Assembly: GCA_944327625.1 (NCBI GenBank)
Contig: CALVHL010000025.1
Coordinates: 19,648-83,647 of the forward strand
Reading direction: 5' to 3'
DNA: 64,000 nt
Source of the DNA: an uncultured Clostridia bacterium
GTDB taxonomy: Bacteria; Bacillota; Clostridia; Christensenellales; Borkfalkiaceae
Shown here: in pieces, positions 1-64,000 of the stretch
Numbering within the stretch: the first letter of the stretch is position 1
Layout: each line of letters begins with the position of its first letter
Program-made: the position numbers and the translations under genes
Notes under the pieces: model-generated
The model's input: the letters and a program-made list of their open reading frames with translations, nothing else
Told to the model about the DNA's origin: nothing
The model's database searches: none

Positions 1-2726
1 GCCGTGCCTGCGGTTATCTGCTGAGCGGTTTCTTCGGGCAACCAGCTGAGATCTGCCGCGAAGTCGATGTCTGCCGTGAGAATATATATCTTGGAGGAAT
101 CGTTGCTGAGCAGAACGTCCTTCAACTGAGCCGCGGTGCCTATTTCAACCGTCTGAACCGCCGTAGAGTAAACCTCGGAGGTTACGTCGCCGTAGAGGTT
201 GGTAAGTACGTAGTAGACGTTATATGCGCCGCTGTTGGCATTCTCGAACTGAGCCGCGATAGAGTCGCTGCGGAATTCGTAAGCCGTACCCTTGGAAACC
301 ACTTCCTCCGCCGTTATGTTTTCGACGGGCTGTGCGGATGCGTAGGAGTAGAGAATACCCGTAGGGCTGTTCATCTCGCCGCTTATGATATAGCCGTCCT
401 TGTTGACGTTAATCGTAGGCGTTGAAGCGAAGTCGACGTCTGCAAACGAGCTTGCGACATAGATAGTATAGGTGAAGGTCGTCTTCTGTTCGCCGAGCTT
501 TATGGTCTTTTCTACGACGTAAACGCCTGCGACGCCCGTCGTGAAGTGATGAACTTCTACCGAGTTGTCCGACTTGGTCTCTGCATACTTATATACGCTT
601 TCGATCTCGTAGAGCGATTCGTCAAGCAGCTTGCCGTTATAGTCTGCGGCGTTGCTTACGTAGATTTCAGGCTCGGTCGCGTCGGTGAACTGGTCGAAGA
701 TGAGGCTGTCGCCGTCCATGCCGTCGATTATTACGTCGCCGATAGTCGGAACGTCCGCCTTGACGGTGATGACAAATTCCCTCTTCATGCTGACCGTCTT
801 ATCCTCGGTCGAAGTGATTGTCGCGGTGAGGGTAACCTGCTTATCCTCTGCGCCGCGGTAAACTATCGCCCTCGCGTCATGCGCGCCCGAATAGGAAACG
901 GTCGTATCGGTATCGATATCGATGATATTCTTGTCGCTCGTCGTCCAGGTTATAGTCACGTCTTCCATTACGGTCGTGAGGTCGAAATCCTGGAAGGTCG
1001 CCTCGGTTGACGTGTTGACGTACAGCGTAGCGTGTGCGGAAGTTACCGCAGCGTCAGCCGCGCCGTCGCAGTTGGAAGCGTTGACATAGTCGGGATGAAT
1101 ATAATCGTCCCAGCTCGTACCGTTGAGGTCAGAGCCTATCTTGTGTTCGTCGCCGAACATTCCCGCATAAGCCGTATCCTTGATATTGAGCATAGTGCCC
1201 ATATTGATGGAGTTATCCGCATTGCGGTAGGTTTCGTGCACGTCGTGGTTGCCCTTGCCCGAGAGGTTATATACATAATTGCTGTATACGCCGTCGGTAA
1301 GCGTCCACGTTACGGGCAGCTGCTCGAATACGTCGGCGCTGATTGCATCAACCTGAGTACCCTTCTGAGCGTAAGGCTCGGAAACATCCGAAGCGTCAAC
1401 CCATTCTTCAATCTTGTACGCCTTGCCTGCCGCGTTGTCGAATAAGCAGTACTCTGCCGCGCCCCTGTAAGCGTCGCTTCCGAGATGCGTAGAGTCATTA
1501 TTGACGGAAAGCACATTAGAGAGGATATTGTAGCTGTAATCCTGCCTCGACATATCGATATTGTTGCAGGAATCGGCAGTAACGCCGCTCATTACAACCT
1601 GACCGTTCGCGTCAACTATTGCAGAGTTGTTGTATGCCGTAACGTTTTTAATGTTGAGAACCCCGGGGTTGGAGTTGTCGGTTACGCCGTGCATTCTGTT
1701 GCTGAACGCCAGACAGTTATACATGAACACGTCGCCTTCCATTACCGAACCGCCGAGCTTGAAGCCGTTGCCGTCTCCGTCGCGGGTATAATAGGAAGAA
1801 GTGTCGGGCTCATTGTATCCCGTATCATAGTTGGGGAACTTGGCATTGAACTCTGCCTGGCTCTCCATAAGGAAGCCGTTTTCGAATGCAACGCAGTTAT
1901 ACATTATGACCGCGCCGATATTGCCGGAGTCTGCCTTTGCATAGAGGTCCCAACCGTCGTCAGAGTTGCGGTATGCTATACAGCCGTCGAAGATATTGCC
2001 GTAGCCTATCGTCAGCTTTGCCGCGAAGCCGTCGGCGTTTTCGCCGTAGGTCTCGTTATCATAGTTGTTGTAGGACGTGCAGTTCTTGATGAGGTTATAG
2101 CTCGGCCAGTCGTTGATATTGTTGTATTCGCTGAGGCTTCTGCCGAGCTGTAAGCCCGTATCGCGGTTGTCATAGAATTCGGAATTCTCTACGACGTTGT
2201 AGCTGCCGCCGATATACATGCCGTTATCGCCCGCGCCGCAGATGTCGACGTCTATCCAGTGCCAATAGTCGCCGACTATTTCGACGCCGCGGTTGGTGCT
2301 TAAAAATACCATGTCATAGAATTTGAGCACGGCATTGCCTTCCGCTTCCTCTTTCTTTACGGTGATATAGCCGTCGGTCGAACCGCTTGCCGTCAGCTTC
2401 ATTGCCGCATTCACCTCGTATTCGCCGTTCTTGACGATTACGGTGTCGCCCGGCTGAAGCGTGCTGCCCGTGAGCAGCGTGTAGATGTTATAGGGAGAAG
2501 CTTCTGTGCCTTCGCCCTCGCCCCTCGCCACGTCGGGAGCGACGTAGTACGTCTTGCCCTCGACCTTGTTGGTTATTGTATAGTTGCTCTGTACAGGGGT
2601 TGCGCCTTCTTCTGCCGCGGTGAATACCATATCGCCCGTAGCGGCAAGACTGCCGAATACAACGGAGGCAGATAACGCCGCAATTATCGCGCCTTTATAG
2701 AGCTTTTTATTTATAGCTTTACTCAT
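1..2726 (-). CDS. secreted pectate lyase-like right-handed beta-helix protein (PL9-like); the C-terminal end runs off the window
   Basis: ATG at 2724-2726 (minus) is preceded by GGAGG. Hand translation gives a signal peptide (MSKAINKKLYKGAIIAALSASVVFGSLAATG...), then NADGFAAK (2016-2039) and RNSDDGWDLY (1941-1970), motifs typical of PL9-type beta-helix lyases. The frame was open wherever I translated it (2726-1900 and 300-240). It is absent from the ORF track because no stop codon lies inside the window. The + ORFs at 546-2153 are its antisense shadows. Confidence 0.7.
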   Translation of the reverse strand, partial: MSKAINKKLYKGAIIAALSASVVFGSLAATGDMVFTAAEEGATPVQSNYTITNKVEGKTYYVAPDVARGEGEGTEASPYNIYTLLTGSTLQPGDTVIVKNGEYEVNAAMKLTASGSTDGYITVKKEEAEGNAVLKFYDMVFLSTNRGVEIVGDYWHWIDVDICGAGDNGMYIGGSYNVVENSEFYDNRDTGLQLGRSLSEYNNINDWPSYNLIKNCTSYNNYDNETYGENADGFAAKLTIGYGNIFDGCIAYRNSDDGWDLYAKADSGNIGAVIMYNCVAFENGFLMESQAEFNAKFPNYDTGYNEPDTSSYYTRDGDGNGFKLGGSVMEGDVFMYNCLAFSNRMHGVTDNSNPGVLNIKNVTAYNNSAIVDANGQVVMSGVTADSCNNIDMSRQDYSYNILSNVLSVNNDSTHLGSDAYRGAAEYCLFDNAAGKAYKIEEWVDASDVSEPYAQKGTQVDAISADVFEQLPVTWTLTDGVYSNYVYNLSGKGNHDVHETYRNADNSINMGTMLNIKDTAYAGMFGDEHKIGSDLNGTSWDDYIHPDYVNASNCDGAADAAVTSAHATLYVNTSTEATFQDFDLTTVMEDVTITWTTSDKNIIDIDTDTTVSYSGAHDARAIVYRGAEDKQVTLTATITSTEDKTVSMKREFVITVKADVPTIGDVIIDGMDGDSLIFDQFTDATEPEIYVSNAADYNGKLLDESLYEIESVYKYAETKSDNSVEVHHFTTGVAGVYVVEKTIKLGEQKTTFTYTIYVASSFADVDFASTPTINVNKDGYIISGEMNSPTGILYSYASAQPVENITAEEVVSKGTAYEFRSDSIAAQFENANSGAYNVYYVLTNLYGDVTSEVYSTAVQTVEIGTAAQLKDVLLSNDSSKIYILTADIDFAADLSWLPEETAQQITAGT

Positions 2727-2743
2727 TGCTTTCTACCTCCTTC

Positions 2744-4672
2744 TCAGTGCGTATCGACCATGGTTATGGTCTGAATACGTCCGCCCCTCGTCGTCGTACC
2801 GCTGGGTGCGCATATCGTGTATACTCCCGCTTCGCTGACTTCGAACGTAAGCGTTACATACGCAGTACCCGTAACTTCGTAAGTACCGGCATCTTCTCCG
2901 TCCGCTACCGCAGTTGCGCCCGTCGAGACACTCGCGGGGATATATGCGCCGCTTGCGTCCTTAATGCCGAACCTCGAATTATTGCTGCCGCCCGTCGAAG
3001 ATACCGTGAGCGTGATAGTACCCGTGCCAAGGAAGGTAACCTGCAATCTGTCGCCCTTGATCTCTATGCAGCCGCCGCCGCTCGTTCTGTACTGGTCAGA
3101 GCTGCCGCTGCCGTCCGCTATGAACGTAAGGAACGCGTTGCTGCCCGTAAACTTATCCGCACTGAGCGCAGTTTTGTCTGCGGGAGCTACGCCTTCTACC
3201 GTGAGGGCTGCCGTCAGCTCGCTGTAACTGAACGAGTAGTTATCGGTAACCACCGTGCCGCTGCCGCCGACGGTATCCACCATGGTTATGGTCTGAATAC
3301 GTCCGCCCCTCGTCGTCGTGCCGCTGGGTGCGCATATCGTGTATACTCCCGCTTCGCTGACTTCGAACGTAAGCGTTACATAAGTAGTACCCGTAACTTC
3401 GTAAGTACCTGCGTCCTCTCCGTCCGCTACCGCAGTCGCACCCGTCGAGACACTCGCGGGGATATATGCGCCGCTTGCATTTTTAAGACCGAACCTCGAA
3501 TTATTGCTGCCGCCCGTCGAAGATACCGTGAGCGTAATACTACCCGTACCCTCGAAAGTAACCTGCAATCTGTCGCCCTTGATCTCTATGCAGCCGCCGC
3601 CGCTCGTTCTGTACTGGTCAGAGCTGCCGCTGCCGTCTGCTATGAACGTAAGGAACGCGTTGCTGCCAGTGAACTTATCCGCGCTGAGCGCAGTTTTGTC
3701 TGCGGGAGCTACGCCGTTGACAGTGAGAGCCGCAGTAAGCTCTTCATAGCTGAACGCATAGTTATTTACCTGCGTTTCGCCGCCCGTCTGAGGCGCGGTT
3801 ACGGTGTAGTTTACCGTTGTCTCCTGCTTCTCAAGCTCGCCCTTGGCGTTGGTATATTCATAGTAGATATTCGCAACGCCCGCGTCGGTCGCGGAGGTCG
3901 TCTTTACGTTGTCGATCTTAACGTCGTCTGCCGTGAGGGGCAGGGTTGCGCCGCTCTTGAAGGTCGCCGTGAAGGTCCAGGTGGGCGACATGAGGTCTGT
4001 CGTGCCTGCTTCCTGAGTGGTCACGGTGCCTGCCGCTTCCGCATTGAACTGTATGGAAATGAGTTCGTCAACTACGTATACGATGACGAAGCTTTCAACT
4101 TTCTTGTTCGTGCCGTTGCTGTCTATTTCGGCTTCTACCCAGATATTGTACGCACCTGCTCCCAGTGCGCTGACATCTGCCGCGGTAAGCGTCTTGCCCT
4201 CTGCCTGCAAGGGTTCTGCGCCCTTATAGCCGTACATAGCATACTCGGTGACGGTCTCCCCGTCCGTGCCGTCGCTGAGTACGGTATTGACCTTGATGTC
4301 GTCGAGCGCAACTGCCGCAGTAGTGCTGCCGTCAAGGACGTATTCCTTTGCCGTCTTGGTCATCTCGATGCCGACCGCATAGGGGGTTATAGGCATCTGG
4401 TCATAGTCGCAGACGTCGCATACGCCGTCATTGTTTGCGTCGACGTGCGCCGCCTCATCGCTTTTCAGGTCGCTGTGCTCGCACGTTGCCGCGTGCCAGT
4501 GGTTGTTTTCGTCACACGACCAGTCGGGCGAATAGGTATGCTCATGCTGTTCTCCCCCGGGAGGCGGCGTCGTCGTGTCGCTGCACCCTTCGCAACCTGC
4601 CATGAGCACCATACCCGCACTTACAGCGGACGCAAGGGCGATCGCTGAAAGAATTTTGGTTAATTTGTTCAT
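2744..4672 (-). CDS. cell-surface lipoprotein with a His/Cys-rich N-terminal motif, Ig-like region and two tandem 164-aa beta-sandwich (putative carbohydrate-binding) modules
   Basis: ATG at 4670-4672 follows GGAGGAAAGGA. There is a lipobox signal peptide (...VLMAGC). The stop lies 17 bp upstream of the lyase start, so the two genes are probably co-transcribed. The C-terminal half is an internal duplication. Confidence 0.75.
   Translation of the reverse strand: MNKLTKILSAIALASAVSAGMVLMAGCEGCSDTTTPPPGGEQHEHTYSPDWSCDENNHWHAATCEHSDLKSDEAAHVDANNDGVCDVCDYDQMPITPYAVGIEMTKTAKEYVLDGSTTAAVALDDIKVNTVLSDGTDGETVTEYAMYGYKGAEPLQAEGKTLTAADVSALGAGAYNIWVEAEIDSNGTNKKVESFVIVYVVDELISIQFNAEAAGTVTTQEAGTTDLMSPTWTFTATFKSGATLPLTADDVKIDNVKTTSATDAGVANIYYEYTNAKGELEKQETTVNYTVTAPQTGGETQVNNYAFSYEELTAALTVNGVAPADKTALSADKFTGSNAFLTFIADGSGSSDQYRTSGGGCIEIKGDRLQVTFEGTGSITLTVSSTGGSNNSRFGLKNASGAYIPASVSTGATAVADGEDAGTYEVTGTTYVTLTFEVSEAGVYTICAPSGTTTRGGRIQTITMVDTVGGSGTVVTDNYSFSYSELTAALTVEGVAPADKTALSADKFTGSNAFLTFIADGSGSSDQYRTSGGGCIEIKGDRLQVTFLGTGTITLTVSSTGGSNNSRFGIKDASGAYIPASVSTGATAVADGEDAGTYEVTGTAYVTLTFEVSEAGVYTICAPSGTTTRGGRIQTITMVDTH
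2750..3763 (-). repeat. intragenic tandem duplication, period 522 bp (copies 2750-3241 and 3272-3763, 30-bp linker)
   Basis: The string catggttatggtctgaatacgtccgcccctcgtcgtcgt occurs at 2759 and again at 3281. The two 164-aa protein copies differ at about 8 residues by eye. Confidence 0.9.
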
Positions 4673-4910
4673 TCCTTTCCTCCATTTTCGGCGGCAATAC
4701 GCTTGTCCGTCAGCTTTTCGGGCACGGACGGGAATTTGCCTCCCCGTCCCGATCTTACGTACAGACGCAATACCGCACTTTTTTGCATATTATATTTTAT
4801 CACGCGCGCCCGCCCGTGTCAACATATCATTGTAAAATATTATCTTTTACTGTTAAGGTTTAACTGATTTTTACGGATTTTTTTGCGCTTTTCTGACATT
4901 AAAACGCATT

Positions 4911-4939
4911 GCGCGGGGCGAAATTCCCTTCGCCCGCGC
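4911..4939 (-). terminator. GC-rich hairpin downstream of the GH105 gene
   Basis: The stem-loop is gcgcggggcgaa-attccc-ttcgcccgcgc, 30 bp past the GH105 stop. The U-tract on the minus strand is weak (aatgcgtttt). Confidence 0.45.
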
Positions 4940-4968
4940 AAAATTGCTTAGTTTTTCTTAAATTTTTA

Positions 4969-6099
4969 TTAAAGTTGCTTTATTTCGGTATACGCCATTA
5001 CGAACGGTCCCGTGCCCTTGGCGTCGTTCTCGACGACGGGCTCGGAAATATAGTACTCGTAACTGCCGTCCCTGCGGCGATTACTCTCGGGGCCGAGCCC
5101 CGCAACCAGACATATTCCGCCGAGGTTGAGCTTGCCGTCCGTTTGGGTGAGGTATTTCTTGCAAATACCCTCGAATACTGCCTTGCCGACCGCCGAGAAC
5201 CGCGCGTCCACATAACCGAGGCGCGCGCCTTTGAGCATTGCGTAGGCGATCATGGACGAGCCCGAAGTTTCGGGATAGTTGCCCTCGTCGCCCACTCTGT
5301 CGACGACCTGCCAGAACATATTAGTGTCGGGATCGATATACCTTTCCAGCCCCTCTATGGTGTTGCGGAAGATTTCGGCGAGCGTCGCCTTCTCCTCCTT
5401 CTTGTCCTCGGGCATATAGGAGAGTACGTCTATGAGCCCTACGGTGTACCAGCCGATAGAGCGAAGCCAGAAATTTTTGGAAAGCCCCGTCGTCTTGTCC
5501 GCCCAGAAAGCAGTCTTGCTTGCGTCCCAGCCGTGATAGTAGAGCCGCTTATTCTTGTCGTACATATTGTCATATATGCTGACAAACTGCTTTACTATCT
5601 CCGAAAAGTCGCCGTCGCCGCGCTCTGCGACGTAGCGGGTATAGAACACTTCCGACATATATATGCCGTCCAGCCAGACCTGGTTGGGATAGATGAGCTT
5701 ATGCCAGAAGTTGCCGTATTCCGTGCGCGGCTGTCTGACTATCTGTTCGTGCAGCAGCTCTATCGCCTTATTGTACTTCTCCTTGCCCGTCTCGGCATAC
5801 AGGTCGAAAAGTATTCTGCCCTCGTTGAGATTGTCGAGGTTGTACGTTTCGAGGTCGTAGCCGAGTATGCTGCCGTCCTCGCGCACGTAGTAGTCGACGA
5901 ACTTATCGATGAAATCGAGATATTTTCTGTCGCCCGTCTGCCTGTATATGCTGTAAAGCGAGGTCATCATGCAGCCGTCGATATAGTTCCAGCCAGGCTT
6001 TTTGCCATGGCGGATATTCTCTATGTTCCATATCGGCGCGTCGGGCGTAGTCTCCTCGATGAGCCTGTCGATATACCTGTCAATTATTTCATAAGCCAT
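4969..6099 (-). CDS. unsaturated rhamnogalacturonyl/galacturonyl hydrolase, GH105 (YteR/YesR-like)
   Basis: 376 aa with NQVWLDGIYM, HGWDASK, FWLRSIGW and PETSGSSMIAYAMLKG segments typical of GH105. ATG start with a G-rich RBS. Confidence 0.85.
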   Translation of the reverse strand: MAYEIIDRYIDRLIEETTPDAPIWNIENIRHGKKPGWNYIDGCMMTSLYSIYRQTGDRKYLDFIDKFVDYYVREDGSILGYDLETYNLDNLNEGRILFDLYAETGKEKYNKAIELLHEQIVRQPRTEYGNFWHKLIYPNQVWLDGIYMSEVFYTRYVAERGDGDFSEIVKQFVSIYDNMYDKNKRLYYHGWDASKTAFWADKTTGLSKNFWLRSIGWYTVGLIDVLSYMPEDKKEEKATLAEIFRNTIEGLERYIDPDTNMFWQVVDRVGDEGNYPETSGSSMIAYAMLKGARLGYVDARFSAVGKAVFEGICKKYLTQTDGKLNLGGICLVAGLGPESNRRRDGSYEYYISEPVVENDAKGTGPFVMAYTEIKQL

Positions 6100-6116
6100 A
6101 AATCTCCCCCCCCGCG

Positions 6117-7658
6117 TCAGGCAATTGTCAGCTTATCGCACTTCTTTTTGATTATCTTGTCGCCCTCTACGCCCTCGAAAGTGACGTTTTTGAGCGTAAG
6201 ACTTTCGACGTTGTCGACGTAGATGCCTTCCTTGCAGTAATCTCTGACAAATTCGAGCATTGCGGGCTTGAAGGGCTTTGCGTCCTGCTTGAACGAGAAG
6301 GAGACGTTTTCAAGCACTATCTCCTTGACGGGCTGTTCGACGAGACCGTCGAAATATGCGCACATACACTCGCAATCGACGCACTCTATGTCCCTGAAAT
6401 GGAACCTGCCCATATACGGCGTGTCGTCGCCGACGGGGTGCGGCTCTCTCGAATAGACGTATTCGGTATGTCCGTCCGGATCGCAGAAATAATACATATT
6501 GATGACGAGCGGGGTGATGACGTTCTCCATTTTGATATTTTCAAAGAGTACGCCGTCGATTATGCAGTCCTTGCCCCTGCCGCGCCTCGACTTAATCCTC
6601 AGCCCCCTGTCGGTGTGTCTGAATACGCACTGGCAGACGGTCAGATTCTTTACGCCGCCCGAAATTTCGCTGCCCAGCACTATCGCGCCGTGTCCGTCGC
6701 GGAACAGGTCGTTCCTTATGGTGTGGTGGTTTGCGGGAGTCTTGTACTTCGCACCCATGTAGAGCTTGCCCGATTTGAGCGCGACGCAGTCGTCGCCCAC
6801 CGAGAATATGCAGCCGACTATCTCGACGTTGTCGCAGCTCTCGGGATCGAGCCCGTCGGTATTGGGACCGGTGTACGGGTTCTGCACCCTTATGTCGTAG
6901 AAGCCGAGGTTATTCGAGAAGAAGGGGTGCAGGTTCCACGCCGCCGAGTTCTTGCAGGTTACGCCGTGGAATACGACGTTTTCGCACTTGTTGAGCGTCA
7001 CCAGCCTCGGACGGGCGACCGCCCTGCCCTTGGGCGTTGCCCACCACGTCGATTTGTCGGCGTTGCCGTTGATTGCGCCCTCGCCGATAATCCTGATATT
7101 CTTCTGCTTGTACGCCGAAACAAAGGATTGGTGACAGGGGTGAGGGTTGCCCTCCCACGTCGCAAGCACTTCCTCCGTACCGTCGTCGTGCTCTATCTTG
7201 GCGGGAACGTAGGGATAGTGCTCCTCGACTATGTCGCCGAGCAGTTCGCCGCCCTTGTATATCTCGATAGTTATGTCCGAACGAAGCACTATCGGACGAA
7301 CGTAATAACTGCCCTCGGGTATGATTACTCTGCCGCCTTTGGGGCAACTGTCTATCGCCATCTGAACGTAATAGGTATCGTCCGAAACGCCGTCGCCCTT
7401 TGCGCCTAAATCGCGGACGTTGACCGTGCCGCTCTCCTTTTCGGTGCGGAAGGTCATAGTGTAGCCGTCGAGCGTCGTTCCGACGGTATATTGGGTGTCG
7501 GGGGTGAGGTTAAAGAGCGAAAATACGTTACAATCCTTCTCCTCCCCCGTCTTTTTGCCGCCAAGAAGCACCGTATATTTTTCGGGGCTGTAATAGGCGT
7601 TGTCATTTTCAAGCTCGAAACAAGCCGAAGTGCTTGAAACAAACAGCTTTTTAAACAC
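6117..7658 (-). CDS. GH28 (exo-)polygalacturonase
   Basis: The four GH28 signatures are present: NTDGLDP, GDDCVALKSG, GHGAIVLGSE and RGLRIKS. GTG start at 7656-7658, 6 nt after AAGGAGGAG. Confidence 0.9.
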   Translation of the reverse strand: MFKKLFVSSTSACFELENDNAYYSPEKYTVLLGGKKTGEEKDCNVFSLFNLTPDTQYTVGTTLDGYTMTFRTEKESGTVNVRDLGAKGDGVSDDTYYVQMAIDSCPKGGRVIIPEGSYYVRPIVLRSDITIEIYKGGELLGDIVEEHYPYVPAKIEHDDGTEEVLATWEGNPHPCHQSFVSAYKQKNIRIIGEGAINGNADKSTWWATPKGRAVARPRLVTLNKCENVVFHGVTCKNSAAWNLHPFFSNNLGFYDIRVQNPYTGPNTDGLDPESCDNVEIVGCIFSVGDDCVALKSGKLYMGAKYKTPANHHTIRNDLFRDGHGAIVLGSEISGGVKNLTVCQCVFRHTDRGLRIKSRRGRGKDCIIDGVLFENIKMENVITPLVINMYYFCDPDGHTEYVYSREPHPVGDDTPYMGRFHFRDIECVDCECMCAYFDGLVEQPVKEIVLENVSFSFKQDAKPFKPAMLEFVRDYCKEGIYVDNVESLTLKNVTFEGVEGDKIIKKKCDKLTIA

Positions 7659-8385
7659 TTGCGTTCTCCTCCTTAATCTTTCTGTGCCGTCTGACGAGGT
7701 ATACTATCAGATCCTTTATTCCGATGAAAATCATATCGGCTATGAAGCAGAATACTCCGTAGAGCAGCGGCTCGACGCCGACGTTTATGTTTGCTCCGCC
7801 CTCCGTTCCCTTAATGACGTCGATGAGCAGATTGAGCCCCGTATACATATAGTTTACGACCAATACGACGACCATATAGTACGCCACGTTGGCAAAGAAC
7901 GTCCAGAATTTTTTGAACGGGAAGGGGAACATCATATAGTTGTCGTATTCCCTGTCGGACGACTGGAAATAGCGCATCGCTGGGTTGACGAGCAGGTCGA
8001 CGACTATGCCGAGCACCACACCTGTCAGCAACATACGGTTTTCGTCGTTGGTTATTATGCTGCCCAACCCCATGCCTATGAGGTAGCACACCATTCCCGC
8101 AAACCAGAACTTGATGACGAACGCCTTGATGAACGTCGGCACCCTCGACAGTCTGTCGAGTTTGTAGGGGTTGAACTCCTTATCCTTGCCGCGCGTCTTG
8201 TATTCGCGCTCCACGCCCTGTTCGGCGGCTTCCGTGCCTATGCACTCCTCAATGTTATAGCTTATTTCCTTCTGTTCGGTCGGGGTTTCGTTTTTGAGAA
8301 TGGATACCAGCTCGTCTACCTGGTCGACGCGCAGGTCATAATAATTCTCTATATTTGTCTCTTTATGTTTCTTTTTCTTTGACAT
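7651..8385 (-). CDS. hypothetical polytopic membrane protein (charged N-terminal domain plus about 4 TM helices)
   Basis: The ORF overlaps the GH28 start by 8 nt (coupled). I chose the ATG at 8383-8385. The track start at 8439 is a TTG, and neither start has a clear RBS. I recognised no family motif. Confidence 0.55.
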   Translation of the reverse strand: MSKKKKHKETNIENYYDLRVDQVDELVSILKNETPTEQKEISYNIEECIGTEAAEQGVEREYKTRGKDKEFNPYKLDRLSRVPTFIKAFVIKFWFAGMVCYLIGMGLGSIITNDENRMLLTGVVLGIVVDLLVNPAMRYFQSSDREYDNYMMFPFPFKKFWTFFANVAYYMVVVLVVNYMYTGLNLLIDVIKGTEGGANINVGVEPLLYGVFCFIADMIFIGIKDLIVYLVRRHRKIKEENASV

Positions 8386-8456
8386 TTTGGCCTGTTTAGA
8401 GCAATAACCGACAATGGTCGCATTGCCGGTTATTCGCAATCTGTTTTATTATTGTT

Positions 8457-9119
8457 TTAGTCCTCGATTTCGATTGCCTTCATGCTTTCGGCGGTCGATT
8501 CGAGTTCCTTTCTCGTATTGATCTTCATGATGAGCTTTCTGTAAAGAGGTAACGTAAGCAACAGCACGAGACCTACGCCCAGAAGAATGATGTGCGTTAC
8601 GCTGAACGTAAGCGAATTCTTGATGAGAATAGCCGCTTCCGTACCTGCCATATCGGGCTTATTTACGTACTGCTCGATATAGTTGGCATTCATCAGGTTA
8701 TAATATACGCCTTCGCAAACTATCATGCAGACAATCATGACAATCGTCACGACGAGCATTATTATGTTGATGTGAAGCTTTATTCCCGACTCCGTTAAGG
8801 TCAATACCGTCTTGGATCCGGGCTTTTTAAGCTTGGGGAACGTGTTCATATAAGCGACAAGCATAAGTATGGAGAACAGCGTATTTATGAACACCATCAG
8901 ACCTACCCACTCTACGTCCTTGGCATACATTATGATTGCCTCGGAATATACCGTCAGGGTAAGAAGATTATAAACTGTGACGATGGCGAAATATAAAAGC
9001 GCTATGTTCTGCGGTTTACGCTTTATATTAACTATCTTTTTTCTGCCCCACTCCTTAAATCCGCCAGCGGAGGATTTGGTTTTTTCGGGGACAGCAACCG
9101 TCTTTTCGTTTTCTGACAT
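8457..9119 (-). CDS. hypothetical polytopic membrane protein
   Basis: ATG follows AAGGAGG. 220 aa with 4-5 hydrophobic helices and a charged C-terminal tail. No recognisable motif. Confidence 0.6.
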   Translation of the reverse strand: MSENEKTVAVPEKTKSSAGGFKEWGRKKIVNIKRKPQNIALLYFAIVTVYNLLTLTVYSEAIIMYAKDVEWVGLMVFINTLFSILMLVAYMNTFPKLKKPGSKTVLTLTESGIKLHINIIMLVVTIVMIVCMIVCEGVYYNLMNANYIEQYVNKPDMAGTEAAILIKNSLTFSVTHIILLGVGLVLLLTLPLYRKLIMKINTRKELESTAESMKAIEIED

Positions 9120-9130
9120 GACCGACCTCC

Positions 9131-10190
<1,060 letters not shown>

Positions 10191-10198
<8 letters not shown>

Positions 10199-10793
10199 TT
10201 ACTTCACCCCCTGCGGAAATCTGCTGATCGGGCTCTTCTTTAAGTGCGGCTTCGAGATCAACCTTGCCCTCGTTGACATCCCTAACGAACTTTTCAAGTC
10301 TGTTAGCCCTGATAAAGCCGATTACGCCTGCCGCGATGAGGCTGGCTGCGGACAATACGAGGAAGACAATGAGGAGAATTAAGGTATCTATCTCAAAAAT
10401 ATAGTTAAGGTTGCCGCTTACGCCCGCTTTGAGCGGAGTAAGATATGTTGTGAGCGGGTAGATGAATATGCGCGCTATCTGAATGGCTGCAAGTACCCAC
10501 AGCACTATGGAGAAGCGCTTGTCATAACCCTTGACTCTCTCGGACGAAAGGAAGGTTACGAGCAGCATTATGAGGTTTATTATGACCGATGCGCCCATGA
10601 TATAGCTGTATACGGGAGTATCGTTGTCAAACATGCCTTTTATACCATCGGGGCATACCTGCTTATACATAAACATAAGGTACAGGCAGTTGAACGCTAT
10701 TCCGAGAAGAGCAAGGTTAGCCGCAAGCTTATTCTTGCCGTATCTCATGACGTCGTTTGCTATTACGGGATTGGAAATGACCTTCTTTTTCAT
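10191..10793 (-). CDS. hypothetical polytopic membrane protein
   Basis: ATG follows AAGGAGG. 200 aa with about 5 TM helices and an acidic C-terminal tail. It overlaps the ATPase start by 8 nt. Confidence 0.6.
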
Positions 10794-11407
10794 TATGCCG
10801 CCTCCTTTGCGAGTCCGCCGTTGAGAAGCGCCTTCTCTCCCTTCATCAGCTTAACCTTCCAGACGAGGTTGAAGACGAGTGCGCAGCAACCGACTATTAT
10901 CAGCGGATAGATGACATAGGCGAGCGTGAAAGGCCAGATTGCCGTAGAATAGAGCACCTGGTCAGCGCCTTCCGCGATCTTCTGATAGGTTGCAAGCACG
11001 TCGGGATCACCGATGATGCCGAGATAGCGAACAAAGAAGGTGCTGCTCTGAATGATAATGTATAGAGAAATGGCTATGTCTGCAATGCTGACTAACCCGA
11101 TAGTTACATAGTTGGAAATATAATAGTTTCTGCGCTTATTGGTCGCCGTAATGTAGAGCAACACCGCACAGAGTATCATAACCACAGACAGTACCAAAAG
11201 AGTGTTGTTGAAAGGCTGAACGTCAAGGTATATCTGCGCTTCGGGCAATGTATCGCGGGGCAACTGCTGGCCTTCCCTGTTGAGCAGGGTTGAGCCCAGA
11301 CCGGCAAGTCCGCCGGAACAGTACACAAAGGAATACACTGCCGATAATGCGCCGAGTATCAGCATCACAAGACACATTATCTTCTGAAATTTCATCTGAG
11401 TTTTCAT
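10793..11407 (-). CDS. hypothetical polytopic membrane protein
   Basis: ATG follows GGGGGAG. 204 aa with about 5 TM helices. TAATG stop/start overlap with the next gene. Confidence 0.6.
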   Translation of the reverse strand: MKTQMKFQKIMCLVMLILGALSAVYSFVYCSGGLAGLGSTLLNREGQQLPRDTLPEAQIYLDVQPFNNTLLVLSVVMILCAVLLYITATNKRRNYYISNYVTIGLVSIADIAISLYIIIQSSTFFVRYLGIIGDPDVLATYQKIAEGADQVLYSTAIWPFTLAYVIYPLIIVGCCALVFNLVWKVKLMKGEKALLNGGLAKEAA

Positions 11408-11495
11408 TCTGACTCCCCCAAAATTATATATGCGCCCGCACCCGCTGGCGCAGGCGCATATAACTACTTATTTAGACTGATTTATAACCATCCTA

Positions 11496-14045
11496 TCAGC
11501 CGAGTTTTACTACGACGCCCTGCTGACTATACTGTCCGCTGTATCCGTTGAAGATGATGTAGTGGAAGATGCTGTAGAAGTTCTTTTCACTGCCCTTCTT
11601 GGTACCGGTCATATATTTGAGGTCTGCCTGGCCGGTAGAGTCAATGTTCGACTGTTCGTCGTCGCTCAGAGGAAGGCCGGTGGGAACGACGGTATACCAC
11701 AGGTTCTCGCCGGGTATGAGCGTAGGATGCTTGATGGTGCCGTTTGCGATGCTTACGGAAACCTTGGTTGCCTCAGCCGCCGCTTCCTTTGCAGTCAGCT
11801 GGTTCTCGAACGACTGATCCTTGACGCCCATGGGAAGCGTTGCGCCGAGTACCTTACGAGCATAGCCCGTGAAGTTGCCCCTTGCGGAGAAGGTCGTATA
11901 GACATCGTCGGAAGTCGAAATGAAGCTTGCGTACAGTTCGTCCGTGATGGTCGGCGTCATCTTGCCCTTATAGAGAGTACCGGTATAGAGCTCGTTATTG
12001 AATGCGAAGTACTTATCCTGATATTCTTCGTCAACGACGTACTGTCCGCCTATCTTGGTTGCAACGGTGTCTATGTCAACGTTGGTGACCTTAGTGCCGT
12101 ACCACGTACCGTTGGGGTTGGTGTTGCCGTTGGTCGACTGGATACCGAAGGTCGAGGTTATCTGACCGTCGTTGGAGTACAGATAGTCGATGAAGGTAAG
12201 AACTGCATTGAGCTTGTTCTGATCGTCTTCAACGCTCTTGGCAACCGTAAGACCAGAAGTCTTGGTCGAACGCCAGCTCTCGGTGAATCTCATTATGGTG
12301 TCCTTGACGCCGTCGCCGTCGTCATCCCAACGGGATACAGGGGTACTTATGGGTGCGAACAGATAGTCGTCGTCATCCTTGAGGTCGAACATCTGCGTCG
12401 TCTGCGTCTGCGAGTAGTCATACATCATGAAGCCGTTGCCGGGCTTATCCTTGCAGTCGCCCTTGAGGTCGGATGCGGAGACGGTGCCGAGCGTGCCGTC
12501 GCTGTTGACATAAGTTGCTACGAGGCCTTCCTTTGCAAGCAGACCGAAGTTTTCGAGTGCCTGATAGAAGGTCGCGTTCTGACGAGCGTCCTTGAGCTTG
12601 CCGTCTGCGTCGATATAGGTGTATTCATAACGGGAGTCAGCGCCTCTCTCGCCGTAGAGCTGAGAAGCAAGACGGATTATATCGGGAGTTCTGTCGTTAG
12701 TGTTGTCACGAGGGAATATGCCCGTCGTGCTGAGCGATTCAAGCCCGAGGTTCTGCGAGTTGGTCTTAACTATTCTGAGCATAGCGACGAGGTCGTCAAC
12801 GTCCCAAGCCGCATTGTAGCCGTTAAAGAGTTCGGAACGGGTGGTATAAGCCTTTTCGGTGCCGTTCTTGTAAGCCACGTCGATATATGCCCTGTAGAGG
12901 GTTGCCAGCTGCTTGCCGGTTGCGTCTGCCTTCTTTGCGAGTGCAGCGTTCATTATGTCGACGATGTTACCGCTCTCGCCCGCATAAGCTTCGCCTGCGA
13001 TTGCGTTGTATGCGGCGCCGAGTTCGGTGGTCGTATCTGCCGCCGCCGTCTTGGCTGCGTCATAGTCCTTGGTAAGCGTGAAGGTTGCGCCCGTCTCGTC
13101 GAGCGTCGTCTCTACCGTATAGGTACCGGTGGTGCCCATATAACCCGAAACGTATGTCTCTTCTGCGCAAGCCGCGCTGTAGGTGTCGCCGTCTTCTGAA
13201 AGCGTCTTGTCGAGCAGGTCTTCTACCCAGTCCTGACGGATGAGGCAGTATCTCTCTATATCGTCGTTACCGTCGAAGTAAGGAGCGATGTAGATTTCCT
13301 TGCCCGTGCCGTCTTCCTCCATGCCTTCCTGAAGGAGCGACAGATATACGATGGGGTTAGATTCGAGGAATGCCTTGAAGTTGGGCATCTGGTCGAGATA
13401 TTTGCCGAGGTTGAGTATATCGTCGTCGTTATTGGACGAGGTGATGGCAACCGAGAGGTCGGTCGTACAGATGTCTACCGTAACGCCCCACTTATAGTTA
13501 CCCGTCTGTTTGAGGTTGGAAAGGTTTGCCGAGGTCGACTGTTCGCCGAAGTAGTCGACAAACTTGACGTTCAGCGCGTCCTGAATTGCGGAGAATGCAG
13601 GCTTGATTGCATTGGTCGTTGCGGTATATCCGCCGGGAAGCGTAATGCTGCCGCTTATCGTATCGAAGAATGCGCCCGTGTTGTTCTTGTCGTAACCGAT
13701 AGCTATGCCGATCTCCGTTCTCGAAGTGTAGGAAAGATTTGCGCCTTCTTCGGAGGGATCTGCGACGAGGTCTTTGAGCCACGACCAGTATTCGTTAGCT
13801 CTGTCCCAGCCGCTCGCATTGTTCTTTACGCGCGAGGAAAGTCCGTAACTGTCGTTGAGGAGGGTTACGAAACCCTTTGCGCCCGCGCTGGGTTCAGAGT
13901 CCCACGCGCCGCCGGCTATCTGGTTTCCGTTGTTGTTATTATTGTTGTCGTTATTATTTCTGTTACAACCTGTCAACGAAAACACCATAGTTCCTGCCAT
14001 TACGAGCGATACCGCAGCAACGGCAATTTTCTTAGTTCTGTTCAT
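11496..14045 (-). CDS. very large (849 aa) extracellular solute-binding lipoprotein of a carbohydrate ABC importer (LplA/YtcQ-like)
   Basis: Lipobox ...FSLTGC followed by a poly-Asn linker. Strong RBS (TAAGGAG). It sits directly downstream of the two permeases. Confidence 0.75.
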   Translation of the reverse strand: MNRTKKIAVAAVSLVMAGTMVFSLTGCNRNNNDNNNNNNGNQIAGGAWDSEPSAGAKGFVTLLNDSYGLSSRVKNNASGWDRANEYWSWLKDLVADPSEEGANLSYTSRTEIGIAIGYDKNNTGAFFDTISGSITLPGGYTATTNAIKPAFSAIQDALNVKFVDYFGEQSTSANLSNLKQTGNYKWGVTVDICTTDLSVAITSSNNDDDILNLGKYLDQMPNFKAFLESNPIVYLSLLQEGMEEDGTGKEIYIAPYFDGNDDIERYCLIRQDWVEDLLDKTLSEDGDTYSAACAEETYVSGYMGTTGTYTVETTLDETGATFTLTKDYDAAKTAAADTTTELGAAYNAIAGEAYAGESGNIVDIMNAALAKKADATGKQLATLYRAYIDVAYKNGTEKAYTTRSELFNGYNAAWDVDDLVAMLRIVKTNSQNLGLESLSTTGIFPRDNTNDRTPDIIRLASQLYGERGADSRYEYTYIDADGKLKDARQNATFYQALENFGLLAKEGLVATYVNSDGTLGTVSASDLKGDCKDKPGNGFMMYDYSQTQTTQMFDLKDDDDYLFAPISTPVSRWDDDGDGVKDTIMRFTESWRSTKTSGLTVAKSVEDDQNKLNAVLTFIDYLYSNDGQITSTFGIQSTNGNTNPNGTWYGTKVTNVDIDTVATKIGGQYVVDEEYQDKYFAFNNELYTGTLYKGKMTPTITDELYASFISTSDDVYTTFSARGNFTGYARKVLGATLPMGVKDQSFENQLTAKEAAAEATKVSVSIANGTIKHPTLIPGENLWYTVVPTGLPLSDDEQSNIDSTGQADLKYMTGTKKGSEKNFYSIFHYIIFNGYSGQYSQQGVVVKLG

Positions 14046-14155
14046 TTATTTTTCTCCTTAAAAAATTTTTATATTATAAGTTTTTTGAACTTTAATATAA
14101 GCCACTGTAAATCCGCCACGCGGAACTTTTATAATTCCGTCGGCAGAGCGAGCGA

Positions 14156-15103
14156 TTATTCCTTGACGCCGCCCATGTTCACGCCCTTCGCAAAGTACTT
14201 CTGTATGAAGGGATAGATGACGAGTATGGGGATAATTGCACAGACGACCATCGCATATACGACCGAAACCGCAGAGAAGGTGTTTTCGCCGTAGAGCGAT
14301 TCCTGATAGCCCTCCCACGATACCGCGCCTTCGCTGGGATCGTAGTTGGTCGTACCCGTAAGCGTCGTCCAGTTATCGATGAAGTCACGGATGTAGACCT
14401 GGATGGGCCAAGAATACTGCTGTTCTTCCATGACTTTCTGAGCCCAGAAGTAGCCGTTCCAACGGGAAATCCCGAAGAACAGAGCAACCGTTGCAATCGT
14501 CGCCTTGCTCATGGGGAGATATACCTTTGTCAATACCTGCATTTCGGTCGCGCCGTCTATCCTTGCCGCCTCCTCTATTTCGGAGGGAACGCCCTCGAAG
14601 GAGTTACGCAGAAGGATTATGTTGGTCGCGTTCATGCCCATCGCAATGACGACAACCCATTTGAGGTCGGTTATGCCCATTGCGCCGAACACGTTAGCCG
14701 TCTGCATATAGTTGAGGTACATGGGAACGATACCTGCCGAGAACCACATCGTGAATACGAGGAAGAAGTTCCAGCCGTGTCTGCCCATAAGTCTCTTTTT
14801 GGAGAGGGCATACGCGCCGAGTATCGAATATCCGAGCGCCCAGATAGTACCGAGAGCCGTAAGGAACAGCGTGTTGGAATAATTAACCCAGAAAGTTGCG
14901 TCGACTATTACATACCTGAACGCGTTGATCTGGAAATCGATAGGCCAGATGACTACCGACCCTTCATCGACGGCTACGTCACCGCTGAGCGAAGACACGA
15001 GGGCATATAACAGAGGATATACACACATTAACGCAAATACGATGAGGAAAAAATAGGCTACAATTCTGAATATAAGCTCAGAAACTTCTGTTTTTCTTTT
15101 CAT
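14156..15103 (-). CDS. carbohydrate ABC transporter permease (LplC/YtcP type)
   Basis: EAA loop EIEEAARIDGATEMQVLTKVYLP. 6-TM MalG-like layout. Confidence 0.85.
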   Translation of the reverse strand: MKRKTEVSELIFRIVAYFFLIVFALMCVYPLLYALVSSLSGDVAVDEGSVVIWPIDFQINAFRYVIVDATFWVNYSNTLFLTALGTIWALGYSILGAYALSKKRLMGRHGWNFFLVFTMWFSAGIVPMYLNYMQTANVFGAMGITDLKWVVVIAMGMNATNIILLRNSFEGVPSEIEEAARIDGATEMQVLTKVYLPMSKATIATVALFFGISRWNGYFWAQKVMEEQQYSWPIQVYIRDFIDNWTTLTGTTNYDPSEGAVSWEGYQESLYGENTFSAVSVVYAMVVCAIIPILVIYPFIQKYFAKGVNMGGVKE

Positions 15104-15120
15104 AAACCCTTATCCCTCCA

Positions 15121-16200
15121 TCAATACAGCGATACGTCGGACGCGCTTCTCGCGATCTTGTTTGCGCCGATAACCAGAATCATGCCGATGAGGTTATTGA
15201 GCATTTCGGCGGCCATACCGAGGGCTCGTCCGTTGGTAATTGCGCCTGCGCCCGACGACCAGGAGTTGGACAACGTCGAAACGACTTCCGCAACTTCATA
15301 GTTGCCGCTCGAACGCAAGAGGTAAATCTTTTCGTAGCCTACGGAAAGCAGCGAACCTATCTTCATTATGAGCATTATGACGACCGTCGAGAGTATGCTG
15401 GGCAGCACGACGTAGCGCATCTGCGCCATTTTGCCCGCGCCGTCTATCTGCGCAGCCTCGTAAGAGGTCGGCGAGACGGCGATGACTGCCGCGAAGAATA
15501 CTATCGAGTCATAGCCCGCGTGCTCCCACAGGTCGGTGATTACATAGATGGTCCTGTAATACTGAGTGGTGTTTATGAGGCCCTTGGTTACGAGCGCGGG
15601 ATCTGCACCCAACAGCTCGAACAGTCGGGACATAAGGCCTGCCGCCTGGTCGGTGCCGCCCGTAACGATCGTTTCGGGACGGAAAAGCATGATGGCGAGC
15701 GTGGTAACGATAACCGTAGAAAGGAACTTGGGAAGGTATACGCACACCTGCAAAATGCTTCTCGTTATGTTAGAACGGACTTCGTTGAAGAAAAGCGCCA
15801 GAATGATGGGCGTGGGGAAGCCGAAAAGCAACCCGTAGAACGCCGTGATGAACGTATTTCTGAATGCATTCCAGAACTGCGGCGAGATATTCTTATCCGC
15901 GCCGAGCAGCTGCTCGAAGAATCTCGTTCCTACCCATAACTGGTCTTCTACCTCAGTTGCCGAGCTCGGGTTCTTGAAACAGCCGATGAGTTCGTACATC
16001 GGCATGTACTTCCAGAGCAGGAACACGAGGACCATGGGAACGAGCATGAGATAAAGACGCCAGTCGGCAAGGACGGTTCTGCCAATCTCTTTCCAACGGT
16101 TCTTTTCGACTTCATCCCTGACTTTCTGTTCCTGGGGTATCGAATATGTACCCGAGGATTCGTCATAGTCAAGGAAGTCGTCATACTTTAATTTGACCAT
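15121..16200 (-). CDS. carbohydrate ABC transporter permease (LplB/YteP type)
   Basis: EAA loop SYEAAQIDGAGKMAQMRYVVLP. ATG follows GGAGGG. Confidence 0.85.
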   Translation of the reverse strand: MVKLKYDDFLDYDESSGTYSIPQEQKVRDEVEKNRWKEIGRTVLADWRLYLMLVPMVLVFLLWKYMPMYELIGCFKNPSSATEVEDQLWVGTRFFEQLLGADKNISPQFWNAFRNTFITAFYGLLFGFPTPIILALFFNEVRSNITRSILQVCVYLPKFLSTVIVTTLAIMLFRPETIVTGGTDQAAGLMSRLFELLGADPALVTKGLINTTQYYRTIYVITDLWEHAGYDSIVFFAAVIAVSPTSYEAAQIDGAGKMAQMRYVVLPSILSTVVIMLIMKIGSLLSVGYEKIYLLRSSGNYEVAEVVSTLSNSWSSGAGAITNGRALGMAAEMLNNLIGMILVIGANKIARSASDVSLY

Positions 16201-16266
16201 TAAATTTTCCCTCCAATCCCTTTTTGTGTTTAGATATACAAAACAGCTTCCGCCGTATTGCAGCCA

Positions 16267-16983
16267 TCATCTGCTGTCGGGAGGATATTCGTCCTCGGGC
16301 GATATCCCGCGATTGCGTCTTCCGCCCTTGCCGCCGAGCTTTGAAAGTTCTTCATCGTCCAGCTCGGTATATCCGTCCCAATAATCCTCTTCTGCCGCGT
16401 GCGGCTCGTTTTCCCGCGCCACGCGCAACAGGTACTTCTTCTGATCTTCGAGGAGCCCGTCAATCTTTCTGCCGATGAGAAAAAACGCCGCGGTGAAGAA
16501 GAAACTTACGCACTCCGACAAAACAGTCTCCGTAAAAATCTCAGAAAAGGAAATACCGACGCACAGCCCCATAAGGGTTCTGCCCGCCACGAGCAATACA
16601 AAAGAAACTATTACATATATCACGGCCAGATACCAACGAGAAAACCATTTCTCCTTGTAAACCGGCACGAACAAAAACCAACTTAAAAGCACGAACGCAT
16701 TGCCGACGGCGTAGACGAGGTACGACTGCGCACCCGCGCCGTTGAGCCAGCAGTATAAAATTCCGTCCGCGACGGGGAATATCGCCGCAAACCAATTCCA
16801 CCTTATAAGCACCGCCAGCGTCACGGGCAACATCACCGACACGGTGAACGTCATTCCCTCGAACCACTTTCTTATCGCCAGCACGTTTATCGCTTCGCAC
16901 ACGCACATTATGAGGAGGAATATCATCAGGTCGGCAACCCGATATTGCCCGAAAGATATGCCTTTGGTATTTTTATTACTCAT
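16267..16983 (-). CDS. hypothetical membrane protein (5-6 TM helices, acidic C-terminal tail)
   Basis: Hydrophobic ORF. The track start at 16998 is a TTG. The first ATG is at 16981-16983 and has no clear RBS, so the start is uncertain. Confidence 0.5.
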   Translation of the reverse strand: MSNKNTKGISFGQYRVADLMIFLLIMCVCEAINVLAIRKWFEGMTFTVSVMLPVTLAVLIRWNWFAAIFPVADGILYCWLNGAGAQSYLVYAVGNAFVLLSWFLFVPVYKEKWFSRWYLAVIYVIVSFVLLVAGRTLMGLCVGISFSEIFTETVLSECVSFFFTAAFFLIGRKIDGLLEDQKKYLLRVARENEPHAAEEDYWDGYTELDDEELSKLGGKGGRRNRGISPEDEYPPDSR

Positions 16984-17139
16984 ATTCGTTTCATTCAAAC
17001 ATTATAAAGCGATATTTTGTGTTATTATCACATTTTACTTTAACATTATAACACGGGATTTGCCAAAAATCAATACATTTTTTAATTGTTTCACAAAAAA
17101 AAATGTGTTACAATGTAATTACCCGAAAGGAGGATTGTC

Positions 17140-18105
17140 ATGAATAAAATTACAGTTTGTCCGTCCGATGACATACAGTCTATATTGGATACTCTCACCG
17201 CTCCCGCCACAATATATATGAAAAGCGGCGTATATCGCGCAAAACTTACCGTCAGATGCGACAACGTGAAATTTGTCGGCGAGGACCGTGAAACAACGAA
17301 AATCACCTACGACGACTATGCCCGCAAGCCCCACGCCGACGGCGGCGAATACAACACCTTCCGCACCTATACCGTCTGCGTTACGGGCGAGAACGTCGTA
17401 ATGGAAAACCTGACGATAGAGAACGCCAACACCTCGCCCGAAAAGGTCGGGCAGTGCGTCGCGCTGTCCGTCAACTCAAAGCGCTTCTATGCGCGGCGGC
17501 TCAACCTCGTCTCCACGCAGGATACGCTCTTTACCGCGCCCTTCCCCGACGACCTCGTCATACGCTATTCGGGGCTGACGGACGATCCCGCCTACTACGA
17601 CGGCTTCATTCCCCGCAACCAGCTGTATATGGAGGGCAACTCCGTCCAGATATACGATAGTTGCAGGATATGCGGCACCGTAGACTTCATCTTCGGCGGC
17701 GCGGAGGCGTACTTTTACGACTGCGACATAGTGTCGCTTGCCGACAAGCGCAACTGCGGATACGTAGCCGCCCCCTCCCACTCGCTCAAAGACGAGCGCG
17801 GATATGCCTTCATCGACTGTCGGATAATGACGGAGGGCGCGTCGGAGGGCAGCATCTATCTCGCGCGGCCGTGGAGAGATTTCGGCAAGTGCGATTTCGT
17901 CCGCTGCACCGTTCAACGGCACATATCCCCGCTCCTTTTCGATAAATGGAACGATACTTACCGCGATAAGACGGCGCGTTTCGGCTACTTTGAACTGACG
18001 GGCGCGCCCCTCTCGCCCGTGCCCTGGTCGCATGAACTTTCAGCCCGTGAGGCACAGAATATTATAGAGAATTTCGAGCGGCGCAAAAGGTCGTTTAATG
18101 TATAA
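17140..18105 (+). CDS. pectinesterase (CE8 pectin methylesterase)
   Basis: CE8 motifs STQDTLF, GTVDFIFGG and YLARPW. ATG follows AAAGGAGGA. Confidence 0.9.
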   Translation: MNKITVCPSDDIQSILDTLTAPATIYMKSGVYRAKLTVRCDNVKFVGEDRETTKITYDDYARKPHADGGEYNTFRTYTVCVTGENVVMENLTIENANTSPEKVGQCVALSVNSKRFYARRLNLVSTQDTLFTAPFPDDLVIRYSGLTDDPAYYDGFIPRNQLYMEGNSVQIYDSCRICGTVDFIFGGAEAYFYDCDIVSLADKRNCGYVAAPSHSLKDERGYAFIDCRIMTEGASEGSIYLARPWRDFGKCDFVRCTVQRHISPLLFDKWNDTYRDKTARFGYFELTGAPLSPVPWSHELSAREAQNIIENFERRKRSFNV

Positions 18106-18118
18106 AAAGCACAAAAAA

Positions 18119-18148
18119 ATCAGGGCGGCGAACCGTCCTGATTTTTCT
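18119..18148 (+). terminator. rho-independent terminator of the pectinesterase gene
   Basis: The stem is atcagggcgg-cgaa-ccgtcctgat (one mismatch), followed by ttttt. Confidence 0.7.
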
Positions 18149-18271
18149 TTCGTGATATGGAGGTATGCGGCTTTCGCCGCCCCGTTTGCGTTACCCTCAT
18201 CTTCGGCATCTTTCCCGATGCCCCGATGTCGGATTACCCGTTATTCGTAAGATCTTACATAAGCCTCTAAG

Positions 18272-18623
18272 CTTCCGCGCACTTTGTGTTGCGCCGTGCG
18301 CCGCGCATTTTAAGTCTTAGGCGGAGTGTCCTCCTCAATTTGCCGATGTCTTAAAATTTTTGTTACAAGCCTTCCGCGCACCTTACGCGCCGTGCGCCGC
18401 GCTTACAATTCCTAGGGGGAGTGCCCTCCTTAATTTCAACACGTCCGTAAAATCTGCAACTTTGCTTCCGCGCACCTTATGCGCCGTGCGCCGCGCTTTA
18501 CAGTCTTAGGGGGAGTGTCCTCCTTTACAGGTATTTATTGCTATTATGAAGGTTGCCTCAGAGATACCGCGTACTTAATGCGCTGTACGCCGCGCTTACT
18601 ACTTACGATTGGAGTGTCCTCCT
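18272..18623. repeat. array of four ~60-65-bp structured repeats separated by ~35-bp unique spacers
   Basis: Copies are at 18272-18336, 18371-18430, 18465-18526 and 18565-18623. The core is CTTCCGCGCAC-N-GCGCCGTGCGCCGCG-N-GGAGTGTCCTCCT. It lies in the convergent spacer between the pectinesterase and hsp20 genes. Confidence 0.85.
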
Positions 18624-18648
18624 TTTGTTTATTCTGCCCTTTCTCCCG

Positions 18649-19065
18649 TCACAATATGTCGATGAAGTGGCTCTGAACGCTCTTAGGCTCCGCCTTGGGC
18701 AGTGAGAGGATAAGCATACCGTTGTCATATTTAGCGGTAATCTGTTCCTTGGTGAGTTCCGTGCCTACATAGAAGCTGCGCTGGCAGCTCTCGGTAATCT
18801 CCTTTCTTATGTAGTGCTTACCGCTCTCCTCCTCTTTCTTCTCTTTCTTCGCCGCAACGGTCAGGTATCCGTCGTCTAAGGATACCTTTATCTCATCCTT
18901 GGCGTAGCCCGGGATCTCGACTTCCAGTTCATAGCCCGTGTCTGTTTCCTTGATATTGGTGCGCAGGTCGTGCTGTTCGTCGAAAAATACGGGAGGGAAA
19001 ATGTCGTTGAATGCGTCGAACAGGTCGTAATCTGCGTTATTTCTTGTCTGTAAATACTTTTTCAT
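18649..19065 (-). CDS. Hsp20/alpha-crystallin family small heat-shock protein
   Basis: Alpha-crystallin domain (DIKETDTGYELEVEIPGYAKDEIKVSLDDGYLTVAAKK). The ATG at 19063-19065 follows AAGGAG. The upstream extension in the track is rejected. Confidence 0.85.
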   Translation of the reverse strand: MKKYLQTRNNADYDLFDAFNDIFPPVFFDEQHDLRTNIKETDTGYELEVEIPGYAKDEIKVSLDDGYLTVAAKKEKKEEESGKHYIRKEITESCQRSFYVGTELTKEQITAKYDNGMLILSLPKAEPKSVQSHFIDIL

Positions 19066-19263
19066 GGTCTTAATTCTCCTTGTTATAAAAAATTTATAAC
19101 TCGGGAAGTGGTAACGCCGCACAGGGCTTTCGCCCTTTCGGCTGCCTGCTTTCTTCGTTCACTTTATATATAACACACGAAAGGGCGTTTTAAACGCTTC
19201 GTAAAATATTTTTTAATCGGCGCACCCCTTCGCGGCGGACGATTATATAATAGTGAAAAGAGA

Positions 19264-19296
19264 GCGGCGGCAGAAAAATTTTTTTCTGCCGCCGCG
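19264..19296. terminator. hairpin terminator (usable in both directions) just after the stop of 19301-20695
   Basis: The stem-loop is gcggcggcag-aaaaattttttt-ctgccgccgc, with T-rich runs on both sides. Confidence 0.6.
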
Positions 19297-19300
19297 TTTT

Positions 19301-20695
19301 TTATGTATTTTTACCCTCTTTTTTCTTCTTCTTGCGCAAAATCAGCACGACTGCGAGAATACCGCCGCCGTAGCAGAATACTACCGCGATGAGCATGGGC
19401 AGGAAAATTACGAGAAGCAGCGTCTTTGCCGCCTTGTTCTGCGCCTCGCCCGGAAGATAGCTATAACTCCGGCTTTCGCACAGCGAGAACCGATAGCGCC
19501 CGCTGTTTTCCTCCACCTCGAAGCCGTAGTCGGTCTCCGTCATGTAAGTCGAGGAAATTCCGCCCTTATAATAGTCGGTCTCGACGACCAGCCACATTTC
19601 GCCGCGCACCGCCGCCCACATATCCGTGAGGGGCACGTCGTACCTGTAAACTTTGACGGTCGGCGAATAGCTGTCGTTGATGAAGGGCATTGCGGGCAGT
19701 TCGACCGTGACGTATGCCGACGAATGGGGCGCAACCGTCACTTCAAAGGTGTTCCACATAAAGAACTCCGCATTGCGCAACCCCTTGACCTGCCGCGCGA
19801 GCACGCCGTTGTACCAATCGACCTCGCTTATGTAAGTGCGGTCGCCGCGCAGTCCGTCGACGTACTCGCCGAGCGTATAGCCCTCGCCCGTCATCGTCAC
19901 CTTATACTCGCCGACCTCCGTGTCGACGTAGCCCACGTCTTTCTCGTACTTCTCTATCGTCCATTCGACGGCGGACAGATCGACGGGCTCGCCTATCACG
20001 CACAGCGTCACGCCCTCGCCGTCGTCCACCCCCGTCATTCTGTAACCGTCCTCGACGCGGTTTATATATTCCGTCCAGTACGCCGTCTGGTCGTCGATCG
20101 CGGGCAGAACGCCTTTTATGTAGAACTTTTCGCCCTCGGCGGCGTCGGCTATCGCAAAGTTATACACGGTCACCGCCGCGTCGCGGGTGAATATGCCGTT
20201 CTCGTAATATTCGTCGCTGAGAGATTTTATCTGCTCCGCGTACTCGTAAGACGAATAGCCCTCGGGCGTATAGTTGCCCCCGACGGACAGATAGTTATCA
20301 TAGACGTGCCGCCTCTGCGCCGTCACCGCCACTCCGTCGACAGTCACCGAAGCTACGGGCAATACGCCGTCGTAATACCCGGGCTGACTGCCCGACGGCA
20401 CGGCGAGCTGTTCGGTGACGCTCTCGTCGCCCTGATTGTATAGCGCATACTGAATACTCAAAGTCGACAGATATTTGCCGTCCTCGGCGGGGAAATCGAC
20501 TATGTCGTAGACGACGAGCTGCCCCGTCACCGTGAGGGGCGAACTGCCGTCGCGGACGTATATTCCGCTGTTAATGCTGCCGCTCGTGTACTCGTCGTAA
20601 ATTTCACAGCCCGAAAAGAGCGTTGCCGACAGCGCGAGCGCGATTGCCGCGCCGACTACGCCGACGCGCTTTAATTTAGCCTTATTTATCTTCAA
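19301..20695 (-). CDS. hypothetical surface protein: lipoprotein signal peptide, large ectodomain, C-terminal TM anchor with poly-Lys tail
   Basis: TTG start 5-6 nt after AAGGAGAG. Lipobox LFSGC. C-terminal hydrophobic helix followed by RKKKKKEGKNT. It is a paralog of the next gene. Confidence 0.65.
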   Translation of the reverse strand: MKINKAKLKRVGVVGAAIALALSATLFSGCEIYDEYTSGSINSGIYVRDGSSPLTVTGQLVVYDIVDFPAEDGKYLSTLSIQYALYNQGDESVTEQLAVPSGSQPGYYDGVLPVASVTVDGVAVTAQRRHVYDNYLSVGGNYTPEGYSSYEYAEQIKSLSDEYYENGIFTRDAAVTVYNFAIADAAEGEKFYIKGVLPAIDDQTAYWTEYINRVEDGYRMTGVDDGEGVTLCVIGEPVDLSAVEWTIEKYEKDVGYVDTEVGEYKVTMTGEGYTLGEYVDGLRGDRTYISEVDWYNGVLARQVKGLRNAEFFMWNTFEVTVAPHSSAYVTVELPAMPFINDSYSPTVKVYRYDVPLTDMWAAVRGEMWLVVETDYYKGGISSTYMTETDYGFEVEENSGRYRFSLCESRSYSYLPGEAQNKAAKTLLLVIFLPMLIAVVFCYGGGILAVVLILRKKKKKEGKNT

Positions 20696-20728
20696 TTTTC
20701 TCTCTCCTTCGGAAGTTATGCCGCGCGG

Positions 20729-22171
20729 TTACCCGACGCGCTTTCTGACGAGCTTATACAATAGTACCGAGGCGACGACTATTATCGCAATGCCGATTAC
20801 GGCGACCGCGACGAGCACGACGACGAGCACGGCGAAAAAGCCCGAACCGCCGTAACCCGTCCTTTCAGGCTGACTTACCGAGCAGAGCGCAAAGGTCAGT
20901 TCGCCCTCGGGCAGCCCGCTTATCTCCGTCCGATAGCCGCCCGACACGCTTTCGAGCGTCACGTTGTCAGAAGTATAGCTATCCTGAATGTAGTAGGGCG
21001 TATTTATGACAATTTCCAGCTCGCCGAAGTCCGCCCAGCTCTTGGCAGGCGAGAGGTAATAGACGTATTCATATATATACGGTTTATAGTTGAAATGTAT
21101 GGTAGGATAGAGCAGAGCGGTCACCGAATTTGTGAACGATGAATTGGGCGCAACGCTCGTCTCGTAGACGTACCACGAGGTGAACAGGTAGGGAACGAGG
21201 ATAATATCGTGACTGCTCCCCGCTATCTTGTCGTCCGAAAGGTTGCCGACGGCGGCATTGTACCAGTCGGTGCGGCTTATTCCGTACTCCTCGTCGTACC
21301 CCGAAAATATCAGCTCGCCGAGCGTAGTCGAACTGCTCTTAAAGATTATGTCGGCGTCTATCACTACGTGTTCGCCCGCTCTGTCCGAATAGGACGAGGC
21401 TATCCACCCCCACTCGACGACGGGGACGTCGTCGCCCAGCACGTACACGTCGACGCTGTCGCCGCTCGTCATTACGTTCCATACAGTCGCGGACGAGCCG
21501 CTGCCGCCGAACGGCCCGACAAGCCGCGTGCCGTCGCCCGTCGCGGGCAGGCTGTCCAGCCTTAACGCCGCATAGTCGGACATTCCCCGCCCGACCTCAT
21601 ATTCCAGAGTTATCGTATAGACAGTCACGGGCAGATCTGCGCTGTAAAAGTCGTCCTCGATAACCCCGTCGAGTATTTTTCTTACGTCGGTCTCGAAATC
21701 GGTATATTGGCTGTAAGTGTGCCGTATCTGATAATCGGCGGGCGAGCCGTCAATACAGACGGGGGTAATTTCCGCCTCGGTCAGCTCTCTTTCGTAGTAC
21801 GGGTTGGACGCGAACGGGAACGCCATCTGCGTGGTGACGTATTCGGCGGTCGGGTTATAGAAGGTATATTCGGCGGTGACGCGCGCGTCGTATTCCTGCC
21901 CGTCGTCCAACTCGTCGGGCAATGCCGTGATATTGAAAGTCAGAAGCTCGCTTTTGACTTCGAGCACGCTGTCTTCGTGCACGGAATACACTCCCTCGGC
22001 GGTCACGCCCATTTCCCACGGCGCGCCGGAGTTGGCGCTTGCCGAAAGGGTGCGCGGAGCAGCCATGCCCGACAGGAGCAGGGCGAAGATAAAGACAGCC
22101 CCGCCCGCCGCGGCGACAGCCGCGCGGAAAAAGGTAGATTTTGCGCCGTTTTTATGGTTAAGCGTCCTCAT
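20729..22171 (-). CDS. hypothetical secreted/membrane-anchored protein, paralog of 19301-20695
   Basis: The ATG at 22169-22171 is 6 nt after GGAGG, so the track's extension to 22606 is rejected. It has a signal peptide and a C-terminal TM helix plus KLVRKRVG. Shared segments: LSIQYALYNQGDESVTEQLAVP versus VTAEYTFYNPTAEYVTTQMAFP, and an F(S/A)LC motif near the anchor. Confidence 0.65.
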   Translation of the reverse strand: MRTLNHKNGAKSTFFRAAVAAAGGAVFIFALLLSGMAAPRTLSASANSGAPWEMGVTAEGVYSVHEDSVLEVKSELLTFNITALPDELDDGQEYDARVTAEYTFYNPTAEYVTTQMAFPFASNPYYERELTEAEITPVCIDGSPADYQIRHTYSQYTDFETDVRKILDGVIEDDFYSADLPVTVYTITLEYEVGRGMSDYAALRLDSLPATGDGTRLVGPFGGSGSSATVWNVMTSGDSVDVYVLGDDVPVVEWGWIASSYSDRAGEHVVIDADIIFKSSSTTLGELIFSGYDEEYGISRTDWYNAAVGNLSDDKIAGSSHDIILVPYLFTSWYVYETSVAPNSSFTNSVTALLYPTIHFNYKPYIYEYVYYLSPAKSWADFGELEIVINTPYYIQDSYTSDNVTLESVSGGYRTEISGLPEGELTFALCSVSQPERTGYGGSGFFAVLVVVLVAVAVIGIAIIVVASVLLYKLVRKRVG

Positions 22172-22642
22172 ATTATGCCTCCTCTCTCCCCGCGTTTTTC
22201 CATTGCCCTGCCGCAGACCTAAGCCTAACTGCCCCGACGGAATTGCCGCCGCCCTTTTGCCCGTTTGCCGAGCTTGCGCTCCGCCGCATTGCCGCCGAAT
22301 TGCCTCAATTTTATGAGGTTTGCGCCGACTGACACGAAAAAGTTGCGGGTATTTTCTTAACTCAACAGTAGGAATTTCGCCCTTAAATGTTACGGCGGCA
22401 ACCGCAACTTCTATAAAATTGTACCACTTTCGGGCGTATTTTGTCAATAACCGCGCCATATTCTGCCCCCTTACAGAATTGTAAGATAAGCTTATCGAGG
22501 TTTGCCGACAGTAAAACGGGGCGATGCGCTTGCCGAACCGCTCCCCTCTCCCGTCCAATTGTTGCCGACCGCACTGTGCAATACTGCTGCCCGTCACTAT
22601 CGGCACTCCTGCACTACTCCCGCACTATCGCCGCAAAATGCG

Positions 22643-22680
22643 CAAAAAAAAGAGTTACCGCGAAAACGCGATAACTCTTT
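22643..22680 (-). terminator. rho-independent terminator of tuf
   Basis: The minus strand reads agagttatcgcg-tttt-cgcggtaactct followed by tttttttt. Confidence 0.85.
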
Positions 22681-22697
22681 TGAAGTTTTTAAGTCAA

Positions 22698-23918
22698 TTA
22701 GCCAAGAATCTTGGAAACGACGCCGGAACCAACCGTTCTGCCGCCTTCGCGGATAGCGAACTTGAGCTTTTCTTCAACTGCAACGGGCTTGATGAGCTCG
22801 ACAGTGATGGTGACGTGGTCGCCGGGCATAACCATTTCGGTGCCTTCGGGAAGGTTGATCGAACCGGTTACGTCGGTCGTTCTGATGAAGAACTGAGGAC
22901 GATAGTGGTTGAAGAAAGGAGTGTGACGTCCGCCTTCCTCTGCTTTAAGAACGTAAACCTGAGCTTCAAACTTGGTTGCGGTCTTAACGGTGCCGGGCTT
23001 AGCGAGAACCTGTCCCTTTTCGATACCCTTCCTGTCGATACCACGAAGGAGTGCGCCGATGTTGTAGCCTGCGATAGCTTCGTCAACGCTCTTGTGGAAC
23101 ATTTCGAGACCGGTGATGGTCGTGCCGACGGGCTTGTCGATAAGGCCAACGATTTCTGCGGGATCGCCGACGTGAGCTACGCCTCTCTCTACACGACCGG
23201 TAGCAACGGTGCCACGGCCGGAGATGGTGAATACGTCCTCGACGGGAAGAAGGAAGGGCTTATCGGTGTCTCTCTGAGGGGTAGGAATATACTCGTCGAT
23301 GATGTTCATGAGCTCAAGAATGCACTGGCATTCGGGAGCTGCAAGAACCTCTGCATCGGAAGCGCCGGAGGTAGCCTTTTCAAGTGCTTTGAGTGCGGAA
23401 CCACGGATGATGGGGGTGGTGTCGCCGGGGAAGCCATAGCTCGAAAGGGTGTCTCTGATTTCCATTTCAACGAGTTCGAGAAGTTCGGGATCGTCCATCT
23501 GGTCGCACTTGTTGAGGAATACTACGATGTAGGGAACGCCAACCTGACGGGCAAGGAGAATGTGCTCCTTGGTCTGGGGCATGGGACCGTCGGTTGCTGC
23601 AACGACGAGGATTGCGCCGTCCATCTGAGCTGCGCCGGTGATCATGTTCTTGACATAGTCAGCGTGGCCCGGGCAGTCAACGTGTGCATAGTGACGCTTG
23701 CCGGTTTCATACTCTACGTGAGCGGTGTTTATTGTGATACCACGAGCCTTCTCTTCGGGAGCCTTATCGATTTCGTCGTATCTCATCTTCTGTGCCTGAC
23801 CCTTGCATGCCATAACCATTGTGATAGCTGCGGTCAGAGTGGTCTTGCCGTGGTCAACGTGGCCGATAGTGCCGATGTTAACGTGGGGCTTGCTGTTGTC
23901 GTACTTAGCCTTTGCCAT
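22698..23918 (-). CDS. tuf: translation elongation factor Tu
   Basis: [17 protein letters not shown] and NKCD G-motifs. 406 aa. Confidence 0.98.
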
Positions 23919-24032
23919 TTTAATTTCTCCTATTATTTTTTATAAAATGATAACTTACGCCTTGTAAGGCGTCGCAGCTATCCTTACGTCAATTTGGGGC
24001 TGCAATAATTTTTCGCCTAATGCGTTAAAATT

Positions 24033-24061
24033 ATTATATATTAAAAATTTTAAAAACACAA
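24033..24061 (-). promoter_or_regulatory. candidate tuf-proximal sigma-A promoter
   Basis: The minus strand reads TTGTGT-N17-TATAAT. The region is AT-rich, so this could be a chance match. Confidence 0.35.
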
Positions 24062-24094
24062 TTATTTTGACGTATGTTTTTAAAATTTTAGCCT

Positions 24095-24864
24095 TTTCGT
24101 AATTTTGTCGCTTAGTGACAGCGACAAAATTGACGAGGCTTAGCGGCTCTGCCGCTCTTGCCGCGACATTTTTTATTGCTCTCGATTATGAGAAGTCGCG
24201 GCAATTCACACCGCTGAGGTCGCAAGCGACTATTTGAGTGCGCTGGCGCAGGGAAACCCTGCTTGCGCCGCTAATTTATGTTTCGTAAATTTGTTTTCTG
24301 GTGACGAAAACAAATTTGACGATTTGAGGGCGTTGCCCTCGGCGGCGCAACCCTCAGCGCTCTCCATTCATTTAGTTGCGCCGCCTTCACCTACTGAGGT
24401 GGCGAAGCCACAAATGTGGTGCGCGGGCGCAAAAGCGTGGTTTTGCTTGCGCCGTTAGTTTTTTGTTTCGTAATTTTGTCGCTTAGTGACAGCGACAAAA
24501 TTGACGAGGCTTAGCGGCTCTGCCGCTCTTGCCGCGACATTTTTTATTGCTCTCGATTATGAGAAGTCGCGGCAATTCACACCGCTGAGGTCGCAAGCGA
24601 CTATTTGAGTGCGCTGGCGCAGGGAAACCCTGCTTGCGCCGCTAATTTATGTTTCGTAAATTTGTTTTCTGGTGACGAAAACAAATTTGACGATTTGAGG
24701 GCGTTGCCCTCGGCGGCGCAACCCTCAGCGCTCTCCATTCATTTAGTTGCTCCGCCTTCACCTACTGCCCGCCCGACGAAGTCGGTCGCACGAAGCGAAA
24801 GCGCAGCAGGTGTAGGTATGCACAAATGATGTGAAAGACCAAAAAGCGTGGTTTTTGGTCTTTC
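24095..24864 (+). repeat. four head-to-tail copies of a ~180-nt multi-hairpin element (E1 24095-24270, E2 24281-24454, E3 24466-24641, E4 24652-24864)
   Basis: 24095-24396 equals 24466-24767 with one mismatch (offset 371 bp). Each copy has the same ordered hairpins, with conserved linkers and different but complementary stems. Details are in the findings. Confidence 0.9.
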
Positions 24865-24920
24865 CGTGAATTATTCGGAAGCAGACCGCCTTAACAGGAA
24901 AATCCTGCTTTATTTATTAC

Positions 24921-27029
24921 TTAGTTATTCTTCTTAGCTCTGTCGCCTATTACCTTGTCGGCTACGGACTTGGGAACTTCGGAATAATGATCGAACTGCA
25001 TAGTGAACTGACCGCGTCCCTGAGTTCTCGAACGGAGGTCGGTAGCATAGCCGAACATCTCTGCAAGAGGAACTTCTGCGTCGACTACCTTTGCGCCTGC
25101 CCTGTCATCGGTGGAGATGATGGTGCCGCGCCTTGCGGTTACGTTACCCATTATATCGCCGAAATAATCGTCGGGGGTGATGACCTCTACCTTCATTATG
25201 GGCTCGAGGAGTACGGGCTTAGCCCTGGTCATGCCGTCCTTGAACGCCATAGAGCCTGCGATCTGGAATGCCATTTCGGACGAGTCGACCTCGTGATAGC
25301 TTCCGTCGTAAACCTGTACCTTGAAGTCTACCATTTCATAGCCTGCAAGGAAGCCGTTCTTTGCCGCGCCCTGAATACCCTTGTCGATTGCGGGGATATA
25401 TTCCTTGGGAATAGAGCCGCCGACGGTGAGGTCTTCAAACGAATATCCGCTGCCGGGTTCGCCGGGAATGAGGTGAATTTTGCAGTGACCGTACTGACCT
25501 TTACCACCCGACTGACGCTTGTACATACCCTCTGCGTCGCAAGCCTGACGGAACGTCTCTCTGTATGCAACTTGGGGTGCGCCGACGTTTGCCTCTACCT
25601 TGAATTCGCGCAGAAGTCTGTCGACGATGATGTCGAGGTGAAGTTCGCCCATGCCCGCGATGATGGTCTGTCCCGTTTCCTGATCGGTGTAGGTCTTGAA
25701 CGTGGGATCTTCTTCGGCGAGCTTGATGAGCGCCATGGTCATCTTCTCCTGACCTGCCTTGGTCTTGGGCTCTATCGAGAGCTGAATGACGGGATCGGAG
25801 AAGGTCATCTGTTCGAGTATTATAGGATGAGCTTCGTCGCAGAGCGTGTCACCCGTCGTCGTGTCTTTAAGACCGACTATCGCACAGATGTCGCCCGAAT
25901 AGATTTCGGGGATTTCCATACGGGTATTGGCGTGCATCTGCACGAGACGGCCAACCCTCTCCTTCTTGCCCTTCGTGGAGTTGTACACGTAGGAACCTGC
26001 GGAGAGCTTGCCGGAATAAGCTCTGAAATATGCAAGACGGCCGACGAAGGGATCGGTTGCGATCTTGAATGCGAGACCTGCGAAGGGTTCGTCGTCGGAG
26101 GTCTTTCTCTCCTCCTCTGCGCCCGTGTCGGGGTTTACACCCTTTACGTGGTCTACGTCGACGGGGGAAGGCAGATAGTCGATGACTGCGTCGAGCAGCA
26201 TCTGAACGCCCTTGTTCTTATAGGAAGAACCGCAGAGCACGGGGGTTGCCTTCATTGCTATGGTAGCCTTGCGAAGTCCCTGACGGATTTCGTCGGGGGT
26301 GAGCTCCATGGTGTCGAGGAACTTCATCATGAGTTCGTCGTCGCCCTCTGCCGCAGCCTCCATTACTGCAAGGTGCGCTTCTTCGGCGGCAGCCTTCATA
26401 TCCTCGGGAATTTCTGCCCTGTGGTACTGCTTGCCGTCGTCGCTGTCGTATATTTCGGCATTCATCTCGATGAGGTCGACGATGCCTCTGAAAGTATCTT
26501 CCTTACCGATGGGAAGTTCGATGGGAACGGGGTTGGCGTTGAGCCTCTCCTTCATCATCTTGACGGCCCTTTCAAAGTTAGCGCCGTTGATGTCCATCTT
26601 GTTGACGTAAGCTATGCGGGGAACCTTGTACTTGTCCGCCTGACGCCATACGGTTTCGGACTGGGGCTCGACGCCGCCCTTAGCGCAGAAGGTTGCGACC
26701 GCGCCGTCGAGTACGCGGAGCGAACGCTCGACCTCAACGGTGAAGTCGACGTGGCCCGGGGTATCGATGATGTTGATGCGGCATTCGTCCTTCTTGGTTG
26801 CGCCCGACCTCGTCCAATGGCAGGTGGTTGCAGCCGAAGTTATGGTAATGCCTCTCTCCTGCTCCTGAACCATCCAGTCCATCGTCGCGGTGCCGTCGTG
26901 CGTTTCGCCTATCTTATGGTTAATACCGGTATAGTAGAGTATACGCTCGGTCGTCGTCGTCTTGCCGGCGTCGATGTGCGCCATTATACCGATATTTCTG
27001 GTATGCAATAAATCGTATTCTCTTGCCAT
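24921..27029 (-). CDS. fusA: translation elongation factor G
   Basis: [17 protein letters not shown] and NKMD motifs. 702 aa. Confidence 0.98.
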
Positions 27030-27041
27030 AGTTTACCTCAA

Positions 27042-27512
27042 TTAGAAACGGAAGTGAGCAAACGCCTTGTTTGCCTCTGCCATTCTGTGGGTATCTTCCT
27101 TCTTCTTTACCGCGCCGCCTGCGTTGTTGTACGCATCCATGAGTTCTGCGGCGAGCTTAGCGCTCATATCTCTTTCGGAACGCTTCCTCGTGCTGATGAC
27201 GAGCCAGCGGATAGCGAGAGTCTGACGGCGTTCGGGCCTGATTTCCATGGGCACCTGATAGTTTGCGCCGCCTACGCGCTTAGCCTTTACTTCGAGTACG
27301 GGCATGATGTTGTTGAGCGCCTGGTTGAATACGTCCATGGGCTCCTGTCCGAGCTTCTCGCTCGCGATTTTGAGTGCATCATAGACGATAGTCTGTGCCG
27401 TGCCGCGCTTGCCGTCATACATTATCTGGTTTACAAGCTTGGTGATTACCTTGCTGTTGTACACGGGATCGGGTAATACATCCCTCTTGGGGACGCTTCC
27501 TCTTCTGGGCAT
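27042..27512 (-). CDS. rpsG: 30S ribosomal protein S7
   Basis: 156 aa starting [20 protein letters not shown]... RBS AAGGAGG. Confidence 0.97.
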
Positions 27513-27680
27513 AATGTTATCCTCCTTCTGAATTTTTAAGGGTTAGACCTTAAATAAGCTATTGCTTGCCCCGCGCAAAAGTTTTTTCGGGGTAGCAAAT
27601 CTTCTCCGCAACGCAGTTGCGAATACTGCCTACTTTTATCGGCTAAGGGTAGATATATTCCGAAACAAGTAGGGTGTCTG

Positions 27681-27908
27681 TTTCGTAAATTTGTTTTCCG
27701 GTGACGAAAACAAATTTGACGAGTTTTGGAGGCTCTGCCTCCCTGCCCTCAATTATAAGGGCTCTCGCATTGCTCAATTGAGGGCATTCCCTCCGCTGAG
27801 GCGCAGGTATGCGCTGATTGAGTGCGCTGGCGCAAAATAGCGATTTTGCTTGCGCCGTGATTACTTTTCAGAAATGTTTGCGCATCTTAGCAAACAAAAT
27901 TTACGAAA
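27681..27908 (+). repeat. fifth copy of the multi-hairpin element (27681-27857) plus an inverted copy of its first module (27877-27908)
   Basis: The module order matches 24095-24270, but every stem sequence is different and complementary. The terminal TTTCGTAAATTTTG / CAAAATTTACGAAA pair forms inverted ends. Confidence 0.85.
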
Positions 27909-27915
27909 GTAGTTT

Positions 27916-28290
27916 TTAGGACTTAGGACGCTTTGCACCGTAACGCGAACGGGCCTGCTTTCTCTTGGAAACGCCTGCCGTATCGAGTGCGCCGCGCACG
28001 ATGTGGTAACGAACGCCGGGGAGGTCCTTAACTCTGCCGCCGCGGATGAGGACGGACGAGTGCTCCTGAAGGTTGTGGCCTTCGCCGGGAATATATACGG
28101 TACCTTCCTGCTTATTGGTAAGTCTTACCCTCGCGATCTTTCTGATTGCGGAGTTAGGCTTCTTGGGCGTCGTAGTGGTAACCGAGAGGCAGACGCCGCG
28201 CTTCTGGGGACAGTTGTCCAGAATGGGCGACTTGCTCTTGTATACCTGCTTTTCTCTGCCGTGCTTTATAAGCTGATTGATTGTGGGCAT
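27916..28290 (-). CDS. rpsL: 30S ribosomal protein S12
   Basis: 124 aa starting [14 protein letters not shown]... RBS AAGGAGGAG. Confidence 0.97.
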
Positions 28291-28451
28291 TTAATGCTCC
28301 TCCTTGCTTTACTCGACCGAATGTCGGTCTGTGGAATATATCCTGCCCGTCGTATTTACCCTTAAAAACACGATGGATAGAAATCAATAAAATAAATCGT
28401 TCAGATGAGCGGTTAAGCATAACAACCCAAATTAACGATTGAGCAAAAGCT

Positions 28452-28480
28452 ATTCTATCAAATGCCGACGCAATTGTCAA
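28452..28480 (-). promoter_or_regulatory. sigma-A promoter of the str operon
   Basis: The minus strand reads TTGACA-N17-TAGAAT, about 160 nt upstream of rpsL. Confidence 0.6.
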
Positions 28481-28612
28481 CGATTTTAAGCGATTTTTTT
28501 ATTTATGCCCGCTTATCGACATTTTTATCGGCTTTTTTCATAATTATAATATATTATCGCGCCGAAAACGGTCGCAATTGCGGCGGCGGGCGAGATTATT
28601 CCGCCGTTATGC

Positions 28613-28641
28613 TTGCCAAGCGCGGCGGGTTATGGTAGAAT
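28613..28641 (+). promoter_or_regulatory. candidate extended -10 promoter of pnuC
   Basis: TTGCCA-N17-(TGg)TAGAAT. The -10 element ends 7 nt before the pnuC ATG. Confidence 0.45.
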
Positions 28642-28648
28642 ATGCGCT

Positions 28649-29362
28649 ATGTTAAGGAAAATTTTAAAGTACTTCACCCCGTTCGAGTGGACGCTCTGGC
28701 TGGGCGGAATGACGGTAATACTCATCAGCTTTTTCGTCGGGCAGGACAAAAACCTGCTCTCGCTCTTTTCCTCGCTGTTCGGCGTAACGCTCATAATCTT
28801 CAACGCCAAGGGCAACGTCTGGGGGCAGGTGTTCGCCATAGTCTTTTCCGTGCTGTACGGCATACTCGCCTACACCAAGGCGTACTACGGCGAAATGCTC
28901 ATCTATTTCGTCCTGATGCTGCCCATACATATCGCCAGCATAATAATCTGGGTTAAAAACCAGAACAGCGACGCCAAACACCTCGAAGTAAAGATAAACA
29001 CGCTTTCGGCGACGGAATACGCCATAGCCGCACTCTGCACGGCGGTTGCGACGGTGGCGTTCTATTTCCTGCTCGACGTCATGGGCACGGACAACCTGAT
29101 AGTGTCGACGATATCGCTCGTCACCTCGCTTGCGGCGGCATACCTCATGTTGCGGCGCTGCGAATATTTTTCGATCTGCTTCGTACTCAACGACGTAATT
29201 TTAATAATACTGTGGTCGCTGAAACTTTCGACCGACGGCATAGCCGTCCTGCCGAGCGTTATCTGCTTTTCGATATTCCTCATCGACGACGCATATTGCT
29301 TCATAAGCTGGCGCAAACTCAAATACAGCCAGCGCGCGCCCAAGCCCGAAAGCGCGGCTTAA
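28649..29362 (+). CDS. pnuC: nicotinamide riboside transporter PnuC family
   Basis: A 7-8 TM protein of PnuC-like length and sequence character (FEWTLWLGG..., NAKGNVWGQ...). Family assignment is by resemblance. I chose the ATG at 28649; the track start at 28613 is a non-ATG codon inside the promoter. Confidence 0.7.
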   Translation: MLRKILKYFTPFEWTLWLGGMTVILISFFVGQDKNLLSLFSSLFGVTLIIFNAKGNVWGQVFAIVFSVLYGILAYTKAYYGEMLIYFVLMLPIHIASIIIWVKNQNSDAKHLEVKINTLSATEYAIAALCTAVATVAFYFLLDVMGTDNLIVSTISLVTSLAAAYLMLRRCEYFSICFVLNDVILIILWSLKLSTDGIAVLPSVICFSIFLIDDAYCFISWRKLKYSQRAPKPESAA

Positions 29363-29406
29363 ATTGCGTTATCTGCGGCATATATGCGGGGCAATTTAAT
29401 AAAGGC

Positions 29407-29455
29407 GGCGCGGCGTTCCCAAATTTTGCGGAACGCCGCGCCTTTATTTTTTTTA
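29407..29455. terminator. bidirectional terminator between the convergent pnuC and recG genes
   Basis: The stem-loop is ggcgcggcgttcc-caaattttgc-ggaacgccgcgcc, followed by tttatttttttt. Confidence 0.8.
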
Positions 29456-29457
29456 GT

Positions 29458-31464
29458 TCAATTCATGACTATGTCTTTGAGCTGTTCGTACCGCCTGAGC
29501 GCAAGTCGGCGCAGTTCGCTTATCTCATACGCGCCCGAGAACGCCTCGTCCGAGATTGCCTTTGCCGTGAAAATTGCCGAGGCGGGGAAGCGCAGGTTTT
29601 TGAGTTCGGTAAGTATTCTGCCGCTCTGCCGCGTGCCCATGAAGTCGCCGCCTCCCCTTATGCGCAGGTCGCTTTCGGCAATGGCGAAGCCGTCAGAGTT
29701 GTCTTTGAGCACCGAAAGCCGCTCCCTCGCCGCGTCCGTGTCGCTGTCGGTGAGCAGAAAGCAATAGCTTTTCAGGCTGCCCCTGCCCACTCTGCCGCGG
29801 AGCTGGTGCAGCTGCGACAGACCGAACCTGTCGGCGTCGCATATCACCATTACCGTCGCGTCGGGCACGTCTATGCCGACCTCGATGACCGTCGTCGACA
29901 CGAGACAGTCGTACTGCTTATCCCTGAACGCCTCCATTACGGCGTTCTTTTCCTTATCCTTCATTCTGCCGTGCAGAAGCGCTATGCGGGCGGTCGGCAT
30001 TGACTTCTGAAGCTCCTCATAGAGCTCGGTCACAGACATTACCGTGCCCTCGTCGTCGCCGTCTATCTTGGGACAGACGAAATACGCCTGCCTGCCCTTC
30101 TTCGCCTCGCCCTCTATCCACGCGAGCATATCGGCGTACTTGTTTCTCGGAATAATCGAGGTCGAAATCTCCTGCCGCGAGCGCGGCTTTTCGCGTATGG
30201 TCGTAATGTCGAGATCGCCGTAGAAGACGAGCGACAGCGTGCGCGGTATGGGCGTAGCGCTCATCACGAGGCAATCGCACCCCTCGCCCTTTTCGGCGAG
30301 CGCCGAACGCTGTGCCACGCCGAACCTCTGCTGTTCGTCGCAGACGACGAGCGAGAGATTTTTAAACTGCACGTCGCCCTGAATGACGGCGTGAGTGCCG
30401 CAGAGAATTGCCGCCGTGCCGTCCTTTATCTCCTTTTTGATGCTGCGCTTTTCGGCGGCGGGCGTAGAGCCGCTTAAATACCGCACCCCGAAATCGGGAA
30501 AGCGCCTTGCAAGCTGTTCGGCGTTCTGCCGCGCGAGCACCTCGGTCGGCGACAGCATTGCCGCCTGATAGCCCGATTTGACCGCCATATATATGGCGGC
30601 GAGCGCGACAGCCGTCTTGCCGCAGCCGACGTCGCCCTGCAAAAGTCTGTTCATGACGCGCGGCGAAGTCAGGTCGGCATATATCTCCCTCACCGCCTGC
30701 TTCTGCCCGTTTGTGAACTCGAACGGAAACGAGGAGACGAAGTCGGCGACCTCCCGCCCCGTCACCGAATATCTGTTGACGCGCGCTATCTCCCTGTCGC
30801 CCTTGACGACCTTGAACGCGCAGACGAGCAGGAAATATTCCTCTATTGCTATGCGCTCGCCCGCGGCGGTTATATCGTCCATACTCTCGGGACAATGTAT
30901 GCGGAAGTACGCGCCTTTGAGGTCGGAGAGGTTGTACTTTTTCTGCAACTGGTAGGGTATTATACTCTCCGTATGCACGTTTTTGAGCGCCTGCCTGACC
31001 GCCGAGCGCACCGCGCCCTGCGTAAGCCCGCCCGACAGCGGATATACGGGCATTATGCCCTGCAGATTATTTAGTTTGTCGGCGCTCTCGAACACGGGGT
31101 TTACCATGCTCGCGCCCATTCCGTAGCGGTTGCTCACCCTGCCGTAGAAGAAATATTCCCCCGCTTTGAGGCGGCCGAGCACGTAGGGCTGATTGAACCA
31201 CACCGCCTCGAAATAGTTATAACCCTGCCTGCACACCGCCTTGACGAAGGGGCGGCGGGCATACTTGACGAGCGTCGCGCTGACGACTTCGCAGGGGACG
31301 AGCACTATTTCGTTGTGCCGCGCCTCGGTTATCGAGCCGACGTTGGTGAGGTCGAGATAGGTCCTCGGGAAAAGGCGCAACAACCCCTCCTGGCTGGTCA
31401 CACCCAGCTTTGCGAACTGCTCCGCCCGCTTGTCGGATATATATTTTAAGTCGGTAAGTTTCAT
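29458..31464 (-). CDS. recG: ATP-dependent DNA helicase RecG
   Basis: Helicase motifs GDVGCGKT and CDEQQRFGV plus an N-terminal wedge domain. I chose the ATG at 31462-31464; the track start is a TTG. Confidence 0.93.
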   Translation of the reverse strand: MKLTDLKYISDKRAEQFAKLGVTSQEGLLRLFPRTYLDLTNVGSITEARHNEIVLVPCEVVSATLVKYARRPFVKAVCRQGYNYFEAVWFNQPYVLGRLKAGEYFFYGRVSNRYGMGASMVNPVFESADKLNNLQGIMPVYPLSGGLTQGAVRSAVRQALKNVHTESIIPYQLQKKYNLSDLKGAYFRIHCPESMDDITAAGERIAIEEYFLLVCAFKVVKGDREIARVNRYSVTGREVADFVSSFPFEFTNGQKQAVREIYADLTSPRVMNRLLQGDVGCGKTAVALAAIYMAVKSGYQAAMLSPTEVLARQNAEQLARRFPDFGVRYLSGSTPAAEKRSIKKEIKDGTAAILCGTHAVIQGDVQFKNLSLVVCDEQQRFGVAQRSALAEKGEGCDCLVMSATPIPRTLSLVFYGDLDITTIREKPRSRQEISTSIIPRNKYADMLAWIEGEAKKGRQAYFVCPKIDGDDEGTVMSVTELYEELQKSMPTARIALLHGRMKDKEKNAVMEAFRDKQYDCLVSTTVIEVGIDVPDATVMVICDADRFGLSQLHQLRGRVGRGSLKSYCFLLTDSDTDAARERLSVLKDNSDGFAIAESDLRIRGGGDFMGTRQSGRILTELKNLRFPASAIFTAKAISDEAFSGAYEISELRRLALRRYEQLKDIVMN

Positions 31465-31550
31465 AGCAATATCCTTAGCCAAATGTCAAAGACTTAGCGC
31501 CGGATGCGGGCTTTCGCTCCCGCCGTTTACTCCAGCCGAAGGGGTGGTCT

Positions 31551-32957
31551 CTACCACTTTACCGGCGTCTTTCCGTCCTCGGCATAATGCCAGAAATTGC
31601 CCGCTTCGGCAGGAGGGTTCTGGCTATAATAGTAGCGCGGCGCGGTCTGTACCGGAATGTTATTCCAAAGGAAGTTTATCCGCCAATCGTCTTCCGTTCC
31701 GCCATAATATACGGCCCTCACAAGCTCGCAGCCGTCGAACGCATATTCCCCCACATCGGTCAGACTTGCGGGAATAATTACGGTTTTAAGCGAGGAACAA
31801 TCATAAAATGCGTATTTGCCTACTTCCTCGACGCCGTCGGGTATCCTGATGTCCGTAATCAAAGAACAATAAGCAAATGCGTATTCGCCTATCCGCGTTA
31901 TTCCGTCGGGCAGCTCTGCCCTTTCGAGCGAATAACAGCCGTTGAATATTCTGTCGCCGATAACGCCGACGCCGGCGGGCAGAATTATTTCCGAAAGCGA
32001 TGAACAACCAGAAAACGCGCTGTTACCTATCTCGGTTACTCTGTCGGGAATGTGCAGATTATCAAGGTTGATGCAACCCGAAAAAGCCCCGACGTCTATC
32101 ACGGTAAGACTTTCGGGAAGTTGTATGCTTTCAAGGCTTTCGGCATTGCTGAAAACATACATATTCAATCGATCCAGTCCCTCGGGCAACTCTGCTCTTT
32201 CGAGCAACGGGCAGTTTGAAAAGGCAGAATTGCCAATATCTGTCACTCCGTCGTGAATAGTTACGCTCGTAAGCGACGAACAGCCGCAAAAAGCGCCGTT
32301 ATTTATCCTCGTTATGCCGTCGGGAATTACGAGGTCGGTTACAAGCTCGTCGTTGAGATAGAGCTTGTAGTCATAGGAAAGCGGAGCGGCAATGCTTACC
32401 TGAAAGTCCAACCTGCACCACGCCTCCAGATCGGAAATATGCACCTCGGAAATGGTCTCACAGTTCTTGAAAGCGTCGCTTCCTACGGTTACAAGCGTAT
32501 CGGGTAATGTAATTTTTTCCAACTTATCACAACCGACAAACCCCTCGGATATAATCTCAGTCACCGCCGCGCCATTATAAGACGACGGAATGACTATTTC
32601 GCTGAGGTATACAGCGCTGCCCGCTCCGACAGCGTAAGTACCGCCCGCCAACGGATAGTATTCCAGACCTTCCGTGCCGACATTCTGAGCCTTATTCTTC
32701 ACCCAGACAAGGAAATCGTCAAAACTGCCTGTATTTCCCGCTCCCAGCCAGATCTCGTATGCCTCCTCATCGCCACGCCCGTCCTTTAACCAAGCAAAGA
32801 AATCCTCCTCTGTACCCGTATGCCCCGCTTCCAGCCAGATATCGTATGCGGAGGAGCCCGCCACGCCGTTATCCGCACAAGCCGCCAATGAAAACGCCGC
32901 AGAAGCGGAAGCGCCAATCGCAACCGATAAAAGTACTTTTAATGCAATCTTTTTCAT
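31551..32957 (-). CDS. BspA-type leucine-rich-repeat surface lipoprotein
   Basis: Lipobox SLAAC. Two N-terminal Y(D/E)IWL.AG.TG...DF..W(L/V)K repeats. These are followed by about 12 LRR units of about 23 aa (I.IP..V..IG..AF..C..L..V). Confidence 0.8.
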   Translation of the reverse strand: MKKIALKVLLSVAIGASASAAFSLAACADNGVAGSSAYDIWLEAGHTGTEEDFFAWLKDGRGDEEAYEIWLGAGNTGSFDDFLVWVKNKAQNVGTEGLEYYPLAGGTYAVGAGSAVYLSEIVIPSSYNGAAVTEIISEGFVGCDKLEKITLPDTLVTVGSDAFKNCETISEVHISDLEAWCRLDFQVSIAAPLSYDYKLYLNDELVTDLVIPDGITRINNGAFCGCSSLTSVTIHDGVTDIGNSAFSNCPLLERAELPEGLDRLNMYVFSNAESLESIQLPESLTVIDVGAFSGCINLDNLHIPDRVTEIGNSAFSGCSSLSEIILPAGVGVIGDRIFNGCYSLERAELPDGITRIGEYAFAYCSLITDIRIPDGVEEVGKYAFYDCSSLKTVIIPASLTDVGEYAFDGCELVRAVYYGGTEDDWRINFLWNNIPVQTAPRYYYSQNPPAEAGNFWHYAEDGKTPVKW

Positions 32958-33090
32958 TTCCTCCCCCCCCCGTTAAATTTTAATTTTGCTTAAAAACGTT
33001 CAGGCGGCAAGACGCCTCAATGTTATCCGACGATAAGTCAGAAACCGCACTAAGTTTAAGCAAGCAGAAAACTGTAGCCTTTAAAACTAA

Positions 33091-33119
33091 GGGGAAGCCG
33101 CTCTGTCTTCGGCTTCCCC
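33091..33119 (-). terminator. terminator of yloV
   Basis: The minus strand reads ggggaagccg-aagacagag-cggcttcccc followed by ttagtttt. Confidence 0.6.
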
Positions 33120-33144
33120 TGTATGTCGTAATCTTATCTGCCCG

Positions 33145-34794
33145 TCATTCGAGAGATACCATATAATAATATACGGGCTGGCCGCCGTAATGGTAGTCTA
33201 CGTCGCAGTCGGGGAACGCCTCCTGCACCTTTTGGGCGAGAGCTTCCGCCGCGCTCTCCTCAATGCCCGCGCCGTAGTAGAGCGTGATCATCTCGTGCTC
33301 GCTGTTCTTCATTCTCTTGATGAGGTCGAGCGTGGTCTGGTCGATGTCGTCGCCCTTGGCGAGTATTTTCTTGGCGTCGAGACCTATTATGTCGCCCTCT
33401 TTGAGCGTAAAGCCGTTCATCGTCGTGTTGCGGACGGCATAAGTTACCTGACCTGCCGCGACGTTGTCGATTGCGTGCGTCATATTGGTCTTATTTTCGG
33501 GCACGCTGACCTCGGGGTTGAACACGAGCGCCGCCGCGAAGCCCTGGGGTACGTTCTTGGTGGGAATGACGTGAATGGTGCGGTTATTTACAAGCCCCTT
33601 TGCCTGCTCTGCCGCGAGAATTATGTTAGAGTTGTTGGGGAAGACGAAGACGTTTGAAGCATTTATCTTCTGCACCGCCTCGGCAATGTCCTGCGCCGAA
33701 GGGTTCATCGTCTGACCGCCCTCTATTACCCTGTCGACCATGAGGTCCTTGAATATCTCTGCAAGCCCTTCGCCCGCGCAGATTGCGAGCATGCCCATCT
33801 CCTTCTTCTCGGCTTCGAGCTTCTTTTTGAGCTGACGGTTTTCTTCGAGCATGTTCTCGATTTTGAGCCTGTCGAGTTCGCCGAGTTCGAGAGCGTAGGT
33901 GAGCGCCACGCCGGGCGTATTGGTATGGACGTGGACCTTGATGAAGTCGAGGTCGCCTATGCAGATTACGCTGTCGCCTATGCCCATGAGCTTTTCTTTG
34001 AGCTTATCTATGTCGGCAAGCGTCGTCTGCTGCTTTAAGTTGATTACGAAAAATTCGGTACAATATGCGAACTCTATATCGCCGAGGTCGAGATTTATTA
34101 TGTCCGAATTATCGTCGAAGTCGGGTTCTTTGGCGTTTTCCTGCGCCTCGGTGGGGATGCTGTCGGTGCCGATATCCTCACCCGTGAGCGCAGCGAGGAA
34201 GCCGCGCATTATGGTCATTAAGCCCACGCCGCCGCTGTCGACAACGCCTGCCTTTTTGAGGACGGGCAGAAGTTCGGGCGTCTGAGCGAGCGCGTCGTCG
34301 CCGACGGCTATGACTGCTTTCAGAAACTCGGTAAAGTCCTTATTCTTGGAGGCGAGCTTGGGCGCAGCCTCGCTCATCATTCTGATGACGGTTAAGATTG
34401 TGCCTTCTTTGGGAATGGATACGGCGGAATAGGCAACTTTCGTGCCCGCCTCCATCGCCTTTGCGAAGGTCTTTGTGTCAAAACTTTCGTTACAATTTTT
34501 AAGAACGGAGCAGATGCCCCTGAATATCTGCGAAGATATAACGCCGGAGTTGCCTCTCGCGCCCCTTAAAGCGCCCTTGGAGACCGCGTCGCATATCTCC
34601 TGGAAGCGGTTGGACGAGCAGGCGTTCATCTCCCTTATCGCCGACTGCATGGTAAGCGACATATTCGTACCCGTATCGCCGTCGGGTACGGGGAAGACGT
34701 TGAGGGCGTCGACTTTTGCCCTGTTTAATTCAAGCATCCTTGCACCGGAAGCTACCATTTTACGGAATTCGGTGCTGTTGACGGTTTTCTGCAT
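33145..34794 (-). CDS. yloV: DAK2 domain fusion protein YloV
   Basis: DAK2 motif PDGDTGTNMSLTM. About 550 aa. Conserved position after asp23. The ATG at 34792-34794 follows AAGGAG. Confidence 0.88.
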   Translation of the reverse strand: MQKTVNSTEFRKMVASGARMLELNRAKVDALNVFPVPDGDTGTNMSLTMQSAIREMNACSSNRFQEICDAVSKGALRGARGNSGVISSQIFRGICSVLKNCNESFDTKTFAKAMEAGTKVAYSAVSIPKEGTILTVIRMMSEAAPKLASKNKDFTEFLKAVIAVGDDALAQTPELLPVLKKAGVVDSGGVGLMTIMRGFLAALTGEDIGTDSIPTEAQENAKEPDFDDNSDIINLDLGDIEFAYCTEFFVINLKQQTTLADIDKLKEKLMGIGDSVICIGDLDFIKVHVHTNTPGVALTYALELGELDRLKIENMLEENRQLKKKLEAEKKEMGMLAICAGEGLAEIFKDLMVDRVIEGGQTMNPSAQDIAEAVQKINASNVFVFPNNSNIILAAEQAKGLVNNRTIHVIPTKNVPQGFAAALVFNPEVSVPENKTNMTHAIDNVAAGQVTYAVRNTTMNGFTLKEGDIIGLDAKKILAKGDDIDQTTLDLIKRMKNSEHEMITLYYGAGIEESAAEALAQKVQEAFPDCDVDYHYGGQPVYYYMVSLE

Positions 34795-34868
34795 TGTTTC
34801 TCCTTGATAAAATTGCGGCACATACCTCTCTCATTCCCGCCGCACGCAAAAGGGGATTAAACGTAATT

Positions 34869-35219
34869 TTAAAGTTTAACCCCGATTATATTGACGTTTA
34901 CGGTATCGACAATCATACCCGCAAACTTTTCAACCTTATATTTAATTCCTTCTTTAAGACTTTCGGCAACGGCATTTATGGATACGCCGTATTTGATTAT
35001 GACGTAGACGTCGATGAAAATTCTGTCGCCGTTAGTCACGACCTTTACGCCCTTGCCGCCCGCAGGTTTTTTCAGAAGTTCGCACAGCGAGTCTGTAAAC
35101 TTGCGCGACACGGTATCGACGATGCCGTAACATTCCAGCGCGGCGTTTGCCGCAACCTTGGCTATGGCAAGGTCGGAAATTGAAATTTTTCCGTATACAT
35201 TGCTCGTATTAACTGACAT
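34869..35219 (-). CDS. Asp23/Gls24 family envelope stress protein
   Basis: 116 aa with ...ISDLAIAKVAANAALECYGIV... It is paired with yloV and divergent from rpmB, the conserved Firmicutes arrangement. Confidence 0.85.
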   Translation of the reverse strand: MSVNTSNVYGKISISDLAIAKVAANAALECYGIVDTVSRKFTDSLCELLKKPAGGKGVKVVTNGDRIFIDVYVIIKYGVSINAVAESLKEGIKYKVEKFAGMIVDTVNVNIIGVKL

Positions 35220-35489
35220 GACGAGTTTCCTTTGAAGTAATTTTTATCACTCCCACAATTCAATTTTAAACTTTTTTTTTATAATTTGCAAGTACTTTGC
35301 TCAAATTGTATACTATTTTATTACACTTTTATAAATAAATTTGCCTTCAAGCCAAAAAAATTGCTTTTAAGCACCCGTTTTTGATTGATTTTTTTATCCG
35401 TCCGTGATATATTGTATTAGCTGTTTTAGTAAACGGCTTTATTTTTAACCTTAAATTTGCAAAATAACCTTAGCGGGAGGAAGAATAAT

Positions 35490-35675
35490 ATGTCCAGAGT
35501 ATGCAGCGTTTGCGGTAAGGGCCAGGCGTCGGGTAACAACGTCAGCCACTCCAAGAGAAGAACGAGAAGAACTTTCAAGGCGAATGTTCAGAAGGTTTCT
35601 TACGTCAACGCAGAGGGCAAGGTCGTAAACGATTACGTATGCACGAGATGCCTCAAAACCGTTGAAAGAGCATAA
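35490..35675 (+). CDS. rpmB: 50S ribosomal protein L28
   Basis: MSRVCSVCGKGQASGNNVSHSKRRTRRTFKANVQ... The ATG follows GGAGG. Confidence 0.95.
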   Translation: MSRVCSVCGKGQASGNNVSHSKRRTRRTFKANVQKVSYVNAEGKVVNDYVCTRCLKTVERA

Positions 35676-35691
35676 GTTTTAAAAGAGAGCG

Positions 35692-35726
35692 AAATGAGTT
35701 CGGTTGCCGGACTCATTTTTTATTTT
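35692..35726 (+). terminator. rho-independent terminator of rpmB
   Basis: The stem-loop is aaatgagt-tcggttgccgg-actcattt, followed by tttatttt. Confidence 0.75.
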
Positions 35727-35880
35727 GCGCCGCCCCCCATTCGGGCAACCTCGGACGAGCAGGCGCAACGGACGGGCGGCTTCGGGCAGAACGGCGCGGA
35801 CGGGCAAGCGCGGAGCGGAATAAAGCGCGGCGGGCGCACTTATAGACATAATTATATATAATAGAATAAGGAATAAGCAA

Positions 35881-35922
35881 AGCGCCCCGCGCGGCAATAA
35901 ATGCCGCGCGGGGCGCTTTTTA
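35881..35922. terminator. GC-rich hairpin after atpC
   Basis: The stem-loop is agcgccccgcgcggca-ataa-atgccgcgcggggcgct. The T-run is on the + side; the minus side has only a weak run. Confidence 0.55.
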
Positions 35923-35932
35923 CATTGAAACA

Positions 35933-36361
35933 TTACTTGATTGTATGCCCGCCTTTGAGATAGCTGCGGCGGATTTTAAGCTTGCTGACCGCCCTTGCGA
36001 GCTGCGCCTGCGCGGAGAAATACTGCTGTCTGGACAGCTTTTGAAGCATTGCCTCCTTTGCGTCCTCGGCTACGCGCTTAGCCCACTCCTCATCGATTTC
36101 CTCGGGACGGAGCACCGAGTCGGCGAGAATGAGCACGTCGTTATTCTCAATCTTCATTATACCCGCGGAGATTGCCGCGACCTGCGGCTCCTGCCCCGCC
36201 GCGCGGAAGCTGAGTTTGCCGGGGACTATCGCCGTTATCGCGTTGCTGTGCCCCGCCATTACGCCGTACTGACCGTCGACGGCGGGTATGGTAAGGCTTT
36301 CGCACTCGCCCTCGAAAAATATCCTCGTCGCGCTGAAAATGTGCGCAGTGAAAGTACGCAT
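35933..36361 (-). CDS. atpC: F-type ATP synthase subunit epsilon
   Basis: 142 aa, last gene of the atp operon, with epsilon-like N-terminal beta-sandwich sequence. Confidence 0.85.
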   Translation of the reverse strand: MRTFTAHIFSATRIFFEGECESLTIPAVDGQYGVMAGHSNAITAIVPGKLSFRAAGQEPQVAAISAGIMKIENNDVLILADSVLRPEEIDEEWAKRVAEDAKEAMLQKLSRQQYFSAQAQLARAVSKLKIRRSYLKGGHTIK

Positions 36362-36364
36362 CTT

Positions 36365-38661
<2,297 letters not shown>

Positions 38662-38673
38662 ATCTTCCGCCCT

Positions 38674-40704
38674 TTAATGCGCCGAACGCGCATAGTCCTC
38701 GGCAAACCCTCGCGCGCAGTCGATTATCTTCTGCCGAAGTTCGGCGGTTATCGCCCTGCCCGTCTTTATCTCCTCGCAGATTTCGGGCTGGTTCTGGTCG
38801 AAATAGTCTATGAGGCGGTTCTTGAAGTCGGGCATATAGTCGTAATGCACGCTCGTCAGCGCGTGGCCGAGCGCCGCGACGAGCACTATTACCTGACTGT
38901 GCATGGGTATGGGGCTGTACTGCGGCTGACGGAGGAGCATCATCAGGCTCTTGCCGTAGGAGAGCAGGTTCTTGGTCGCGTCGTCGAGGTCGGAGGAGAA
39001 CTGCATGAACACCTCCATTTCCCTGTACTGCGCGAGGTCGAGCCTTATCGCGCCCGCCGCCGACTTCATCGCCTTGGTCTGCGCGTCGCCGCCGACACGC
39101 GACACGGATATGCCGACGTTTACCGCGGGGCGCTGTCCCGAGAAGAATAGATCGCCCGCAAGGAAAATCTGTCCGTCGGTTATGGAAATTATGTTGGTAG
39201 GGATATATGCCGAGATGTCGCCCGCCTGCGTTTCGACGATGGGGAGCGCGGTCATGCTGCCGCCGCCCTTTTCGTCCGAGAGGTGCGCGGCACGCTCCAA
39301 CAGCCTCGAATGCAGATAGAATACGTCGCCGGGGTACGCCTCTCTGCCGGGCGAACGCCCCAAGAGCAGGCTGAGCGCACGGTATGCCACGGCGTGCTTT
39401 GAGAGGTCGTCGTAGACTATGAGCACGTCCTTGCCCTGCTGCATGAAGTATTCTGCCATTGCACAGCCCGAATAGGGCGCGATATACTGCATTGCCGCGC
39501 CGTCGCCCGCGAACGAGCAGACGAGCACGGTATAGTCCATTGCACCCTTCTTTTTGAGCGCTTCCCTAAGTCTTGCGACCGAGCTGGACTTCTGCCCGAT
39601 TGCGACATATATGCAGATTACGTCCTTGCCCTTCTGGTTGAGTATGGTATCGATAGCGACGGCGGTCTTGCCCGTCTGTCTGTCGCCTATTATGAGTTCT
39701 CGCTGACCTCTGCCTATGGGGAACATTGCGTCGATTGCGAGTATGCCCGTCTCCAAGGGGCGATTGACGGGCTGTCTGTCGATTATGCCCGGCGCAGCCG
39801 CCTCAATGGGCATATACCTCTCTGCCTTAATGGGTGCGCCGCCGTCTATGGGCGAGCCGAGGGCGTCCACCGCCCTGCCTATCAGTCCGTCGCCCGCGGG
39901 TACGCCCGCCGTCTTGCCCGTGCGGTAGACCGCGCTGCCTTCCTCTATGTCGCGCTCGTCGCCGAACAGCATTACGCCGACGTCGCCGTCAGAAAGCTCC
40001 TGCACCATGCCCTTTACGCCGCATTCAAAGGCGACTATTTCGCCGTATCTGACGAGGTCGAGCCCGCTCACCCTCGCGATGGAGTCGCCGACGGAGATAA
40101 CCCTGCCCGCCTCGCTCGCGCCGAGCGACATCTGCCATTCGGCAATAGCCGACTTTATGCCCTCTACGCTGTCTTTGAGGAGGGGAATTACGCCCGACGA
40201 CATATTGTCGCGTATGTCCTGCTTCAATCGGTTGAGCCTGCCCTGCGCCGTCCAGTCGTAGACGTTGTCGCCGTATTCGAGGCGGAAGCCGCCGACCACC
40301 GATTGGTCTATGACTATTTCAATCTCGGGGCGGACGCCGTATGTGCGCTGCAAGAAGTCGCGCATGCCCTCCCTCTGCGCCGCGTCGGGGGGATTTACGC
40401 AGTAGAGCTTTGCCGAGGGCGCAGCCTGAGGAGCGCAAGCCGTCTGCCCTTCGGGCGCGGCCTTTCTTATGCTCTCCTTTATGCTCTCAACCTTGCCGCG
40501 GGCGGAATAGTCGAACACCTTTCCGCCGTATTCGAGGCGGAAGCCGCCGCCGACCGATTTATCTATGATTATCTCTATTTCGGGGCGTTCGCCGAAAGTG
40601 CGTTGAAGGAAATCGCGTATTCCCGCCGTCTGCTTCTCGTCGGGCGGGGTTATGCAAAAGAGTTTGGCGCGTTCAGCCGCGCCGACCTTTTTCTTTTCAG
40701 CCAT
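38674..40704 (-). CDS. atpA: F-type ATP synthase subunit alpha with an in-frame N-terminal extension of about 170 aa made of two delta(OSCP) C-terminal-domain-like repeats
   Basis: The alpha core carries GDRQTGKT. The N-terminus has two copies of AKL(F/Y)C..PPD....G(I/M)RDFLQRT(F/Y)G.RPEIE(I/V).ID.SV.GGFRLEYG..V(F/Y)D. No stop codon separates them from alpha. The ATG at 40702-40704 overlaps the atpF end. Confidence 0.85.
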   Translation of the reverse strand: MAEKKKVGAAERAKLFCITPPDEKQTAGIRDFLQRTFGERPEIEIIIDKSVGGGFRLEYGGKVFDYSARGKVESIKESIRKAAPEGQTACAPQAAPSAKLYCVNPPDAAQREGMRDFLQRTYGVRPEIEIVIDQSVVGGFRLEYGDNVYDWTAQGRLNRLKQDIRDNMSSGVIPLLKDSVEGIKSAIAEWQMSLGASEAGRVISVGDSIARVSGLDLVRYGEIVAFECGVKGMVQELSDGDVGVMLFGDERDIEEGSAVYRTGKTAGVPAGDGLIGRAVDALGSPIDGGAPIKAERYMPIEAAAPGIIDRQPVNRPLETGILAIDAMFPIGRGQRELIIGDRQTGKTAVAIDTILNQKGKDVICIYVAIGQKSSSVARLREALKKKGAMDYTVLVCSFAGDGAAMQYIAPYSGCAMAEYFMQQGKDVLIVYDDLSKHAVAYRALSLLLGRSPGREAYPGDVFYLHSRLLERAAHLSDEKGGGSMTALPIVETQAGDISAYIPTNIISITDGQIFLAGDLFFSGQRPAVNVGISVSRVGGDAQTKAMKSAAGAIRLDLAQYREMEVFMQFSSDLDDATKNLLSYGKSLMMLLRQPQYSPIPMHSQVIVLVAALGHALTSVHYDYMPDFKNRLIDYFDQNQPEICEEIKTGRAITAELRQKIIDCARGFAEDYARSAH

Positions 40705-41398
40705 TGCTCTTGCCCCCGTTGACGCTCTTTAAGAATTCGTCGTAGACTGCGCCGTCGCTCGTCGCCGTCCGCGCCTTCTCCATTGCGGCAAGCGCGGCCT
40801 GACCGACTATGTCGGCAACGTCGCCGCCCTCCTCCGCCTTTTCCTCGGCGGTGCGGTTGAGGCGCTCGGCAAGCGTCGCCCTTGCCTCCTCCGACACGCC
40901 GCTGACGGTCAGGTCGGACTGAGCGGTTTTAAGATAGCTGTCGTAGAGCGCGCTGTCGTTTTCGGGCGTGCTGCCGACGACCAGCAGCTTTTCCGCCGAC
41001 TGAACGACCATCTTGGCAATCTCGTCGCTCGCCTGCGCCATATACGCGGCGCGTTCCTGCTCTGCGCGGGTTTTGCCGTCGGCTATAATCGCGCGGGCGC
41101 GTTCCTCCGCGTCCGTGACTATCTTCTTGCCTTCCTTTTCGCTGCGGGATATGAGTTCCCTGCGCTTAGCCTCCATTTCGCCGTCCAGACCTGCAAGCTT
41201 TTCCTCGCGCTGTCTGTCCAGCTCGGCTATCTCCTCCTTTCTCTTTGCGTGTTCTTCGGCAGACTTTTTATACTTCTCCTCGCGCTCGCGCATGAACTTG
41301 CGCACGGGCTTGAAAAGGAGCAGCGAAAGCCCCGTCGCCAGAATGAGAAAGTTGAAGACGTGCAGCAATATCTGCTGCCAATCTATGTTCAAAGGCAT
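40697..41398 (-). CDS. atpF: F-type ATP synthase subunit b with an extra C-terminal region of about 70 aa
   Basis: N-terminal TM helix followed by a long charged coiled coil. 233 aa versus about 160-175 aa for typical b subunits. RBS AAGGAGG. Confidence 0.85.
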   Translation of the reverse strand: MPLNIDWQQILLHVFNFLILATGLSLLLFKPVRKFMREREEKYKKSAEEHAKRKEEIAELDRQREEKLAGLDGEMEAKRRELISRSEKEGKKIVTDAEERARAIIADGKTRAEQERAAYMAQASDEIAKMVVQSAEKLLVVGSTPENDSALYDSYLKTAQSDLTVSGVSEEARATLAERLNRTAEEKAEEGGDVADIVGQAALAAMEKARTATSDGAVYDEFLKSVNGGKSNG

Positions 41399-41452
41399 AT
41401 TTTACCTCCTTGTGCGGCAGGGCGGAAGCCCGTCCCCGCGGTACGGTTATCT

Positions 41453-41866
41453 TTATAATACGAATACTATGATTATGGCTATGACGAATGCGTAGATTAT
41501 CGCCGTTTCGAGGAAGAAAAGACCGAGCATGGTCGAAGAACGTATGCCCTTTTCCGCCTCGGGCTGACGCGAAATGCCCTCGGAAGCCTTTGCAATGGCA
41601 ATGCCCATGCCGATTGCGCCGCCGAGTGCGGCAAGACCTATCGCAATGCCTGCGGCAAGCGCCTTGCCCGTAACGCCGTCGTCGCCGTTCTCCTCGGCAG
41701 GTTCTGCCGCGACGGTCGTATCGTCTTCGGTAGCATAGACTACCGCGACGGGCTGATTGTGCGTCTCTGCGCTTGCCGTCAGTGCGGCAGACGACACGAA
41801 CGCGATTGCTATGAGGGCGATGAACGCCGTCAGTATGAGTGCCATATACTTCTTAGCCGATTTCAT
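41453..41866 (-). CDS. atpE: F-type ATP synthase subunit c with an N-terminal signal-peptide-like extension of about 65 aa
   Basis: The C-terminal 72 aa form a c-subunit hairpin (..ISRQPEAEKGIRSSTMLGLFFLETAIIYAFV..). The N-terminus is MKSAKKYMALILTAFIALIAIAFVSSAALTASA followed by an acidic linker. The ATG follows GGAGGA with 8-nt spacing, and there is no in-frame internal start before the c core. Confidence 0.85.
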   Translation of the reverse strand: MKSAKKYMALILTAFIALIAIAFVSSAALTASAETHNQPVAVVYATEDDTTVAAEPAEENGDDGVTGKALAAGIAIGLAALGGAIGMGIAIAKASEGISRQPEAEKGIRSSTMLGLFFLETAIIYAFVIAIIIVFVL

Positions 41867-42024
41867 GATGAAAATCCTCCGAATGATTTACGATGTTTTT
41901 ATATATCTTAAACGCCGCCGAGCGGCGGTCTTTTCCGCATTTCATTTGCGCAATTTTTTATAATTCGTCCGCGGATATGCCCCGCCGAACGCAATTTTTT
42001 ATAAGTTCTGCGCCGCCCGCTATT

Positions 42025-42888
42025 TTACGCGGGCTGTGCGCCCTTTTCGCGCCGCTTTTTAGCGCGTTTGGGCTTTCTTATATACGGCTCTGTAACCTCC
42101 CCGAAATAGGTCGAGGTGAGCAGCACGAGGACGTAGGTCTGCACGAGCGCGTGCATGAGCGTGAACAGTATGCCGACCGCGACGGGCAGCACAACGCTGA
42201 GCGCAATGGTGTAGTAGACGAGCTCGGTGACCAAAAGTCCGCTCAAAAGCGCGCCGAACAGACGGAAGCTCATGGACACGGGCAGCGAAAATTCCTTGAT
42301 CGCCCTGCCGAAGCCGCGGATACCGCACTGCGCTATGCCGCCGCCCATTATGAACAGATAGGAAAGACAGCCCATGGCTATCGCCGCGTTGATGTCCGAA
42401 AGGGGCGCGGGCAGGGATACGACGTAGCCCTCGGTCGTCGTCCACTGTACGCCGAACAGCTCGAACAGCGTTCCGAAGCAGACGTAGCAGCCCGCCGAGA
42501 ATATGTAACAGCCTAAAATGTTGTTGCTGTGCGGGCTGTTGTTTCGCGCCATGTCGTCGAAAAAGCCGACGAGCGCCTCTATCGCCGTCTGGAACTTGCC
42601 CGGCACTTCCCTGAAGCGGGGAATGGCGAAAATTCTTATGACGAGCGCCGCGAGAAGCAGTATGCCCGTGACAATAAACGCCGATATTGCCGCAGGGTTT
42701 ACCGCCCAGCCGAACAGATTTATCTTGTTCTCCTCGTGCAGAACGGCGTCTTTAAGCTCCTCGGAAAGGCTGCCCGACCGCTCGCCCGCGCCGATGAGTA
42801 TCGCCCCGACGAGCGACGCAATCAGCACGGCGACGACCGCGGCAAGTATAAAATATTTCTTGCTTAAAGGTTTTCTTACGTCCTTCAT
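42025..42888 (-). CDS. atpB: F-type ATP synthase subunit a
   Basis: Polytopic protein, first gene of the operon, with the conserved Arg region ...LPVSMSFRLFGALLSG... The ATG at 42886-42888 follows GGGAGAGG. Confidence 0.88.
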   Translation of the reverse strand: MKDVRKPLSKKYFILAAVVAVLIASLVGAILIGAGERSGSLSEELKDAVLHEENKINLFGWAVNPAAISAFIVTGILLLAALVIRIFAIPRFREVPGKFQTAIEALVGFFDDMARNNSPHSNNILGCYIFSAGCYVCFGTLFELFGVQWTTTEGYVVSLPAPLSDINAAIAMGCLSYLFIMGGGIAQCGIRGFGRAIKEFSLPVSMSFRLFGALLSGLLVTELVYYTIALSVVLPVAVGILFTLMHALVQTYVLVLLTSTYFGEVTEPYIRKPKRAKKRREKGAQPA

Positions 42889-43400
42889 AGACCTCTCCCG
42901 CCCCGCCGCGGCAACTCCGCCGACGGGAACGCACATAAAATTAGTTGCGCTTGCAACCTTTCGTCTTTAAAATTATCCGCACCTTGCCGTGCGGTAAAAA
43001 AATAAACGCCACAGGACAGGAAATAACCTGCCGCGCGACGCTTCTCAACGAGATACGGTAAAATACGCGGCGGCTTGCCGCCGTAACTATTTGACCGACG
43101 CCACGCGACGTCGTCTCAGCCGCCCGCGCGCGGCTGCCGACTTCTTCCCCTCACCGTTTACGCTATTCTACTTCAAACTTCGTATTCTGTCAAATGTTAT
43201 TTGCCCTGCCGCCCCCTTTTTCGACAATAACAATTATTTTGCGCGAATATAACAATTTGTTTTGCCATAAATAACCTTAATTTCCGCCCGCCGCGCCGTA
43301 TTTGCCCTGAAATGGTGGCGCGCCCCCGAACAGCCATTCGGGGGCGCGCACATTCCTCATATATCTTTCTCCGTCCGTCGGAGCGGTTAAACATAATACA

Positions 43401-45311
43401 TTACTTTTCCCAGCTCTTGCTGTTGCCCGAAGTGACCTTATAGGCGGGATCGGGCGCGTCGACCTTGAACACGGTCATTTCGTCGGAGTATTCGCCCGCG
43501 CGTACGACTATTTTATTCTCCTTTTGGAGCTTTACGCGGCACCTGAACACCTTTTCCCCGCGCGAGTGCGCGACTTCCCTGCCGTTGACAAAGAGCGTAA
43601 CTTCGCCGACGTTGGAGATGACCGCAATTTCCGTGCGTTTCTCCGCGCGGTTTATATACCGCTTGCCGCAGAGGTGCAGCACGGGCTCTTCCGACCAGTG
43701 CGCCTTGTAGAGATAGAACGCGTCCTTCTTTGTCTTTCGGTCGAAGGTGACGAGCCCCTTGTGGTTTTTGCCGGGATCGCCGCCCTGATTTCTGCCGTCC
43801 GCGCCGAAGTCAAACATATTCCACACGTAAGTCGCCCAGAGGTGCGGGTTGCGGTCGAAAAATCTCAGCATATACTCGTGATATATCGTCTGATATTCCT
43901 CGGAATTGTCGAACCGCTTTGGCTTTGCCGAATGGATATTGGGCATGCCCTCCGCGCCGTATTCCGAATAGCACAGCGGCACGCGGCGGTTGAACAGCCG
44001 ATAGAGCTTTATCCACAGATCGTTTAAAAACAGCCCGGGCACGTACCAGCCGAGATAGAGGTTCCAGCCGACGAGGTCGGTTATGCGGGCGGTCTTATCC
44101 CACGGAGCGCACATCGCAAAGCAGGCGAGCGTGGTGAGGCGCGAGGGATCGAGCGAATGGCAGAGCGCGTTCAGCCTGCCGTGAGTGCGCAACATATTGG
44201 CGTCGTCCGTCCGCTTCATGGTTATTTCGTTGCTTATGCCCCAGAAACATATCGAGGGGTGATTGTACTGCTGGGCGACAAGCTCCCTCATCTGGCTTTC
44301 GGCGTTGCCGTCCGCCGCCGTCGAGTGACGGGAAATATAGGGTATTTCCGCCCAGACCACCAGCCCGTTACGATCGCAGAGGTCGTAGAAATAGTCGTCG
44401 TGCTGATAGTGCGCGAGGCGCACGGTATTCGCCCCGACCTCCCTTATGAGCGCAATATCCTCCTCGTGTTCGGCGCGGGATATGGCGTTGCCGAGCGTCG
44501 GTCTGTCCTGATGGCGGGATACGCCGTGCAGGGGGTACTCTCTGCCGTTGAGTATGAAGCCCTTGTCCCTATCGACCGAAAAGGTGCGCAGCCCGAAGTA
44601 CGCCGACGCGCGGTCGCACTCCTGCCCGCCGACGCGCAGCACGGCATCCGCCCTGTACATGAAGGGATCTTCGACGCCGTTCCAGAGGTGCGCCGAAGGG
44701 ATGACTATTTCCTCGTCCGCGCACCCCGTCGCCACTATCTTATCGCCGTCGTAAATTACAATATCCACGGCATATATGCCGTCGCAATGCACGTTCGCCC
44801 GCACGGTGACGACGCCGTCGCCGCCCGAAACGCCGCTCTCGACTTTGAGTTCGGGCGAGCAGTATTCGCCGAACGCAAACCCCTTTTCGGGGAATATGCA
44901 CAGGTACACGTCGCGGTATATGCCGCCGTAAAAGGTGAAGTCGGCAGCCTGCGGGTAGATATCGTCGGCGGGCGAGTTGTCCGCCGTCACTTCCAGCAGA
45001 TTGTCCTCCGCAAGCAGCGCGGTAACGTCTGTCGAGAACGCCGAATAGCCGCCGTCGTGGCGGCATATCTCCGCCCCGTTGAGCCTTACCGTGGCGCGGG
45101 CGTTTACGCCCTTAAAGAGCAGAACGCACCTGTCGCCCGCGCTCAGCGCGGGCATTGAAAAGCGCTTTTTATAGGTCGCGGCAAACCGCGCATAGTCGCC
45201 GCCTCCGTCCTGGCCGTCCGTGCCGTTCCAGGTGTGCGGCAGGGTTACGGGCAATTCAATCCCCGCTCTCCCGAACGTCCAGCCGTCATTGAATAAAATT
45301 CTGTCTTTCAT
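43401..45311 (-). CDS. uidA: GH2 beta-glucuronidase (GUS)
   Basis: Acid/base motif WGISNE, nucleophile motif SEYGAEG, and the glucuronate-specific N-x-K-G motif (GKNHKGLVTFDRKTKKDAF; compare E. coli GGNKKGIFTRDRKPKSAAF). Neighbours are a GPH permease, uxuA and a UxuB-like SDR. Confidence 0.8.
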   Translation of the reverse strand: MKDRILFNDGWTFGRAGIELPVTLPHTWNGTDGQDGGGDYARFAATYKKRFSMPALSAGDRCVLLFKGVNARATVRLNGAEICRHDGGYSAFSTDVTALLAEDNLLEVTADNSPADDIYPQAADFTFYGGIYRDVYLCIFPEKGFAFGEYCSPELKVESGVSGGDGVVTVRANVHCDGIYAVDIVIYDGDKIVATGCADEEIVIPSAHLWNGVEDPFMYRADAVLRVGGQECDRASAYFGLRTFSVDRDKGFILNGREYPLHGVSRHQDRPTLGNAISRAEHEEDIALIREVGANTVRLAHYQHDDYFYDLCDRNGLVVWAEIPYISRHSTAADGNAESQMRELVAQQYNHPSICFWGISNEITMKRTDDANMLRTHGRLNALCHSLDPSRLTTLACFAMCAPWDKTARITDLVGWNLYLGWYVPGLFLNDLWIKLYRLFNRRVPLCYSEYGAEGMPNIHSAKPKRFDNSEEYQTIYHEYMLRFFDRNPHLWATYVWNMFDFGADGRNQGGDPGKNHKGLVTFDRKTKKDAFYLYKAHWSEEPVLHLCGKRYINRAEKRTEIAVISNVGEVTLFVNGREVAHSRGEKVFRCRVKLQKENKIVVRAGEYSDEMTVFKVDAPDPAYKVTSGNSKSWEK

Positions 45312-45336
45312 CGATTAACCCCCGTATATGTGCCGA

Positions 45337-47283
45337 CTATTCCCCTTCCTGCGCCTCGTCCCTGTACTGTTCGGGTATGGGTACGGCGTTGGACGAAGGG
45401 GCGGCTATCCTGCCCTCGCAACGGGCGAATAACCGCGAATATATCCTGTCGGCGACGGTAATCTTTTCCTCGACGGGCTTACCCGTCTTCTTGTCGATGC
45501 GCCTGCGGGGAGGGTTGACGAACTCCTCGGGAACCTGGTCTATCGTCTGCCAGGTCGCCATGGCTTCTTCCATGGACATACCGCCGCGGACGGCAGCCTT
45601 GCGCACGGCGTTGACCGCCTGCACTTCCCTCAGCTTTTCGCCCGACAGGCTGTACCGCGTCATGCAGAAGGTCGTAATGAGCCACGCCGTCATGGGCAGC
45701 AGGCAGAAGCAGATTATCGCCGACAGCTGCATGCCCTCCATATAGGGCGTGCTCTCCGCGGGCAGAGCCGTGAGATCGGGCACGAGCAATACTATGAAAA
45801 GCTGCAAGAGCAGCGTCTGGAGCGAGGATATTACCTTGTCGACGAGCGAGAATATCGTACCCATTATGCCGGGAACATACTTGCCCGAACGGTAGGTCTC
45901 GAAGTCCGTACAATCGGCGATCATTGGTATGGTCAGCTGGTCGCAGCAGTTGAACGCGCCGTATCCGCAGCCGTATAATACTATGAACGCTATCGTGTAG
46001 AAGTTTATCGTCAGGTGGAAGCCGCCTTCCATCGAGAATATTTTAAGGTACGTGGCGGGGTTTTCGTGGTCGTATATGCAGAGCAGCGCGAGCACGCCGA
46101 TATAGAACAGTATGGCGAGCACGGTGAACTGCGCCACGCCGCGCTTCTGCCCCTTTCTGCCCGCCGTAGCCGAGCCCCAGAAGAAGAATATCGCCATAAA
46201 GACGAAGCACAGCGCATAGAAGGGTATGTACAGCCCGTTATAGTCGCCCATCAGGCACCCGTAGACGAGCGCGGCGACGGGTACGCTCGTGGCGACCGTC
46301 GAGGCGAGCTTATTGAAGCCCGACGACAGCATCAGCCAGCGTATTTCCTTGTTGCCCTTTATTATGCCGATATAGTCTTTGAGCTTTGCGGGCTCCTGCG
46401 CGACGCCCCAGAATTCGGGGCGGTCTTTCGACCAGATCGCCGCAACCGCCATGACGGTATAGGCGGCCGACAGCACGATGACGAACGGCACCATTATGTC
46501 GTAGAACTGCGTGCCGTAGGGCGCGCCGTAGTTGTATGCGTACAGCTTTGCGGGATCGAGGTTGAGCGCAGTCAGCTTTCCGATGAGCGTCCTGCTCCCC
46601 TCGGGATCGAGCCCCGCGATTATGTCGGAGACGAGCTTTCCGCTCTCCGACTCGTAGACGATAAGTCCCTTGGCGCAGAGCGCCTCGTTGGTCAGCACGC
46701 CGCCCGCCATTACGTTGACGAGCACTATCGAGCCTATCTGACCTATCATATTCCAGATAACGAACTGCGAACGCTGTTTGGGATCGTTGGTGAGGCAGGT
46801 CTGCCCCGCCTTGGTGACGGCGCACTGGCAGGTGTAGCCGAGCACGTAGATTATGTAGGATACGATATATATCGTCCAGCGCACCCACGAAACGCCCACC
46901 CCGCGGAAGAAGGTCATCATTATGAGCACGGACAGCGCGAGCAGCACGTTGCCGATTATCATATACGGACGGAACTTGCCGAGCCTCGTCTTCGTCTTGT
47001 CCATCATTCCGCCGAGCAGGGGATCGGTTATGCCGTCGAATACCCTCATGCAGGGCACGAATACCGCCGTGAAGTTGGAGACGGTCATGACGAGCGCGGC
47101 GCTGAGCACCGTGCCGGCTATCGCGCCCGCCGCACTGCCCGTCAGGTACAGCACGGCGTAGTAGGTGAAATAGGTATAGAACGCGAAGTATACGTTGGTC
47201 GCGGCGTTATTGAAGGGGAAAAGCGCAATCTGCCAGCCCTTCGCGCGGTTGACGGCGCGGGTACCCGCTGCGCTGCCGTCCAT
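45337..47283 (-). CDS. glycoside-pentoside-hexuronide (GPH) family cation symporter with a cytoplasmic C-terminal tail of about 100 aa
   Basis: 12-TM MelB/UidB-like protein. Its start abuts the stop of the upstream SDR gene. Confidence 0.8.
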   Translation of the reverse strand: MDGSAAGTRAVNRAKGWQIALFPFNNAATNVYFAFYTYFTYYAVLYLTGSAAGAIAGTVLSAALVMTVSNFTAVFVPCMRVFDGITDPLLGGMMDKTKTRLGKFRPYMIIGNVLLALSVLIMMTFFRGVGVSWVRWTIYIVSYIIYVLGYTCQCAVTKAGQTCLTNDPKQRSQFVIWNMIGQIGSIVLVNVMAGGVLTNEALCAKGLIVYESESGKLVSDIIAGLDPEGSRTLIGKLTALNLDPAKLYAYNYGAPYGTQFYDIMVPFVIVLSAAYTVMAVAAIWSKDRPEFWGVAQEPAKLKDYIGIIKGNKEIRWLMLSSGFNKLASTVATSVPVAALVYGCLMGDYNGLYIPFYALCFVFMAIFFFWGSATAGRKGQKRGVAQFTVLAILFYIGVLALLCIYDHENPATYLKIFSMEGGFHLTINFYTIAFIVLYGCGYGAFNCCDQLTIPMIADCTDFETYRSGKYVPGIMGTIFSLVDKVISSLQTLLLQLFIVLLVPDLTALPAESTPYMEGMQLSAIICFCLLPMTAWLITTFCMTRYSLSGEKLREVQAVNAVRKAAVRGGMSMEEAMATWQTIDQVPEEFVNPPRRRIDKKTGKPVEEKITVADRIYSRLFARCEGRIAAPSSNAVPIPEQYRDEAQEGE

Positions 47284-48111
47284 TTATACCCCCGAATATG
47301 CCGAGAAGCCGCCGTCGACGGGTATGCACACGCCCGTCACGAAGCCGCTCGCCTCGTCGCTCGCCAGCCACAGGAGCACGCCGTAGAGGTCCTCGGGCTT
47401 GCCGAATTTCTTTTGCGGAGTTGCGGCGAGTATCTTGCCCGTCCTCGCCGTCGGCGTGCCGTCGGGGTTGAACAGCAGTTCTTTATTCTGCTTTGTGACG
47501 AAGAAGCCGGGCGCGATTGCGTTGCACCTTATGCCGCAGGGCGCAAAGTGCACGGCGAGCCATTCGGTGAAGTTGGTAAGCCCCGACTTTGCCGCGCTGT
47601 ATGCGGGTATTTTTGTAAGCGGGCGGTATGCGTTCATCGAGCTTATGTTGATTATGTTGCCGCCCGTGCCTATCATATCCTCGGCGAATACCTGCGTCAC
47701 GAGGAACGCCGTCGTTATGTTGAGGTCGAACACGAACCTGAACCCCGCCTCCTCCATGTCGAAGAAGGACTGACCGCCGTCATAGTCGGGCGTCATGGTC
47801 TCGCAGGCGGTCTGCGCCTTGGCGTTGTTGCCGCCCGCGCCGTTGATGAGGAAGTTGACCTTGCCCCACTTGTCGTTGATCTGCTTCTTTGCAGCGATTA
47901 TGCTCTTTTTGTCGAGGCAGTCGCACTGCACGGCGAAGGCGTTTTCGCCTATTTCGTCGGCGTACTTCTTTGCGCTGTCGTAGGACCTGTCGACGAGCGC
48001 GACCTTTGCGCCGCACTCTGCAAGCGCCTTGGCGAACCCGCTCATCAGCACGCCGCCCGCGCCGGTTATTGCAATTACTTTATCCGATAAATCGACTTTG
48101 AATGGTATCAT
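47284..48111 (-). CDS. SDR family oxidoreductase (probable UxuB-type mannonate/fructuronate oxidoreductase)
   Basis: TGAGGVLMSG Rossmann motif and the YSAAK catalytic motif. The specific function is inferred from adjacency to uxuA. Confidence 0.7.
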   Translation of the reverse strand: MIPFKVDLSDKVIAITGAGGVLMSGFAKALAECGAKVALVDRSYDSAKKYADEIGENAFAVQCDCLDKKSIIAAKKQINDKWGKVNFLINGAGGNNAKAQTACETMTPDYDGGQSFFDMEEAGFRFVFDLNITTAFLVTQVFAEDMIGTGGNIINISSMNAYRPLTKIPAYSAAKSGLTNFTEWLAVHFAPCGIRCNAIAPGFFVTKQNKELLFNPDGTPTARTGKILAATPQKKFGKPEDLYGVLLWLASDEASGFVTGVCIPVDGGFSAYSGV

Positions 48112-48141
48112 ATATGTAAATTTCGCTCCTTTGTATGACGA

Positions 48142-49209
48142 TTATTTGCCAACCTTGTCCGCGCCGCGCGCGATAAGCTTTTCTGCCGCCTCGAAAAGGC
48201 CGTTGAGATAGGTCGCGCCCAGCGCCCTGTCGTACAGCCCGTAGCCGGGCTTGCCGTCCTCGCCCCAGATATTTCTGCCGTGGTCGGGACGGACGTAGCC
48301 GTCGAAGCCGTTTCTGACCAGCGCGAAGACTATTTCCGCCATGTCGAGGCTGCCGTCGGGCGTATAGTGCCCCGTCTCGCAGAAGCTGTCTGCGTCGTCC
48401 GTGTACTTAATATTTCTGAGGTGCGCAAAGTGCACCCTGCCCTGCGCGGCGTACTTTGCCGCCATGCCGACTATGTCGTTGCTCCTGCCCGCCCCGAGCG
48501 AGCCCGTGCAGAGCGTCAGCCCGTTATTTTTCGAGGGAACGGCGGCGAACAGCGCGTCGAGGTCGGCCTCCGAAGATACCGTGCGGGGTATGCCGAACAC
48601 GTTCCAGGGCGGATCGTCGGGATGTATTGCCATCTTTACGCCCGTCTCGTCGCATACGGGGATTATCCTTTCGAGGAAATAGACGAGGTTTTCAAAGAGC
48701 TTTTCGCGCGATATTCCCCTGTACGCCTCCAACAGCCCTTTGAGCTGCGAGGGCGTGTAGCTCTCGTCCCAGCCGGGCAGATGAAGATTGTCGGGATCTA
48801 CCCGCGCGAAGTCCTCCGCCGAATAGGCGAGCGAGTTGCTGCCGTCGGCGTTGACGCGGTGCATATCCGTGCGCAGCCAGTCGAATACGGGCATGAAGTT
48901 ATAGCAGACGCATCTGACGCCGTGCCGCGCGAGTATGCGGATATTTTCGGCGTAGTTGGCTATGTACTCGTCCCGCCTGCCGCAGCCCATCTTGATGTCC
49001 TCGTGGACGGGCACCGACTCTATAACCTCCATTTCCAGCCCCTTTTCGCGGCACAGCCGCGCGAGCGCGGCGACCGAACTCTCCTTCCACACCCCGCCGA
49101 CGGGCACGTCGTAGAGCGCCGTGACCACGCCGCGGACGCCGGGTATCTGCCTTATGCTGTCGAGGGAAATGCTGTCGCTCTCCCCGTACCAGCGAAATGT
49201 CATTTTCAT
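48142..49209 (-). CDS. uxuA: mannonate dehydratase
   Basis: MKMTFRWYGESD... N-terminus and UxuA-typical length. The ATG at 49207-49209 follows GAGGTG. Confidence 0.88.
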   Translation of the reverse strand: MKMTFRWYGESDSISLDSIRQIPGVRGVVTALYDVPVGGVWKESSVAALARLCREKGLEMEVIESVPVHEDIKMGCGRRDEYIANYAENIRILARHGVRCVCYNFMPVFDWLRTDMHRVNADGSNSLAYSAEDFARVDPDNLHLPGWDESYTPSQLKGLLEAYRGISREKLFENLVYFLERIIPVCDETGVKMAIHPDDPPWNVFGIPRTVSSEADLDALFAAVPSKNNGLTLCTGSLGAGRSNDIVGMAAKYAAQGRVHFAHLRNIKYTDDADSFCETGHYTPDGSLDMAEIVFALVRNGFDGYVRPDHGRNIWGEDGKPGYGLYDRALGATYLNGLFEAAEKLIARGADKVGK

Positions 49210-49246
49210 AAGCACCTCATAAAATGTCTGCAATGATTTTCAGATT

Positions 49247-49325
49247 TTATTGCAGTTATTCATATATTTTTTACGACTTTATATTGCATTTTTCGATATT
49301 TGATATTGCATTTTCACGCAATATG
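49247..49325. promoter_or_regulatory. candidate AraC-type operator repeats in the uxuA/araC divergent region
   Basis: ATATTGCATTTT occurs at 49281-49292 and 49303-49314 (22-bp phasing). There is a degenerate copy (TTATTGCAG) near 49248 and an inverted copy (CGCAATAT) near 49317. Confidence 0.35.
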
Positions 49326-49363
49326 TTTTATAATTGAGTTATAAATCTTTTTGGGAGAAAGAG

Positions 49364-50182
49364 ATGTTCAAATTTACCTGGAAGGAAATGGACCTTTCGC
49401 ATAAATACGACGAAGTTCCCTCGGTTTCCTCGGATAAGGAATTTACCAAGCATTACCACAATTTTTACGAGATATTCTACTTCATCTCGGGCACGGCGAT
49501 GTACACCGTCGAGAACGAGAAGCGCCCCCTCAACCCGGGCGACGCGCTCATAATCAAGCCCTACGAATTCCACAACGTCGAATTTCTCGATACCTCCCCC
49601 TACGAGCGGTACGTCCTCAAACTGCCCGTCGGGTTCATGCCGCAATACCTTACCGATAAACTAAAAGAGAGAAGTTCTTTCTTCCCCAGACAGCAGGGCG
49701 CGCTGGACATATTCAAGCGGCTGGACAGGGCGGCGGAGATGTTCACCGAAAACGATATGTTCTACTACGGCGGCAGCCTCGCGACGCAGGCGGCGATCTA
49801 CTTCTGCGCGACGGGCGCGCAGGCGGAGGAGAGCACCAACCTCGCCAATACCGAGATAGTGCAGATACTCGACTACATAAACGACAATATAGAGCAGGCG
49901 ATGACGCTCTCGGACATTGCCGACGCCTTCCACTATTCCTTCGACTATCTCAGCCGCAAGTTCTATCAGTACATGAAGACGTCGATAATGAAATACGTGC
50001 GCACCAAGCGCATACTCGTCGCGCACAAGATGCTGCTCATGGGCATAAAGCCCACGCAGGTTGCCGAAGCCATGAATTTTTCCGACTATTCGACCTTCTA
50101 CCGCTCTTACGTGTCGGTCATGGGCAAATCGCCCTCCGAAGATCCCTCGGTCAAGAGCTTTACCATACTCAAAGGCGACTGA
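49364..50182 (+). CDS. AraC family transcriptional regulator
   Basis: N-terminal cupin-like domain and a C-terminal double HTH (...LSRKFYQYMKTSIMKYVRTKRILVAHKML...FSDYSTFYRSY). The ATG at 49364 follows GGGAGA; the track start is a TTG. Confidence 0.88.
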   Translation: MFKFTWKEMDLSHKYDEVPSVSSDKEFTKHYHNFYEIFYFISGTAMYTVENEKRPLNPGDALIIKPYEFHNVEFLDTSPYERYVLKLPVGFMPQYLTDKLKERSSFFPRQQGALDIFKRLDRAAEMFTENDMFYYGGSLATQAAIYFCATGAQAEESTNLANTEIVQILDYINDNIEQAMTLSDIADAFHYSFDYLSRKFYQYMKTSIMKYVRTKRILVAHKMLLMGIKPTQVAEAMNFSDYSTFYRSYVSVMGKSPSEDPSVKSFTILKGD

Positions 50183-50465
50183 GAAAGACTTTCGGCAATA
50201 ACATTTTCTGTTTTTTACCAACATATAGTAACACACTTTTCGTCATTTTACCATTGTAATTTCAATAAGTGCCGCATTGCATTTTTATGCGTAATTTGCG
50301 CGGCATTTCGCGCATATTTTTAAATTTTGCGGCAATTTAAGCTTATTTTTGCGACTTATCGCATATTACAGGCATTTACGACAAATTCACCCCGACAAAA
50401 ACCGCAATGACGGGGCGCTTTTCGGGCATAAAAGCGATCAGTATTTTTTTGAGAGGCTGTCTGCA

Positions 50466-51131
50466 ATGCAGAACAAATTTACCGTAATAGACACGGCGAC
50501 GTGGAAGCGCCGCTCAGTATACCGCAAATTCATCGGCTATACCAACCCCGTCTTTTCGCTGAGCACGCGGCTGGACGTAACGCCGCTTTTTATGCGCTGC
50601 GCAACCCGAGGCACTTCTTTCTTCACAGATTTTCTGTATATAGTGACGACCTGCCTGAACGACGTAGAGGAATTCAGGCTGCGCATAGCGGACGACAAGG
50701 TAGTGCTGTTCGACAGGGTTGAACCGAGCTTCGTCGTCATGGCGGACGACGGCTTCATAGTCACTGCGCGGACGCGCGGGGAGAGCGGCTACGCCCCCTT
50801 CTACGCGGCGACGCGGGCGGCGATAGAGCGCGCGCGGCAGTCGTCGGGCGCCGCAGATTTCGGCGATGATTCGGCAGACTGTTTCTACGTATCCTGCCTG
50901 CCGTGGGCGGACATACGCTCGATAATCAACCCGTACGACCTCAAAGACGTCTGCGCCACCAGCATACCGCGCATAACGTGGGGCGCCTATGCCGACAACA
51001 ACGGCAGAAAGGAAATGACGCTGGACATCTCCGCGCACCACGCTTTAATCGACGGCGAACCGCTGTGTAGGACGTTCAGGGCAATACAGTCGGCAATTTT
51101 CGGCGGCGACGAATGGTTTGCCGCAAAATAA
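50466..51131 (+). CDS. chloramphenicol acetyltransferase (CAT, type A)-like acyltransferase
   Basis: CAT-like N-terminus (IDTATWKRRSVYRKF...) and the catalytic-His motif SAHHALIDGEP. I chose the ATG at 50466. Confidence 0.75.
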   Translation: MQNKFTVIDTATWKRRSVYRKFIGYTNPVFSLSTRLDVTPLFMRCATRGTSFFTDFLYIVTTCLNDVEEFRLRIADDKVVLFDRVEPSFVVMADDGFIVTARTRGESGYAPFYAATRAAIERARQSSGAADFGDDSADCFYVSCLPWADIRSIINPYDLKDVCATSIPRITWGAYADNNGRKEMTLDISAHHALIDGEPLCRTFRAIQSAIFGGDEWFAAK

Positions 51132-51159
51132 AAGGCGAAAAATACGGATAAGGTACACT

Positions 51160-52503
51160 ATGAAGGATAAAATATTTATAATCTGGAGCGGAACGAACGA
51201 AATAGCCCTCAAGGTCAAGCACATTCTCGAAACCAAGAACTATAAGTGCACCATAGGCGGCAACGCCGACAACAGCTCTACCTTCGCCTCGGTCGGCGAT
51301 ACGGTCATTCAGCAGATAAAGAGCTGCAATCAGGCGATAATAATATTCCAGAACAGGGCGGACGGAATGGTGAGCAATAATCTGTTCTTTGAACTGGGGT
51401 ACGTGCTCGCCTCCTACGGTCAGCCCAAAATTCACTGCGTCAAACGCGCGGACGAGGCGGTCGTGCTCCCCTCCGACTTCGATAATTCCTTCGTGGAAAA
51501 CATACCCTGCTCCGACGACGAACAGTTCGTCAACGGCATTATCGACTATTTCTTCGCAAGGCAGAAGATGTCGATAAATACCAACAAGATGCTGCTCATA
51601 AATAACCGCTATAAGATGCACGACTATATACAGCGCCACTTTTCCGAACTCGGGAGCAAGTGCTCCGACTATGAGCTGGCGCAATACATACTGTTCTATA
51701 TGCAGGCGGGGCACATGTTTGGCGACGAGCGCAAGGTTCAGCGCGAACTTACCAAATTCCGCGACGACAACCACGCTTACTTTTCGGACGAGCTGTCGAC
51801 GGCGGTGGATATTGCGCTGTCGTTCTTCGACATGGTGCTCAACATTAAAACGGCGGACAACGGCGAATTCTATATCGACAGGGCGACTTACAGAAAGTGC
51901 AGGGATACTATGCTCAAATGCCGCGAAGATCTGACCTCGGACGACACGGGCTCTTTCCGCGAATGGGCAAACGCCATACTCTCCGACCATATCTCCTATT
52001 CCAACAGTCTGTATATGTTCTCGCCCGAACTTGACGAAGAAAGAATGAAGAAGATTGCGCAGAGGTGCATCGAATGGAGCACGACGGCGATTGCCGACCT
52101 CGACAATCTGCAAAACAAGACTCCCGTAAGGGACAACAACGACCACAAGGGACTTATTTCGCTGATGTACTCCTACGCATACCGCAATCTGTTCATAAGC
52201 TGCAGAATAACGGGCGACGGCGAGGGCGAACTCAAATGGCTTGAAAAGACCTTAAAGGAGCGCACTTCGCTGAAAAACACCTTCACCGCGGGGAGCATAG
52301 ATTCGCAACTGTACGACAACTTCGCAATGGAGTACTTCCTCTCCCTCGCCGAATATCTCCACTACGCCGACAGGCTGGGATTGGACGAGGACGACATAGA
52401 CTATTACCGCGACGAAATAAAGAAATACATAGACGAATGTAACAAGCGCTCGGACCAGCGGAAGTATTTGGAGCGGATAGAGATGTTCTACCGCAAGGGC
52501 TGA
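51160..52503 (+). CDS. TIR-like (CAP12/PycTIR-type, PF10137-like) domain protein with an uncharacterised alpha-helical C-terminal domain of about 320 aa
   Basis: The N-terminal ~125 aa read KIFIIWSG...AIIIFQNRADGMVSNNLFFELGYVLASYGQPKIHCVKRADEAVVLPSDF. This matches the family pattern vFIvHG...aivLlTpDD...NVifElGyf...lPSDl. I chose the ATG at 51160 (weak RBS); the alternative at 51118 overlaps the CAT gene end. Confidence 0.7.
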   Translation: MKDKIFIIWSGTNEIALKVKHILETKNYKCTIGGNADNSSTFASVGDTVIQQIKSCNQAIIIFQNRADGMVSNNLFFELGYVLASYGQPKIHCVKRADEAVVLPSDFDNSFVENIPCSDDEQFVNGIIDYFFARQKMSINTNKMLLINNRYKMHDYIQRHFSELGSKCSDYELAQYILFYMQAGHMFGDERKVQRELTKFRDDNHAYFSDELSTAVDIALSFFDMVLNIKTADNGEFYIDRATYRKCRDTMLKCREDLTSDDTGSFREWANAILSDHISYSNSLYMFSPELDEERMKKIAQRCIEWSTTAIADLDNLQNKTPVRDNNDHKGLISLMYSYAYRNLFISCRITGDGEGELKWLEKTLKERTSLKNTFTAGSIDSQLYDNFAMEYFLSLAEYLHYADRLGLDEDDIDYYRDEIKKYIDECNKRSDQRKYLERIEMFYRKG

Positions 52504-52555
52504 CGCAGGCAGGCGCGAAAGACACAGTAAAATTTAACTTTCAAGCAAGAGAGAG

Positions 52556-52595
52556 ATAACCCCGCCGCGCAGAAAACTCTGGACGGCGGGGTTAT
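52556..52595. terminator. hairpin between the convergent TIR-like and LOR genes
   Basis: The stem-loop is ataaccccgccg-N16-cggcggggttat. The T-run is weak. Confidence 0.5.
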
Positions 52596-52712
52596 TTGCG
52601 CTTAATTTATCCATTACACAGCTACTATACTTTATCAACGCCGTTCAATGCGCCTCTAAAATAATGCAACCCGCTGAATTTCTCCCGCACTATGCGGCGA
52701 TTACCGCGTCTT

Positions 52713-53201
52713 TCAGGAGCGATTCTTGTCGTTGATATTGTCTATGGCGATGACCAGCGCGACGAGCAGCGGCGCGTCCTCGTCGTTGTAGCTGACGAGC
52801 GTGAAGCTGTCGACGAGCGAGACGAACTTCTTGCCCACCTCGCCTATCTTTTCGCCGTTCTTGAATATTTCGAGGCAATGCTGAATGAAGTCGCCCTTGA
52901 TCTCGATTTCGTCGGCATAGCCGAGGAGAATAAACTCCTTCTTGAATATCTTGAACTTCTGCTTTATGCGCGCGACCTTGTTGCCGTCCGCGTCGTATAT
53001 GTAACAGCTGTTGGTGAGAAACCTGATGAGCTTATTCTTTATCGTATACAGCAGGTTACCGTCGAGGTCGTAGACCTGCTTTTTTCTGCGCAGCGAAAAG
53101 ACCGCGCCCTTGACGATAAACTTATCCGCCCCGTTTTCGTCCTGAACGGTCGACTTGCCCGTTATGGAAAACATCTTATTTTTAATGACAAGAGTAATCA
53201 T
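52713..53201 (-). CDS. LURP-one-related (LOR)/tubby C-terminal-like family protein (YxjI-like)
   Basis: 162 aa: MFSITGKSTVQDENGADKFIVKGAVFSLRRKKQVYDLDGNLLYTIKNK...YIYDADGNKVARIKQK. This is the typical YxjI/DUF567 pattern. RBS AAAGGAGAGG. Confidence 0.75.
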   Translation of the reverse strand: MITLVIKNKMFSITGKSTVQDENGADKFIVKGAVFSLRRKKQVYDLDGNLLYTIKNKLIRFLTNSCYIYDADGNKVARIKQKFKIFKKEFILLGYADEIEIKGDFIQHCLEIFKNGEKIGEVGKKFVSLVDSFTLVSYNDEDAPLLVALVIAIDNINDKNRS

Positions 53202-53213
53202 ATTCCCTCTCCT

Positions 53214-53717
53214 TTAAAAGAAGTTTGCAATTATTGCTATCGCGCAGCCTATTATGCACAGCCACGCAACGAAGCGCAGCCAGTTGACTATCTTGCGGCG
53301 CTTTTTAAGTTTTGCCGTATTGACGTATTCGTTTTCGCGTATTTCCGTCTCGGTCGCACAGCTCAGTCCGAGCGCGGGCGAGCCCTCCCCCTTCTCGCGG
53401 AGGACGGTCGCGACGATAGTATCGTCGCCGCGGGGGTGAAGCACCACTTCAAACGCTATCTCCCTCAGATATTTGCCCCTGCCCCAGTCGAATATGCCGA
53501 ATACGCTTACGACGAAGAAGACAAATTCCCACAGCAGCCAGAGCGGGCTTGATATTATTTCCCAGGTATAAATTTTTAAAACCGAGCCCTCGGTCGCCTC
53601 GAAATTGCCCTCGAGGTTGCCGAAGCTGTTTTTTCTGAGCTTTACTTTCTGATCGTCTATCGTGGCGAGCGGCGATACGCCCGCCGCGCCCTTAATACTC
53701 AATTTTATTCTGCTCAT
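53214..53717 (-). CDS. hypothetical 2-TM membrane protein
   Basis: 167 aa. ATGA overlap with the upstream gene. No recognisable motif. Confidence 0.55.
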   Translation of the reverse strand: MSRIKLSIKGAAGVSPLATIDDQKVKLRKNSFGNLEGNFEATEGSVLKIYTWEIISSPLWLLWEFVFFVVSVFGIFDWGRGKYLREIAFEVVLHPRGDDTIVATVLREKGEGSPALGLSCATETEIRENEYVNTAKLKKRRKIVNWLRFVAWLCIIGCAIAIIANFF

Positions 53718-54142
53718 TGTACCACCAACCTTGAAAATATGACGATCGCAACGGTGAGTACGGCGAACACGACGGACAATACTATCTTTGCGACGTGCTT
53801 TTTCGGCCGCACTTCAAGGGAGAGCAACAGCACCGCCAGAACGGCCGCCGCAACGCCTATGCCCGCGAAATAGGGCATGGCGACGAGCGCCGTCTCGGTA
53901 AAACTGCCCATGAATTCAGTCGAATTGGTAAAGAACCCGCCGAAATCGTCAACCATGACGAAAATTGTGCCGATCGTTATGAGTACGATAAATATCAGCA
54001 CGAGCAGGTACAGCGCAAACAGGAAGGGCGTGAACGCCGTAAAGAGCGTCAGAATTGTGCATACGAGGCTTATGCCGAAAAAGATATTGCCCAGCCTGAC
54101 CACACCTATCCTCAGTCTATCACCCGAAGTCAATTTTTTCAC
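53714..54142 (-). CDS. hypothetical 4-TM membrane protein
   Basis: The track start at 54142 is a GTG that abuts GGAGG. A TTG at 54131-54133 has better spacing, so the start is uncertain. Confidence 0.5.
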   Translation of the reverse strand: MKKLTSGDRLRIGVVRLGNIFFGISLVCTILTLFTAFTPFLFALYLLVLIFIVLITIGTIFVMVDDFGGFFTNSTEFMGSFTETALVAMPYFAGIGVAAAVLAVLLLSLEVRPKKHVAKIVLSVVFAVLTVAIVIFSRLVVQ

Positions 54143-54231
54143 CTCCTGCCGCCAACGGCTTTTTGTGCCTCTATAATACCATAGCCCGCCCCGCCTGTCA
54201 ATATGCCAAATTTCGATTAAACAGGCATTTT

Positions 54232-54273
54232 AATACAAAAAATACAGAGAGCGGCGCATTTTGCGCCGCTCTC
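54232..54273 (-). terminator. rho-independent terminator of asnS
   Basis: The minus strand reads gagagcggcgca-aaa-tgcgccgctctc followed by tgtatttttt. Confidence 0.8.
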
Positions 54274-54279
54274 ACTAGT

Positions 54280-54351
54280 ATTTATAATTTAATTATCTCA
54301 AATATTTATAATTTAATTATCTCAAATATTCATATTTTAATTATCTCAGTT
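54280..54351. repeat. three tandem 24-bp direct repeats; the last overlaps the asnS stop codon
   Basis: ATTTATAATTTAATTATCTCAAAT occurs at 54280-54303 and 54304-54327. A degenerate copy, ATTCATATTTTAATTATCTCAGTT, is at 54328-54351. Confidence 0.9.
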
Positions 54352-55720
54352 CGCCCTTGGCGCGAGGGAATACCTGCGTGTCGCGGATATTGCCCATGCC
54401 CGTTACGTACATGAGTATTCTTTCCAGCCCCAGCCCGAAACCGCTGTGGGGAACGGAGCCGAACTTGCGGAGGTCCATATAGTTTTCATAGTCGCTCATC
54501 TTCATTCCGCGGTCGGTTATGGCTTTGAGGAGCTTGTCATAGTCGGCCTCGCGCTCGCTGCAGCCGATTATCTCGCCCACGCCGGGAACAAGAAGGTCGG
54601 TAGCCGCAACCGTCTTGCCGTCGGGGTTCTGCTTCATATAGAAGGACTTGATCTCCTTGGGATAGTTTACGACGAATACGGGGCGGTTGTAGACGACGTC
54701 GGTGAGGTATCTCTCGTGCTCGGTCTGCAAATCCAGCCCCCATTCGACGGGATAGACGAACTCCTTTCCGCTCTTTTTGAGTATTTCAATCGCCTCGGTA
54801 TAGTCCACCCTCGCGAACTCGTCGTCGACGACCTTCTGGAGCTTTGCCCTCAGCCCGGGCTCGTAGAACCTTTCGAGGAGCGCGAGCTCGTCGGAACACT
54901 CGTCGATGACCGCCTTTATTATATATTTGATGAACTCGGTGGCGATTTCGATGATGTCGTCGATTTCGGCGAACGCAACTTCGGGCTCAATCTGCCAGAA
55001 TTCCGCCGCGTGGCGGGTGGTATTGGAGTTCTCGGCGCGGAAAGTCGGACCGAAAGTGTAGATTTTGCCGAACGCCATTGCCATCACTTCGCCCTCGAGC
55101 TGACCGGAGACGGTAAGCCCCGCGCTCTGACCGAAGAAGTCGGCGGCGTTATACTCCTCCAAGCTCTTGTACTCGGGCGCATAGCCGAGCGTAGTCACCT
55201 GGAATATCTTGCCCGCGCCCTCACAGTCGCTGCCCGTTATTATGGGCGTGTGAGCGTAGATATAGTTCCTCTCCTGAAAATAGCGGTGAATTGCCGCCGA
55301 AATTCTGCTCCTTATTCTGAAAATGGCGTTGAACGTGTTGGTGCGCACGCGCAGATGAGGGAGCGTGCGGAGATAGTCGAGCGAAGTCTTGGCTTTCTGA
55401 ATGGGATAGTCGAGCGGGCAGTCGCCGAGGAGCGTGACCTCTGCGGCGTTGACCTCTACCGCCTGATTTTTATTGAACGACTTTACGGCCTCGCCGCAGA
55501 TTTTAACCGACGAGCCGACGCGCGTCGCACCCTCGGGCAGAGCGACGTTGGCCTTATCGATGACTATCTGCAAGTGGCTGAGCGTCGTACCGTCGTTGAG
55601 CGCGATGAAAGCCATATTCTTGCTGTCGCGGAAAGAGCGTATCCAGCCGCAGACCGTGACGTTCCTGCCGAAGAATTCTTCGGGCGCGGACATTATGTCC
55701 TTGATGTCGGTATGTTTCAT
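54341..55720 (-). CDS. asnS: asparagine--tRNA ligase
   Basis: Class IIb aaRS of 459 aa with N-terminal OB fold (VCGWIRSFRDSKNMAFIALNDGT) and ending ...VFPRAKGELR. The ATG at 55718-55720 follows AAGGAG; the track's extension to 55894 is rejected. Confidence 0.9.
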   Translation of the reverse strand: MKHTDIKDIMSAPEEFFGRNVTVCGWIRSFRDSKNMAFIALNDGTTLSHLQIVIDKANVALPEGATRVGSSVKICGEAVKSFNKNQAVEVNAAEVTLLGDCPLDYPIQKAKTSLDYLRTLPHLRVRTNTFNAIFRIRSRISAAIHRYFQERNYIYAHTPIITGSDCEGAGKIFQVTTLGYAPEYKSLEEYNAADFFGQSAGLTVSGQLEGEVMAMAFGKIYTFGPTFRAENSNTTRHAAEFWQIEPEVAFAEIDDIIEIATEFIKYIIKAVIDECSDELALLERFYEPGLRAKLQKVVDDEFARVDYTEAIEILKKSGKEFVYPVEWGLDLQTEHERYLTDVVYNRPVFVVNYPKEIKSFYMKQNPDGKTVAATDLLVPGVGEIIGCSEREADYDKLLKAITDRGMKMSDYENYMDLRKFGSVPHSGFGLGLERILMYVTGMGNIRDTQVFPRAKGELR

Positions 55721-55860
55721 TATAGAGTTATCTCCTTGATTTTTTACCTTATTATTTCCGCCGCTCAACGCGGCTTTATTATTCTCTTTTCCCCGATTGA
55801 ACGGCACATATCCCCGCCCCAATCGGTTTTTTACAACCCTGCTTCCCAAATAATTATGTT

Positions 55861-56155
55861 GCGCAAGCAAAATCGCCATTTTGCGCCAGCGCACCGCATT
55901 TGTGGCTTCGCCACCTCGGTAGGTGAAGGCGGCGCAATTATTATATTTGAGAGCACTTTAAGATTGCGCCGCCGAGGACGAGGGCGGACTTCTCAAAATG
56001 TGCCTCGGCTTGGCACATTTTGCCGACCGAGATAAGTCCGACACATCAGGTCGTGGCGGACGATGACCGAGCAAGGCGTTGCCATTACGCCTTGCGAGAA
56101 AGCGCCCTCAACCTCGTCAAATTTGTTTTCGTCACCAGAAAACAAATTTACGAAA
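55861..56155 (-). repeat. sixth copy of the multi-hairpin element, on the opposite DNA strand to the str copies, with an expanded second hairpin
   Basis: The minus strand starts GTTTCGTAAATTTGTTTTCTGGTGACGAAAACAAATTTGACGAGG. It ends ...GGCGGCGCAA-N-TTGCGCCGCCTTCACCTACCGAGGTGGCGAAGCCACAAATGCGGTGCGCTGGCGCAAAATGGCGATTTTGCTTGCGC. Confidence 0.85.
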
Positions 56156-56163
56156 CCCAAGGC

Positions 56164-57753
56164 TTATATTCCACTCGCCCCATAGTTTTTGAGCACCCTC
56201 GCCGAGGGATCGTTGACGTTACAGTTCTCCCAATTCTTGTTGGGCATCCAGAAATCGGCGATGAGGTGTCCCTGACCGGGATAGTACTTCTCGAATATCT
56301 CGCGGTACAAAAGCGATTCCTTGGTGAAAGGCCGCGCGTGGTCGTACTTTGCGGAGAGCTTTTCAAACTGTTCGTCGGTGTAATAGCTTTCGGCATACTC
56401 TTTGAGATAGTCGACCATTGAATGTCCGACCGCGTCGGAGAACGCCGCTTTCTGACGATAGAGTATGTCGTGCGGCAGATAATCGCCCTCGAACGCCTTT
56501 CTAAGAAGGTATTTGCCCATATTGTAGGTGTTGAGCTTCTTTTCGGGATCGATTGCCATTACGTACCTGACGAACGCGAGATCGCCGAAGGGTACGCGCG
56601 CTTCGAGCGAGTTCTCGCTTATGCACCTGTCGGCGCGGAGCACGTCGTACATATACAGTTCGCGTATGCGCTTCTGGCTCTCCTTCTGAAATTCCTCCGC
56701 GTTGGGCGCGAAGTCGGTATATTTATAGCCGAAAAGTTCGTCGGATATTTCGCCCGTCAGAAGCACCCTTATATCCGTCTGCTCGTGAATGGCCTTGCAG
56801 ATGAGATACATTCCCATCGAGGCGCGGACGGTCGTAATGTCGAAAGTTTCAAGCACCTCTATTACCTTTTCGAGACTTTCAAGCACGAGGTCCTTGTTGA
56901 TATATATTTCGGTGTGTTCGCTGCCGATATAGTCGGCGACCTGCCTTGCATATTTGAGGTCGATTGCGTCCTCGTTCATGCCGACGGCGAAAGTGCGTAT
57001 TTTCTTGCCCTGCTTTTTATAGTGCTTTGCGGCGATAGAGCAGACGAGCGAGCTGTCAAGTCCGCCCGAGAGCAGAAAGCCCACGGGAGAGTCCGACTCT
57101 AACCGCTTCAAAACGCCCTCGGTGAGGAGCGAATTGATATTCTTATATATCTCCTCGTGGCTGTCGGTGAGGTACTTGTCGACCTTGGCTATGTCGGAAT
57201 AGCAGACGAACTTGCCGTCCTTATAATAGTGTCCCGGCGGGAAGGGGAAAACCTTGTCGGCAAGGGGCATGAGAACCTTTGCCTCCGATGCGAACATTAT
57301 GTTGCCGCTCTTGGAATAGGCATAAAAGAGCGGGCGGATGCCGATGGGATCGCGCGCGGCGACGAACTTGCCCGACGGGCGGTCGTAGATTATTATTGCA
57401 AACTCGGCGTCGAGCATGGCGAACATATCCACGCCGTATTCCTCGTACAGCGGGAGCAGCACTTCACAGTCAGAGTTGGAGCGGAATTCATACCCCTGCT
57501 CTATGAGCTGACGGCGGATATTGCGGAAGCCGAACACTTCGCCGTTGCACACCACCTGATTGCCTTTGAGCGAGAAGGGCTGCATGCCCAGCGAAGAAAG
57601 TCCCATAATGGCAAGGCGGTTGAAGCCTATATATCCCCCCGCGAGCGTCTGAATACAGCGTGCGTCGGGGCCGCGCATATAGCTGCGCGAGAATGCCGTG
57701 TCAAGTTCCTGCAGGGATATGTCCCTGCCCTCGTAACCAATGATTGAACACAT
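56164..57753 (-). CDS. asnB: asparagine synthase (glutamine-hydrolysing)
   Basis: N-terminal MCSIIG (Cys2 nucleophile) and PP-loop SGGLDSS. 529 aa. Confidence 0.93.
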   Translation of the reverse strand: MCSIIGYEGRDISLQELDTAFSRSYMRGPDARCIQTLAGGYIGFNRLAIMGLSSLGMQPFSLKGNQVVCNGEVFGFRNIRRQLIEQGYEFRSNSDCEVLLPLYEEYGVDMFAMLDAEFAIIIYDRPSGKFVAARDPIGIRPLFYAYSKSGNIMFASEAKVLMPLADKVFPFPPGHYYKDGKFVCYSDIAKVDKYLTDSHEEIYKNINSLLTEGVLKRLESDSPVGFLLSGGLDSSLVCSIAAKHYKKQGKKIRTFAVGMNEDAIDLKYARQVADYIGSEHTEIYINKDLVLESLEKVIEVLETFDITTVRASMGMYLICKAIHEQTDIRVLLTGEISDELFGYKYTDFAPNAEEFQKESQKRIRELYMYDVLRADRCISENSLEARVPFGDLAFVRYVMAIDPEKKLNTYNMGKYLLRKAFEGDYLPHDILYRQKAAFSDAVGHSMVDYLKEYAESYYTDEQFEKLSAKYDHARPFTKESLLYREIFEKYYPGQGHLIADFWMPNKNWENCNVNDPSARVLKNYGASGI

Positions 57754-57767
57754 AGTCTTGTCTCCTC

Positions 57768-58065
57768 AAAACAAAAACCCCCGCTCGTCCCGTATATATT
57801 AGGACGAACAGGGGGTATATGTCCGTGGTGCCACCTAAATTACTGCAAAGCAGTCACTTTGAGAGCGTGTTATCGTACAGCCGGACGGTTACCCTACTGC
57901 CCGCCGCACGAGGTTCGGATAACTCGCTCCCGAGGGTTTTTCGCAGGGGTGCGACTTGCGGAACTTCCACCGCCATCCGCTCGCTGAAAGACGCCTTCCT
58001 CTGTTACTCGCTCGTTCATCGCGATATTTTTATCGGCGGGCCTGCGCTCACCGAAAGGTTATGTA
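57768..58065 (-). promoter_or_regulatory. T-box riboswitch leader of asnB-asnS
   Basis: The minus strand has a Stem I GA motif (GCGATGAACGAGCGAGTA) and distal AGCGAGC...GGTGGAAG. The T-box sequence AATTTAGGTGGCACCACGG is at 57822-57841. A terminator follows: CCCCCTGTTCGTCC-N10-GGGACGAGCGGGGG plus TTTTTGTTTT (57768-57815). A candidate AAC (Asn) specifier is at 57913-57915. Confidence 0.85.
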
Positions 58066-58071
58066 CTTTAT

Positions 58072-58100
58072 AATATAAATGACAGCGCGGGCTTTGTCAA
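58072..58100 (-). promoter_or_regulatory. sigma-A promoter of the asn T-box leader
   Basis: The minus strand reads TTGACA-N17-TATATT. Confidence 0.65.
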
Positions 58101-58210
58101 GCGTTTTTTAAGACTTTTTGCGCCCGCCCGAAGCGGAAAAAGTACGTCTGCCGCGGCGAAACGCCGCTGCATTAAGACGCGCTGTCCGATAAAAACGACA
58201 ACGGCTGTTA

Positions 58211-59956
58211 TCAGTCGTCTTTCTTACCGCCGCCGAAGACCTCGCCAAACGCGGCATATACCTCGTCGTTTACCTTGCTTAGCCTCTCGGGCGTGACTTT
58301 GCACTTCATATCCGAGGCGAACAGCCCGTTGACCTCCTGCTCGACGTCGCAAAGCTGGGTGTACACCGTCGCGGCAAGCCCCTGCGAGCGGATGAGCGGC
58401 ACTACCTCTTTGAGATACAGCCGTTCAAGCGCCGCCGCGTATTCCGCCGAGGTCGAAAACCTGCGGTAGCTGAAAGCCTTTTTGTCGCCCGAGGAACAGG
58501 CATATCCGCCGAACTCCGTGACGGCGAGCACGCGCTTTTTGTCGTTCTTTACCCTGAGTTTTCTGAAATATACGTGGCGGCTGTACACGTCGCCGCCGCC
58601 CTTGTCCTGCCAGCCGCTGGCGTGGTCGTATTGTCGGGTGGGATCGAGTTCGCGCAGAGCCCTCCACACGCCGACGGCGTCAAACTGCCCCCAACCCTCG
58701 TTGAAGGGCGTCCACAGGCACAGCGAAACGCAGTTGAAAAGCGTCTTTATCGTGTCCTCCGCCTCCGCCATGTACTGCCTGCGGGAGCGCGGGTTATCCC
58801 TGCCCATACTCTTAAAATTCATGTCGTCGAGGTGCAGATCTATGAACGGGCCGAGGTTTATGCGAAGTTTTGAATAGGGTGCGCCCCCGTTTACCATATC
58901 CTGCCATACGAGTATGCCGAGTATGTCGCAGTAGTAGTACCATAGAAGCGGCTCTACCTTGATATGCTTTCTTAGCATATTGAAGCCCAGCCCCCTGACC
59001 GCTTTGAGGCAGTCGTACATCTCGCGGTTGCTTGCGGGCGTGTAGATGCCCTCGCCCCAATAGCCCTGATCCAACAGTCCGTTATGGTATATCGGGTTGC
59101 CGTTGAGCGTAAAGCACCTGCGCCCGCCCCTCTCGGCTGTTCCGAACGTGCGCAGCCCGAAATAGCTTCTTACCCTGTCCTGCCCGTAAGTTATGACTAT
59201 TCGGTAGAGCTGCGGGTTGTCGGGCGACCACTTCTGACAGCGCGAAACGTCTAAAATGCACGATTGCCCCGCATATATGCCCTCGCGAAAGGCAATGCGC
59301 TCGTCGCCGTCGAGTACGGCTATTTCGGCGGGAATACCCGCGTCCGAGGCGTCCAAAATGACTTCGAGCCTGCCGCTCTGCGCGTCGGGCAGAAGTTTCA
59401 CGCCCCGCAAAAAGTCCTTCGGCACGCTTTCCAGCCATACCGTCTGCCATATTCCGCTTATCGCCGTGTACCATATTCCGCCCGCCGAATAGCTCTGCTT
59501 GCCCCTGCCGTACACGTCCGAGGCGGCGTCGTCGGCGACGACGACGCACAGCTCGTTTTCGCCCCCGTTAAGGCTTTTGGTCAGCTCAACCGAAAAGGGC
59601 AGATAACCGCCCTCGTGCCCGCCGACCTCCGCGCCGTTGCAGTACACCGTGCAACGCTGGTCGACCGCGCCGAAATTGAGCATTACCCTGCCGCGGTTGA
59701 AGCCTTCGGGCAGGGTGAAAAAGGTGCGATAGTGCAGATATTCGCTTGCAGACGGCGCTCTTTGCGCACCAGAGAGCGGGCTTTCGGGCGAATAAGGCAC
59801 TTTTATTCTGCCGTCGTAGCGCGTCGGCCTTTCGGGCGAGGAAGTCACGGCATAGTCCCATTCGCCGTTGAGCGATATATAGCTGTCCCGCGCGAACTGC
59901 GGGCGGGGGTATTCTTTCAGCCCCTCGCCGTCCGAAAACTCTGCCTCAAATATCAT
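58211..59956 (-). CDS. glycoside hydrolase family 2 protein (specificity unknown; not a GUS)
   Basis: 581 aa with acid/base motif PFNEGWGQF and nucleophile motif VTEFGGY. It lacks the N-x-K-G motif. The ATG at 59954-59956 follows GGAGGA; the track's extension to 60313 is rejected. Confidence 0.8.
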   Translation of the reverse strand: MIFEAEFSDGEGLKEYPRPQFARDSYISLNGEWDYAVTSSPERPTRYDGRIKVPYSPESPLSGAQRAPSASEYLHYRTFFTLPEGFNRGRVMLNFGAVDQRCTVYCNGAEVGGHEGGYLPFSVELTKSLNGGENELCVVVADDAASDVYGRGKQSYSAGGIWYTAISGIWQTVWLESVPKDFLRGVKLLPDAQSGRLEVILDASDAGIPAEIAVLDGDERIAFREGIYAGQSCILDVSRCQKWSPDNPQLYRIVITYGQDRVRSYFGLRTFGTAERGGRRCFTLNGNPIYHNGLLDQGYWGEGIYTPASNREMYDCLKAVRGLGFNMLRKHIKVEPLLWYYYCDILGILVWQDMVNGGAPYSKLRINLGPFIDLHLDDMNFKSMGRDNPRSRRQYMAEAEDTIKTLFNCVSLCLWTPFNEGWGQFDAVGVWRALRELDPTRQYDHASGWQDKGGGDVYSRHVYFRKLRVKNDKKRVLAVTEFGGYACSSGDKKAFSYRRFSTSAEYAAALERLYLKEVVPLIRSQGLAATVYTQLCDVEQEVNGLFASDMKCKVTPERLSKVNDEVYAAFGEVFGGGKKDD

Positions 59957-60015
59957 ATTTCCTCCTCTGCCGCCGTTATCGCCGCGCAATATCGCCGCTT
60001 TGCCGCCCGTTACGG

Positions 60016-60705
60016 TCATTCGCCGAGCGGCACTATGTCCTGATAGAGTACCCTGAACTTGTCGTTGAGCTTTGCGTCGAGGTGATAATGCCCGAAATAC
60101 CAGCGGGTATATTCGACCGTGTCCTCGAAAAATGAGAGCATCTGATTGTCGGGATAGACGCTCATTCCGCGCCCGAAAACCCTGAGCGGCGGGTACATGA
60201 GCGCCCGCTCGCCGCAGGAATGGGTGATGATATAGTCGACTTTGTTGCCGTATTTTCTGAGGTTGGCGATGCCCTCGTCGAGCTCCCCGAAGGTCGGCAT
60301 TTCCTCCGCCCACCAGGAAATTCCCTCACGGCGGAATGCCTTGTCCGTACTCGTCGCGCCGCCGAAGGCGAAGATGGTCTTGCCCTCGAGCGTAAAGATC
60401 TGCCCGCGCATGAGGTGAATTATGTCGGGCGCGATCTCATGCACCTTGCCGCCCCGCCACTCCGTCACGGGAAAGGAATTGAGCAGCCGGAAATTTTCGT
60501 GATTTCCGTCGACGAAAAGGGTGGTAAACGGCAGTTTTTTATATGTTTCAAGGTCGCTATCCAGCGTTTCGCGCGCCCACACTCCGCCGAAATCGCCGCA
60601 GATTATGACATAGTCGTCCTTGGTAAGCTGCGGATTTTTATCGGCAAACAGCCCCAATTTTAGCGCATCGAGTTTACCGTGAGTATCTCCCGTAACGTAA
60701 ATCAT
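60016..60705 (-). CDS. calcineurin-like metallophosphoesterase
   Basis: GDTHG, GDFGG and GNHEN motifs. 229 aa. Confidence 0.85.
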   Translation of the reverse strand: MIYVTGDTHGKLDALKLGLFADKNPQLTKDDYVIICGDFGGVWARETLDSDLETYKKLPFTTLFVDGNHENFRLLNSFPVTEWRGGKVHEIAPDIIHLMRGQIFTLEGKTIFAFGGATSTDKAFRREGISWWAEEMPTFGELDEGIANLRKYGNKVDYIITHSCGERALMYPPLRVFGRGMSVYPDNQMLSFFEDTVEYTRWYFGHYHLDAKLNDKFRVLYQDIVPLGE

Positions 60706-60828
60706 TCCCCCTCCTCCCCGCAGGATAAATATAACACTTTCGGGTTAAGTAATCAAGTCTTAATATAAATTTTATGCAAGGGCTGATAATCTCAGCCCTT
60801 GCCTCGCCGTCTGAAAATGCCCCGATCG

Positions 60829-61887
60829 TCAGGATTTTATGGAGATTTTCAGGCGGTTGAATATATAGTCGCTCATGTTTTTAAGCTCCGAAAGGACGCC
60901 TTCGTAGAGGGTTATTGCGGCTTTGTCCGCCAGATCGCGGGCGGCGTAGAGGCAGCCCTCCGCCATGGTTATCGCCTTGCCGCGCGTCATCTTTGCGTCG
61001 CGGCCGAATATGTCCGCGACCTTCTGCCGCACGGCGTTATTGTAGCCGACGGTATTCGTCCCGCGCCGCGCCTCCCTCTTTGCGACCTCGGCGAGTACGC
61101 CCGCAAGGCGGTCGACCGCCTCCCTGCGCTTTTCCGCCTCCCCGATATATTCGCCGAGCAGCTCTTTCGGGAAAGCCAGACGGAATTTTCCGTCCTCGCC
61201 CGTGATGAAATCGTTGAAGTAGAGGAACAGACAGACGCCGCTCGCGGCGTCGGAGGAAATATTCAGCCTGTACTCCAACAGCTCTGCCGAAATATAGTCG
61301 CCGTCCGCGCACATTTTCAGCGCGGCGATCGCCAGCCCCGCCTCCTCGCTGTGATTATCGAAAAGCTCGGCGAGATTTCTGCGTATCTCCTCCTCGGAGG
61401 TTTCACCCTCGCCGTCGGCGGAAGTTTCGTCCTCGTCGTCATCGTCCCCGCCCGAGGCGTTCTTCTCGTCCTCGCGCAGGCGGGCAATGAGTTCGCGCCT
61501 GCGCCTTTCGAGATATTCCCGACGGCGGCTGTACTCGTCGTCCTCGCCGCCCTTACGGGAGCGGGAGGGAAGCTTTTTGCCGAAGCGCTTTACCCGCCAG
61601 ACCGAATCGGTAATATCCGCCCTGCACAGTCCGCCCGCTTCGGGCGGCTCGTCCTGCACGCCCGACTTCTCGCCCGCGAGCACACTCTGCCGCAGAGTAT
61701 ATATGTCGACGACTATCTTATACTTCCTTGCGCCGACCTTGCGGATAAGCCCCGCCTTTTCGAGCGCGGCGATCTCGTCGTCCGCGTCGAAGGTTATGTC
61801 GTCGAAGTCGGGCAATTCCCTCGCGTCGAAGAAGCGGTTGCCCGTATTGAGTTTGGTCAGAAGCAAATTTGCCATAGTGCTGTGCAT
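60829..61887 (-). CDS. hypothetical protein with a highly acidic/charged central linker, co-operonic with the FtsH-like gene
   Basis: The ATG follows GAGAGGTG, 10 nt after the upstream stop. The central stretch DEKNASGGDDDDEDETSADGEGETSEEE separates two folded-looking domains. I recognised no family. Confidence 0.55.
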   Translation of the reverse strand: MHSTMANLLLTKLNTGNRFFDARELPDFDDITFDADDEIAALEKAGLIRKVGARKYKIVVDIYTLRQSVLAGEKSGVQDEPPEAGGLCRADITDSVWRVKRFGKKLPSRSRKGGEDDEYSRRREYLERRRRELIARLREDEKNASGGDDDDEDETSADGEGETSEEEIRRNLAELFDNHSEEAGLAIAALKMCADGDYISAELLEYRLNISSDAASGVCLFLYFNDFITGEDGKFRLAFPKELLGEYIGEAEKRREAVDRLAGVLAEVAKREARRGTNTVGYNNAVRQKVADIFGRDAKMTRGKAITMAEGCLYAARDLADKAAITLYEGVLSELKNMSDYIFNRLKISIKS

Positions 61888-61897
61888 TGTACACCTC

Positions 61898-63979
61898 TCA
61901 ATTTGCGGAGATGAGGTTCGAAAGTTGTTCGCCGCTCAGGCTTTCGCGCTCGTAAAGCGCCTTTGCGACCGCCTCCGCCCTGTCCTTATTGTCGGTAATC
62001 AGCCTGAGCGCACGGCCGTACTGTTCGGCGATCAGCCCGCGCACCCTTGCAAATATTTCAGCATTTTCGAGCGCCTTTTTTCTGTCGATGCGGCAGAGCA
62101 GCCCCTCGTCCATGCCGAAGTCGCAGACCATTGCAACCGCCGTCTGAGTGGCGCTGCGTATGTCGCCCGCCGCGCCCGACGATATGCCGTCCTCGCCGAA
62201 GAAGCAGACTTCCGCCGCCCGCCCCGCCATTGCCGCGCATATTCTGTCGAGACATTCCGAACGCGAGAGTTCGGGCTTGTCCTCCTCGCCGAACTGCACG
62301 AAGCCGCCGTAGTTGGCGCGCGCGACGATAGTAGCATATACGGGGTTGAGCCCGAGAAGACTTGCGACGAGCGAATGTCCCGCCTCGTGGTAAGCCGTCC
62401 GCTCGACCGTCTTTGCGTCGTAGACCTTTCTGTCGCCCGCATTGAAGCTCTCGAACGCCTCGAAAAGTATCTCGTCGGTCAAGAGGAATTTTCCGTCGTT
62501 CTCGCTGTGCCTTACGGCGTTCTGAACGACGAGATTGAGGTCGGCGAGCGACCACCCGACCGAGCGGCGGGCGATAGTCGCCGCCGTTCCGTCGCTGACC
62601 TCAGAGAAGGGGTATCTGCCCAGTTCGCGCCCGATAAACGCCAGCCGTTCGGCAAACGCGGGCAGATTGATATGTATCTTCTTGTCGAACCTGCGCAGAA
62701 ACGCCCTGTCGAGCGAAACGTCGTCGCCGCGCGTTTCAAAGTTGGTCGCCGCGATGACGAATACGGGCGCAGCGCTCCCCGTATCGAAGCCGTCGAGTTC
62801 GGACAGCAGCGAGTTGGTCAGCCCGTCGGTATGCGCCGACTGCGCCGCGTCGCCCATTCTGTCCTTGGCTATGCAGTCTATCTCGTCTATGAACACGATA
62901 GAGGGCGCATATCGCCTTGCGGCGGCGAATACTTCGCGTATTCTGCGCTCGCCCTCGCCCACCCAGCGGGAGAGAAATTCGCCCGCGTTCATGGAAATGA
63001 AGGGCATATCCGCGGCGTTTGCGACCGCCTTTGCCAACATGGTCTTGCCGCAGCCGGGCGCGCCGTCGAGGATTATTCCGCGCGGTATGCGTATGCCGTT
63101 CTTCTCGTACTCCCTGTAATTTCTCAGCTGTCGGATTACGGGCAGAAGTTCGCGCTTGGCCTCCTCCGCGCCTATTACGTCGTCGAAGGTCACGTCGGGA
63201 ATGGTCTCCCTGCCCTCGAACAGCGCGCTCTCGCCGCCGCCGAAGGCTATCGCCTCGGCGAAGTCCGACAAAAGTATGTCGACCGAGCAGGAGCGGCGGT
63301 AATACTTATAGGAAGTCGAGCAGGTTATAATCTTATTGGTTCTGAACAGCAGCCGCACCGACCGACTGAGATCTATGCCCGCCGCCGCGTCGCTTATCCA
63401 CTCGCTGAAAGACAGCGGGGAATTGCGCGTGTGACAGTCGACCGCGCCGTTGTCGGCGTAGTAGGTGAGCGGTATGCTGTCGCTTCTGGTATAGACGTAG
63501 ACGGGCACCTGCGCAGCGATAAGATTGTTGAAAACTGCCTTCGCCTTTGCCAAATTCTGCGCCGTCACGCCGACGAACGCAATGGCGGGGGCAAGCCGCT
63601 TTATGCCGTGAATGTCTATGTCGTCCTCCGCCTCGACGAGCGTCACGCTCCCCCGCTCGGTAGCGTATATATAGCCGCTCAGATCGCCGCCGTAGGAGAG
63701 CACGTTGGAATGTCCGCCCTCCGACAGCACTTCCGCCGCCTCCGCCGTAGCCGAATCGAAGTCGAGCCGAAAGCGTATCCTGCATATTCTGCCGCCGCAG
63801 CCCAGCCCGCTGACGAGCTCTGCCGAGCGCTCGAAGTTGTTTGAAAAGAACTCCCTGACGGCGCGGACTATCGAACGCGCGTCGGCGTTGCCGCCCTGCG
63901 AGAATATGATATAATCTGCAAGCGCCGACTTGTCGGTTATTACCTTAATGTTGTACGCGCCGTAGTAATAGTTCATCAT
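61898..63979 (-). CDS. soluble FtsH-like AAA+ / M41 zinc metalloprotease with an uncharacterised N-terminal domain of about 270 aa in place of the TM/periplasmic module
   Basis: Walker A GAPGCGKT, Walker B IVFIDEID, SRH ATNFETRGDDVSLDRAFLRRFD, and the zinc motif HEAGH. No hydrophobic helices. The frame is still open upstream of 63979 to the window edge, so the true start may lie beyond 64000. Confidence 0.8.
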   Translation of the reverse strand: MMNYYYGAYNIKVITDKSALADYIIFSQGGNADARSIVRAVREFFSNNFERSAELVSGLGCGGRICRIRFRLDFDSATAEAAEVLSEGGHSNVLSYGGDLSGYIYATERGSVTLVEAEDDIDIHGIKRLAPAIAFVGVTAQNLAKAKAVFNNLIAAQVPVYVYTRSDSIPLTYYADNGAVDCHTRNSPLSFSEWISDAAAGIDLSRSVRLLFRTNKIITCSTSYKYYRRSCSVDILLSDFAEAIAFGGGESALFEGRETIPDVTFDDVIGAEEAKRELLPVIRQLRNYREYEKNGIRIPRGIILDGAPGCGKTMLAKAVANAADMPFISMNAGEFLSRWVGEGERRIREVFAAARRYAPSIVFIDEIDCIAKDRMGDAAQSAHTDGLTNSLLSELDGFDTGSAAPVFVIAATNFETRGDDVSLDRAFLRRFDKKIHINLPAFAERLAFIGRELGRYPFSEVSDGTAATIARRSVGWSLADLNLVVQNAVRHSENDGKFLLTDEILFEAFESFNAGDRKVYDAKTVERTAYHEAGHSLVASLLGLNPVYATIVARANYGGFVQFGEEDKPELSRSECLDRICAAMAGRAAEVCFFGEDGISSGAAGDIRSATQTAVAMVCDFGMDEGLLCRIDRKKALENAEIFARVRGLIAEQYGRALRLITDNKDRAEAVAKALYERESLSGEQLSNLISAN

Positions 63980-64000
63980 CTCGGCGATATTCCTGACGGC

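Follow-up and report, generated by a model that had tools for sequence, protein, structure and literature searches.

The region downstream of hsp20 in the window, a 64,000-nucleotide stretch of DNA from an uncultured Clostridia bacterium, contains four direct repeats, each of which joins a Shine-Dalgarno (SD)-like sequence to a covarying GC-rich hairpin. The repeats are under purifying selection, are linked exclusively to the 3' end of hsp20, and are separated from that gene by no terminator. We propose, with a probability of roughly 0.45, that the array serves as an RNA module, specific to its lineage and preserved by selection, in the hsp20 3' untranslated region (3'UTR), where it sets mRNA stability and processing by means of its SDs and hairpins. 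To our knowledge, functional elements in bacterial 3'UTRs are still few, and we know of orphan SD sequences acting as stabilizers in 5' leaders only. The array would be a multicopy SD-plus-hairpin module that purifying selection has retained in the putative 3'UTR of a stress gene; its stem covaries cleanly, and its putative origin, by insertion, is well defined. Such a module would provide a compact case for ribosome binding outside coding regions and for 3' structures shaping mRNA fate in RNase J/Y-type bacteria, although its reach is limited to a handful of uncultured gut species, probably of Candidatus Coproplasma.

Repeat search and MAFFT alignment confirmed four direct repeats at window positions 18272 to 18625, each 61 to 64 nt long, with 70 to 89% identity among the units. 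The copies lie at 18272-18335, 18371-18431, 18465-18525, and 18564-18624, with a spacing of 99, 94, and 99 nt. A family covariance model scored 64 to 81 bits on these four copies (E values from 1e-18 to 1e-24), and the next-best match in the 64-kb window scored 11 bits. The four structured repeats described in a first-pass annotation of this DNA are therefore real. Its starts at 18272, 18371, and 18465 and its periods of 99 and 94 were reproduced, whereas the fourth start is 18564 instead of 18565 and the last period 99 instead of 100, a one-base difference. The three inter-unit spacers (18527-18563, 18433-18464, and 18338-18370; 32 to 37 nt) are mutually unrelated within the window, as had been noted, and comparison across species found them unconserved.

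The placement of the array in a convergent spacer was also corroborated, both flanking genes being recognized by Pfam: hsp20 on the minus strand (18649-19065), encoding a small heat-shock protein of 138 amino acids (PF00011, E = 2.8e-19), and a pectinesterase gene on the plus strand (17140-18105). A bidirectional intrinsic terminator at 18115-18146 (stem 18141-18120), an inverted repeat with T runs on both strands, is common to the two genes and adjoins the pectinesterase stop, so the whole array falls between the hsp20 stop codon and the terminator. This is the first terminator-like structure 3' of hsp20 on the minus strand; no other minus-strand terminator was found between 18648 and 18147, and thus none inside the array. 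On the simplest reading of this layout, the array would be transcribed within the hsp20 unit as a 3'UTR of about 530 nt. At the other end, the hsp20 leader and promoter region (19066-19200, minus strand), which is conserved across the genus, is bounded by a second bidirectional terminator at 19264-19295; with the leader and promoter behind this terminator, hsp20 and the array look like a single-gene transcription unit. Beyond the last repeat, the putative 3'UTR continues as a variable purine-rich tail (18147-18271, minus strand), which ends in a CU-rich box, CUCCAUAUCAC (18162-18152, hsp20 strand), immediately before the terminator. Every lineage with the array has retained this box. In the types represented by genomes G135 and G163 it reads UUCCUUCUAUAUCAU and forms a local hairpin with an upstream AUAGAA; array-less relatives do not have it.

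Written on the minus strand, the consensus unit comprises AAAGGAGG, a 5-nt loop, CCSCCU, and an A-rich linker (AAGAnUnnAAA), followed by a GC core of the form GCGC-N-GCGYAC-R-GCGC-(A-rich 3-8 nt)-GURCGC. Two helices are considered here: P1, between AGGAGG and CCSCCU, and P2, between the two 6-nt arms of the core. Unit 1 (18564-18625, 68.2 bits), which is nearest the hsp20 stop and of a form that we call type I, carries the AGGAGG of AAAGGAGG at 18623-18618, then CCAAUC in place of CCSCCU; its core consists of GCGC (18595-18592), the P2 5' arm GCGUAC (18590-18585), the loop GCGC (18583-18580), and the P2 3' arm GUACGC (18574-18569). In unit 2 (18465-18526, 80.7 bits), AGGAGG (18524-18519) can pair with CCCCCU (18513-18508), with an A.C mismatch, and P2 joins GCGCAC (18491-18486) to GUGCGC (18475-18470). 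The corresponding elements of unit 3 (18371-18432, 75.2 bits) are AGGAGG (18430-18425) with CCCCCU (18419-18414), and GCGCAC (18397-18392) with GUGCGC (18381-18376), the latter helix being extendable by UUGUAAGC/GCUUGUAA. Those of unit 4 (18272-18337, 64.2 bits) are AGGAGG (18335-18330) with CCGCCU (18324-18319), and GCGCAC (18301-18296) with GUGCGC (18282-18277); its P2 loop has 13 nt, against 10 nt in units 1 to 3. Hence, the GCGCAC...GTGCGC stem had been read correctly, and its double change to GCGTAC...GTACGC in the copy next to hsp20 is indeed compensatory. The GGAG-TGTC-CTCC hairpin is likewise present, and its minus strand reads AAGGAGGACACTCC, an SD-like sequence.

Related arrays were gathered through Hsp20 homologues and their contigs, and from species genomes. 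The resulting comparison set held 43 distinct units from about 25 assemblies, 40 of which were parsed in register. AGGAGG is invariant in all 43, usually inside AAAGGAGG, and is kept even in type I units, whose pairing partner is lost. The genome uses SDs of the AGGAGG type (283 with a start codon and an open reading frame behind them). Complementarity was judged against the canonical CCUCCUUU because the 16S rRNA 3' end is absent from the 29-contig assembly. No ATG, GTG, or TTG lies 3 to 12 nt downstream of the SD in any of the 43 units, and periods of 91 to 103 nt together with indels break every reading frame; thus, the units are not genes. The only conceivable coding reading depends on AUC, a very rare start codon: in the first unit of four lineages (window 18596-18623), an AUC 8 to 9 nt after the SD opens a frame of 17 to 21 codons (…KR(G/S)VQR…), which is expected by chance (~0.4).

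The SD had been described as sequestered in a hairpin, and this holds in part. In units 2 to 4, the predicted pairing of AGGAGG with CCSCCU amounts to about −6 to −7 kcal/mol and has an A.C or A.G mismatch in every case, never A-U, so that a weak hairpin may partly mask the orphan SD. The first unit of each array, on the other hand, has CCAAUC in place of CCSCCU, and its SD is largely open. An RNA thermometer of the ROSE, fourU, or hsp17 type was rejected: no start codon stands behind the SD, and six of the seven units tested show hardly any predicted change in the unpaired probability of the SD from 25 to 55°C.

Minimum free energy (MFE) z-scores of single copies were not significant relative to shuffled sequences on either strand, so the case for structure rests on comparison between copies and species. 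Among the 40 register-parsed units, P2 pair 4 takes two forms, U-A (24 units) and C-G (16 units), without a single mismatch or wobble; pair 2 is C-G 36 times and U-A 4 times. Double changes also separate orthologous units of G135 and G163 (unit 4 and unit 3), and unit 4 of metagenomic lineage L131 has its hairpin swapped for ACGCC-GUGA-GGCGU at the same place. Unit variation is located in the predicted loops, and the P2 loop ranges from 8 to 13 nt across the family. On the model-fitted alignment, covariation exceeded that of all shuffles; however, the covariance-model alignment misregisters copies of the unit 3 type and so creates spurious U.G cells, and for this reason we relied on the parsed table. 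By these comparative data, P2 is a covarying hairpin, and the claim that the repeats are structured stands on P2 covariation across copies and species rather than on folding energy. Moreover, the variation in arm spacing and the swapped hairpin point to a single strand that folds and speak against a fixed double-stranded operator. The repeat belongs to no described family: a covariance-model search against Rfam 15, one of the checks that had been suggested, gave no match in 18272-18625 even at E ≤ 10.

The remainder of the GC core is nearly fixed. Variation there is confined to the covarying pair and to one nucleotide on either side of the 5' arm, and both GCGC tetrads are invariant save for one C-to-U change, which would preserve a U.G pair. 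The order of elements (GCGC, 1 nt, 6-nt arm, 1 nt, GCGC, A-rich 3 to 8 nt, 6-nt arm) is such that the GCGC of the P2 loop could pair with the invariant upstream GCGC, in which case a small pseudoknot of the H type would form, its third loop being A rich. The P1 and pseudoknot stems never vary, and covariation neither supports nor refutes them.

Ribosome or 30S binding at an SD without translation stabilizes Firmicute mRNAs, as described for STAB-SD, aprE, and ermC (PMC7509114), and hbs is a precedent for SD-dependent mRNA stabilization (PMC5737220). The units resemble the STAB-SD family (the cry3A STAB-SD and the aprE, gsiB, and hbs leaders) in carrying AAAGGAGG with no start codon at initiation distance, in a host with an RNase J homologue. 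The family members are single elements in 5'UTRs that protect a downstream coding region, whereas the array places two to four copies past the hsp20 stop, outside the 5'UTR location that defines STAB-SD, each with a GC hairpin and partly self-masked. REP elements provide the precedent for GC hairpins that, when located in 3' regions, block 3' exonucleases. In the mechanism that we propose, 30S subunits would dock on the orphan SDs and block RNase J-type 5'-to-3' decay, as with STAB-SD, and the GC hairpins or pseudoknots would block 3'-to-5' exonucleases; the module would in this way set hsp20 mRNA stability and processing and could leave stable SD-bearing fragments of about 60 nt. Tandem exonuclease-resistant structures are familiar from the xrRNAs of flavivirus 3'UTRs, and by analogy only, duplicated compact pseudoknot-type structures could stall a 5'-to-3' exonuclease and leave 3'UTR fragments; the two share no sequence or demonstrated structural relationship, and the pseudoknot of the array is predicted from its invariant GCGC tetrads. 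Given the use of SDs and the RNase J in this genome, together with the 30S/SD and hairpin precedents, a cis-acting 3'UTR module is the best-supported proposal. The comparative data favor the first-pass suggestion of structured RNAs in the hsp20 3' region.

The 3'UTR position of the SDs would be the weak point of the cis proposal, in that known SD stabilizers protect downstream RNA. An SD in the 3'UTR cannot shield the upstream hsp20 coding region from 5'-to-3' decay, which makes a role in trans a serious rival, albeit one that we consider unlikely. Here, the hsp20 3'UTR or its fragments would act as a four-SD decoy, either titrating 30S subunits on heat shock or sponging C-rich anti-SD-type small RNAs (sRNAs). 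The SD-mimic sponge put forward in the first-pass annotation is likewise conceivable. It accounts for the same anatomy as the cis proposal. AGGAGG is invariant even where no intramolecular partner exists, four copies are kept in several lineages, a stable decay intermediate would be expected to have just such an SD on its 5' side and a GC hairpin on its 3' side, and the linked gene belongs to a class, the small heat-shock proteins, that is normally strongly heat induced. Nonetheless, ribosome titration would need very high copy numbers, and no partner sRNA is known. A CsrA-type partner is excluded, and a CsrB/RsmZ-type sponge with it, by the absence of csrA (PF02599) from 10 genomes of the genus, with positive controls.

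Also unlikely is that the array recruits or sequesters 30S subunits, serving either to lower overall translation as a "ribosome sponge" induced by heat or to return subunits to the hsp20 start, the latter as a bacterial counterpart of the viral 3' translation enhancers. In icaR of Staphylococcus aureus, the 3'UTR contains a UCCCC motif that pairs with the SD of the 5'UTR (PMC3868564). The array is comparable in being part of a long bacterial 3'UTR with C-rich anti-SD-like motifs (CUCCSCCU) in a Gram-positive-type genome. It differs in that the C-rich motif stands beside its own SD-like partner within the unit, and inspection revealed no conserved complementarity of the array to the hsp20 leader.

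We used BLAST and the covariance model to search the genome and its relatives, as the first-pass annotation had proposed. The unit occurs at a single locus in the 1.83-Mb genome. Within the genus, the covariance model found the array in 4 of 156 species (G000, G030, G135, and G163), at one locus each, and a sample of 400 genomes from 173 genera of the order (172 others) gave no match beyond the genus itself. Further array-bearing lineages were recovered from metagenomes (L131-134 and L187-190). Counted as minimum estimates, given that short-read assemblies may collapse repeats, there are four units in the window species (three in one strain), two in G030, and four each in its sister lineage L131-134, in the G135 type (11 assemblies), in the G163 type, and in the L187-190 type. 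The weak matches in G121, G101, and G176 (21 to 30 bits) are probably due to chance: on direct reading, those in G121 and G101 are single partial matches, the latter inside an RNase J gene, and the G176 match covers part of the model only. IUPAC scans of public genome and metagenome contigs returned only G030 and chance matches in high-GC contigs, with patterns too strict for the G135 and G163 variants that the covariance model later found. A scan of viral contigs gave only chance GC-rich matches of 16 bits or less, and BLAST against phages and plasmids found nothing.

In all array-bearing lineages, the first unit starts 2 to 25 nt past the hsp20 stop and the first terminator comes only after the last unit. 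In G030 and L131, the convergent neighbor is an AraC-type gene instead of pectinesterase, and the array, the CU-rich box, and the terminator stay with hsp20. A purine-rich, nonrepetitive tail of 300 to 400 nt precedes the terminator in both G030 (contig L018, downstream of unit 2) and L131 (2290-2700; about 400 nt across L131-134). In the nearest array-less relative, whose Hsp20 is 74% identical, the interval from hsp20 to pectinesterase measures only 57 nt and contains a terminator, and other members of the genus have a terminator within about 30 to 150 nt of the hsp20 stop. These arrangements suggest that the array arose by insertion of a ~95-nt unit between the hsp20 stop and the terminator, followed by tandem duplication.

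Across species, the unit cores are 0.81 to 0.90 identical and the spacers at best 0.56 to 0.68, compared with 0.76 to 0.81 for hsp20 at all nucleotide positions and 0.50 to 0.59 at third codon positions. The cores have been conserved while the spacers and hsp20 third positions decayed, which indicates purifying selection on each unit; by this measure, each core is at least as constrained as the adjoining coding sequence. The units are, moreover, orthologous by position, type I always occupying the first place and the unit whose GUAC arm is shifted the third, so concerted evolution does not account for the similarity of the copies. Between species, spacer 1 can be aligned in part, and neighboring spacers in the G135 lineage still share ACGTATCTAAGGCACAATAA. 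Ten assemblies of the window species have the same spacers apart from 3 single-nucleotide polymorphism (SNP) positions, a further strain difference being one SNP in a variable linker column. Strain L121 (3600-3700) has three units owing to a clean 96-nt deletion that created a unit 3/unit 4 hybrid, which shows that copy number can change by unequal recombination between units 3 and 4.

This exact loss of one unit, the two units of G030 versus four in its sister lineage, and the presence of another, dispersed hairpin-repeat family in the same genome would fit a DNA-level or selfish element, that is, a hairpin minisatellite, a MITE- or REP-like insertion, or a set of protein-binding palindromes kept alike by recombination. 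We regard this explanation as improbable. The array occupies a single locus, has no terminal inverted repeats, and holds all its copies in direct orientation. The position-wise orthology described above speaks against concerted evolution, the cores are more conserved than hsp20 itself, base composition is strongly asymmetric, and arm spacing of 8 to 13 nt and the replaced hairpin do not suit a fixed double-stranded DNA operator. REP/BIME elements of enterobacteria share with the array the clustering of GC-rich hairpins in a 3' intergenic region, where they could block 3'-to-5' exonucleases, but they exist in hundreds of dispersed, RAYT-mobilized copies of alternating orientation. The array, in direct orientation, has one locus per genome in four species and in none of the 172 other genera sampled. 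Occurrence at this locus only thus refutes the REP-type cluster (REP, BIME, or REPIN) that had been offered as a possible role. The five-hairpin repeat of the same genome (window 24095-24864) bears no relation to the array units.

The RNA module proposed here would be read on the hsp20 (minus) strand, which we consider likely to be the functional one. Unpaired positions in structured RNAs are typically A rich and U poor. On the hsp20 strand, the predicted unpaired positions are 49% A and 19% U, in a region that is as a whole A rich and T poor on that strand. One U.G pair, in the putative pseudoknot stem, also favors this strand. A consensus scan of 17900-19400 detected no sigma-70-like promoter on either strand. 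The hsp20 strand is therefore favored by the location of the array inside the hsp20 unit, its retention with hsp20 when the other neighbor changes, the absence of plus-strand promoters, the A-rich unpaired composition, and the U.G pair. Watson-Crick covariation is strand neutral, and MFE comparison between the strands was mixed.

That neutrality leaves a slim chance that the plus strand is functional, encoding multicopy sRNAs whose terminal hairpin, with CCUCCUUU as a mimic of the 16S rRNA 3' end, would pair with target SDs, act antisense to the hsp20 3' end, or both. Every unit does end in CCUCCU(U) on that strand, and the terminal hairpin followed by 2 to 4 U's is weakly terminator-like, with two weak matches. 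Tandem units of about 60 to 100 nt with CU-rich motifs complementary to SDs would then recall LhrC1-5 and RoxS/RsaE, which, however, each have their own promoter, a strong terminator, and C-rich motifs in loops, none of which was seen in the array. LhrC-like sRNA genes were rejected in that the consensus scan gave no promoter on either strand and, as terminators, only the two weak plus-strand matches. In particular, neither the spacers nor the upstream region has a promoter-like site, the U tracts are short, and CCUCC sits in a stem instead of a loop. Read on the plus strand, the unpaired positions would be U rich and A poor, atypical for structured RNAs; furthermore, the array lies inside the hsp20 unit, 5' of the hsp20 terminator, and stays there when the gene upstream on the plus strand is replaced.

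Despite regular repeats with unique intervals of about 35 nt, a degenerate or atypical CRISPR or a type III toxin-antitoxin (ToxI-like) array is almost certainly not the explanation: the repeats are 58 to 62 nt and 70 to 89% alike, versus near-identical repeats of about 23 to 55 nt in CRISPR; the spacers are common to ten strains apart from the 3 SNPs, without turnover, and are orthologous between species; Cas1 (PF01867) is absent from G000, G030, G135, and G163, with positive controls; and the terminator and convergent gene behind the array, with no open reading frame between, leave no ToxN-like partner. The first-pass annotation had likewise judged that this is not CRISPR and that cas genes are lacking nearby. 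Its phrase "CRISPR-like spacing" is right as to regularity, but the shared strain spacers, the single locus, and the missing Cas1 identify that spacing as the product of tandem duplication: within each ~95-nt unit, ~60 nt are under constraint, whereas the other ~35 nt drift.

Several other features were observed around these loci and elsewhere in the genomes. The genome has several other AAGGAGG clusters, none with the ~95-nt spacing of the array. The only other periodic one, at C12:23264-23825 on the plus strand, has nine AAGGAGG/GAGGAGG motifs, of which eight recur exactly every 48 nt, and is most likely a 16-codon coding repeat. In L118 (G003:C31, positions ~130-480), unrelated ~90-nt repeats (TCAAGGCTCGCCTTGTTTGATAAGAG...) lie past the hsp20 terminator and before a CobW-like GTPase gene. 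The hsp20 leader (19066-19200, minus strand; also in L161, L162, L018, L131, and L109-L118) contains a palindrome of the GCGTTTAAAACGC type, a TATATA/TATAAT box with AAAGTGAAC behind it, and a box rich in C (CACUUCCCGAG / CCUCCC). A palindrome made up entirely of A and U, GTTATAAATTTTTTATAAC (19100-19082), abuts the hsp20 SD (19081-19076) in G010 and in the lineages with the array, and could be an operator or an RNA thermometer.

Follow-up and report, generated by a model that had tools for sequence, protein, structure and literature searches.

Among the described systems that invite comparison, the REP/BIME sequences of enterobacteria (associated with RAYT, a Y1 HUH transposase) are extragenic palindromes that fold as hairpins, often just after stop codons in operons, in both orientations and in mosaic arrays of a few alternative stem types joined by conserved linkers; their sequences are lineage-specific and their copy number varies between strains. 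The repeat family reported here shares these traits. A REP is, however, one imperfect hairpin of ~35 nt, whereas our units measure 185–230 nt, with five ordered hairpins and optional modules; the family is without a GTAG-type 5′ motif, has no RAYT in the sequence examined, and appears to number tens of copies per genome, not hundreds. BOX of S. pneumoniae (boxA-boxB(n)-boxC), RUP and SPRITE are without a transposase of their own (PMC10969869). By description, not by sequence, our family is like them: modular, non-coding, structured and intergenic, variable in module number, clustering, and inserting beside one another. In BOX the modules are conserved in sequence, whereas here stems are replaced with complementarity kept and whole units are repeated in tandem.

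MITEs (Correia/NEMIS, ERIC, Chunjie, QMITE) are likewise shorter than 500 bp, intergenic, set in an AT-rich insertion context, given to stable stem-loop transcripts and tolerated in operons, and their truncated copies resemble REPs (PMC10969869). Small size (185–230 bp), intergenic position and presence/absence polymorphism are all found in our family; in contrast to MITEs, its terminal inverted repeats reach at most ~7 nt, target-site duplications and near-identical dispersed copies are lacking, and no related insertion sequence was found. The attC sites of integrons are recognised by structure (their stems covary, while geometry, an extrahelical base and short boxes are kept), and stand in arrays, each site following immediately on the stop codon of the gene before it. 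Our units are similar in these respects, recognition by structure presumably included, but direct reading of their first hairpin gives no RYYYAAC/GTTRRRY boxes, they have neither integrase nor cassette organisation, their neighbours are core housekeeping genes, and each has four further conserved hairpins. Finally, the sso and oriT regions of rolling-circle and mobilizable plasmids are ssDNA regions of 150–300 nt with several hairpins and short unpaired motifs among variable stems, and some of our units adjoin Mob_Pre genes; those regions are single-copy, orientation-dependent plasmid functions, whereas the family is multi-copy, chromosomal and found in both orientations.

Repeat units in the str operon and elsewhere in the window

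The window is the whole 64-kb stretch of DNA analysed. ORF coordinates confirm a fusA-tuf gap of 1002 nt, against 174–201 nt in relatives without the element. A covariance model was built from the family and the whole window was scanned with filters off; exactly six copies were found, the number given in the preliminary description, including all four of the head-to-tail units (E1–E4) said there to fill the fusA-tuf spacer. Their orientation, antisense to the str operon, also held. The features are listed below in order of position; H1 to H5 are the hairpins of a unit, and L numbers designate the loci compared.

22698-23918, minus strand: tuf (ORF coordinates)
23919-24920, no strand: fusA-tuf intergenic spacer, 1002 nt (ORF coordinates and sequence)
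23919-24092, minus strand: conserved tuf promoter (TTGTGT-17-TATAAT) and 5′UTR, outside the repeat; nearly identical in L001, L009, L012 and L013, recognisable in L141-L144
24093-24281, plus strand: unit E1 (covariance model 177.7 bits, E=1e-42; inverted repeats)
Parts of E1, plus strand: H1 24097-24136, H2 24142-24156, H3 24158-24204, linker TTCACACCGCTGAGG, H4 24220-24229, H5 24240-24268 (sequence)
24282-24463, plus strand: unit E2 (159.5 bits, E=4e-38; fold); all five hairpins, with different stem alleles
24464-24652, plus strand: unit E3 (178.9 bits, E=6e-43); copy of E1 (99% identity), inside the 371-bp duplication
24654-24864, plus strand: unit E4, long variant (85.2 bits, E=1e-19); 5′ half matches E2
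24768-24807, plus strand: optional 40-nt insert of E4, between CTG and AGG of the linker
24833-24864, plus strand: alternative H5 of E4, 13-bp stem (arms 24833-24845/24852-24864)
24864-24884, plus strand: conserved 3′ tail of the terminal unit, CCGTGAATTATTCGGAAGCAG; same tail after the terminal units E6 and those of L005, L016, L018 and L059
24885-24911, plus strand: decayed remnant of a further unit, an H3 end/TTCAC-like piece and an H5-like hairpin, CAGGAAAATCCTG (repeat families)
24921-27029, minus strand: fusA (ORF coordinates)
27042-27512, minus strand: rpsG (ORF coordinates)
27679-27868, plus strand: unit E5, in the rpsL-rpsG spacer (192.3 bits, E=3e-46); orthologous unit in L009, 85% identical; empty sites in L141 and L144
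27869-27909, minus strand: partial inverted H1-type hairpin, TTTCGTAAATTTTGTTTGC-TAAGATG-CGCAAAC (sequence); this H1 allele also heads full units in L006 and L013
27916-28290, minus strand: rpsL (ORF coordinates)
55848-56157, minus strand: unit E6 (covariance model 151 bits when joined; sequence)

The array begins 2–9 nt from the edge of the conserved tuf promoter/5′UTR region and runs beyond 24864 into the conserved tail and then the decayed remnant, which adjoins the fusA stop codon. In L009, only ~11 nt lie between the fusA stop codon and the conserved tuf promoter region. A repeat search found 24095-24394 again at 24466-24765, at a spacing of 371 nt and with 299 of 300 positions identical; this agrees with the earlier statement that 24095-24396 is repeated once with a single mismatch, which we read as G24381 versus T24752. 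Tandem Repeats Finder did not report the array in the window, because the 371-nt period has fewer than two copies and the units are too divergent. The last stem of E4 had been described as replaced wholesale, and it is; the unit differs by more than this stem swap, since it also carries the 40-nt insert and an alternative H4. The insert and the H5 allele of E4 recur in L006, L007, L010, L017 and L019.

The rpsL-rpsG spacer, with E5, measures 403 nt, against 168–226 nt in relatives without the element, and the partial H1, tail to tail with E5, starts 7 nt past the rpsL stop codon. Unit E6 is co-oriented with an asparagine synthase gene and starts 7–10 nt past its stop codon; hairpin 2 of the unit holds a branched insert of ~120 nt (~55983-56103), also present in L010, L015 and L019.

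Hairpin architecture, covariation and strand symmetry

A unit of ~185–230 bp is a string of five independent hairpins with conserved linkers between them. Sequence reading and an inverted-repeat search recovered every hairpin listed in the preliminary description, e.g., the H1 arms (24101-24112/24120-24131 in E1; 24287-24298/24306-24317 in E2) and the H3 arms (24158-24167/24195-24204 in E1; 24341-24351/24375-24385 in E2). Hairpin H1 stands as described, except that the variable core is 4 nt per arm instead of 6; its stem has 17 bp, with a bulged G on the 3′ arm and a 4-bp TCGT/ACGA base, and its loop conserves GNTGAC. The loop motif of H1 reads YRGTGAC or GAGCTGAC, that of H3 GGGCTCTC or GGGCACAC, and the linkers conserve TTCAC and CAAATnGRGTGCGC. 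Stems are less conserved than loops and linkers, even across units in which they have been wholly replaced, and whole-stem replacements with the loops retained were seen. Even very divergent subfamilies retain the order and geometry of all five hairpins, down to where the H1 bulge sits. The shared, ordered architecture of conserved loops and linkers with differing complementary stems, first proposed from the copies in the window, is strongly upheld with many more copies. Compared with shuffled sequence, a single unit folds far more stably on either strand, with z=−6.55 (DNA, plus strand) and z=−5.89 (RNA, minus strand).

All five hairpins covary strongly. In an alignment fitted to the model, 95.2% of the paired cells are complementary, versus 67.5% in shuffles (0/500) and 39–56% with partners slid; changes occur on both sides of each of the 44 pairs (covariation score 0.572 vs. 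0.161), these being counts over related copies and not independent events. An independent, structure-blind MAFFT alignment with RNAalifold recovered H2, H3 and H5; both sides had changed in 19 of the 23 pairs. RNAalifold also proposed a conserved G·U in H5, which we rejected because variant H5 alleles favour a different register. A scan of all column pairs gave no convincing covariation for an additional long-range or pseudoknot helix; neither pairing of the H3 3′ arm or the H2 5′ arm with the downstream linker nor a CACC/GGTG helix enclosing H4 emerged from it.

The stems are almost purely Watson–Crick and strand symmetric. Among ~5250 paired cells, G·T occurs 135 times and A·C 107 times; the ratio is 51/45 in sense units and 34/30 in antisense units, and within hairpin 2 there is more G·T than A·C (63 to 39). 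Between co-directional genes, 47 units lie in sense and 38 in antisense orientation. A promoter/terminator scan of the array gave no excess over shuffles. A strand-specific RNA is disfavoured because G·T is about as frequent as A·C, the ratio does not follow transcription and orientation is mixed. Of the preliminary reading, a “selected RNA or ssDNA structure”, the covariation bears out the selected structure; wobble symmetry and near-even orientation speak against RNA, and DNA fits better.

Distribution, strain variation and gene context

Across 828 kb of related loci from MAGs and metagenomes, the covariance model matched 174 times. Just three GTDB MAGs, each bearing the label “uncultured Clostridia bacterium”, contain the exact H1 pattern; the pattern of the 3′ module occurs in 117 metagenome loci, ~78 of which have true units with the five hairpins in the same order, tandem arrays included. 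Every copy is intergenic. Copy number appears to be in the tens per genome. There are no copies in 72,556 plasmids, in 50,697 phage records or in viral contigs. At gathering thresholds, an Rfam scan of the whole window and seven loci yielded no matches; by E-value, the best match in 23500-25500 (E=2) scored 20 bits, where the gathering score is 60, and a tRNA/tmRNA scan found none. As had been supposed, the repeat corresponds to no named RNA family: it is undescribed and without an Rfam match.

The units are mosaic: optional modules recur in different copies, a unit often has its best matches at a different locus or in a different genome, and truncated and solo-H1 copies exist. Contigs that encode an identical EF-G protein differ in their arrays, with three units in L001, four in L002 (with swapped 3′ modules) and a quite different rpsL-rpsG unit in L004 (≤68% identity), as read from short-read metagenome assemblies, in which repeats of 185–371 bp can be mis-joined. 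The E6 locus is the same in four strains, and no empty site was found among them (the unit is present in 4/4). In L141 and L144, with S7 proteins 94 and 88% identical, the spacers are short and hold no covariance-model match; in L142 and L143 both of these str-operon sites are taken by other inverted-repeat elements. On these sequence comparisons, the units appear as derived insertions at str-operon hot spots.

Dispersed copies are 65–85% identical and, tandem duplicates apart, include no near-identical pair, hence no sign of a recent transposition burst. Orthologous units occur across species, at rpsL-rpsG (85% identity) and nifS-nifU (78%), which implies long residence, so that a host function would fit too. 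It had been argued that copies of a mobile repeat “would not look like this”; that argument is not borne out by a family that is dispersed, mosaic, in both orientations, strain-variable, present in mobilizable elements and absent from close relatives.

The flanking genes are unrelated housekeeping genes, and many copies lie within operons whose genes are highly expressed. Of 39 same-strand cases, 21 have the H1 end 0–13 nt from a stop codon; in opposite-strand cases H1 lies 0–10 nt from reverse-complemented ribosome-binding sites, and in others a few nt from the edge of a conserved leader. REP elements of E. coli, too, lie near gene ends. In L018 the order is symmetric: nifS stop codon, unit, inverted unit, nifU ribosome-binding site. 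A riboswitch or leader, considered because H1 adjoins ribosome-binding sites, was rejected, the downstream genes being functionally unrelated. At four of the ~78 element-bearing metagenome loci (L037, L088, L061 and L124), units are found in Mob_Pre integrative mobilizable elements, with an oriT-type hairpin on one side and the ribosome-binding site of mob on the other, always on the strand opposite to mob. A dedicated link to the Mob_Pre relaxase is weakened by that separate oriT-type hairpin, AAGTGTAG-TGAG-CTACACTT, and by L054, where the hairpin is present with no unit between it and mob.

No cognate transposase or RAYT was found in the 64-kb window. All-against-all clustering of 732 ORFs (~1 Mb of loci) found no recurrent transposase-like neighbour, only housekeeping families, and tblastn with approximate IS200 and IS608 TnpA queries returned nothing below E=1. 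Neither units nor arrays are bounded by short direct repeats such as would mark a target-site duplication, and the empty sites in relatives are too diverged for base-by-base alignment; across array flanks, the only direct repeat of at least 11 nt is a duplication of the fusA 3′ end in L012. A weak terminal inverted repeat of ~7 nt, (CTG)TTTCG at the start versus GAAGCAG/GAAACAG at the end, is confined to a narrow subfamily.

Nature and significance of the repeat

We lean towards regarding the family as a new, unusually large and modular palindromic DNA repeat of the REP/BIME/BOX kind. The fusA-tuf units would then have arisen by local amplification of a palindromic DNA repeat, non-coding and dispersed, that may occupy the short, dispensable stretches separating genes, alone or in arrays and in both orientations. 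Constraint would bear on the DNA rather than on a strand-specific transcript: with stems kept Watson–Crick complementary, extrusion is possible on either strand, and the conserved loop and linker motifs would presumably be read by a protein after the DNA folds. Turnover would occur at the DNA level, by insertion or replacement at hot spots, by module exchange between copies within the conserved linkers, and by unequal recombination or duplication inside arrays; a 371-bp duplication, in which E1-E2 were copied as E3-E4, would have given the 1-kb spacer. Beyond what the sequences show, namely family membership, conserved structure, strand symmetry, mosaicism, polymorphism between strains and absence from relatives, we infer recognition of the folded element by a DNA enzyme or binding protein acting in trans, and spread by transposition-like events, not by recombination alone. 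More specifically, the unit might be the folded-DNA substrate of an enzyme (an HUH nuclease/relaxase or a recombinase being candidates) that reads it by shape and short motifs, much as integron integrases read attC sites or RAYTs read REPs, with H1 as a putative cleavage or recombination site; this proposal, to which we give only a small chance, would account both for arrays of the form (H1-body)n-H1 and for H1 copies that stand alone.

The stems might instead be maintained by an orientation-independent benefit at the RNA level, hairpins in mRNAs acting as 3′-end protectors just past stop codons, 5′ stabilisers just ahead of ribosome-binding sites, or intercistronic processing or insulating sites, as REP/BIME elements and phage T7 RNase III sites do. 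The closeness of H1 to stop codons (21/39) and ribosome-binding sites, the symmetric arrangement in L018, the many copies in operons of highly expressed genes and the very stable folding of both strands as RNA all suit this explanation, and RNase R and PNPase are known to target structured mRNAs that contain REPs (PMC12320835). We nevertheless think it unlikely, if far from negligible: selection on the transcript should favour G·U over A·C on the transcribed strand, which neither the sense nor the antisense counts show, “any stable hairpin” as the sole function leaves the conserved loops and linkers unexplained, and very short dispensable spacers, as in L009, account for the nearness to gene ends as well. 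The preliminary description preferred a strand-specific structured ncRNA; each unit would be a small or cis-regulatory RNA of ~190 nt with a defined fold, read from the plus strand, antisense to the str operon. Strong covariation in five helices, conserved unpaired motifs and the G·T excess in hairpin 2 are what one would expect of such an RNA, which would be new, as known families give no match. It is quite improbable, given the overall balance of G·T and A·C, the 47 to 38 split in orientation and the lack of a flanking promoter or terminator, and given a plain string of hairpins, with no junctions or pseudoknots, that admits optional modules of 40 and 120 nt, wholesale module swaps, and truncated or solo-H1 copies, is absent at 88–94% S7 identity, and differs at the same site between near-identical strains.

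Two further explanations remain at the level of DNA. Units could be ssDNA sites of conjugative or rolling-circle functions (oriT-like or single-strand-origin-like), with the chromosomal copies as orphan sites. Many hairpins, conserved unpaired motifs and little wobble fit ssDNA signals, as do the four Mob_Pre-adjacent loci with the unit always opposite to mob; AGTGCGC, in the most conserved linker, is what we take to be a MOBQ-type nick-site core, and TAGCGA, in some H5 loops, presumably resembles the CS-6 motif of ssoA, both being leads only. Dozens of copies between housekeeping genes in both orientations are unlike origins, however, the mobilizable elements have their separate oriT-type hairpin (with no unit there in L054), and plasmids, phages and viral contigs gave no match, so that we rate these sites as highly improbable. 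Alternatively, the units could be old junk palindromes of no function, their arms kept complementary by intra-strand template switching, which can replace a stem wholesale and is documented to create and maintain perfect hairpins (PMC8794818). Strand-symmetric, almost purely Watson–Crick stems and whole-stem replacements with loops kept would follow; neutral decay would not yield loops and linkers that outlast replaced stems, nor would it keep the five-hairpin order, geometry and H1 bulge across divergent subfamilies, and we consider this origin improbable.

Conserved linkers plus covarying stems are insufficient to call a sequence an RNA, as a family of DNA palindromes can covary in textbook fashion, with every pair compensated and values far above those of shuffles. 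Only tests of strand symmetry, i.e., G·T versus A·C and orientation relative to transcription, separate the two, a caution relevant to automated discovery of non-coding RNAs in metagenomes. These repeats are also likely to break or mis-join short-read assemblies of the genomes that carry them. With this family the REP/BIME/BOX class gains a member that is large and modular and has five hairpins, from a lineage of uncultured gut Clostridia in which no such element is annotated. The family marks probable insertion hot spots in the str operon and would explain kilobase-long spacers between core genes, and its conserved loop motifs offer a handle for finding the protein that presumably reads it. 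If the unit does prove to be the folded-DNA substrate of an enzyme, it would represent a new structure-specific system of DNA mobilisation, with an unusually large and elaborate non-coding substrate.

Units in the window and their hairpins

Run across the entire window with filters off, the family covariance model R1 returned exactly six units (E1 to E6, the last after joining) of the five-hairpin intergenic repeat.

Genes of the str operon, repeat units (with R1 scores) and adjoining remnants in the window
27916-28290, minus strand, rpsL, str operon
27042-27512, minus strand, rpsG, str operon
24921-27029, minus strand, fusA (EF-G), str operon
22698-23918, minus strand, tuf (EF-Tu), str operon
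24093-24281, plus strand, unit E1, 177.7 bits
24282-24463, plus strand, unit E2, 159.5 bits
24464-24652, plus strand, unit E3, 178.9 bits
24654-24864, plus strand, unit E4, 85.2 bits
24864-24884, conserved tail between E4 and the decayed remnant
24885-24911, decayed unit remnant, filling the spacer to the fusA stop codon
27679-27868, plus strand, unit E5 in the rpsL-rpsG spacer, 192.3 bits
55848-56157, minus strand, unit E6 after the asparagine synthase gene, 151 bits joined

The gene coordinates give a fusA-tuf spacer of 1002 nt (23919-24920), as the preliminary description had it, and its single-mismatch duplication was reproduced by sequence reading and a repeat finder: the 300 nt at 24095-24394 are copied at 24466-24765, at a spacing of 371 nt, with G24381 versus T24752 as the sole mismatch. 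All hairpins that it listed are present on inspection. The exchange of the last stem that it described in E4 corresponds to an alternative fifth hairpin, but this longer variant also has a 40-nt insert (24768-24807) and an alternative fourth hairpin. A weak match to the model's H5 part at 19256-19292 was rejected as a unit, being an ordinary bidirectional terminator (GCGGCGGCAGAAAAATTTTTTTCTGCCGCCGC, then a T run).

Each unit consists of independent hairpins (H1 to H5) in series; no extra helices, junctions or pseudoknots were supported by covariation in the units. H1 (16-17 bp) is built on a TCGT/ACGA base; its 12-bp upper stem ends in a YRGTGAC or GAGCTGAC loop, and the 3′ arm carries a bulged G or C. 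It is followed by the short H2, which in some units is enlarged to a branched insert of ~120 nt, and by H3 (9-11 bp), whose big loop retains GGGCTCTC or GGGCACAC. The linker TTCAC...CTGAGG, with a 40-nt insert in some units, leads to H4 (4-5 bp), and CAAATnGRGTG to H5, whose interrupted helix spans about 10-13 bp and is followed by an AT-rich tail.

Two optional modules recur within units at several loci and may be nested small elements: the branched ~120-nt insert in H2 (window ~55983-56103, minus strand) and the 40-nt insert (CCCGCCCGACGAAGTCGGTCGCACGAAGCGAAAGCGCAGC; window 24768-24807) that splits the linker between CTG and AGG. A separate short hairpin repeat, CAyTTCATAG-stem-nCACC-stem-GTG, lies beside or replaces the 3′ modules of some units (loci L007:2370-2590, L010 and L016:2226-2380).

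Covariation and strand symmetry

In a model-based alignment of 139 distinct units, itself fitted to the structure, 95.2% of cells form standard pairs versus 67.5% after shuffling (none of 500 shuffles reaches 95.2%), and standard pairing falls to 39-56% of cells when the partners are slid. Two-sided changes occur at all 44 pairs of this alignment, with a covariation score of 0.572 versus 0.161, and the pairs of H1 and H3 typically occur in three to five Watson-Crick types each. When 52 units were aligned with MAFFT, blind to structure, H2, H3 and H5 were recovered and 19 of their 23 pairs were compensated; covariation in H1 is evident by eye. Since both kinds of alignment show covariation, the core of the preliminary description, a maintained nucleic-acid structure with loops and linkers read by sequence, stands. 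One unit also forms a much more stable fold than shuffled sequence does, whichever strand is taken (z = -6.55 for plus-strand DNA, z = -5.89 for minus-strand RNA).

A strand-specific non-coding RNA is unlikely: it predicts a clear excess of G·U over A·C and one constant orientation. G·T is the wobble if the plus reading is functional, A·C that on the complement, and over all helices we counted 135 G·T versus 107 A·C beside ~5000 Watson-Crick cells; a separate tally of single mismatches within Watson-Crick helices gave 2 G·T versus 13 A·C. The two are similarly frequent in units sense (51 and 45) and antisense (34 and 30) to co-directional flanking genes, and the balance is therefore independent of the transcribed strand. 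Orientation varies, with 47 sense, 38 antisense, 16 convergent and 16 divergent contexts, and sites resembling promoters or terminators are not enriched in the array. A DNA palindrome kept complementary as such predicts both the wobble balance and the mixed orientation. Of the "RNA or ssDNA" first proposed, DNA is the better fit. An RNA-level role working in either orientation, e.g., mRNA end protection or processing, is possible, and it could coexist with spread at the DNA level. Were the stems upheld purely by template switching (PMC8794818), the conservation of loops and linkers, which exceeds that of the stems, would be left unexplained.

Distribution, insertion sites and exchange among copies

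The exact H1 pattern matches 17 times, on many contigs but within three GTDB genomes only, each a MAG labelled "uncultured Clostridia bacterium". The 3′-module pattern occurs at 117 metagenome loci, ~78 of them with true units, many of which form a broader subfamily (200-230 nt, also in tandem arrays) that shares hairpin order and linker motifs and has different stems. The covariance model gave 174 matches (E ≤ 1e-5) in the 828 kb searched; no copies were found in viral contigs, phage records or plasmid records.

All copies are intergenic, flanked by unrelated housekeeping genes (S10, S12/S7, EF-G/EF-Tu, PyrH, IscS/IscU, pyruvate formate-lyase, AsnB/AsnS, RecR, RuvA, HisS, DinB and an ABC-F protein). 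The H1 end is remarkably near functional boundaries. Among 39 cases with a same-strand gene upstream, 21 have it -1 to 13 nt past that gene's stop codon; in units of the opposite orientation, the reverse-complemented ribosome-binding site and start codon are a few nt away from it. The apparent H1-to-start-codon gap of 167-178 nt in the str operon is occupied by a conserved rpsG leader or a conserved tuf promoter and 5′UTR, with H1 2-10 nt from their edges. The dispensable target in these two gaps is just ~10-30 nt long, and this alone accounts for much of the closeness to gene ends.

The rpsG leader (window 27513-27678, minus strand, ~165 nt; CCTACTTGTTTCGGAATATATC ... GGCAAGCAATAGCTTATTTAAGGT ... 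AAGGAGG), also conserved in relatives with as little as 88% S7 identity, had no Rfam match at gathering score and is probably an S7 autoregulatory leader of the host lineage. At least six related genomes retain the strongly conserved tuf promoter (TTGTGT-17-TATAAT) and structured 5′UTR (window 23919-24092, minus strand); tuf expression is therefore independent of read-through over the 1-kb array.

Among relatives retrieved through ribosomal protein S7 identity, the rpsL-rpsG spacer measures 226 nt in L141 (94%) and 168 nt in L144 (88%), and the fusA-tuf spacer 201 and 174 nt, respectively, all free of covariance-model matches; these short spacers represent the ancestral state. L142 and L143 (94%) carry unrelated inverted-repeat elements at exactly both str-operon sites (AATTAAGAATTTAGAATTCAGAAT... 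/ ...ATTCTACATTCTGCATTCTACATT; AATTGCGAATTGCGAATTGC; L142:4573-5003 and 7586-7871, L143:4729-5003). Because relatives are empty or carry other elements there, both gaps are insertion hot spots, and the 1-kb fusA-tuf spacer is best explained as a local array at one, most recently enlarged by the 371-bp duplication. The TTTTACATTCTACATTT motif also occurs downstream of many broad-family units. The last ~57 nt of fusA, stop codon included, are duplicated beside inserted repeats once in L012 (885-1420), three times in tandem in L013 (2430-2890) and once in L143 (7586-8152); something appears to integrate within the last fusA codons and restore them, or the assembly is at fault.

Four contigs encoding the identical EF-G protein were compared in short-read assemblies, in which repeats of 185-371 bp are open to mis-assembly: L003 has the window arrangement, L001 lacks E1 (spacer 809 nt), L002 has four units with 3′ modules exchanged for other alleles, and the very different rpsL-rpsG unit of L004 (58-243, ≤68% identity) is a replacement between very close strains. 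Stem alleles recombine freely among copies, with breakpoints in conserved linkers, and a unit often has its closest relative elsewhere, at a different locus or in a different genome: E6 is most similar to a nifS-nifU unit (84%) and E1 to a unit after pyrH (80%), each in another MAG. Orthology across species is seen for some units (rpsL-rpsG 85%, nifS-nifU 78%). No near-identical dispersed copies were seen among the compared units, and therefore no recent burst. Some units are truncated, and H1 also occurs alone, as in the fusA-tuf spacer of MAG CASEDP01, where a solo H1 is all that is present.

Mobile DNA and the nature of the family

A Mob_Pre relaxase is encoded at four loci (Pfam E = 1e-44 to 1e-52), with DUF6291 proteins nearby and a tyrosine integrase in a related locus; these are integrative mobilizable elements. 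A unit separates an oriT-type hairpin (AAGTGTAG-TGAG-CTACACTT) from the ribosome-binding site of mob at L037, L088, L061 and L124; at L054, mob directly follows the hairpin, with no intervening unit. The repeat thus enters mobile DNA too.

Small integrative mobilizable elements (Mob_Pre relaxase, DUF6291 protein, tyrosine integrase, oriT-type hairpin)
L037:2440-3790
L088:7530-8720
L054:738-1900
L067:1437-2900, oriT-type hairpin threefold
L049:2527-5354

Placement beside mob is insufficient to make the unit their oriT, a separate oriT-type hairpin being present; an oriT-like or sso-like role is no more than a lead from motif resemblance. There is no transposase, RAYT, integrase or reverse transcriptase within the 64-kb window, the 732 ORFs neighbouring units include no transposase-like family that recurs, and a search with approximate Y1 transposase queries gave no match. 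No target-site duplications were found at units, and the terminal inverted repeat is weak (7 nt). The doubt initially cast on a mobile or dispersed repeat is not supported, the family being dispersed, mosaic, strain-variable and also inside integrative mobilizable elements.

Dispersed structured palindromic repeats are an already known kind (PMC10969869). The units are best interpreted as palindromic intergenic DNA repeats of a new family that resembles REP/BIME and BOX elements in function but has an unusually large and elaborate unit, with five hairpins plus optional modules. The stems would be upheld as Watson-Crick palindromes on both strands, and a protein presumably recognises the conserved loops and linkers when the DNA is extruded or single-stranded. 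The family is new: an Rfam scan gave no family matching the unit, in line with the initial reading that it belongs to no named RNA family, we found no description of it, and it is distinct in size, modularity and the degree of stem covariation. Its main value is well-documented covariation at the DNA level that mimics an RNA signature; it further offers a handle on a predicted DNA-recognising protein of uncultured gut Clostridia.

Follow-up and report, generated by a model that had tools for sequence, protein, structure and literature searches.

The str operon of an uncultured Clostridia bacterium of the family Borkfalkiaceae has a spacer of 403 nt between rpsL and rpsG (27513–27915), and the question raised by this locus is whether the structured element inside that spacer is a mobile DNA repeat or an RNA that serves the operon. 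All positions given without a contig name are those of the window, i.e. the whole stretch of 64,000 nucleotides that was analysed. The operon genes lie on the − strand: rpsL (ribosomal protein S12, 124 aa; 27916–28290), rpsG (ribosomal protein S7, 156 aa; 27042–27512), fusA (24921–27029) and tuf (22698–23918). They were read as ORFs and identified by Pfam on the identical genes of conspecific contigs (PF00164 for rpsL and PF00177 for rpsG); looking up EF-Tu by exact match returned no record. The sole strong promoter match between 23800 and 28500 is a promoter-like site 5′ of rpsL (TTGACA-17-TAGAAT with a TG; 28452–28480, − strand), assigned by consensus match only. The initial annotation had called the spacer unusually long, and its length is as reported; what was overlooked is that ∼162 nt of it are a conserved rpsG leader. 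The remainder consists of ∼7 nt after the rpsL stop codon and an insert of ∼233 nt (27676–27908), which contains one complete repeat unit together with a degenerate inverted hairpin of module 1 (M1). The insert takes up the one stretch that can be dispensed with between the end of rpsL and the conserved leader.

The structured rpsG (S7) leader with its ribosome binding site (RBS; 27513–27675, − strand) is not part of the repeat. It is conserved across the genus, being kept in relatives with and without the insert, and it is intact beside the insert. An alignment of the leader from 14 species gave a common fold in which 27 pairs are predicted, with compensatory change at 10, and in which ∼13% of the cells are G·U; many of the G·U pairs are invariant and one-sided changes are frequent. 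The elements of the fold are CCUACUU..AAGUAGG, a co-varying hairpin, GCUACCnC..GnGGCAAGC and UUAAGG..CCUUAA, followed by the RBS. The leader has no Rfam match and is a candidate S7 autoregulatory RNA. We used it as a neighbouring, plausible true-RNA control for G·U content.

The complete repeat unit (27681–27858) is read on the + strand and, as all of the genes are on the − strand, is antisense to the str operon. Direct reading of the sequence gives five hairpins. The first, P1, is formed by M1 (27681–27722) and has a 12-bp upper stem, the loop CGGTGAC, a 4-bp base (TCGT/ACGA) and a one-nucleotide bulge. It is followed by P2 (27728–27742; GGAGGC-TCT-GCCTCC) and P3 (27744–27786; TGCCCTCAATT...AATTGAGGGCA, with GCTCTC within the loop). 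The J3/4 linker (27787–27800), which ends in CCGCTGAGG, leads to P4 (27801–27814; GCGCA-GGTA-TGCGC), and the J4/5 linker (27815–27823) leads to P5 (27824–27855), which contains GCAAAAT-AGCG-ATTTTGC. The unit is closed by CGT (27856–27858) and continues into a tail or linker, GATTACTTTTCAGAAAT (27859–27875), the counterpart of the ATTATTTAGGAAGCAG tail in the flanks of the other copies (n = 29 copies).

The initial annotation had proposed that 27681–27857 repeats, module by module, the architecture of unit E1 at 24095, with stems that are altered yet remain complementary. This description holds: all of the listed stem replacements are present, the complementary modules can be read straight off the sequence, and the linkers CCGCTGAGG, TTGAGTGCGCTGGC and TTGCGCCG are the same in the rpsL–rpsG unit and in E1. 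Its further proposal that the rpsL–rpsG element is the element of the fusA–tuf spacer is confirmed in two ways. The repeat finder ties 27679–27744 and 27822–27867 to the fusA–tuf units (families D2–D4), and a covariance model (R1) built on 15 genomic copies matches the rpsL–rpsG copy with 186 bits (E = 7e-48). The rpsL–rpsG unit is a member of this repeat family. A search for TTTCGTAAWTTTG with at most 2 mismatches gave 12 matches, 7 of them exact, against 3.6 expected; none of 100 shuffles reached 12, and a chance origin of these matches is excluded.

The family is large within its host and restricted outside it. In the 1.83-Mb draft genome of this bacterium (G000), nhmmer gave 43 hits, corresponding to ∼35 copies, many of them situated at the ends of contigs and several arranged head to tail in arrays. 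With the covariance model, 20 of the 25 genus genomes proved to carry the element, copy numbers across the genus running from 0 to at least 59, and it was detected in 5 of the 23 sampled genera of the family, where a second genus is high-copy and three genera are single-copy. The same search showed the element to be absent from 16 other families of the order, and collections of phages and plasmids held no match to it. A genome-wide pattern scan produced many chance hits in GC-rich genomes, which were discounted; the credible matches were confined to Borkfalkiaceae, 'Christensenella' and Clostridia gut MAGs (from mouse, chicken, rabbit and other sources).

Two further loci in the window carry the repeat. 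The fusA–tuf spacer contains a sibling array of four tandem units arranged A-B-A-B′ (24095–24871, + strand, antisense to the operon), detected by the repeat finder and the covariance model, and a single copy lies downstream of asnB (55852–56155, − strand, sense; 137 bits with the covariance model, the gene being identified by its AsnB Pfam hit). Elsewhere in G000, units split S10|L3 (C17:3553–3792) and S17|L14 (C17:8735–8955), both in the sense orientation. Together with the two str-operon spacers, this means that four translation-operon junctions in G000 carry the repeat. The orientation of the G000 loci relative to their flanking genes is mixed, with ∼9 sense (among them S10|L3, S17|L14 and asnB) and ∼5 antisense (among them S12|S7, EF-G|EF-Tu and ruvC|ruvA). 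Since the S10 and spc operons harbour sense copies and those of the str operon are antisense, neither orientation terminates the transcription of essential genes. Units in tandem are 1–5 nt apart, without ORFs between them.

Some of the copies are enlarged. The asnB copy is one of four with an expansion of ∼110 nt in the P2 loop; an expansion of ∼125 nt in the P5 loop (ACGAACGAGCAC..CATAGGA..hairpins..) is present at G000 C4:48050–48416 and probably also at C16:39954–40199 and C19:1–214; and some units, including one in the window (24767–24815), have an insert of ∼45 nt in a CTG^AGG mini-hairpin. All of the expansions (45–125 nt) are located at hairpin tips or in this small CTG^AGG hairpin. 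We also considered a second element (an IS or a group II intron target) inserted after GCGCAGGG at C4:48219, C16:39954 and C19:73, and rejected it because at C4 it corresponds to the P5-loop expansion. At C16 and C19 the contig stops before the copy is complete, and the reading as an expansion was settled at C4, where the ∼125 nt lie between ilvN and ilvD and have neither coding capacity nor an Rfam hit.

Comparison with related species shows that the insertion is polymorphic. In G015 and G011, ∼25 nt separate the rpsL stop codon from the rpsG leader, and the block 27676–27908 is missing from the spacer alignment. As these relatives have a short rpsL–rpsG spacer without the element, the element behaves as a mobile repeat. 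The same was seen at other sites: 8 of the 12 G000 loci tested with joined flanks are empty (contiguous) in G046, G015 or G011, and alignment confirmed four of these empty sites, namely S17|L14, a glycyl-radical-enzyme junction, S10|L3 and ruvC|ruvA. The sites themselves are AT-rich and short, each being the spacer that runs from a stop codon to the RBS of the following gene. No target-site duplication was visible in the four filled/empty comparisons, in which the flanks are 15–20% diverged and AT-rich; no target motif was found 5′ of the unit among 22 left flanks; and no transposase linked to the repeat was found. It is therefore from presence and absence only that we infer mobility.

The initial annotation had named a short, element-free spacer in close relatives as the outcome that would point to a mobile repeat. 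Such spacers exist between species (G015 and G011), but not as a strain polymorphism, as the insert is fixed within the species: the 403-nt spacer of five conspecific contigs, taken from independent metagenome samples, is 100% identical to that of the window. This identity is compatible both with constraint and with recent ancestry. In a sister species (G046, and also contig L073) a unit is found at the same junction, in the same orientation and with a similar flank (..AGACA..), and on this basis the insertion is probably common to G046 and the window species. The G046 copy carries other variants of P2, P3 and P4, has mismatched stems and scores 67 bits as against 186, which fits decay and conversion by other copies and does not fit a locally constrained RNA.

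Units are found around this junction in further species. In G018 (L037:2326–2700) a unit at the same rpsL–rpsG junction is followed by a direct solo M1; it may be a separate insertion into the same short interval where insertions are tolerated, or else an old insertion that was lost elsewhere. In G062 and G064 (L031 and L029) a unit lies ∼100 nt further downstream and replaces the 5′ part of the leader. Other positions around rpsL–rpsG are occupied as well: four species have a unit upstream of rpsL, and in two species it lies within the leader region. Overall, 9 of 30 genus genomes (G000 included) have a unit at most 1.5 kb from rpsG. Eight units lie near rpsL–rpsG in different species, and 7 of them run antisense to the operon; though small, this sample hints at orientation selection there.

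The neighbouring fusA–tuf array varies within the species. Both the window and one Brazilian sample show four units, and another conspecific sample shows three (L223:4710–5518, compared with window 23919–24920). L223 also restores a stem mismatch of the window copy at ∼24751 (GTTGCTCCGCC vs GTTGCGCCGCC). The difference between three and four units may be a real polymorphism, i.e. ongoing expansion and contraction of the array, or, if it is an assembly artefact, the collapse of an array during assembly.

We analysed base pairing in a set of 51 copies from ∼20 species. Compensatory (double) changes were found in 48 of 51 pairs and 93.8% of the cells were paired; none of 500 shuffles reached the observed values, and register slides likewise fell far below the observed covariation. 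Stem pairs were counted with a hairpin aligner that gives G·U and A·C the same score, which yielded 2026 Watson-Crick pairs as against 54 G·U, 34 A·C and 89 mismatches of other kinds. One conserved motif in P5 accounts for 32 of the G·U pairs; across P1–P4 there were 22 G·U against 29 A·C among ∼1,700 pairs, i.e. no wobble enrichment, in contrast to the ∼13% G·U cells of the rpsG leader. In P2, P3 and P4, one-sided changes numbered ∼5, against more than 230 double changes. The two strands of the rpsL–rpsG copy fold with −76.3 and −75.3 kcal/mol, and over 48 copies the difference between strands averages 1.6 kcal/mol, in favour of the opposite strand. Promoter and terminator signals inside the units did not rise above chance. 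Rfam 15 gave no hit in the whole window at the gathering score, and at E ≤ 10 in 23800–28400 gave only a chance match to DUF2693-FD (18.9 bits; gathering 44.5) that lies inside rpsG and outside the element. Two candidate pairings were set aside in the course of this analysis. The GCU-AGU pairing that the covariance model places around P4 was dropped, with CCGGTGAGCC and CCGCTGAGGC co-varying as a mini-hairpin of 2–3 bp, and an alternative pairing of J3/4 with the 5′ strand of P2 showed by-eye covariation that was inconsistent across copies.

The covariation that the initial annotation described as RNA-like is thus strong, but its detail is not that of an RNA: the changes are Watson-Crick double swaps without a G·U excess, and the strands fold equally well. 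The stems are Watson-Crick paired and symmetric with respect to strand. That annotation had also pointed to a tension between MITE-like ends and RNA-like covariation, and we think that this tension probably settles in favour of a mobile DNA repeat with stems that are maintained at the DNA level.

The most likely explanation of 27676–27908 as a whole is that it is an insertion of a non-autonomous, mosaic, palindromic intergenic repeat that is carried passively, and not a regulatory RNA specific to the operon. One unit of ∼185 nt consists of five hairpins joined by conserved linkers, and the repeat family is dispersed, forms both tandem arrays and convergent pairs, and is patchily distributed in one family of gut Clostridia (Borkfalkiaceae-type MAGs). 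At rpsL–rpsG the unit would ride antisense on the str-operon transcript as passive cargo, and any effect on the operon would be at most generic, in the form of extra stable hairpins in the mRNA. The complementarity of the stems would be kept at the DNA level and not by selection on RNA at this locus, the likely route being intrastrand template switching or gene conversion, both from arm to arm and from copy to copy. Template switching is documented to yield perfect compensatory hairpins (PMC8794818), and compensatory change free of wobble pairs would be the expected product of intrastrand template switching combined with arm conversion. The discrete stem variants that are shuffled among copies point to inter-copy recombination. 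A folded single strand may in addition be required during mobilisation, and the conserved linkers and the one-sided M1 bulge could serve as recognition features for a putative mobilising or recombining protein.

Several features of the units bear on this last possibility. From species to species, the stems vary more than the linkers and some of the loops (ATTCAC, CCGCTGAGG, CAAATnnnGTGCGC, GCTTGCGCCGT). In most cases M1 carries a bulge on one side, and the conserved motif in P5 can pair only by means of two G·U or else forms an internal loop. Conserved linkers and expansions at hairpin tips are also hallmarks of functional structured RNAs, and the M1 bulge and the P5 motif are strand asymmetries that would be superfluous for a purely double-stranded palindrome. 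Taken together, the linkers, tip expansions, M1 bulge and P5 asymmetry point to recognition of one strand in its folded form, the most economical candidate for the reader being a mobilising or recombining enzyme, much as with attC sites or the hairpins of IS200/IS605 and REP. A stronger version of this idea is that the repeat represents a new class of structure-dependent mobile element, in which an enzyme that is not of the Y1/RAYT type reads a folded single strand (DNA or RNA), attends only to the linkers and the fold, and enters the spacers of highly transcribed operons (str, S10, spc) preferentially. Since nothing but the linkers and the general fold would matter to this enzyme, perfectly paired, hypervariable stems and expansions at the tips would be tolerated. 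We regard this version as unlikely.

Another possibility is that the repeat is a domesticated host element of the REP/BIME/BOX type with a generic role in cis, i.e. that it tunes mRNA stability, decouples cistrons or binds a nucleoid or topology protein. The location of the units is what would be expected of such an element, as they favour the spacers of co-transcribed housekeeping genes, including the four translation-operon junctions, and recur within 1.5 kb of rpsG in the 9 of 30 genus genomes described above. The insert is moreover fixed and invariant in the species, its hairpins form whichever way it is oriented, and an effect of BOX elements on co-transcribed genes has been suggested (PMC3049150). 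However, most orthologous sites are empty in close relatives, there are congeners with zero copies, and the old copy in G046 is degenerating; the enrichment in operon spacers may simply mirror where a compact genome tolerates insertions. Domestication is therefore quite unlikely.

A third possibility is that what has been copied is a structured non-coding RNA gene or a retro-mobilised functional RNA, with the str copy expressed from the + strand or acting as an antisense or processing element. The very strong covariation over five hairpins, the single-stranded linkers kept across species and the restriction of the expansions to hairpin tips would all be expected of such an RNA, as would the one-sided M1 bulge and the conserved G·U positions in P5; the antisense orientation of 7 of the 8 copies in the str region would also agree with it. 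Against this, P1–P4 lack G·U enrichment, folding energy is equal on both strands, and essential operons contain units in either orientation. The units, which in tandem are only 1–5 nt apart, showed neither promoter nor terminator, and there is no Rfam hit. The orthologous copy in G046 is decaying, and a copy number that ranges from 0 to at least 59 among congeners implies that the element is dispensable. We therefore consider an RNA gene very unlikely.

The remaining part of the insert is the inverted M1 (27876–27908, − strand, sense to the operon), a remnant of variant 'c' with the 5′ arm TTTCGTAAATTTTGTTTGC, the loop TAAGATGC and 6 nt of the 3′ arm (GCAAAC). The orientation of the loop shows that this segment is module 1 inverted relative to the main unit, and the inverted arms at 27681–27697 and 27892–27908 are 88% complementary (inverted repeat I4). 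The reverse-complement copy of module 1 that the initial annotation had noted downstream of the unit is accordingly real, but it is of another M1 variant and its 3′ part is degenerate. Its loop is that of the module-1 variant of copy C16:13189 and not that of the main unit's variant, and only the 5′ arm, the loop and the 6 nt of the 3′ arm are well preserved. The rest of the inverted hairpin, at ∼27858–27875, is degenerate, and the main unit's tail overlaps with it; the wider hairpin extends over ∼27858–27911. In a profile search with M1 the remnant fell below E = 0.01.

A unit followed by an inverted M1 was found at 2 of ∼22 loci in G000, namely rpsL–rpsG and C17:3553–3792. As for other M1s, one locus has a direct solo M1 after a unit and one has a lone solo M1; the remaining units end in a tail hairpin (ATTTATTTAGGAAGCAG...CTGCTT) or adjoin the next tandem unit. 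With 2 of ∼22 loci, the inverted end is a local arrangement, and the earlier suggestion that the unit is flanked by inverted ends as a MITE-like trait has to be abandoned, as inverted M1 is not a terminal inverted repeat of the family. Most simply, the inverted M1 is the remnant of a second, convergent unit, such as is present in the full convergent pair at C8:32–446. A classical MITE, in which the unit and the inverted M1 would carry terminal inverted repeats cut and pasted by a DDE transposase acting in trans, would account for the inverted M1 here and at C17:3553–3792 and for the variation in presence between species, but is extremely improbable given that the inverted M1 is found at just these 2 of ∼22 loci, that most units end in the tail hairpin or adjoin the next tandem unit, that the four filled/empty comparisons (with their diverged, AT-rich flanks) revealed no target-site duplication, that the G000 nhmmer hits included no longer parent element, and that head-to-tail arrays are atypical of MITEs.

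The reading as a passively carried palindromic repeat accounts for the oddly long rpsL–rpsG spacer and for many of the contig breaks in these MAGs, and adds a large, modular, uncharacterised repeat family to a lineage of uncultured gut Clostridia. It also illustrates that strong 'covariation' in paralogous palindromic repeats is not to be taken as evidence of an RNA gene, and that the RNA and DNA readings can be separated by the G·U versus A·C spectrum, by comparison of the two strands and by the use of a nearby true RNA leader as a control. The repeat family tolerates, and possibly prefers, junctions within essential translation operons, and this preference, together with the nature of the repeat's mobiliser, is the chief remaining interest of the system.

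The family can be compared with several known systems. As with REP/BIME elements, the units are extragenic, often lie between co-transcribed genes in both orientations and are themselves co-transcribed; they are palindromic, are mosaics of a few discrete variants, occur in clusters and arrays, are limited to related species and are dispensable at each site. They differ in that REP/BIME are built on a single palindrome of roughly 35 nt (∼20–40 nt), whereas the present unit has ∼185 nt with five hairpins and conserved linkers, forms head-to-tail arrays of whole units and carries expansions of 45–125 nt at hairpin tips. REPINs of enterobacteria and pseudomonads are mobilised by RAYT Y1 transposases. 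A RAYT/Y1 transposase was considered as the mobiliser here and rejected, as it does not co-occur with the repeat: PF01797 was found in G000, G002, G005 and G006 only, i.e. it is missing in G004 (at least 59 copies) and G010 (∼30 copies) and present in the repeat-free G005. In G000 it is represented by a lone IS200/IS605-type Y1 transposase gene (C1:212364–212720, − strand; E = 1.8e-39) on a contig without units.

With BOX (boxA-boxB(n)-boxC), RUP and SPRITE of Streptococcus pneumoniae the family shares a modular build, extensive secondary structure and co-transcription with flanking genes. The pneumococcal elements are structured, are nearly absent outside close relatives and have been read as parasitic, with a low current rate of transposition (PMC3049150). 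Unlike them, the present family belongs to Clostridia of the Christensenellales type, and no sequence relation was found between them. Where BOX varies the number of one module, the present unit has the fixed module order P1–P5 with variable stems, and the inverted-repeat-like A/C pair of BOX is for the most part lacking here.

There is also a likeness to attC sites and to the subterminal hairpins of IS200/IS605, in which structure is kept while stem sequence varies and covariation is of the Watson-Crick type only; as in these, the one-sided extrahelical bases could mark one strand. In contrast to integron attC arrays, there are no cassettes between the units (gaps of 1–5 nt), and the unit is far larger and made up of several hairpins. 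In contrast to the strand-biased insertion of IS200/IS605, orientation is mixed relative to co-directional ribosomal operons, and Y1 does not co-vary with the repeat. The lack of shared sequence, the larger five-hairpin unit, the head-to-tail arrays, the lack of a RAYT link and the lack of general terminal inverted repeats set the family apart from REP/BIME, BOX, RUP and SPRITE. The repeat is therefore a bacterial interspersed palindromic repeat that resembles REP/BIME and BOX and belongs to none of these named families.

Follow-up and report, generated by a model that had tools for sequence, protein, structure and literature searches.

Tandem delta C-terminal domains fused in frame to the alpha subunit of the F-type ATP synthase of Coproplasma-like Clostridia

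Organization of the atp operon

We analysed a window of 64,000 nucleotides from an uncultured Clostridia bacterium (GenBank assembly GCA_944327625.1, contig CALVHL010000025.1, positions 19,648 to 83,647 of the forward strand), which carries an atp operon on its minus strand in the order atpB-E-F-A-G-D-C, without atpH between atpF and atpA (Table 1). The operon is a compact seven-gene unit. The stop codon of atpF overlaps the start of atpA (ATGGCTGA). Subunit a has an additional, lineage-specific N-terminal transmembrane helix according to an alignment of a subunits. Subunit c is extended ahead of its canonical hairpin by an N-terminal helix that resembles a signal peptide and by an acidic spacer; all Coproplasma-like loci have this extension, and locus L046 lacks it. 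The ion site of subunit c, judged by eye, reads E-T...Y with Met replacing the Gln of Na+-binding c subunits, and by the same inspection the ion is probably H+.

Table 1. Genes of the atp operon and sub-features of atpF and atpA; positions refer to the window
Feature	Position	Strand	Evidence
atpB, subunit a, listed ORF	42025-42936	-	Pfam
atpB with likely start at M17 of the listed ORF	42025-42888	-	Alignment of a subunits
atpE, subunit c, 137 aa	41453-41866	-	PF00137 over residues 70-133
atpF, subunit b, 233 aa	40697-41398	-	PF00430 over residues 10-139
b tail copy 1, residues 123-161 (...SAEKLLVVGSTPENDSALYDSYLK...), where a canonical b has its C-terminus	40916-41032	-	Canonical b of L046; BLASTP; hhalign
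b tail copy 2, residues 190-228 (...AALAAMEKARTATSDGAVYDEFLK...), added duplicate of the delta-binding tail	40715-40831	-	hhalign; BLASTP; predicted helices
atpA, 676 aa, two delta C-domains and F1 alpha in frame	38674-40704	-	TIGR00962, 732 bits; PF00213, E=2.9e-20; PDB 9JC1 alignment
Repeat 1, residues 13-79, distal delta/OSCP C-terminal domain	40468-40668	-	PF00213; six-frame genome match at 40471-40671
Inter-repeat linker, residues 80-97, Ala/Pro/Glu-rich	40414-40467	-	Species alignment; pLDDT; dN/dS
Repeat 2, residues 98-164, proximal delta C-terminal domain	40213-40413	-	PF00213; six-frame genome match at 40216-40413
Residues 165-196 before the beta-barrel crown: short joint and alpha N-terminal helix, which is retained	40117-40212	-	Predicted helix 172-189
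atpG, gamma, canonical	37765-38661	-	ORF; Pfam
atpD, beta, canonical	36365-37768	-	ORF; Pfam
atpC, epsilon, canonical	35933-36361	-	ORF; Pfam

Two delta C-terminal domains precede the alpha core

The OSCP profile PF00213 matched the atpA product in two stretches (E=2.9e-20), each of which covers only profile positions ~105-171 of 172, and TIGR01145 (57.7 bits; cut-off 57.5) as well as several delta equivalog models matched the same two stretches. The two repeats have 67 aa each and are 61% identical in protein and 73% in DNA. They are followed, with no intervening stop codon, by an alpha core that spans residues 178-671 in TIGR00962 (732.2 bits; cut-off 484.45) and contains all three alpha Pfam domains (PF00006, PF02874 and PF00306). 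Species differ in the length and the sequence of the inter-repeat linker, and only ~5-8 residues join repeat 2 to the alpha helix. An AlphaFold model of moderate confidence (mean pLDDT 66) predicts for each of the two repeats the beta-alpha-beta-beta-beta-alpha fold of the delta C-domain (repeat 1 pLDDT ~65-75), with residues 79-94 of the linker region below a pLDDT of 50.

A six-frame PF00213 search of the whole genome (96.9% complete, E<=10) gave no OSCP match other than these two stretches, and the delta N-terminal helical bundle (profile positions 1-104) had no match in the atpA ORF or anywhere in the genome at the same threshold. Normally, this bundle lies on the three-fold axis as a cap over the alpha N-termini and restricts the complex to a single stalk. 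The sequence-only reading of this DNA had already proposed the gene order, now borne out by ORF coordinates and Pfam matches, and had described two ~67-aa delta-like repeats, which the profile search recovered, in one frame with the alpha core, as is the case in the single 676-aa ORF. Its claims that atpH and the delta N-terminal bundle are missing hold for the whole genome. It had further stated that every alpha would bear a stalk-binding module, and this follows from the in-frame fusion of the delta C-domains to alpha.

Conservation and selection

Identical 676-aa proteins were called on at least 10 further contigs (NCBI/ENA and Logan). More than 20 relatives at species level, from Candidatus Coproplasma and related uncultured Clostridia, share the double-delta-C architecture, and an OSCP-plus-alpha architecture is common to 90 protein clusters. 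The 30 loci compared from Candidatus Coproplasma and uncultured Clostridia all show the order atpB-E-F-A-G-D-C and lack atpH; the alpha subunit carries two delta C-domains in 21 of them and one in eight. Across deep divergence, the reading frame through repeats and alpha is open in every ortholog, and the alignment of relatives thus identifies a conserved fusion, not the assembly frameshift that the sequence-only reading had considered. Purifying selection acts on both delta C-domain copies (dN/dS 0.03-0.35 for repeat 1 and 0.05-0.23 for repeat 2, next to 0.07-0.19 in the alpha core), whereas the linker is drifting (0.26-2.05). A tree built from the 67-residue units places repeat 1 and repeat 2 of the window's clade in two sister groups, each with some single-copy forms nested in it. 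This topology hints at an old duplication of the delta C-domain followed by secondary loss of one or the other copy, but only tentatively, as the tree is poorly resolved and a second clade in it stays unresolved.

An order-level survey shows that the delta N-domain is lost as a rule, not exceptionally, in this order of Clostridia: most genomes encode a delta C-domain without the N-domain, and free delta proteins with a deleted N-terminus (71-136 aa) are common. Free-standing tandem delta-C proteins from metagenomes contain two copies (P0168, P0186 and P0203) or the N-domain and three copies (P0114 and P0244), whereas the tandem studied here is joined to alpha. Free proteins with two delta C-domains (~145 aa) are encoded between the b and alpha genes in other lineages. 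The search of protein representatives, which brought up the free tandem delta-C proteins, provides no census of the fusion, since clustering at 50% places most full-length fused alphas behind a canonical alpha as representative.

Subunit b carries a duplicated delta-binding tail

The canonical b subunit of L046 has 164 aa and ends at the position of tail copy 1. The second tail copy is related to the first with an hhalign probability of 96.4% (E=1.3e-9) and is 31% identical to it over 58 aa by BLASTP; a second helix-turn-helix is predicted in it (helices 194-208 and 215-227). We also considered whether the 95-aa extension of b is a displaced delta N-domain, but b has no OSCP match in Pfam or NCBIfam, and profile-profile comparison shows a repeat of the tail of b itself instead.

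Duplication of the b tail does not track that of the delta C-domain, as the long b is also found in single-copy relatives (L038-L045). An obligatory pairing of tail copy 2 with repeat 1 is therefore excluded. In another lineage, a free protein with two delta C-domains stands beside a b that appears single-tailed by eye, from the C-terminal 89-106 b residues that were recovered.

Comparison with known systems

The C-terminal beta/alpha domain of canonical bacterial delta and mitochondrial OSCP (PF00213, TIGR01145) is homologous to the repeats. Unlike canonical delta, the form described here lacks profile positions 1-104 and is not a separate subunit, and there would be six delta C-domain copies per complex instead of one. 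The sequence-only reading had chosen the b-delta fusion of mycobacteria as precedent. In mycobacterial b-delta (atpFH; PDB 7JG5 chain d) and in the N-ATPase b with its delta-C-like tail (TIGR03321), the delta module is likewise covalently bound to a stator neighbour, and the repeats match both weakly. However, the partner there is b, with one per stalk, and here it is alpha, with three per head. The atpF product gave no OSCP match, which speaks against a b-delta fusion of the mycobacterial type (NF009961, E=0.24, 10.5 bits; cut-off 328). The operon has the standard F-type gene order and its products score below the N-ATPase cut-offs (TIGR03324, 603 bits vs 750.5; TIGR03321, 36 bits vs 224.7).

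The closest precedent is the fusion of an N-terminally deleted delta to alpha that was engineered in Bacillus PS3 FoF1 by Ueno et al. (Nat Commun 2025, PMC12229609) and produced in an Escherichia coli strain without its own atp (unc) operon. This enzyme binds b2 canonically and has 1-3 stalks and 1-3 a subunits, single-stalk particles included; on average it has two stalks without further engineering, and its H+/ATP ratio is doubled (5.8-5.9 vs 3.1) (PMC12229609). Chain I of PDB 9JC1, the engineered fusion, is collinear with residues 100-653 of the atpA product, i.e. with repeat 2 and alpha; repeat 2 sits where the delta part stands in the construct and aligns to PS3 delta residues 109-175. 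The same study names natural single-copy fusions (D2RLW6 of Acidaminococcus fermentans and two other UniProt entries, G4Q3K6 and A0A1I2C5T3), and delta-alpha fusions with a shortened delta are also listed in a 2026 preprint by Mulkidjanian et al., so the fusion as such is already described. The locus shares with this class a delta C-domain alone, in frame upstream of alpha behind a short joint, with no delta N-domain and no other delta in the genome. It differs by one extra delta-C copy upstream, and hence two tandem delta C-domains per alpha, by a b with a duplicated delta-binding tail and by N-terminal extensions of a and c; its hosts are Coproplasma-like Clostridia, not Negativicutes as for A. 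fermentans.

Chloroflexus F1Fo is a natural F-type enzyme with two stalks and two a subunits; its delta is altered in a way that permits more than one stalk. The C-domain of this delta is docked on the alpha crown and retains one b from each dimer. Chloroflexus delta is free and keeps a shortened, dimerising N-domain, whereas the delta modules in the window have no N-domain, and their C-domain is doubled and covalently attached to alpha.

The sequence-only reading is thus supported in part: its description of the architecture stands, its choice of precedent is incomplete. It was not aware of a described fusion of two delta C-domains to alpha, and in the literature searched we found no doubled delta C-domain on alpha together with a duplicated b tail. 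What is new here is the doubled delta C-domain, the duplicated b tail, the lineage-specific N-terminal extensions of a and c, and a genome in which such an F-type enzyme is the sole rotary ATPase and RnfD is encoded.

A proposed stalk-head joint

The locus encodes a genuine fusion kept under selection, in which the tandem delta C-domains are the only delta function of the organism; on balance, we think it more likely than not that they form a double-clamped joint that may bind more than one stalk. A rearranged peripheral stalk, also proposed by the sequence-only reading, is plausible. With the delta C-domain doubled on alpha and the tail doubled on b, both sides of the stalk-head joint are bivalent. 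In the arrangement that we infer, repeat 2, which adjoins the alpha crown, would dock b tail 1 at its canonical height on b, and the distal repeat 1 would dock the distal b tail 2; this covalently anchored, double-clamped joint would take the place of the contact that the delta N-domain otherwise makes with alpha. As the module is present on all three alphas and the axis is unblocked, more than one b2 stalk could bind, each with its own a subunit as in the engineered PS3 enzyme. The native stalk number, as we read it from the joint, may accordingly exceed one.

It is possible, if less probable, that the fusion is a tether only: one stalk and one a subunit would be present, the delta C-domains would stand in for the non-covalent attachment of the delta N-domain to alpha, the remaining four or five modules would be unoccupied, and the second delta-C copy and second b tail would add avidity to a single joint. 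The single-stalk classes of the engineered enzyme (PMC12229609) are compatible with a tether, the occurrence of the duplicated b tail with either one or two delta-C copies fits reinforcement of the joint better than stalk counting, and the additional N-terminal elements on a and c may have steric effects. However, no sequence feature confines occupancy to a single alpha, as the delta N-domain that would block the axis is missing genome-wide, and the same engineered design gave two stalks on average (PMC12229609). In the opposite direction, the native enzyme might be obligately multi-stalk, with each alpha clamping its own b2 by both pairs (repeat 2 to tail 1 and repeat 1 to tail 2), an a3b6 set per c-ring and an ion/ATP ratio ~3x the canonical one, which we consider unlikely.

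Processing or an internal start would yield a free tandem delta-C protein (~165 aa) and an ordinary alpha, and the fusion would then be a mere co-expression device. The free ~145-aa proteins with two delta C-domains between b and alpha elsewhere, the common free N-terminally deleted deltas (71-136 aa) of the same order and a conserved Met (M192) 12 residues upstream of the beta-barrel are in line with this explanation, which we nevertheless find improbable, given the ~5-8-residue joint and a frame that is open in every ortholog. An internal start giving plain alpha is unlikely from the sequences compared: orthologs do not keep the ATG at residue 168 (M168), and M192, which lacks a consistent Shine-Dalgarno sequence, would as a start also cost alpha its N-terminal helix. 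An assembly or frameshift artefact joining a separate atpH to atpA has a negligible probability, with the same protein on at least 10 independent contigs, an architecture kept under purifying selection in more than 20 species and a delta N-terminal half that is missing genome-wide, so that no intact atpH could be restored.

Physiological implications

In F-type ATP synthases, the count of peripheral stalks and a subunits determines the ions used per ATP and, with them, the minimum membrane potential for ATP synthesis. To our knowledge, one stalk was assumed for every F-type enzyme until 2025, a view that was overturned by the engineered delta-alpha fusion and the Chloroflexus structure. In this locus, the engineered design has a natural counterpart that is strongly conserved and more elaborate, with both partners of the joint duplicated. 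Its host is a gut anaerobe. RnfD is present in the genome and no V/A-type subunit I was found in it; the doubled-delta enzyme is therefore the only rotary ATPase of the organism, beside a low-energy ion pump (RnfD). If several stalks were bound, as our preferred reading allows, more ions would be used per ATP and a lower membrane potential would be needed for ATP synthesis; an obligate multi-stalk enzyme, if real, would let an Rnf-dependent fermenter make ATP at a very small membrane potential. The locus thus bears on whether multi-stalk synthases with high ion/ATP ratios occur naturally and on what a second delta C-domain contributes.

The fused atpA gene and its operon

We identified a complete F-type ATP synthase operon on the minus strand of the window (see table), from which atpH is absent, as the sequence-only reading had it. 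The start of atpA overlaps the stop of atpF (ATGGCTGA); 9 nt upstream there is a G-rich stretch. The atpA product matches F1 alpha at residues 178–671 (TIGR00962, 732 bits) and, N-terminal to this part, OSCP/delta in two stretches (PF00213, E = 2.9e-20), both limited to about positions 105–171 of the 172 profile positions. These are the two delta C-domain repeats that had been read in frame ahead of alpha; they cover residues 13–79 (unit 1) and 98–164 (unit 2) and share 61% identity. A six-frame PF00213 search (E ≤ 10) of the 1.83-Mb genome (96.9% complete) recovered no OSCP match besides these two units, and thus the delta N-terminal bundle, reported missing earlier, is absent from the organism and not from the locus alone. 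The AlphaFold2 model (mean pLDDT 66) predicts for each unit a beta-alpha-beta-beta-beta-alpha topology, as in the delta C-domain, with a disordered linker between the two units; the N-terminal helix of alpha (residues 172–189) is kept.

Features of the ATP synthase operon in the window
Feature	Position	Strand	Source
atpB (a)	42025-42936	-	ORF list, Pfam
Probable atpB start, M17 of the listed ORF	42888	-	
atpE (c)	41453-41866	-	ORF list, Pfam
atpF (b)	40697-41398	-	ORF list, Pfam
atpA, 676 aa	38674-40704	-	ORF list, Pfam
Met 192 of atpA	~40129-40131	-	
atpG	37765-38661	-	ORF list, Pfam
atpD	36365-37768	-	ORF list, Pfam
atpC	35933-36361	-	ORF list, Pfam

Conservation and selection

The identical 676-aa protein occurs on at least 10 other contigs (NCBI/ENA and Logan), and the OSCP-plus-alpha architecture is common to 90 protein clusters, with lengths of 650–683 aa for two units and 576–631 aa for one. 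A scan of species-representative genomes gave 30 loci, all from uncultured gut Clostridia (eight named Candidatus Coproplasma) and all with the order atpB-E-F-A-G-D-C and no atpH. Two units are present in 21 loci, one in eight, and a full-length delta-alpha fusion in one (L046), so that the fusion is conserved in relatives and not a frameshift. An assembly artefact is excluded by the other contigs and by the fusion architecture in relatives' loci. Pairwise dN/dS was 0.03–0.35 for unit 1, 0.05–0.23 for unit 2 and 0.07–0.19 for the alpha core; the 18-residue inter-unit linker (0.26–2.05) evolves almost neutrally. The fusion of two delta C-domains to alpha is real and selected. The tree of the units, which is poorly resolved, suggests that the duplication is old and that some species have since lost one copy or the other.

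Subunits b, c and a

Subunit b is 233 aa long at the locus, compared with 158–167 aa in other families of the order. Residues 123–161 (…SAEKLLVVGSTPENDSALYDSYLK…) match residues 190–228 (…AALAAMEKARTATSDGAVYDEFLK…) with an hhalign probability of 96.4% (E = 1.3e-9; 29-sequence profiles, BLASTP also run), and by this comparison the extra part is a tandem repeat of the b C-terminal tail. A displaced delta N-domain was rejected as the origin of the extension, which repeats b's own tail. The b model has two helix-turn-helix tails in succession, joined via a helix (residues 170–188), and the first copy ends exactly where canonical b proteins end. The terminal segment of canonical b is the delta-binding region. 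The long b is also found beside single-unit alphas, and pairing of the second tail with unit 1 is thus not obligatory.

The c subunit (137 aa) has a canonical hairpin preceded by an N-terminal extension, composed of a signal-peptide-like helix with an AxA-type site (...ALTASA/ET...), followed by a low-complexity spacer that is acidic. This extension is conserved in 29 of 29 Coproplasma-like loci (the fused loci other than L046) and missing from L046. The residues of the ion site are M...E-T...Y, the Met standing at the position of Gln in Na+-binding c subunits. The a subunit carries an extra N-terminal transmembrane helix in all Coproplasma-like loci, which the L046 a subunit (239 aa) lacks.

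Delta forms in the Christensenellales and elsewhere

Among 301 sampled genomes of the order, 168 had an OSCP match, and classes were counted by hand among the 150 matches listed. These comprised full-length delta (at least 24 genomes), free N-terminally deleted delta of 71–136 aa (at least about 50) and delta C-domains fused within ORFs that run uninterrupted for no less than 559 aa (at least about 42), from which it follows that N-domain loss is the norm in this order. Among the matches listed, the tandem form is restricted to the genus of the window (genomes G000, G002, G004). The free deleted deltas are the commonest form in the order (for example loci L007, L009, L011 and L014, from other families); their genes sit between those of a b of normal length and an ordinary alpha, and the proteins have neither N-domain nor covalent link.

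A library-wide search recovered free proteins of two delta C-domains (about 145 aa; P0168, P0186, P0192, P0203), encoded between b and alpha, and deltas with an N-domain and two or three tandem C-domains (254–412 aa; P0114, P0244, P0248, P0254, P0246). Such multiplied C-domains may be an alternative way of giving one complex several sites for stalk binding. Beside the free double form (loci L047/L048), the b C-terminus looks single-tailed by eye, in one context of 89–106 b residues. In L046 (4710-6737) and P0090, from an uncultured Eubacterium sp., the delta part of the in-frame fusion with alpha is full-length, with both its N- and its C-domain; L046 has a b of 164 aa and a c of 72 aa, both normal lengths. 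This type may be an intermediate between free delta and the N-domain-less fusion.

Relation to known enzymes and proposed architecture

Ueno et al. (bioRxiv 2024; Nat Commun 2025, PMC12229609) joined Bacillus PS3 delta residues 105–178 to the alpha N-terminus, with residues 2–104 deleted. In this enzyme b2 bound canonically at each alpha, and the number of stalks and of a subunits ranged from one to three. H+/ATP was 5.8–5.9 versus 3.1, with the threshold membrane potential reduced by half. The same paper lists natural fusions of like kind (Acidaminococcus fermentans and two further UniProt entries) and calls a multi-stalk enzyme 'highly likely' in their carriers; a 2026 preprint describes delta-alpha fusions with shortened delta. 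The natural enzyme of Chloroflexus, whose structure is solved, has two stalks and two a subunits (PMC12002316). The deposited engineered chain 9JC1_I is collinear with residues 100–653 of the window's atpA protein, so unit 2 plus alpha reproduce the engineered design, from which the window differs by the extra unit 1 upstream. While the original observation is confirmed, its interpretation is partly supported: the two-unit architecture stands, and its tandem form has no mention in these papers on delta-alpha fusions and the Chloroflexus enzyme, but a natural alpha fused to delta that lacks its N-terminal part is already known, first noted in 2025 (PMC12229609). New at this locus is that the delta C-domain is doubled and that the b tail is doubled to match.

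Judged from sequence, every alpha carries two b-binding delta C-domain modules and every b two tails of the delta-binding type; an axis-capping delta N-domain does not exist. Unit 2 on the alpha crown would pair with the first b tail at canonical height, and the distal additions, unit 1 and the second b tail, would pair above, as a covalent double clamp in place of the delta N-domain-alpha contact. Because the three alphas are equivalent, more than one stalk, each with an a subunit, could bind, which would yield more ions per ATP. An enzyme with a single stalk, in which the fusion acts as a tether only, is a serious rival to this multi-stalk architecture. Release of alpha by processing or internal initiation is unlikely: Met 192, which belongs to a W-x-M motif and lies 12 residues ahead of the beta-barrel of alpha, is present in all Coproplasma-like alphas, but no consistent Shine-Dalgarno sequence precedes it, and its role is therefore probably structural.

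F-type alpha was found in only five of 25 sampled genomes of the genus; V/A-type subunit I (V_ATPase_I) is missing in all five and present in most of the other 20. Within G001–G024 of this genus, the two ATPase types look mutually exclusive. As this genome lacks V/A-type subunit I, the fused F-type enzyme is its sole rotary ATPase. RnfD is encoded in this genome and in 38 of 41 relatives. If more than one stalk does bind, the raised number of ions per ATP would fit the needs of a fermenter that depends on Rnf and generates little membrane potential.
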